A stretch of 20,000 nucleotides of DNA, taken from an uncultured virus (IMG/VR IMGVR_UViG_2814123177_000001) (lineage: Duplodnaviria; Heunggongvirae; Uroviricota; Caudoviricetes). The notes under the pieces are model-generated. The model saw nothing but the letters and a program-made list of their open reading frames with translations, searched no databases and was not told the DNA's origin. Position numbers and translations under genes: made by a program. This document shows, piece after piece, positions 1 to 20,000 of the stretch. Position 1 is the stretch's first letter; each line of letters starts with the position of its first letter. The stretch lies in IMG/VR virus record IMGVR_UViG_2814123177_000001; one strand, given 5' to 3'.

Positions 1-113
1 CTCGCCGTTGTTTTAACGTGGCTGACTGCTAGGACTTTCGCTTTGCCGTTTTTCACTTCGAGTAAGGCAACTCCGGGCGATGACATGCTAGTGTCAAACG
101 CTAGGACTCTCAC
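1..113 (-). CDS. RuvC-like Holliday junction resolvase (5' part; runs off the window)
   Basis: Not in the ORF track. GTG at 113 overlaps the upstream TGA. Translation MRVLAFDTSMSSPGVALLEVKNGKAKVLAVSHVKTT matches the RNase H-fold RuvC N-terminus (hhhDxS...GhAhh). Typical position after a phage exonuclease. Confidence 0.7.
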   Translation of the reverse strand, partial: MRVLAFDTSMSSPGVALLEVKNGKAKVLAVSHVKTTA

Positions 114-328
114 AACGTTTCGCCCCGAGTTTCTGCGAATAATTTATGCGCTAATTGTACCATCCCTTCTCGGATATCCTTCGGCGATGTAGTATCAAAT
201 ATATCGCGATATTGAATTAAGATTTCCTCTCGCTCTTCATCCGAAAAGCACTCTTCGTAATTAGCTTCATGTATAAGAAAGTCATCTATTGCGCTAATAA
301 TTAATATCTTTTCTTTCAGCGTCATCAA
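110..328 (-). CDS. Hypothetical phage protein (72 aa)
   Basis: ORF with GGGAGG RBS, overlapping both neighbours by 4 nt. Confidence 0.7.
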   Translation of the reverse strand: MMTLKEKILIISAIDDFLIHEANYEECFSDEEREEILIQYRDIFDTTSPKDIREGMVQLAHKLFAETRGETL

Positions 329-1323
329 ACCGCCTCCCCTTTCGCTCGCGTCTCTTTTATAAATTCGTAAGCGTCATAGATTTCTTCTTTATCGCTCTGA
401 CGCATATTTGATCGTAATACTCGTTTCGTATATTCCTTCAATTCCACCATTTCTTCTTCGGAAAGGTCTTTAGCACACGCAGTCTTGAAATTATTGAATG
501 TCCATTTCGTTAAGTCTAGCGCCGGTGGTTGTTTCGTTTTAGCACATTCAAGTATATCAACTAGATAATCGTACAACTCCACGCGATCATCTTCCGTAAA
601 CGAAAGTCCAAACGCTCGAATGTCCGGCGTTTTTGCGAAATCTTCATCGCTGATAAACCAGGACTTCTTCGATGCGTTAACATAGAGAATGATATAATGG
701 TCCACGTTGTACATTTTCGAATATCCGACCGTTTGCTTAACGTGTTTAATGTCCGGCTCTTTAAGCGAAAACTCCGACGTCTTGGCTGCGCTAGTTTGCT
801 TACTCTTTATTTCGAGCCCAATCCGCAATACTTCGCCTGTTTCCGGATCAACATAACGCATGATACCGTCCGGGGTTCCGTAAAGATAAAACTTATGCCC
901 TCGGTGATTCACTTCCGCATTTGTTTTCGCAAAGTCCTCGAACATCGGGCGTCCTTTTGCGTCGCGCTCAAACGTAAATGATGCAGGTTTTCCGGTTAGG
1001 CGCTCGAAGTGTTTCTCGGCGAATAGCAAGTCGCGTTGGATAATGTCGCCGATAGCCGTTCCAATACGTTGCCATCTCGACTGGTATGGACGTCGTGGGA
1101 ATGCGTCTTTTTTAGCGCCTAACGTTTTCATATACAATTCGCGCTTGTCGGAATTCGCAGCAGATGGCGAGAAATAAGGACGCTTCGGCCAAACGTTTTC
1201 CACTTCGGCATACCATCGATGAATCTGTGCGTCGAGTGCATTGTCGTAAACTTCGGGAAGCGAATGCCATGCGTTTAAATAATCCGTAAATTCTTTCGCG
1301 ATACGTTCAATGTTAACCGTCAA
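325..1323 (-). CDS. PD-(D/E)XK (Cas4/RecB-like) phage exonuclease
   Basis: SPSA...RELY, GTAIGD, GTPDG...LEIKS, QTVGY motifs of the Cas4-like PD-(D/E)XK fold; replication operon context. Confidence 0.8.
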   Translation of the reverse strand: MTVNIERIAKEFTDYLNAWHSLPEVYDNALDAQIHRWYAEVENVWPKRPYFSPSAANSDKRELYMKTLGAKKDAFPRRPYQSRWQRIGTAIGDIIQRDLLFAEKHFERLTGKPASFTFERDAKGRPMFEDFAKTNAEVNHRGHKFYLYGTPDGIMRYVDPETGEVLRIGLEIKSKQTSAAKTSEFSLKEPDIKHVKQTVGYSKMYNVDHYIILYVNASKKSWFISDEDFAKTPDIRAFGLSFTEDDRVELYDYLVDILECAKTKQPPALDLTKWTFNNFKTACAKDLSEEEMVELKEYTKRVLRSNMRQSDKEEIYDAYEFIKETRAKGEAV

Positions 1324-1950
1324 TTAATCACGTCCTTTTCTAATCGGTAATAGTAACGCTAATAACTCATCGTTTGGTCCTGCGGTTAATGTGAACGGAC
1401 GGAATGCGCCATAATATCGGAATGTAACTTCCTCTGCACCAGCGTCCTTAAACAACGAAATAGCATCAATAAAATATTGCGTGTTAAATACTATCGGCTC
1501 TCCTTCGCCTTCAACGGTGGAAATCGGCTTATAGTGCGCTTGGGCGATAGGATTGTTTGCGGAAAATAATACGCTCGCCTCGTCGGTTACTTCCGCCTCT
1601 ACATACACGTTTTTCCTATCGTGGATTTGATTGATTTTCAATAACGCTGCAAATGCGTCGCTTGTTTCTTTAACGGATAACTTAACGGTGTATTTCGCAT
1701 CAGAAATATAGGGTAATAATCGCGACACATCCGGGTAGTTACCTTCGATTGTTCCCCCAGTTTTCGGGTCGATAATATCGCCAGCAGTATTTGCGTGTGC
1801 ATTTTTCGCTATATACAAACGGTGCGAATCCGTGACAGCAAGCGATCCATCTTCCGCGTGGTGAACGCCTTTTAATACCGGTCGACTTGCCGGTGCTGCT
1901 TTCGTTACTTTTTCCGCATGCTTCATAAACTTTACGTATGGAATAATCAT
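1324..1950 (-). CDS. DNA polymerase III beta-clamp-like protein, two domains only (208 aa)
   Basis: RPVLKGV, AVTDSHRL, GNYPDVSRLLP, FNTQYFIDAI, RPF, LLLPIR match the central and C-terminal domain motifs of DnaN. Confidence 0.85.
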   Translation of the reverse strand: MIIPYVKFMKHAEKVTKAAPASRPVLKGVHHAEDGSLAVTDSHRLYIAKNAHANTAGDIIDPKTGGTIEGNYPDVSRLLPYISDAKYTVKLSVKETSDAFAALLKINQIHDRKNVYVEAEVTDEASVLFSANNPIAQAHYKPISTVEGEGEPIVFNTQYFIDAISLFKDAGAEEVTFRYYGAFRPFTLTAGPNDELLALLLPIRKGRD

Positions 1951-2163
1951 CTAATCGTCCTCCCCTTCGTCTTCTACTATTCGCCATGTATGAAACGGCT
2001 GTTCCTCCGCTTTCACCGTAATACCTTCCGTCAGCACGAACCGCGCTACGAAAAGCAGTAACGTAATGACTGCCGATTGCACGATCGTCGGCTCGTACGG
2101 AAAGCCCATCGGCACAATAAAATATACAATAAGCATGACGGTCATAAATCCGATTACTTTCAT
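1951..2163 (-). CDS. Small membrane protein (70 aa, 2 predicted TM segments)
   Basis: Two hydrophobic stretches; AAGGAGG RBS; ATGA overlap with the polymerase stop. Confidence 0.7.
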   Translation of the reverse strand: MKVIGFMTVMLIVYFIVPMGFPYEPTIVQSAVITLLLFVARFVLTEGITVKAEEQPFHTWRIVEDEGEDD

Positions 2164-4361
2164 ACGTTCGCCTCCTTCGATTTAAACCATTCGTCAATTG
2201 GTACGCCTTCGCCCCATCTGCGCATTACCTCGATATCGGTTCCGTTAGGCACAACGTCGCCCCATACGTAGGAATTCAGCATAATGTCGCGAATGTCTTG
2301 CGCTTCTTCTTGCGTAAAATCTTCCGGCACTTCGAATATCAATTCGTCATGCACGCTACACCATAACGACCAACCCGGCTTATTTGCGCAATATTCATGC
2401 GCCTTAATCATCGTTACTTTCGTTTGAATTGACGATGACCCTTGTACGCGAGCATTCGTCGCTTGTCGCATCGCTCGGTTTTTCTTGGCGAAGGTAGGAT
2501 CGCCCCAACCTTTCAGTTTCAACTTTGCGTCGGGTAGTCGGCGTTTACGCGCTTCTTTGTCCGCCCATACATAGCCGTTACGCTCGACGAATTTCTTATT
2601 TGCTTCAATCCATGCGTTTAGCTTCGGCATACTTTCGAAAAGGTCCGTTTGAAACTGCACGGCTGCCTTCACATCTACGCCAAGCATTTCTGCCAGCGAA
2701 TATTTACTCATGCCGTATAGTGTCGCTAGCCATACGACTTTCATTTGCTTACGCTCTTTCGTATCGCTTCCGTCAGCGTTCTTGTATACTTCGTCATAAG
2801 GTCGCTTATAGAAGTTCGATGCCATCATTGCGTATGGATCGCGTTCTTCCAGGAATGCGTTAATTAAAACCGGCTCGCCCGACAAGTACCCTACGCAACG
2901 AATTTCCTGCGCTTTAAAGTCGGCGCCCACGAGCACTTTTCCAGGCGACGCAACGAACATCGGCCGTGCTTCCGGCGGTTGATTCTGCACGTTAAATTGA
3001 CCGTCATTCGCTTCCTCTTTGCCGGAACTGAATCGTCCGGTCACCGTTCCCATCGGATTAAACCGCGAGTGCCAGCGCTTTGTGGTCGGATTTTGCTTTA
3101 ACGGTAACGAGTCGATATATGTGCCGCTCAACTTGACGATTTTCTTAAATTCGAGCAAGTCCGCCACGATTTGGTGCTCACCTTTTAACGGTTTCAGCGT
3201 TTTCTTTGCGTCCATATTCGGCAGCTCCTTGCCGATTGCTTTCGATAGTGCTGGTCGCATTTGTTGCGTAGAATTTAAGTTAATCGGTTCGTCGCCGTCG
3301 TGGTATGGCGTTAATTGTTCGACCAAACTCACTTTTAACTCTTCGGCACGATTATTTAATTCCTCACCGTATTGCTTAGCGAAATCTAAGTCGAGCACAT
3401 AGCCGTTTGCTTCTAACGCAACAATTACGTAAAGCAACGGCACTTCCACCGTTTCGTAGTAGTGTAAAATCGTCGGCATCTTCGCCATGTGTGCTCGCTG
3501 AAACTCGTATAACTTCCACGTTAATTCCGTATCCTTTGCCGCATACACTAGCGCAATATCCAACGGAACTTCGCGAAACTGTGCGTTCTTACCGAAAAGC
3601 GTATCGAAAGTATCGGATGCCACTCCGGGGTATTTCGGCGCTAAATCTTTCAGTTTAAACGACTCTTCATTTTCGTTTAGCAAGTGCATCGCCGTCATCG
3701 TATCCCACTTAACGCCAATTAAGTCGGAGCCATGTCGACGAAACATTGCGATATCAAATATTGCGTTGTGTAAAACCTTGCCGATGGACTCGTCGTATAA
3801 CACGTCGTGCAATCCTTCGAGCACATAGTCGCGACTTAACTGATCGCAATTATCGTGTGCAACCGGAATATAAACGTGCTTGCCAGCGCGTGGCAGCGAA
3901 AAGGATATGCCGACTATTACGTCCGTGTAAACGTCGACGCCTGTTGTTTCCGTATCGACTGCAATTATTTGCTCGGCTGTCAATTCGGTTAGTAATTCGC
4001 GGAATTGCCGTTCCGTCGTTATTAATTCGTAATTGCTCGGCGTTTCGTCCACCATCTTGCGCAAGGTTGATTCGCGCTTCGCTTCCGCCAACGTTTTGTG
4101 CAATCGCAAGGCTTCCGCTTTGCTGAAACGTTTGGCAGCCGACGCGGGTTCTCTGCCTATCAGTCCCGCCGTCATTGCCGCCTGTACTTCGATTAGTTTC
4201 GCTTGGTCCGTGTCGCTATTTTTCATCGCAAGGATTCGCGCCCAAGCCTCGTCGACTGTCTCCGTCGCGGCTTTCTTTCGTTGTGCCGCCGCTTGGATTC
4301 TTTCGTTCGCTTGCTGCGCCTCCACTTCGCTAGGTTGCGCCACGTTTAGCCGTAATCTCAA
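2160..4361 (-). CDS. polA: Family A DNA polymerase with 3'-5' exonuclease domain
   Basis: Exo motifs DTETTG, HNAIFD, YAAKD; polymerase motifs TVTGRFSS, ADFKAQEIR, R..MK...ATLYG, VHDEL. TTG start with GGAGGTG RBS. No 5'-3' exonuclease domain. Confidence 0.95.
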   Translation of the reverse strand: MRLRLNVAQPSEVEAQQANERIQAAAQRKKAATETVDEAWARILAMKNSDTDQAKLIEVQAAMTAGLIGREPASAAKRFSKAEALRLHKTLAEAKRESTLRKMVDETPSNYELITTERQFRELLTELTAEQIIAVDTETTGVDVYTDVIVGISFSLPRAGKHVYIPVAHDNCDQLSRDYVLEGLHDVLYDESIGKVLHNAIFDIAMFRRHGSDLIGVKWDTMTAMHLLNENEESFKLKDLAPKYPGVASDTFDTLFGKNAQFREVPLDIALVYAAKDTELTWKLYEFQRAHMAKMPTILHYYETVEVPLLYVIVALEANGYVLDLDFAKQYGEELNNRAEELKVSLVEQLTPYHDGDEPINLNSTQQMRPALSKAIGKELPNMDAKKTLKPLKGEHQIVADLLEFKKIVKLSGTYIDSLPLKQNPTTKRWHSRFNPMGTVTGRFSSGKEEANDGQFNVQNQPPEARPMFVASPGKVLVGADFKAQEIRCVGYLSGEPVLINAFLEERDPYAMMASNFYKRPYDEVYKNADGSDTKERKQMKVVWLATLYGMSKYSLAEMLGVDVKAAVQFQTDLFESMPKLNAWIEANKKFVERNGYVWADKEARKRRLPDAKLKLKGWGDPTFAKKNRAMRQATNARVQGSSSIQTKVTMIKAHEYCANKPGWSLWCSVHDELIFEVPEDFTQEEAQDIRDIMLNSYVWGDVVPNGTDIEVMRRWGEGVPIDEWFKSKEANV

Positions 4362-4552
4362 TCGCCAATCACCTCCGGAATTAACTCGCCTTCGTCACGT
4401 TGCTGCTCAACGTAGCAATGATCGTCGCAATAGTAACGTCCGGTATTAACGCATTTTACGTATTCGATGCTTGCGTACAGGTCACCGTGGCAACATGCGC
4501 ATTTTCCTGCGATAATTGGTTCTGGCGGATTTAGATGTGATTCGAGAATCAT
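4358..4552 (-). CDS. Small Cys-rich putative zinc-finger protein (64 aa)
   Basis: CACC...C...YYCDDHC pattern; GGAGGTG RBS. Confidence 0.7.
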   Translation of the reverse strand: MILESHLNPPEPIIAGKCACCHGDLYASIEYVKCVNTGRYYCDDHCYVEQQRDEGELIPEVIGD

Positions 4553-4558
4553 GCCGTT

Positions 4559-4954
4559 TCACACCTCCGCTATTTTTAAATTTTCGATTCCCGTTTTTAA
4601 ATGCGTCCATTTTGTAGCTAAGTCTTTCGCAGCCACCCAATACTCCGAAATGCCGCGATTGTCAAACAGGTACACGTCGCCATTCAGCACCGCAATGAAC
4701 ATGTCGCAATCATTGGCGTCGTAAGGCTTGCCGTTATTCTTGCGTGCGTTACATACGATTTCGCCGTTTCGGTCGTCACGAACTCTTGCGCTCTTAATTT
4801 GAATCGTGGTCCATTCCGCCGATCCAGGCGCTCGGGCTACGAGGTCGAACGGTTCGGGCGCCACCGGTTCACATACCTCCCATCCGTTCGCTAGTAACGC
4901 CGTTTGCGCAAGGAGTTCCGAATGGCGACCTTTCGTAATAGTTTCATGCGCCAT
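4559..4954 (-). CDS. PD-(D/E)XK endonuclease (I-Ssp6803I/PDDEXK_5-like), free-standing
   Basis: KG..SE.....L...GWEV..P.....FDLV......IQIKSAR...Y...DCD.F pattern of that family; GGAGG RBS. Confidence 0.75.
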   Translation of the reverse strand: MAHETITKGRHSELLAQTALLANGWEVCEPVAPEPFDLVARAPGSAEWTTIQIKSARVRDDRNGEIVCNARKNNGKPYDANDCDMFIAVLNGDVYLFDNRGISEYWVAAKDLATKWTHLKTGIENLKIAEV

Positions 4955-5109
4955 TATTCCGCCTCCAATGCTTCTGCTATGCTATACGCAATAATTAAAA
5001 TCATAGGTATTAACGCATCTACCAGCGTGATTGGTTTGTCTGATACGACGAGTATAACAACGTTAATTGTCCACATTATTGCGATTAATATATTTAAGAT
5101 TCGGTACAC
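4954..5109 (-). CDS. Small membrane protein (51 aa)
   Basis: Not in the ORF track. GGAGGTG RBS, GTG start, MYRILNILIAIMWTINVVILVVSDKPITLVDALIPMILIIAYSIAEALEAE; TAATG coupling to the next gene. Confidence 0.7.
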   Translation of the reverse strand: MYRILNILIAIMWTINVVILVVSDKPITLVDALIPMILIIAYSIAEALEAE

Positions 5110-5125
5110 TCGCAATCACCTCCGT

Positions 5126-5920
5126 TTAAAATACGTCCGTTGGATTTACTTCGCTTGCCTGCGCGCCTGCACCAACCGTTAAGCCGATCAGCGAAATGTC
5201 AAAGCCCGCCGCGACTAAGTTTTCCGTTTGTGTCTTTTCGTCCGCTTCGAACAGTAAGCCTTCGAATAACTTAACGTTAAATTCTTTGCCGACGAACTTT
5301 TCGAAGTTTGCGCGTTCTTTGTCCGTCAAGTCGTCGTCCATATCAAGCACCGGCGTAATCGTAATTTTCGTATCCTGCCTTGCGCCTGTCTTTTCGATTT
5401 CAAACGCAACTTTATCGCGCTTGCCATCGAATTTCACTAGCGCAGCCTTGATGATTTCTTCGAATTGCTTCTTCGTAAAGTCCAGCACGATTTCCTTGCC
5501 GACTTCTAAATCGATGAAGCCAACGGCATACCGGCGCTTCCCGCTGTACTTAAATCCTTCGCTGCTTAACGCTTTGTATTCCGCGCTTTCCTTGATCGCT
5601 TTTACTTCCGCTTCGTCCGTTACGTCTTTAACCATTTCGTAAGCCTTATCGTAGTAATACTTTGACGCTAAGTCCCACGGCGTATGATTCGCTTCGACGA
5701 AGCCTTTTTCGTTGCGGTCTGACGGATTCTTTGCGATAAACGTATTCACTTTCTTAAACACGCCATATCCGTAGTAGCGCATTACGTTTTGCAAACCGGT
5801 TAGTTTTACTTTCAGCGATGTACCGCTCGGTAGTTTTGCGAATTCACCACCGCCAGTTGAACCGCCTCCGCTTGCGTTTGTTTCTTCGATTGCGTCCATT
5901 CCGAATTTGAATTGACTCAT
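5126..5920 (-). CDS. Probable phage single-stranded DNA-binding protein (gp32-like), 264 aa
   Basis: Start moved to ATG 5920 (AAAGGGAG RBS; MSQFKFG...). G-rich linker, FAKL, KRRYAVGFIDL, KTG...DTK patterns, acidic region and terminal DVF; lies in the replisome operon. Confidence 0.65.
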   Translation of the reverse strand: MSQFKFGMDAIEETNASGGGSTGGGEFAKLPSGTSLKVKLTGLQNVMRYYGYGVFKKVNTFIAKNPSDRNEKGFVEANHTPWDLASKYYYDKAYEMVKDVTDEAEVKAIKESAEYKALSSEGFKYSGKRRYAVGFIDLEVGKEIVLDFTKKQFEEIIKAALVKFDGKRDKVAFEIEKTGARQDTKITITPVLDMDDDLTDKERANFEKFVGKEFNVKLFEGLLFEADEKTQTENLVAAGFDISLIGLTVGAGAQASEVNPTDVF

Positions 5921-5947
5921 TAAATCGCTCCCTTTCGTTTTGTTCGT

Positions 5948-6378
5948 CTTTCGACGTAAGTCGAACGCTGGATTGTTCCCGCGCCCGCTGAACCGCCAAA
6001 TTCTACGTAGTAACCTTCGCAATCAGCCCTGCTGTTCTCGGTCGCGGGGAAAATTGCGCCGGTAATTTGACGGTTTAGCCGACGCGGAGTCGACCTCGTA
6101 TATCCACCGCAGACAGTTGCCTAGACCAATCTCCGGAACATATACGATAATTAATTTACGGCGCAGTAATGAACGTGGCGGAATCGAACCGCCGACCTTT
6201 TCCGGATAAGCTTGCTCTACCACTGAGCTAACGTTCCTGCACCGACCGAGCATAGCGTCCTACGCCCGTCGCAAAGCACGAATCTCTACAGCCGAAACCA
6301 AACCGGCAATTAATTGCGGCAGCTTGGCGACCACTTTACCAAACGACTGTCTTCGTACTCTCCGACCGGCGCAGTTTT
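5948..6378 (-). ncRNA. Candidate large structured non-coding RNA containing a tRNA-like domain
   Basis: GC-rich intergenic region with nested complementary segments: 6365-6378/6050-6063 (13 of 14), 6346-6352/6111-6117, 6308-6315/6149-6156, 6237-6244/6159-6166. Also 6243-6250/6037-6044 (crossing), 6043-6051/5976-5983 and the hairpin 5950-5965. Confidence 0.6.
6170..6237 (-). tRNA. tRNA-like element / pseudo-tRNA (anticodon arm degenerate)
   Basis: GAACGT-TA-GCTC AGTGGTA GAGC-...-AGGTC-GGCGG TTCGATT CCGCC-ACGTTC. D arm and T arm are canonical and the acceptor has 6 bp. Only 14 nt (AGCTTATCCGGAAA) lie where the 17-nt anticodon arm should be, and no CCA is encoded. Confidence 0.75.
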
Positions 6379-6577
6379 ACTTTCCGCCAGTTTTTAAACG
6401 CTCCACTATGTCGGCGAACATTTCGTTATCGGTTACCATTACGTATATAGAGATAATAATAAACGCAAGTGTAATGATATTTAATTTTGCTTCGAAAAGG
6501 ATATCTAATATAAATCCGATTAACACTCCGATAGTTACTGCGATTTGAAACGCCTCAGCTAATATTCGAATATTCAT
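6377..6577 (-). CDS. Small membrane protein (66 aa, 2 TM)
   Basis: Two hydrophobic helices; ATGA overlap with the upstream gene. Confidence 0.7.
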   Translation of the reverse strand: MNIRILAEAFQIAVTIGVLIGFILDILFEAKLNIITLAFIIISIYVMVTDNEMFADIVERLKTGGK

Positions 6578-6690
6578 TTGGCACCAACCTTCGCATAACT
6601 GTTTCCGTAAAACGCAACGTATTGTGCTTCGATTTCTTTGCGTCTGCGTTGCGCTTTTAACTTCGCTAAATCGATTACGTTAGTTTTCAT
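6574..6690 (-). CDS. Small basic protein (38 aa)
   Basis: MKTNVIDLAKLKAQRRRKEIEAQYVAFYGNSYAKVGAK; fits the chain of overlapping genes. Confidence 0.55.
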   Translation of the reverse strand: MKTNVIDLAKLKAQRRRKEIEAQYVAFYGNSYAKVGAK

Positions 6691-6766
6691 CGCTGCCAGC
6701 CGCCTTCCATACCGTTGCGATTATTGCGATGAAGTATATTGCGAATAATAATGCAAAAAAGTTCAT
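6680..6766 (-). CDS. Single-TM micropeptide (28 aa)
   Basis: MNFFALLFAIYFIAIIATVWKAAGSDEN; AAAGGCGGTG RBS and ATGA overlap. Confidence 0.5.
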   Translation of the reverse strand: MNFFALLFAIYFIAIIATVWKAAGSDEN

Positions 6767-6939
6767 CCGAGGCGCACCGCCTTTACAACCGGATAGTCGT
6801 GCTCGCCCGTACCTTCGTATAGACGTACCGGATCTTGTGCAATTCGTTGAAATTTTTTCGCTAAATAGGTTTTATCGCCGAATAATCGGGCATATTTATT
6901 AGTAGACGGCTGATATGCCGAATTAGATTTACGTTTCAT
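6763..6939 (-). CDS. Hypothetical protein (58 aa)
   Basis: MKRKSNSAYQPSTNKYARLFGDKTYLAKKFQRIAQDPVRLYEGTGEHDYPVVKAVRLG; GGAGG at 6951-6955. Confidence 0.55.
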   Translation of the reverse strand: MKRKSNSAYQPSTNKYARLFGDKTYLAKKFQRIAQDPVRLYEGTGEHDYPVVKAVRLG

Positions 6940-7092
6940 AGTAATGCGAACCTCCGTTCTCTCTTGCGGAATTTGTCGAAACTTGTTATGATTACACTAT
7001 AGTCAATGGTTACTAAAACTTTGACTTTCGTGTATAATAAAACCGTGGTACGCCACACGACACAGTGCCTAAGTGCCGTGTAGTCCACTAAT

Positions 7093-7692
7093 TTAAAGCG
7101 CAACTAAATAATCGCGGTGTGAACCGTATTGTTTAGAATCGAATTTGCTCGCCAGCTTTTCGAGTTTGCGTATCACCGTTGAATGATGCAGTCCTAAGCT
7201 TTTACCGATTGCCGTCGGTGTAGGTTTCGGATGTTTCAAGAACGTTTTAACTACGCCAATAGTTAATTCGTCCGCGTCTTTCAGCAAGGAGTCGATCAGC
7301 GCCAACTGGTCGGCTTCTTTAATTTCGCTAATTTCTAAGTTTGAGGATTCGTCTTTGATTTCGAATAACTTTCCGTCATCCGATTCTAGTTGGTGTATTT
7401 CGTTCTTCAAGCGATTTCCGTTTTTTAGGTAAACATCGCGTCTTGCTCGCCAAATACTTCGTTTTAACAAATTCGTAAAGTTTCCTCTTCCATCATACAC
7501 TTCGATACACCTTAGTAGAGTATCTTCGTATATTGCTAACGTCTCGTGTTCGTCTGATCGTATCGACTTTGCTACCGAACGAAGCCCTCTCCATTCCGCT
7601 GAAACGATACTATATATCTCGCCAAAGATAATATCGCAATGAGTCTCTTGGTAAGAAATAACTAACTTATTTAATTTTTCGTTTTTATCCAA
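7093..7692 (-). CDS. Phage sigma-70-family (sigma2 + HTH) factor-like protein, 199 aa
   Basis: LLRCIEVYDGRGNFTNLLKRSIWRARRD resembles sigma region 2 (LxxAIxxYDxxxGxFxTY..xxIxxxxxD). C-terminal HTH TPTAIGKSLGLHHSTVIRKL. TTG start with AAAGGGGAG RBS. Confidence 0.75.
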   Translation of the reverse strand: MDKNEKLNKLVISYQETHCDIIFGEIYSIVSAEWRGLRSVAKSIRSDEHETLAIYEDTLLRCIEVYDGRGNFTNLLKRSIWRARRDVYLKNGNRLKNEIHQLESDDGKLFEIKDESSNLEISEIKEADQLALIDSLLKDADELTIGVVKTFLKHPKPTPTAIGKSLGLHHSTVIRKLEKLASKFDSKQYGSHRDYLVAL

Positions 7693-7720
7693 TTTAATAC
7701 TCCCCTTTCATTTACATATA

Positions 7721-7750
7721 ATAATAAGGTTATTAATGAAGTTTCGCGCA
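7721..7750 (-). promoter_or_regulatory. Putative phage-sigma promoter TGCGCG-N16-CTTATTAT upstream of the sigma gene
   Basis: Same architecture as the three units at 18661-18858; preceded by an A-tract. Confidence 0.6.
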
Positions 7751-7849
7751 GCTTTTTTTTAAAAAATTAAATATTTACTTCTTACCGTTATATTACAACA
7801 ATTTCCTTTAATTCCCTTAGTTTGTGACTGATTTTATTTTCTGAAAATA

Positions 7850-7865
7850 GTTCACATAAGTGAAC
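7850..7865. promoter_or_regulatory. Palindromic operator GTTCAC-ATAA-GTGAAC
   Basis: Perfect 6-bp inverted repeat immediately downstream of the aimP terminator; 14/16 identical to 9358-9373. Confidence 0.7.
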
Positions 7866-7867
7866 AT

Positions 7868-7894
7868 AAAAAAAGTCCAATGGGGAATTGGACT
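7868..7894 (-). terminator. Intrinsic terminator after aimP
   Basis: AGTCCAAT-N5-ATTGGACT 8-bp stem followed by a U-tract on the minus strand. Confidence 0.85.
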
Positions 7895-7922
7895 GTTGAT
7901 TTATTATTTATATTAGCGGTTA

Positions 7923-8099
7923 TCAGCCTCCCCCGATACCTCCACCACCGCCAGGAATGTACATAGGTGACATTACTCCCGACTCTACTTGACTGCTCTC
8001 TTCTTGAGATGTAGGATCTGTTTCTTCTGCAGAAACTACTGGTGCTGTTAATCCGATAATAATTGAAAGTGTTAATAGTAATGCTGCTATCTTTTTCAA
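7923..8099 (-). CDS. aimP: AimP-like arbitrium pre-pro-peptide (58 aa)
   Basis: Not in the ORF track. AAGGGAG RBS, TTG start, MKKIAALLLTLSIIIGLTAPVVSA-EETDPTSQEESSQVESGVMSPMYIPGGGGGIGGG: Sec signal peptide with VSA cleavage site, acidic pro-region, Pro/Gly-rich C-terminus. Lies directly downstream of the AimR-like gene. Confidence 0.88.
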   Translation of the reverse strand: MKKIAALLLTLSIIIGLTAPVVSAEETDPTSQEESSQVESGVMSPMYIPGGGGGIGGG

Positions 8100-8112
8100 G
8101 TTATCTTCTCCC

Positions 8113-9273
8113 TTAAATAATATTTAGACTACTTAATAACGGAGAAACGATTTGTTTATGGGAATCATCTAAGTAACTTAAAGGAAGTTTAGCGAATAAT
8201 TTATTACCCGAATTTAGTAATTTCCCAATAGATTTAACTAGATAATCTGTCGACCCTAACGCTAGACCTTTATAGCACTCAAAGAATGGATCCCCTTTAT
8301 CTTCTATACCTTCTAATATCTCTAAGGCCAAATCCGTTTCACCAATCTTCGCATAAAAATGCGCTTGTTCAATCTTAGACGAATCTTTAATTTCAGTTTC
8401 GGTATTTACTCCCCAAAAAGTACGTAAAAAAGGATAGTCATTTTCTAATACATACATTAACTTATCCTCAAGATTATACTCTTGTAAATAACCAACATAT
8501 TCATCTAAGTATTTAACCGCCATTTCGTAATCTTCAAAGAAATACGAAAGGCTCATATTATAATAAGCGAAAAAGTTGAATCTCGCGCATGTTAGTGGTG
8601 AAAGAATTAAAGAATTTAAATAAAATCTAGCTTTCTTCTCTTCTCCTTTTGCAAAAAGATACACATTTGCTAAAATCTCATTTAACCTCAATTGAAATGT
8701 CTCTTTTAAATAATCATTCATTTTCTTACTTTCTAAATTTAAAGTAATTTCCACAGACATCTCAAGAACCCTTTTGTAATGACCTTTCTTATAATACAAA
8801 TATGCAACTAGTATCTTTTTAAAAATCACCATGTCATACGATTTGACTTTAATGCTATTTAATTGCTTTTCTATATCTTTAATTGATAAATCTTGAGTTT
8901 GAAATTTATAGGCGATACTATACACTTGATGCCACTCTTTACAGGTTGTATTCGATGTATCCATAGTCTTCAAAGCTTTGCCTAACTCATCCAATAAACC
9001 ATTAATAGATAAATACTCAAGCGAAAGCCTTGTGTTTTGTTGTTGTCTCTCTACGATAAAAATTTCTATCGCTTCGATCATTAACTTTTGCTCGTTATTT
9101 GGATTCAGAAATTTAAGTGATTTTAATACATTATAGAAAGATAAATCATTTTTATAGTTAAAAAACTTCGAAAATGTACTATGATGAACATTAATATTTG
9201 CTGCTAACTCGGTTGAATTAATATCATATGTAACGCGTTCCATTTCTGATAATAAGAGTCGACGAAGTGGCAT
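8113..9273 (-). CDS. aimR: AimR-like arbitrium receptor (RRNPP family: N-terminal HTH + TPR repeats), 386 aa
   Basis: N-terminal HTH (ELAANINVHHSTFSKFFN), RLSLEYL and KEW..VY motifs, helical TPR-like remainder, typical length, followed by a secreted peptide gene in a prophage. Confidence 0.88.
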   Translation of the reverse strand: MPLRRLLLSEMERVTYDINSTELAANINVHHSTFSKFFNYKNDLSFYNVLKSLKFLNPNNEQKLMIEAIEIFIVERQQQNTRLSLEYLSINGLLDELGKALKTMDTSNTTCKEWHQVYSIAYKFQTQDLSIKDIEKQLNSIKVKSYDMVIFKKILVAYLYYKKGHYKRVLEMSVEITLNLESKKMNDYLKETFQLRLNEILANVYLFAKGEEKKARFYLNSLILSPLTCARFNFFAYYNMSLSYFFEDYEMAVKYLDEYVGYLQEYNLEDKLMYVLENDYPFLRTFWGVNTETEIKDSSKIEQAHFYAKIGETDLALEILEGIEDKGDPFFECYKGLALGSTDYLVKSIGKLLNSGNKLFAKLPLSYLDDSHKQIVSPLLSSLNII

Positions 9274-9343
9274 ATTGTTTATCTCCTTTGTTTTAAATTA
9301 ACCTAGGTAGGTAGAAATAATTACAAATATCTGTTATATTTAT

Positions 9344-9377
9344 AGTATACTACAAATGTTCATATATGTGAACATTT
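9344..9377 (-). promoter_or_regulatory. Putative sigma-A promoter of aimR (TTCACA-N17-TATACT) overlapped by palindrome AAATGTTCA-N6-TGAACATTT
   Basis: -35 at 9372-9367 and -10 at 9349-9344, each 5/6 consensus with a 17-bp spacer; 9-bp inverted repeat at 9354-9377. Confidence 0.65.
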
Positions 9378-9405
9378 TTGTCCAAAAAATTAACGGAGGT
9401 GTAAG

Positions 9406-9606
9406 ATGATTAGTTATGACCCCTTATTTAAAACTTTAAAGTTTAGAAATTTAGTCATTAGTGATTTAAGGAATAAACCTTTACATCCAACTACAATTGC
9501 TAAAATTAATCGCGGTGAATCTATATCCCTTACTAAAGTTGATGAACTATGTAAGGTTTTGAATGTAAAAATACAGGATATAGTAGAAATTATTATAGAA
9601 GATTAA
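9406..9606 (+). CDS. XRE/Cro-like HTH regulator (HTH_26-like), 66 aa
   Basis: MISYDPLFKTL...TTIAKINRGESISLTKVDELCKVLNVKIQDIVE is a classic HTH_26 pattern; GGAGGTG RBS; divergent from aimR. Confidence 0.9.
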   Translation: MISYDPLFKTLKFRNLVISDLRNKPLHPTTIAKINRGESISLTKVDELCKVLNVKIQDIVEIIIED

Positions 9607-9636
9607 ATCAATTACATAAATATGAGGTGAAGCGCC

Positions 9637-9867
9637 ACGAAACGGGTCGGAAGGTGCTTGATCGGCGACTATCGTAAGCGTATGAAACTAACGCAAACAC
9701 AACTCGGCGAACTAGTCGGCATGGATAAGTCCCGCGTATCGGATTACGAAAACTTGCGCTACGTAATGAAAGTCGATACCGCGAAACCATTTGCCGATGT
9801 ATTCAATTGCTCCATCGAAGAACTTTACGAATGGGTCGACGACGAATCAAGCGACACGGAAGGGTAA
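9637..9867 (+). CDS. XRE-family HTH regulator (start at ACG 9637 or TTG 9658)
   Basis: LTQTQLGELVGMDKSRVSDYEN...FADVFNCSIEELYEW. The SD GAGGTGA at 9624-9630 lies 6 nt before an in-frame ACG. Confidence 0.85.
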   Translation, partial: TKRVGRCLIGDYRKRMKLTQTQLGELVGMDKSRVSDYENLRYVMKVDTAKPFADVFNCSIEELYEWVDDESSDTEG

Positions 9868-9884
9868 GCGAATTAAAACATTAC

Positions 9885-10880
9885 TTACCCGAGGCGCAAT
9901 GTACTCAAATTCACGTACAAAGAACTACGACCTTCCGCCCGAGCAACCGCATCCCTCAACGAAGCCACTCCGAACTTCATCAACGCCTCATTCGCGTCCT
10001 TCACCCGCTGATCCACTCGCACATGTCCGATTCGCACTCGCCCTTTCAACGCCTGCTCTATTTCCGCTCGTAACTTTTCGCCAGCCTTATCGTTATCCGT
10101 TGCGATGAGTAATTCTTCGATTGGCGACGTTAAAATTAAATCGCGCTTAAACTCGTTAAAACTTGCCCCGCCAGTAGCCAGCGCATCGTAGCCAGCAACG
10201 CGCCAACTTAACGCATCAATCTCTGCCTCGCAAATTAATGCGGTCTTGCCTACTCGGTCGATTCCGAATAGCAACTCACGGATTGGCCACGCTCCTTTCG
10301 CATACCAAAACACCTTGCCGCGTGTTTGGCGATACTTTACGTTCGCAAGTCGGCCGTCCGCTTGTCTCCACGGTATCACGACCGCATGACTTTTCGCATC
10401 GAACTTTATTCCTATTTCCGATTGGAAGTTCGCTCCAATTCCGCGCGACTCTAAATACGAATAATCCTCGGCGTATTGCGCCAGGAACTCGGCACCCAAC
10501 GCTTGCCTAATGCGCTGGGGCTTTACGTGTATTTTGCGCAATTGGATCGGCGCATTTTCGTCGGCTGCAAACGGAGCATATTCCGCCAATAAATAGTCTT
10601 CCGTTTCTTCCGCCGTTTCGTTGCGCAGGAATGCGAGTAATTTTACAAGGCCGCCGCTGGACCATTCGTTGTCATAGGCGCCGCTGTCGTGGAAGGTGCC
10701 CGCCGGATAGTCACCGTGTTGTTCGAGCCGCACGAAAAAGCTAGGCGTTCGATCATAGCGAAAAGGACTGGCTGCGATTAACTTGTCGCTGGACCAATTC
10801 GGTCGAGTCCATGCGAATTGTTCGAGTTCCGTACGTACGTCAATGTCAACCGGTTGATTGCGTATATATACCTCCGCCAA
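9885..10880 (-). CDS. DNA primase (TOPRIM, DnaG-like)
   Basis: Start moved to TTG 10880 (AAAGGAGG RBS). YLESRGI, NVKYR, CEAEIDALS, ATDNDKAG and KDANE motifs. Confidence 0.9.
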   Translation of the reverse strand: MAEVYIRNQPVDIDVRTELEQFAWTRPNWSSDKLIAASPFRYDRTPSFFVRLEQHGDYPAGTFHDSGAYDNEWSSGGLVKLLAFLRNETAEETEDYLLAEYAPFAADENAPIQLRKIHVKPQRIRQALGAEFLAQYAEDYSYLESRGIGANFQSEIGIKFDAKSHAVVIPWRQADGRLANVKYRQTRGKVFWYAKGAWPIRELLFGIDRVGKTALICEAEIDALSWRVAGYDALATGGASFNEFKRDLILTSPIEELLIATDNDKAGEKLRAEIEQALKGRVRIGHVRVDQRVKDANEALMKFGVASLRDAVARAEGRSSLYVNLSTLRLG

Positions 10881-11154
10881 TGGTAACGCCTCCTTTGTAA
10901 TAAACTTGTAATAATATCTTACAATAACAGTACACATGTACGCAATAGAAATGTTCGTAATAGCGAATTTTGTCGAATCTTAGTTTCGTGCTATTCATTA
11001 GTTTTCTTATAATCATCTGCACATTCTTTACAACAAAACACTTTTCCATATTGTTTGTAATCAAGACCTAACAGGGTTAAAACTTCACTTTTGCAATATT
11101 CACATTTAGTACCATCAGAAAAATTCATTCATACCATTCCTTCACAATAGTTAT

Positions 11155-11277
11155 CTACTTCTTATTTTTCAATTTATTTTCATAACGTACAACTACCTCA
11201 CATGCCCTGCAATAATAACTAACTACCTTTCTGTCCGGGTATTCTCGCCCGCATCTTTTGCAAATCTTCTTTTCCAT
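11155..11277 (-). CDS. Small zinc-ribbon protein (40 aa)
   Basis: Not in the ORF track. AGGAG RBS; MEKKICKRCGREYPDRKVVSYYCRACEVVVRYENKLKNKK (two CxxC). Confidence 0.65.
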   Translation of the reverse strand: MEKKICKRCGREYPDRKVVSYYCRACEVVVRYENKLKNKK

Positions 11278-11289
11278 AAACGCTTTCTC

Positions 11290-12636
11290 CTAAAATGCAA
11301 ATTGTTTCGCCGCTTCCTCACCGGTTGGCAACTCTCGCAACACTCCATAATCGAATAATGCCGTCAATTCCAAGCGAAAATCCTCTCCGCCATTACGCCC
11401 CTTTTCGATACCTAACATCGCTATATGCTGCTTCTCTACGCTGTCAAATCCGATTAGATTCGTCGCAATATCGAGCAATCGTTTCGATGTTTTCACTTGG
11501 TCACGCGTCGGCATTTTCAACTCGCGTTCGCCAGCATCATCGGTTTGTTTTTTCTCAACGGTCGCCTGCACGGTATAAAAGCCAACGACATCATGATCGC
11601 CGATTATCTGCTCGAATCTAGTTGCCGCATATTCTGCCGCACCGCCAGCCGTTTTGTTTGCGTTCTTTCCATATACATCAGTCAGTCCGTAGAATGGGTC
11701 GATAACAACCGCATCCACTCCGCCTTGCATTAATTCGCGTTCTAAATCGTCGAGTGTTCTCGTTAATTCCTTTCCGCTTTTCCCTTGAAAGAATAACTGC
11801 CCCGGATAATAGGAATCCAGCGTGTCAATCACTTCTATGAATTTATCGCGAACAATATCGTCTAAATTTCCGCTAAGGATTTTCTTGTTCGGAATTCCTA
11901 CCTTACGCCCTAATTCGTCGACCAATAACTCGTCGGTTGCCGTTGCGATAGATATTAACCTCGCAATAGAAACGTATTCCTTTACTTCGTAAGATTTCCA
12001 TAAAACTTTCGCACCTTGACGCAATAATGAGTCGATGATTTTTGCGCTAAGGTATGATTTACCGCGACCTGATTCGCCCATGATTCCGTAAATGTCGCCG
12101 CTGAACCATCCGCCAATTTCCTGCGTAAGTCCTTTAAACGGCGTGTCCCAACGCTTGGCGGATTTCCCTTCTGCGCGCTTTTCATACTCCGCCTTGACGT
12201 CCGATTTAATTTCGGTCAGCGTTCGGCCAATTGATTTTCGAACACTTGTTCTCATTATAGCCGATGATAGGTCGTCTTGCAACCACTTTAGCACGTCAAC
12301 TCCGTTCGGAATTTCTTCGAGTTTCTTCGCTAGTTCGCCGCTATTTACAAGGTCGATTATGTGATTTTTCGCTGCTTGCCCTTTGATTTTACCCGCAAGA
12401 TATTCGTATTGATCGCTGACCATTGGCGTATAATTGAACGACGGGCATTGCGCCACCACGTTCGCATAGGAAGGTGCAGCGCCGCCGTTTTTCGCCGAGT
12501 AGTCCGTTATGAATCGATAGGTTGCCCGCTCGCCGTCCGTTGTCAGGTCGCGTTCGGTGATGCCGTACTTGACGAGTGCTTGCGGGTTATTTTCGTCGAT
12601 GATTTTCGAAAATAGTAAGTTTGCGTGTTGACTCAT
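11290..12636 (-). CDS. Replicative DnaB-like (SF4) helicase
   Basis: Walker A GESGRGKS, SYE, Walker B VVIDP, Q motif, IEKGRNG; AAAGGAG RBS; upstream of the primase. Confidence 0.9.
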   Translation of the reverse strand: MSQHANLLFSKIIDENNPQALVKYGITERDLTTDGERATYRFITDYSAKNGGAAPSYANVVAQCPSFNYTPMVSDQYEYLAGKIKGQAAKNHIIDLVNSGELAKKLEEIPNGVDVLKWLQDDLSSAIMRTSVRKSIGRTLTEIKSDVKAEYEKRAEGKSAKRWDTPFKGLTQEIGGWFSGDIYGIMGESGRGKSYLSAKIIDSLLRQGAKVLWKSYEVKEYVSIARLISIATATDELLVDELGRKVGIPNKKILSGNLDDIVRDKFIEVIDTLDSYYPGQLFFQGKSGKELTRTLDDLERELMQGGVDAVVIDPFYGLTDVYGKNANKTAGGAAEYAATRFEQIIGDHDVVGFYTVQATVEKKQTDDAGERELKMPTRDQVKTSKRLLDIATNLIGFDSVEKQHIAMLGIEKGRNGGEDFRLELTALFDYGVLRELPTGEEAAKQFAF

Positions 12637-12850
12637 TTCGTCAGCTCCTTTCGGTTGCTTATCCGTTTATCAGTACTTTATAACAAGTGATTATTCTTGG
12701 CAATACCGCCTAAATCGCTGTCCTTAATATCCATTGTTTACCAGCTATTGTTCTTATATGAAAGTATATTGTTCCACCATTAGATTTCTGTTCCACTCAC
12801 CCCAAATCACAGAACTAGGCCAAATATCACATTTTAATATTTTTTTTTAT

Positions 12851-13432
12851 TCATCGTTTGATTTCGCATATCTTCTTCAATTCCGCTTCCACTTCCGCAA
12901 TCTTTGCCGCATACTCCTGTTCGCCAGTCTCCGCGAACTTCTTACGATTCCAATTCGCAATATCCAGTAAGTTATCGATTTGGTCGGCGCGTTCCTTTCG
13001 GGCTGCCTTTCGCCTTTCCGCTTCCTGCGCTGACAATTCCCTTGCGGTCGGCTTGCGTGGTTCCTTCGGTTGTTTCCCGTACAGCATGCGCATCTCCTCC
13101 ATTCCTCTATTAAACTCTCGCTCAATAATCTCGCTTTCTCTTTCGGTTAATGGCGACATGTAATCCGTCAAGTCAATCGTCGGCTGTCCGACCGTGGTTA
13201 AATATTCATCCGCGTTGGCTGCCGGCGCAACTAACGTTAAATCTTCGACGTCTGCTTCGAGCCATTCCAGCGTAAATGCTCCATGCAATTCGTATACCAT
13301 TTCGGTCCATTCTTCGTCGGGATATTCGTAATGTTCTTTGCGTCGACCATCTACGACGAATACTTGCGGCCAGTAGCCAGCGACACGGACCAAATCGCCG
13401 AAGTTAAATTGCGGTTTCTTTTCGTTGGTCAT
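12851..13432 (-). CDS. Hypothetical phage protein (193 aa; SH3-like N-terminus, coiled-coil C-terminus)
   Basis: PQFNFGDLVRV start typical of small beta-barrel domains; AAGGAGG RBS. Confidence 0.7.
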   Translation of the reverse strand: MTNEKKPQFNFGDLVRVAGYWPQVFVVDGRRKEHYEYPDEEWTEMVYELHGAFTLEWLEADVEDLTLVAPAANADEYLTTVGQPTIDLTDYMSPLTERESEIIEREFNRGMEEMRMLYGKQPKEPRKPTARELSAQEAERRKAARKERADQIDNLLDIANWNRKKFAETGEQEYAAKIAEVEAELKKICEIKR

Positions 13433-13622
13433 TCGGTTGCCTCCTTATCGTTGTAGCTATAGCGTTTAATAATTCATTGAGACTTACTTCGACTGCAATA
13501 CGACTATATGTGAACGAATCAATTACTTCTTTTCTATGACGGAAGGTTTCGCCGACTCCCAATCCAGTTTGAATCGCGAATTGTATTAAGCATTTTCGTT
13601 CAAACACTATATCCTTGGTCAT
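13404..13622 (-). CDS. Hypothetical protein (72 aa)
   Basis: AAAGGAG RBS and ATGA overlap. Confidence 0.6.
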   Translation of the reverse strand: MTKDIVFERKCLIQFAIQTGLGVGETFRHRKEVIDSFTYSRIAVEVSLNELLNAIATTIRRQPNDQRKETAI

Positions 13623-13822
13623 TCGACGGACTCCTTTCTGAACGTTGTGGAAATCGGAAACACCTCACGCCCATCATCGTTTATTATTTTGAATATTAGT
13701 TGGCTATGTGACGGATGAACTTGCGTAACTGTGTATGTCTTTCCCTTCGTTGTTCCGTCGGGGAAACCGCACCAAGCCACCGCGATTAATTTGTCGCCTA
13801 CTTTGATATCCCCGTTCTTCAC
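13619..13822 (-). CDS. Hypothetical small beta-barrel protein (67 aa)
   Basis: Start moved to GTG 13822 (GGGGGA RBS, GTGA overlap): MKNGDIKVGDKLIAV...TKGKTYTV...NDDG. Confidence 0.65.
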   Translation of the reverse strand: MKNGDIKVGDKLIAVAWCGFPDGTTKGKTYTVTQVHPSHSQLIFKIINDDGREVFPISTTFRKESVE

Positions 13823-14574
13823 TTTCGCATCCCCCTTTGCGATTTCCCTACGAACCCCAACTCGGCACATTGATCGCGCATTCTATCGTAAAGCCTCGCG
13901 TCAAATACTCGTTCCATTTCCACCAATGGCAAGTTCGAAGTGTACACCGTCGGCAATCCGTTCGTCACACGCGCATTAATTACTGCATGTAAGTCGCCGC
14001 GGAATGCCTCGGTTGCATTGCGGACACCAATATCGTCGAGCACTGCGAACGGCGCCGTCTTAGCTGCTTGCATTTGGCGATAATACTGACGGCTTGCCTC
14101 TTCGCCAATGTCGGCCGGAATGTTGCTGCGGTTAAACTCGTTGAACAACGTTTGCCAGGCGTTGACATCGAGCATATAAGCCGGAAGAGAACGCGCCTGC
14201 CTACCGCGCTTTAAACTTCCGATATAATGTTGCGTTAAATATTCATTCAAGATCGCGCTTGCTGTCGTCGTTTTACCCGTGCCAGGACTTGCGCTGTAAA
14301 GATAAAGCGATTTTATGCGGTCGCCAGTCACATCATCGAATTGCCGTTCGAATGTTCCTACGTATGCCTCCACCGATTTATATACTTTCGCTTGTTCCGC
14401 TCTTGCTGGCGAATTCGCTACCGTCACGAGTCTATAATCGTTGGGCACTCCACTCGCTCGCAGTCGGCTGTTCGTCGCGATGAAATGCGGGCACTGGAAA
14501 TTGCACGATTTGCCGTTCGCGACGGTGCAACGGTCGGCTAATACGCATTTGCTTGCGTGATCGTTCGTTGTCAT
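13819..14574 (-). CDS. DnaC/DnaI/IstB-like AAA+ helicase loader
   Basis: Start moved to ATG 14574 (AGGAG RBS). N-terminal Cys cluster, Walker A SPGTGKTT, Walker B VLDDIG, INAR...PTVYTSN, RLYDRM. Confidence 0.9.
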   Translation of the reverse strand: MTTNDHASKCVLADRCTVANGKSCNFQCPHFIATNSRLRASGVPNDYRLVTVANSPARAEQAKVYKSVEAYVGTFERQFDDVTGDRIKSLYLYSASPGTGKTTTASAILNEYLTQHYIGSLKRGRQARSLPAYMLDVNAWQTLFNEFNRSNIPADIGEEASRQYYRQMQAAKTAPFAVLDDIGVRNATEAFRGDLHAVINARVTNGLPTVYTSNLPLVEMERVFDARLYDRMRDQCAELGFVGKSQRGMRK

Positions 14575-15266
14575 TCGCTCACTCTCCTCTCTTTTTCTGC
14601 ATAACATTCATTTACATATCTGATATAATCTTCTTTTGACATATCGTTTTCCTTAGCCAAATAGTCAATTAGTTTATCGAACTTCACAGTTTCAAGACTG
14701 TATCGGGAATTGTAGGATTTAAACCACTCGAAAGGGTTTTTATCACCTTTAGACCTATTTAAAGTATCTTCTATAAGAATCATATTCTCTTTTACTGAAC
14801 CTACTTTGCCCGTAGATAACGTAATGAAATGATCCCAAACTAAATTGGATTCTGCACCGCTCAACGCACACTTCCCTTGGAATGAATCTAAAATATCGCC
14901 TAATTCATTTTTAGTGATGGTCGCTGGCAATCCGAGATGTTTAGCTCTTTTTCTATGTTGAATCGCAGCCATTGCTAAAGGATTTTCTCTTGCCCACTTA
15001 GCAGAAGCATTTCTGCACTTATCGTAGTTTTCGACACGATATTTTTTATGACGTGATTTTTCTTTATCTTCATTAAGTTTCCTGTAAATTGCTTTTGCAG
15101 AACTTTCGCAAGATTTACATCTGGCATTTCGACCACCAACCCCTAATCTGTTTCGATAAAAATCGAATAAAGGTTTTGTTTCGTTGCAAACAGTACACAT
15201 TTTAGCATTGAATAGGTCACCATCTATATATAACTTTACAATTTTATGCGGGGAACCTGCGGGCAA
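14571..15266 (-). CDS. HNH endonuclease with N-terminal zinc finger (putative homing endonuclease)
   Basis: KMCTVC...F...RCKSC zinc finger; CALSG...DHFI.....G...N........NRSKGDK HNH core; visibly more AT-rich than its neighbours. Confidence 0.85.
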   Translation of the reverse strand: MPAGSPHKIVKLYIDGDLFNAKMCTVCNETKPLFDFYRNRLGVGGRNARCKSCESSAKAIYRKLNEDKEKSRHKKYRVENYDKCRNASAKWARENPLAMAAIQHRKRAKHLGLPATITKNELGDILDSFQGKCALSGAESNLVWDHFITLSTGKVGSVKENMILIEDTLNRSKGDKNPFEWFKSYNSRYSLETVKFDKLIDYLAKENDMSKEDYIRYVNECYAEKERRVSE

Positions 15267-15268
15267 TA

Positions 15269-16024
15269 TTATTCACTCCAATCGATTGTTAAATATTCGG
15301 CAGGCACGTCTAAACCTAATGCACGGCGCAACGCTATTGCACGCCCAATATGAACGTTAAAGCAGTCGGTCGGCGCACACTTGGCGATTCCTTTTGCTCG
15401 AATTTTACCGCTACTGACTCCACGCAGGAGGCAGACAACCGTACGCTTTTCTTTATTGACGATAAATTCAACGTTACATGACCACGGATCCCAACTATTC
15501 GGATCGTTAACGAAATATTGTTTACCGTTTCCTTTCGTATTTTTAAGACCCACCACATCGCGCTTTGCCTGTTCGATAATCTCATCGCGTTGTTGCTGCG
15601 GGGTTTTTAACGCACGTCTTGCCGCATTCCCTAATCGGTTTAATGCTTTAGCGATTTCCTCTCCGTTCAATTGAATCGAATGCCCAAATTGAACTACCGT
15701 TTCCTTTTGCGATTTGATTACAACTTCCGCCTGTGCCTTCGCCTTAATTGCGTCCAGTAACTCTTCGTATGAGTAGTCCGTTAGTTGCTTAGTTTCCATT
15801 TCGTTTTCCTCCTTCGGATTAACTTCCTCGATAATAACTTCGTATTCACAATCCGCTACCCCTGCGTTTACTCCTTCGAATTGAACGAATACACTCTCTA
15901 CGCCTAAGCCTAACACTTCGCCCACATTTCCGTTTTTATACCGATGTTCCCAATCGTATTTATTCGTAATCAATATGCGTTCGCCTACTTTAGCCCTGCG
16001 TTTAACTGTGCGAAATTGTTTCAT
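15269..16024 (-). CDS. Hypothetical phage protein (251 aa), probable fusion of two genes
   Basis: N-terminus paralogous to 16021-16221; C-terminal GIAKCAPTDCFNVHIGRAIALRRA motif common in phage proteins; internal AAGGAGG-N8-ATG at 15799. Confidence 0.75.
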   Translation of the reverse strand: MKQFRTVKRRAKVGERILITNKYDWEHRYKNGNVGEVLGLGVESVFVQFEGVNAGVADCEYEVIIEEVNPKEENEMETKQLTDYSYEELLDAIKAKAQAEVVIKSQKETVVQFGHSIQLNGEEIAKALNRLGNAARRALKTPQQQRDEIIEQAKRDVVGLKNTKGNGKQYFVNDPNSWDPWSCNVEFIVNKEKRTVVCLLRGVSSGKIRAKGIAKCAPTDCFNVHIGRAIALRRALGLDVPAEYLTIDWSE

Positions 16025-16221
16025 GCGCTTTCCTCCCCGATAATAACTTCGTATTCATCCTCTAAAATTAGCGCATCTTCCGAGTACACTCCGTAACTAT
16101 CCGAATCTGTTACAGTCAGAATATCGCCGTCATCATAACGCGTTTCCATAAATTGCGCATGCGTAATTAGAATACGCTCTCCAACAAGAGCTTTACGTTT
16201 TACTGTGTGAAATTCTTCCAT
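16021..16221 (-). CDS. Hypothetical protein (66 aa)
   Basis: AGGAGGAG RBS; FHTVKRKALVGERILIT...Y..GD...EYEVII. Confidence 0.75.
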   Translation of the reverse strand: MEEFHTVKRKALVGERILITHAQFMETRYDDGDILTVTDSDSYGVYSEDALILEDEYEVIIGEESA

Positions 16222-16233
16222 CCCGCTCTCCTC

Positions 16234-16434
16234 CTATTCGTTTGGTGCATATGTCATGTCTTCGTCGTATCTTTGATTCGCCTTATTCCAAATTTCGTCA
16301 TTATCAGCGTTATTTACTTCGATGAACAAATAAATCAATTGCAAAACGTAACTATACTCTTCCGCCAATTTATTAAATTCCGCCTTCTTTTCCTCGCTTA
16401 AATCATCGAAAGGTATTACGTACTCATCTTCCAT
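16234..16434 (-). CDS. Hypothetical acidic protein (66 aa)
   Basis: Start moved to ATG 16434 (GGAGGTG RBS): MEDEYVIPFDDL... Confidence 0.7.
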   Translation of the reverse strand: MEDEYVIPFDDLSEEKKAEFNKLAEEYSYVLQLIYLFIEVNNADNDEIWNKANQRYDEDMTYAPNE

Positions 16435-16454
16435 CCCGCTCACCTCCACTCGTT

Positions 16455-16544
16455 TTATTTTCGGTTCCTTATGCCTAGACGAATTAGTCCTACCGTTCCT
16501 ACTGCACCGGTTATCACGCCAGTTAAAAATACGAATATGACCAC
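16455..16544 (-). CDS. Single-TM micropeptide (29 aa)
   Basis: GGTGGTG RBS, GTG start: MVIFVFLTGVITGAVGTVGLIRLGIRNRK. Confidence 0.55.
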   Translation of the reverse strand: MVIFVFLTGVITGAVGTVGLIRLGIRNRK

Positions 16545-16548
16545 GCAA

Positions 16549-16956
16549 TCACCACCAATCTTCGCTAATTTCTTCGAATTTCTGCGCCGTTTCCGCCTCG
16601 CGCTGTTCCCTCGCCACCGACGACTGTGCCGGCTGAAAGTTGCGATCCATATACGAATACATGAACGTAAATGTCGGGTACGGATATTCGTCCGGCTTGT
16701 TCGTGCGATATTCCGCCCAGCATATTTCGATGAATTGACGCAACACCGCATTACCGTATCGCCCTTGCGCCTGTTTCAGCATGCCACGTTCGCGCGCCCA
16801 TCGCGTTGACTTAGCGCCTCGACCGCCCGGCTGATAATCGGCGTTGTAGCGTTCGGCTGTCGTTTCGGTAATAAATGCGATGAATGTGCTAACGTTCCAG
16901 TCGGCGATATTTCGTGCGCGCCAGTCCGTTGCGGGCGGTAATTTCGGTTTAGTCAT
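16549..16956 (-). CDS. Phage protein resembling the C-terminal domain of replication initiators (135 aa)
   Basis: Start moved to ATG 16956 (AAGGGTGGG RBS). W..ERGMLK.....YG..VLRQFIE.C..EY......YP.PTF pattern; acidic-aromatic tail EDWW. Functional call is by recall only. Confidence 0.55.
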   Translation of the reverse strand: MTKPKLPPATDWRARNIADWNVSTFIAFITETTAERYNADYQPGGRGAKSTRWARERGMLKQAQGRYGNAVLRQFIEICWAEYRTNKPDEYPYPTFTFMYSYMDRNFQPAQSSVAREQREAETAQKFEEISEDWW

Positions 16957-17287
16957 CGCTATCCCACCCTTCGATATATTGTTCGAGTCCATAATGCGAA
17001 TATTTATTAATTCGGTACTCTAATTCGGATAGAATTCCGAAATACTTTTCGTTTACCTTTCGCAATCTTTCGACTTCGGCAATGAGCGCTGGGATATCTT
17101 CGCGAGCATGTGCGATGAATTCCGCATCAATACTTCTATCTGCGAAAGCGATTGCGTCTGTAAATCCGCTACCAATCGGGTCTTCACGAACTATATCGGT
17201 ATTGTGTGTGACAGTCCAGGCGCCTAATGACGCCTTTTCCGCGCGTTCTTTTATTGCGTTGAGTTGTTCCGTTGTTAACATCGTCAT
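16949..17287 (-). CDS. Ead/Ea22-like phage protein (112 aa)
   Basis: EQLNAIKERAEKAS.G.W...DAEFIAHAREDIPALIAEVERLR signature. Confidence 0.75.
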   Translation of the reverse strand: MTMLTTEQLNAIKERAEKASLGAWTVTHNTDIVREDPIGSGFTDAIAFADRSIDAEFIAHAREDIPALIAEVERLRKVNEKYFGILSELEYRINKYSHYGLEQYIEGWDSDD

Positions 17288-17457
17288 TCCTCCTCACATA
17301 AGACGTGTAATACTTTTCGCAATTCAGTTTTGCGAATACTAAACGTACTTCCGTTGTGGTGGTTAATTTCGATAAAGTCGCAATCATCTTCAAACGTAAC
17401 CTTATCGTCCACCCAATCGGTATGTTGTTTCGTTGTCAATTCGATTTTAATGTGCAT
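17284..17457 (-). CDS. Hypothetical protein (57 aa)
   Basis: Not in the ORF track. GAGGCGG RBS; MHIKIELTTKQHTDWVDDKVTFEDDCDFIEINHHNGSTFSIRKTELRKVLHVLCEEE; ATGA overlap. Confidence 0.65.
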   Translation of the reverse strand: MHIKIELTTKQHTDWVDDKVTFEDDCDFIEINHHNGSTFSIRKTELRKVLHVLCEEE

Positions 17458-17552
17458 TTTACCGCCTCATTTCCGTTTGTTTTAGCCGCCGAGACTTATT
17501 GTATTCCGTGCTATTCATCGCGTCTGTATGCGCCACACATAGCGTGTGAAGG

Positions 17553-17933
17553 CTATGAGTTGATGCCGTCGATTGTGATTCCGAGAATTTGTATCGCTTT
17601 GTGAATTCCGTCTCTCTCAGCGTGTCTAATTAACCAAGAATGACTGGCGGCAGGTAGTGTATTCATTTCATCCGATAATTTATCGTAATACTCACGCAAT
17701 TTATCTTCGGGCGATTGCTCGACTTCGTATCCGTTGATTAGTGCGCTCATGAGTAAGTCAACGTTCTTTTTACCGGAAATTTCATAGGCGAATGATTGGA
17801 TATCCGTTTCTAGCTGCGATTTTGGTGTTCCGAAAATTATGCGGATAATCGAATAGTTATCTCGTCCCTCATTTCGCAAAGATTCGATTGCGTTGGCTAC
17901 TTCGCGTGGTAGCGTTGGTTTTACGTTGGTCAT
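17553..17933 (-). CDS. DUF1642-like phage protein (126 aa)
   Basis: Start moved to ATG 17933 (AAAGGAGG RBS). LPREVANAIE...LMSALINGYEVE pattern. Confidence 0.7.
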   Translation of the reverse strand: MTNVKPTLPREVANAIESLRNEGRDNYSIIRIIFGTPKSQLETDIQSFAYEISGKKNVDLLMSALINGYEVEQSPEDKLREYYDKLSDEMNTLPAASHSWLIRHAERDGIHKAIQILGITIDGINS

Positions 17934-17947
17934 TGCGATTCCTCCTT

Positions 17948-18106
17948 TTAATAATAGGTTTCTATGTTGTCGCACTTATTACAATGAATGTTGATATATT
18001 GTTCGTATTCATCTGAAAAGCAAGAAAATTGTATATCATCGGCTCCACATCTCTTGCAAGTTATCTCAAAACCCAAAACAAGAGATTGATCTTTACATGT
18101 GTTCAT
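17948..18106 (-). CDS. Small zinc-ribbon protein (52 aa)
   Basis: Not in the ORF track. AGAGGTG RBS; MNTCKDQSLVLGFEITCKRCGADDIQFSCFSDEYEQYINIHCNKCDNIETYY (CKRC...CNKC). Confidence 0.7.
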   Translation of the reverse strand: MNTCKDQSLVLGFEITCKRCGADDIQFSCFSDEYEQYINIHCNKCDNIETYY

Positions 18107-18119
18107 TTATCACACCTCT

Positions 18120-18303
18120 TATCGCATGTTTTTTGAAGTAATTATTTATGCAATATAAGACTCGCAACAAATAGTGATTTTCTATTTGGTGCAATTATTT
18201 CTTGTTAAATGGATTTTGTTATATGGTTCTTCTTACTGTGTGGTTTACGTCACACGATTTCTTACATATACATCACACGGTCTACTATATCAGCGTCACA
18301 CGG
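18120..18303. repeat. Putative replication origin: three TCACACG iterons at 23-bp spacing beside an AT-rich tract
   Basis: TCACACG starts at 18250, 18273 and 18296; AT-rich non-coding stretch at about 18125-18225. Confidence 0.65.
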
Positions 18304-18651
18304 ACTGTCTTCTTGCGCTCTATTACCGAACTGAAAACCGCTTTCTCTTCCGATTAAATATCTGACTTGCAAGTACGTTTTCTTAGTCGGATGTTTCGTT
18401 TGCTCTTTCGTAACTAATGGATGCCCATTCCAGCGAAAATCACATAGTGACTTAATTCGCCTGTTCACCGTTTCTCTTCTTACGTTAAGGTGTTCCGCTA
18501 GTAAATCTTGCGATGGGAAACATTCGCCGCGATCGTTCATGAATAACGCCAAAGCAGATAACGTATGCCATCGTTCTGCACCTAACGCTCCCATAAGACC
18601 GCTAGTTAATGCGTGTTTATGAAACTTTACGTAAATATCTTGATTAGTCAT
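18262..18651 (-). CDS. HTH protein (HTH_36-like), probable replication initiator DNA-binding domain, 129 aa
   Basis: LALFMNDRGECFPSQDLLAEHLNVRRETVNRRIKSL is the CxPSxxxLA HTH of phage initiators; AAGGAGG RBS; iterons at its 3' end. Confidence 0.8.
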   Translation of the reverse strand: MTNQDIYVKFHKHALTSGLMGALGAERWHTLSALALFMNDRGECFPSQDLLAEHLNVRRETVNRRIKSLCDFRWNGHPLVTKEQTKHPTKKTYLQVRYLIGRESGFQFGNRAQEDSPCDADIVDRVMYM

Positions 18652-18660
18652 TTCGTCCTC

Positions 18661-18858
18661 CTTCCGTGTGACTTAACGTTCTCAATTAATAATACCCGCG
18701 CCATTTTAAAGTCGCGCAGTTTTGCGGAAAATATCTTCCGTGTGACTCTCTACTTAGTTTGACGCACCTGAATAACTTTTCGCGCACCAATTTCGAAATT
18801 AACTTCCGTGTGATTTACGCTACACTATATAGTAAGGATACCGAATCAATCTAGCGCA
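18661..18858 (-). promoter_or_regulatory. Three tandem ~70-bp promoter/operator units: TGCGC(G/T)-N16-(-10 box)...TCACACGGAAG
   Basis: CTTCCGTGTGA (+ strand) at 18661, 18735 and 18803; TGCGC(G/T) (minus strand) starting at 18718, 18786 and 18858. Confidence 0.7.
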
Positions 18859-18868
18859 CTTTTTACGC

Positions 18869-18908
18869 AAAAAAAAATAACGCCGACCCTCCGTAGAGAG
18901 TCGACGCT
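18869..18908 (-). terminator. Intrinsic terminator after the integrase
   Basis: 13-bp stem (with G-U pairs), C(UACG)G tetraloop and a U9 tract on the minus strand. Confidence 0.9.
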
Positions 18909-18911
18909 AAA

Positions 18912-19880
18912 TTAAAATAATTTTTCCAACGGACTAAACCGCTTGTGACTTTCGAATACATCCGAACTAAACAGATTCACGTAATTGCGCACCATTTCGA
19001 GCGAAGTATGTCCGAGCACCTTCTGCAACGCAAATACATCGGCGCCATTTTGCACGGCCATCTTTGCGAATGTATGCCGAAAAGTATGCGGGCTACAACG
19101 CACATTCGTTATATTAGCCATACGACCGTATTTCGCAATCCTATTCTGCAACTGGCGAATGGTAATCGGCTTATTGTCTACGGTCACAAATAACGCCTCA
19201 TTTACGACGTCTCCGCGCACGGCAAGGTATTTCTTCAACTGGCGCTTCATCGTCGCTTGCATAGGTACCAGGCGCTCCTTATAACCCTTTCCGTTAATAA
19301 GTATCTGCGAATCTTCCCAACGAATATCCCTTACGCCAATGTCCGTGATTTCACGTACCCGTACACCTGTCTCAACGAGTAACATTAAAATCGTGTAGTC
19401 GCGAAATCCCGTGAACGTTTCTTGATCGGGCTGGCGGAGGATATCCCGTAATTGCTCCCGAGAAAATGTTTCGATGACTTCTTTCTTCGCTTTGATTAAC
19501 GTCAATTCTTCCGCGGGGTTGACCGCAATCATTTTCTCTTTCGCAAGGTAATTGAAAAACGCACGAATCGCCCTTAATCGCGTATTAATCGTCGTTTCCT
19601 TTCGCTGTTGCACCGTCATCATGTAATAAATAACGTTTTCGCGTAACACTTTCAGCGTTATTTTCGAAGGATGTGTCGGTAAGTCTTGCGCTTCCAGTAT
19701 CGACCGAAACGCCGTAAGCTCATTCCGGTAATACTTCAACGTGTGATCGCTTAGATTGCGAATCTTACAATCGCGCAGAAATAAATGTAGCGACGTTTCG
19801 AAATCTTCCGCATGAATTTCCGTTTGTGCCTGCGCCGTTTCGAGCGCGCCTGGATTGATTCGGTTGCTTCTACGCGCCAT
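18912..19880 (-). CDS. Tyrosine recombinase / phage integrase (322 aa)
   Basis: Start moved to ATG 19880 (GAGG RBS). N-terminal SAM-like domain; catalytic R (TGVRVRE), K (GKGYKER), HTFRH, LGH and Y (VRNY). Confidence 0.93.
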   Translation of the reverse strand: MARRSNRINPGALETAQAQTEIHAEDFETSLHLFLRDCKIRNLSDHTLKYYRNELTAFRSILEAQDLPTHPSKITLKVLRENVIYYMMTVQQRKETTINTRLRAIRAFFNYLAKEKMIAVNPAEELTLIKAKKEVIETFSREQLRDILRQPDQETFTGFRDYTILMLLVETGVRVREITDIGVRDIRWEDSQILINGKGYKERLVPMQATMKRQLKKYLAVRGDVVNEALFVTVDNKPITIRQLQNRIAKYGRMANITNVRCSPHTFRHTFAKMAVQNGADVFALQKVLGHTSLEMVRNYVNLFSSDVFESHKRFSPLEKLF

Positions 19881-19962
19881 GTTAACGCCTCGCTTTCCGT
19901 AGTCATAATCGTATGCACTACGCAATAACTCGACGTATCGACAAAATCGTACGTAATGAACG

Positions 19963-19994
19963 AAAAAAAGCGACGTACAATTACGTACATCGCT
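19963..19994 (-). terminator. Intrinsic terminator-like hairpin upstream of the integrase
   Basis: AGCGATGTAC-GTAATT-GTACGTCGCT followed by a T-run on the minus strand. Confidence 0.7.
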
Positions 19995-20000
19995 CGTCAT

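What the first reader, a model, noticed from the sequence alone, without database searches (positions are those of the whole stretch)
7093..9606. Arbitrium-like peptide system wired directly to a phage sigma factor
Seen: aimR-like gene, aimP-like gene, terminator, palindrome (7850-7865), then a sigma-70-like gene with no credible ORF in between. Established: in phi3T/SPbeta-type systems peptide-free AimR activates the locus just downstream of aimP (aimX), which in characterised cases is a small protein, an ncRNA or an anti-repressor. Inference: here the aimX position holds a dedicated sigma factor. Peptide sensing would then switch the lytic programme on positively through RNA polymerase specificity rather than by relieving a repressor. 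I do not know of a characterised arbitrium output of this kind.
Basis: partly seen in the sequence, partly recalled or inferred. Interest (0 to 1): 0.85.

Follow-up and report, generated by a model that had tools for sequence, protein, structure and literature searches.

The report
Phage peptide switch controlling sigma factor
In this dormant Bacillus-type phage the peptide receptor AimR appears to switch on the phage's own sigma factor instead of the usual small aimX gene, and that sigma factor appears in turn to switch on the signal-peptide gene from a promoter hidden inside the receptor gene, a feedback loop that is predicted from sequence only.

Summary
In detail: aimR (passes NF038310), aimP, a terminator and a sigma-70-fold gene follow each other with no credible aimX. 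The order recurs in 59 of 88 (redundant) related loci; 25 carry the sigma without aimR. This scan has noted the architecture before on at least 9 other genomes; I found no paper on it (8 searches; the 2019 clade survey was not available).

Added here, by comparison only:
(1) The 7850-7865 palindrome tracks the XRE gene at 9406, not AimR.
(2) An SPbeta-shaped long-spacer repeat ends 26 nt before a sigmaA-type -10 in 20 of 30 loci, at 5-47 nt from the terminator. This favours ordinary activation over antitermination.
(3) A phage-specific promoter (TGYGCGA-N15-variable -10) lies before the sigma gene, the replication operon and a phoH-like gene, and also inside aimR, pointing at aimP. The internal copy follows each phage's own promoter variant, even changing AimR residues; 3 of 3 held-out loci obey points 2 and 3.

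Model: peptide-free AimR turns on sigma; sigma amplifies itself, starts replication genes and makes the peptide. Nothing is shown experimentally. New variant of arbitrium.

The parts
7093..7692 (-). Phage sigma-70-family factor (sigma2 plus sigma4, ECF-sized, 199 aa): the gene in the aimX position
   Evidence: AF2 pLDDT 81.0; VIA-align SigW 5wuq Z 9.2, rmsd 2.9 over 90 residues (4-98), SigA region 4 6ono Z 7.4, rmsd 2.5 over 65 (127-191); TIGR02937 below cut-off
7721..7750 (-). Predicted phage-sigma self-promoter: -35 TGCGCGA (7750-7744), -10 CTTATTAT (7728-7721)
   Evidence: motif before the sigma start in 70 of 75 dereplicated loci, with and without aimR; coordinates
7790..7795 (-). Predicted sigmaA-type -10 (TAATAT) of an activator-dependent promoter with a poor -35
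   Evidence: forward extended -10 in 22 of 27 aimR loci and 0 of 17 loci without aimR; picked by hand here, the script chose TGTAAT 2 nt upstream
7822..7857 (.). Candidate AimR box ATGTGA-N24-TCACAA (5 of 6 pairs); the proximal arm ends 26 nt before the -10
   Evidence: same register in 20 of 30 aimR loci; TGTGA-N24-TCACA occurs once in the phage contig
7849..7866 (.).
7867..7894 (-). Intrinsic terminator after aimP (8-bp stem plus U-run)
7923..8099 (-). aimP, 58-aa secreted pro-peptide; mature peptide probably the Gly-rich C-terminus, boundaries not determined
   Evidence: position and RBS
8113..9273 (-). aimR, arbitrium receptor (N-terminal HTH plus TPR), 386 aa
8560..8589 (-). Predicted phage-sigma promoter inside the aimR reading frame (TGCGCGA-N15-CTTATTAT, encoding CARFNFFAYY), 490 nt before the aimP start
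9344..9372 (-). Predicted sigmaA promoter of aimR (TTCACA-17-TATACT, 10 of 12)
9357..9374 (.). Palindrome O1 (TGTTCA-N6-TGAACA): candidate XreA operator covering the aimR -35, in the aimR/xreA divergent region
9406..9606 (+). xreA, 66-aa HTH_26 protein; its presence tracks the palindromes
9658..9867 (+). xreB, 69-aa HTH_3 protein; also present in many relatives without aimR
18689..18718 (-). Predicted phage-sigma promoter (TGCGCGA-N15-GGTATTAT), 67 nt before the first gene of the replication operon (18651)
18757..18786 (-). Second, tandem phage-sigma promoter with another -10 variant (CGTCAAAC)

Best explanation
A genuine arbitrium module whose output is the phage's own sigma factor. (1) Host sigmaA RNA polymerase makes aimR from the promoter at 9372-9344 [predicted]. 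(2) Peptide-free AimR binds the long-spacer box 7857-7822 and activates a sigmaA promoter with a good -10 (7795-7790) and a poor -35, directly upstream of the sigma gene [inferred from fixed geometry; about 0.65 against antitermination]. (3) The sigma factor reads TGYGCGA-N15-(variable -10) promoters: before its own gene (positive feedback, commitment), before the replication operon, before the phoH-like gene, and inside aimR to drive aimP up to the terminator [inferred from co-variation; about 0.75]. Peptide is therefore made by cells that have entered the replicative programme. (4) Imported peptide inactivates AimR [established for other AimRs, assumed here], sigma is not made, and the phage stays dormant. 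(5) XreA binds O1 over the aimR -35 and O2 over the distal arm of the AimR box and damps or blocks the switch [inferred from co-occurrence; about 0.6]. Shown: gene identities, order, folds, motif positions and their co-variation. Inferred: every binding and transcription step. That the sigma gene is the AimR-controlled output I put at about 0.8; the confidence below is for steps 2-4 together.
For: Fold: 17 of the first 19 VIA-align rows are sigma factors (three named as such from my own knowledge) and cover both domains. Synteny: aimR lies upstream of the sigma gene in 61 of 88 loci, directly in 59, and in 11 of 11 sigma hits among 269 same-family genomes. Box: 6-bp arms with a 24-26 spacer, at least 5 of 6 pairs, ending 26 nt before the -10 in 20 of 30 loci; shuffles give mean 0.95, max 5 in 2000. 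Anchored on the terminator the best offset gives 7 of 30, and the distance runs from 5 to 47 nt. SPbeta's box is 6-25-6 (PMC9232636, passages) and has no -10 at +26. The forward -10 is seen in 22 of 27 aimR loci and 0 of 17 others. Promoter set: the phage's own variant recurs at the same functional places in G002 (4 sites), G005 (4) and aimR-less G003 (5), and in 268TH002 (3 sites, with a deviant motif, one inside aimR at a non-homologous place). All 37 sigmas whose recognition helix starts His-His have G at position 4 of the -35; 6 of 7 with other residues do not. Internal site: beats synonymous-codon shuffles (at most 3 of 100) in 19 of 27; matches the phage's own pre-sigma site at -35/-10 positions (13.5 of 17 against 10.5 +/- 0.3 permuted) but not in the spacer (4.96 against 4.89); Ala codon is GCG in 20 of 21 against 26% gene-wide; absent in 6 of 6 outgroup AimRs. 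Two well-supported AimR clades each hold several -10 variants that follow the sigma tree. Held-out L154, L157, L159: internal site 17, 16, 16 of 17 and box 6, 5, 6 of 6.
Against: No transcript, binding or genetic data; public runs gave only contigs and no information on expression. The sigma call rests on middling Z-scores for a helical protein (best Z 10.1; the tool warns below about 13), Foldseek found nothing at E <= 0.001 and no family cut-off is reached. The window itself counted as a miss (3 of 6) in the automatic box test and passes only with the hand-chosen -10; 10 of 30 loci fail it. In xreA loci the distal arm overlaps the palindrome, so part of the repeat could be a second XreA half-site. 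The internal promoter is missing in L022 and L055 and partial in L059; L031 breaks the helix/-35 rule. Permutation tests are not corrected for kinship, and the motifs were first seen by eye in these same loci. The two characterised AimRs tested for this act as antiterminators (PMC10769878, passages). The sigma works without aimR in 25 loci, so it does not need AimR in principle.
Confidence: 0.58

Rival explanations
1. Same output, SPbeta-type mechanism: AimR bound at 7857-7822 antiterminates at 7894-7867, so transcripts from the aimR promoter or the internal sigma promoter read through aimP into the sigma gene. The downstream -10 is secondary. This can coexist with activation.
For: The order terminator, then AimR box, then output gene is that of phi3T and SPbeta, where antitermination was shown (PMC10769878, passages). 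Seven of 30 loci share an 18-nt terminator-to-box distance. A sigma promoter upstream of aimP would make a neat AimR-gated positive loop.
Against: In phi3T a -8 or +69 bp change in terminator-to-box distance abolished function and no promoter lay downstream. Here that distance varies from 5 to 47 nt while the distance to a -10 is fixed at 26, and the -10 exists only in aimR loci (22 of 27 against 0 of 17).
Confidence: 0.2
2. The sigma gene is only the ancestral neighbour. It is governed by XreA/XreB and by itself, and AimR acts through a short RNA or micro-peptide in 7700-7866, or at sites elsewhere.
For: The order primase, xre, sigma exists without aimR in 25 of 88 loci. AimX can be 29 aa or an RNA (10.1101/2025.11.23.689978). 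A 16-codon ATG frame lies at 7817-7867, and 7780-7925 folds with z -3.15.
Against: No RBS-led ORF is conserved in the interval (output partly cut). No Rfam match there. The predicted leader 7690-7790 is unstructured (z +0.78). The fold signal comes from the terminator and palindrome. The box points at a promoter about 90 nt before the sigma start, and the box motif occurs once in the phage.
Confidence: 0.12
3. The 199-aa protein is a sigma-derived DNA-binding activator rather than an RNA polymerase subunit, or its output favours establishment of the dormant plasmid state rather than lysis.
For: Below all family cut-offs; members hit HTH families, not Pfam sigma regions; Foldseek E >= 0.016. 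No site before late genes. The contig carries plasmid-type replication and partition genes.
Against: Both sigma2 and sigma4 folds are matched in the right order. The target motif is bipartite, directional and fixed in spacing, with -35 changes tracking the sigma4 helix. Targets head the helicase-loader, helicase and primase operon, which serves lytic replication.
Confidence: 0.1

Closest known systems
SPbeta / phi3T arbitrium (aimR-aimP-terminator-AimR box-aimX; PMC10769878, PMC9232636)
   Same: AimR-family receptor, adjacent secreted pro-peptide, intrinsic terminator, then a long-spacer inverted repeat of about 36-37 bp, then the output gene.
   Different: The output is a 199-aa sigma-fold protein, not a MazE-like peptide or RNA. 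A -10 element lies at fixed distance after the box. aimP appears to be read from a phage-sigma promoter. No sroA-F operon follows. The phage is about 61 kb, not SPbeta-like.
Extended arbitrium (aimR-aimP-aimX with convergent aimC, then aimL; phi106, phiW23, Wbeta, BMBtp14, Waukesha92; 10.1101/2025.11.23.689978)
   Same: Two small HTH genes belong to the module, and the lytic output leads to replication genes.
   Different: No convergent aimC downstream of aimP and no antirepressor ORF. The two HTH genes (66 and 69 aa) lie upstream of aimR, divergently, both on one strand. This locus would fall in that paper's uncharacterised 'generic RP' class.
Cultured phages 268TH002/268TH007 and phi18-2 (ON210835, ON210834, OR208547)
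   Same: Same order primase, xre, xre, aimR, sigma. ON210835 annotates gp51 as AimR and gp52 as sigma factor. aimP is unannotated but present.
   Different: Sigma only 26% identical, with its own deviant promoter. The genome announcement (PMC9476937) does not discuss arbitrium or the sigma.
Phage-encoded sigma factors and self-regulating ECF sigma factors (SPO1 middle/late sigmas, sporulation-like phage sigmas, PMC9429907; ECF autoregulation recalled)
   Same: Two-domain sigma that appears to read a promoter before its own gene and a small set of phage promoters.
   Different: Not sporulation-like by the families tested. No anti-sigma gene next to it. Control appears to come from a peptide receptor; PMC9429907 has no mention of arbitrium.

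Membership tests
Arbitrium system (general) | AimR-family HTH-TPR receptor | tested here: met
   NF038310 and PF22871 above cut-off; solved AimR chains at E 6e-20
Arbitrium system (general) | Adjacent gene for a small secreted pro-peptide | tested here: met
   58-aa ORF 13 nt after aimR with RBS; signal-peptide character read by eye, no SignalP run
Arbitrium system (general) | Mature peptide binds AimR and blocks DNA binding | not testable with these tools
   needs binding assays; mature peptide boundaries unknown
Arbitrium system (general) | Long-spacer inverted-repeat AimR box downstream of the aimP terminator | tested here: met
   family-wide 20 of 30; in the window 5 of 6 pairs with a hand-chosen -10; binding not shown
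Arbitrium system (general) | Temperate phage or mobile element context | tested here: met
   60.9-kb contig with integrase, resolvase, partition and replication genes; relative 268TH002 described as temperate
SPbeta-like arbitrium | Small aimX (peptide or RNA) followed by the sroA-F (yopM-R) operon | tested here: not met
   the next gene is the sigma factor, followed by small ORFs and the SSB/polymerase block
SPbeta-like arbitrium | AimR acts by antitermination at fixed terminator-to-box distance | tested here: inconclusive
   distance varies 5-47 nt across relatives, which argues against but does not exclude it
Extended arbitrium (aimX/aimC/aimL) | Convergent 80-140-aa HTH repressor aimC directly downstream of aimP, then aimL | tested here: not met
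   no such ORF between 7093 and 7922
Extended arbitrium (aimX/aimC/aimL) | 29-80-aa antirepressor ORF after aimP | tested here: not met
   no RBS-led ORF; longest start-bearing frame seen is 16 codons
Sigma-70 family (ECF-like) | Sigma2 fold followed by sigma4 HTH | tested here: met
   VIA-align matches to both domains, Z 9.2 and 7.4; middling Z for a helical protein
Sigma-70 family (ECF-like) | Score above a curated sigma-70 family cut-off | tested here: not met
   TIGR02937 20 bits against 42.9; no Pfam sigma region in 57 members. Divergence is expected for phage sigmas (PMC9429907)
Sigma-70 family (ECF-like) | Bipartite -35/-10 target with fixed spacing, including a self-promoter | tested here: met
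   predicted only
Sigma-70 family (ECF-like) | Binds core RNA polymerase and initiates transcription | not testable with these tools
   needs in vitro transcription or pull-down

The most novel reading that the evidence does not exclude
A closed arbitrium loop built on a sigma factor: AimR works as an ordinary transcription activator (not an antiterminator) of the phage sigma gene, and that sigma factor transcribes aimP from a promoter embedded in the aimR reading frame, so that only cells committed to replication emit the peptide. The embedded promoter co-evolves with sigma specificity strongly enough to rewrite residues of the receptor (Ala to Pro; AYY to ASY, ATY, MYH, AFD).
Probability: 0.5. 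Interest if true: 0.85.

Novelty: new variant of a known kind. Interest (0 to 1): 0.72.

Why it matters
A 2025 survey lists three aimX mechanisms and leaves the systems outside the extended and SPbeta-like layouts unexplained (10.1101/2025.11.23.689978). This family supplies a candidate fourth output that needs no repressor to be relieved. It also makes two open questions testable: whether AimR can act as an ordinary activator, and how peptide production is tied to the lytic decision. Each predicted site has coordinates. A cultured B. subtilis phage (268TH002) carries the same wiring with only three copies of its sigma promoter, so the model can be tested with reporters in a laboratory strain.

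Tried and rejected
Palindrome 7850-7865 as the AimR operator: rejected. The spacer is 6 nt, whereas AimR boxes have about 25, and it co-occurs with xreA.

LexA (GAAC-N4-GTTC) control at the switch: no exact box in the window's switch region; 11 of 75 regions had a one-mismatch copy, at no common place.

Internal aimR site as a protein constraint or a recent duplication: rejected by GCG codon bias, outgroups and the lack of spacer similarity.

A structured aimX RNA in the leader: no Rfam hit, no folding excess for 7690-7790.

A general weight matrix did not recover the promoters of G004, Mgbh1 or 268TH002; own-site searches did.

A bare 7-mer pattern search was not informative, the reversed control being about as frequent.

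Single-sequence PDB search of the sigma gave nothing below E 0.077; the profile search's best hit was an ECF SigE at E 0.0075, among annexin noise.

Public runs: only contigs, two RNA-labelled runs covering about 250 nt of the sigma 3' end; no conclusion on expression.

Sigma-RNA polymerase complex: not modelled, so core binding remains open.

The 2019 clade survey (10.1016/j.chom.2019.03.017) is not held; I did not assign an AimR clade number.

Earlier-finding look-ups by sequence and place returned nothing; the word search for a promoter inside aimR driving aimP returned nothing.

Dropped rows: L037 and L044 (mis-picked sites, near-duplicates of L034) from motif counts; L059 from the matrix; L050 from the xreA count (xreA lies outside the locus); L016, L066, L074 (cut ends).
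Full report
CONTEXT. The window is G000:C26:40904-60903, in a 60,934-nt contig of 43.6% GC within a genome whose other large contigs are 33-38%. It holds an integrase, helicase loader, helicase, primase and DNA polymerase A. The rest of the contig has head and tail genes (read from translations), a resolvase, an actin-like partition protein and a Rep-like HTH protein, so it is probably a plasmid-type prophage. The switch region 7.5-9.5 kb is 28-33% GC against 41-51% in most flanking windows.

OBSERVATION. aimR passes NF038310 and PF22871 and matches solved AimR chains. No RBS-led ORF lies between aimP and the next gene; a 16-codon frame without RBS remains.

THE 199-AA PROTEIN. It has 57 homologues at E <= 0.001 among 304 candidates, several auto-named sigma-70. 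No family cut-off is reached. The AF2 model (pLDDT 81.0, pTM 0.64) gave no Foldseek match at E <= 0.001. In VIA-align, 17 of the first 19 rows are sigma factors: SigW over residues 4-98 (Z 9.2, rmsd 2.9) and SigA region 4 over 127-191 (Z 7.4, rmsd 2.5). These Z values are middling for a helical protein; the weight comes from both domains matching in order and from the promoter evidence below.

SYNTENY. Of 88 loci found with the sigma alignment (redundant, many B. cereus-group near-copies), 61 have aimR upstream, 25 do not and 2 are cut. In 59 of the 61 the order is direct; L037 and L050 carry insertions, in L050 with a transposase-like ORF (label recalled). Among 269 same-family genomes, 11 of 11 sigma hits have aimR within 1.5 kb. 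Loci without aimR are mostly Paenibacillaceae phages on a separate sigma branch, plus L019, which lacks the cassette inside the aimR branch. The cultured phages 268TH002 and phi18-2 have the arrangement; Mgbh1 lacks aimR. Six other AimR loci examined have aimX- or aimC-type neighbours, not a sigma.

THE PALINDROME. The consensus TGTTYA-N6-TRAACA scores at least 10 of 12 upstream of aimR in 41 of 45 loci with xreA and in 0 of 8 aimR loci without it; downstream of aimR, in 38 of 45 and 1 of 8. The eight belong to two or three lineages, and three of them carry a different HTH gene there. It is best read as the XreA operator. O1 covers the predicted aimR -35; O2 overlaps the distal arm of the box described next.

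THE AimR BOX. SPbeta AimR binds 6-bp arms 25 bp apart (PMC9232636, passages). Anchoring 30 aimR loci on their best extended -10, a repeat of that shape ends exactly 26 nt before the -10 in 20 of 30; other offsets give at most 4, apart from 12 at 25 nt, which are the same repeats. Shuffles give 0.95 on average. The -35 positions match TTGACA at no more than 3 of 6 in 29 of 30. The distance to the terminator varies from 5 to 47 nt. The forward -10 is present in 22 of 27 aimR loci and 0 of 17 others. In phi3T the terminator distance is critical and no downstream promoter exists (PMC10769878, passages), so this family looks like ordinary activation. The repeat also stands in xreA-less L083 and L085 (5 of 6), so it is not merely XreA half-sites. 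The window's own box is ATGTGA-N24-TCACAA; the script scored it a miss because it chose a -10 two bases upstream.

THE SIGMA PROMOTER. A TGYGCGA-type element lies 42-68 nt before the sigma start in 70 of 75 dereplicated loci, with or without aimR (pattern derived from these loci). A strict pattern hits this contig 6 times (Markov mean 0.42, max 2 in 50) and the other 5.04 Mb 7 times. With a leave-one-out matrix, 7 of 9 hits in the contig fall at four places: before the replication operon (two), inside aimR, before sigma, and before a phoH-like gene (three; PF02562). G002 and G005 show their own variant at four such places; aimR-less G003 shows its variant five times. 268TH002 has a deviant motif at three sites only, and Mgbh1 and G004 have three strong sites each. 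Deviant -35 elements go with a changed sigma4 recognition helix in 6 of 7 cases, L031 being the exception. No site precedes the terminase or structural genes of this phage, so late activation would be indirect.

THE PROMOTER INSIDE aimR. The copy at 8589-8560 points at aimP, 490 nt downstream. Across 27 dereplicated loci the best matrix score averages 15.4 in aimR sense, 7.0 antisense and 9.7 in primase. It beats synonymous shuffles in 19 of 27. It matches the same phage's pre-sigma site at -35/-10 positions but not in the spacer, uses GCG in 20 of 21 Ala codons, and is absent from 6 of 6 outgroup AimRs (not corrected for kinship). Within single AimR clades the variant follows the sigma tree (the AimR tree is the quick version). 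AimR residues change with it: Pro where the promoter is TGTCCGA (L083, and held-out L159). In 268TH002 the site sits at a different place in aimR. It is missing in L022 and L055. Three loci not used in any derivation (L154, L157, L159) show both the internal site and the box.

MECHANISM. See Best explanation. Gene identities, order, folds and motif co-variation are computed; each binding and transcription step is inferred. The main rival keeps the sigma output but uses antitermination.

LITERATURE. Eight searches listed no paper on a sigma-factor output, judged from listings and the papers opened. Seen: 10.1101/2025.11.23.689978 parts 1-4 of 7 plus passages, with no occurrence of 'sigma' in the main text (supplements closed); passages of PMC10769878, PMC9232636, 10.1101/2021.09.20.460909, 10.1101/2025.10.13.681967, PMC9429907 and PMC13389391; PMC9476937 part 1 of 2. 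The 2019 clade survey is not held and may picture this gene order. Most subscription papers are not searchable here.

EARLIER SCAN NOTES. Ten notes on at least 9 other genomes match the search words, and most of those shown describe the same architecture. I saw them after the motif analyses were done; they are not independent support. The lines shown do not mention the promoter inside aimR or the XreA assignment, but I saw only a few lines of each.

VERDICT. Real, conserved, and a new variant of arbitrium: interest 0.72.

Noticed in passing
window 6169-6237 (-): tRNA-like element: Rfam RF00005 39.5 bits (gathering 29), not called by ARAGORN, not found in 14 related loci; L076 has a skipping-rope RNA (RF02924) at a similar place downstream of the sigma gene.
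   Followed up: partly
window 18689-18786 and G000:C26:36360-36487: The tandem sigma promoters carry -10 variants typical of other lineages (CGTCAAAC, GGTATTAT, TGTATCAC) beside the phage's own, as if target operons keep sites for several swappable sigma cassettes.
   Followed up: partly
G000:C1:30826 (L166): A close match to this phage's sigma promoter with an RBS lies in what looks like another prophage in the host chromosome, before a small membrane-like ORF; possible cross-activation, or chance (7 strict hits in 5.04 Mb).
   Followed up: partly
G000:C26:188-6691 (L164): Rep-like HTH_36 protein, two more XRE genes, a YolD-like gene with a LexA-type box at its start (C26:2189) and an actin-like partition gene: probable plasmid prophage with a second regulatory region.
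   Followed up: partly
window 6947-6960: Exact GAAC-N4-GTTC (LexA-type) sequence overlapping the RBS of the small ORF that starts at 6939; may be an RBS by-product.
   Followed up: no
L013, L018 (aimP): Pro-peptides with the candidate mature peptide written twice (KDPGTGGL; YDPGDGPIGG).
   Followed up: no
L062, L067, L068, L091: Loci without aimR that have about 2 kb of other DNA between primase and the xre-sigma pair; might hold another sensing module (compare note e1-5918734).
   Followed up: no
L014, L016, L023, L033, L034 and others: In many relatives the aimP start overlaps the aimR stop, so aimP is left unannotated, as in ON210835.
   Followed up: partly
window 14571-15266 (-): 231-aa Cys-rich ORF, HNH-endonuclease-like by eye, between replication genes; no family above cut-off.
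   Followed up: no
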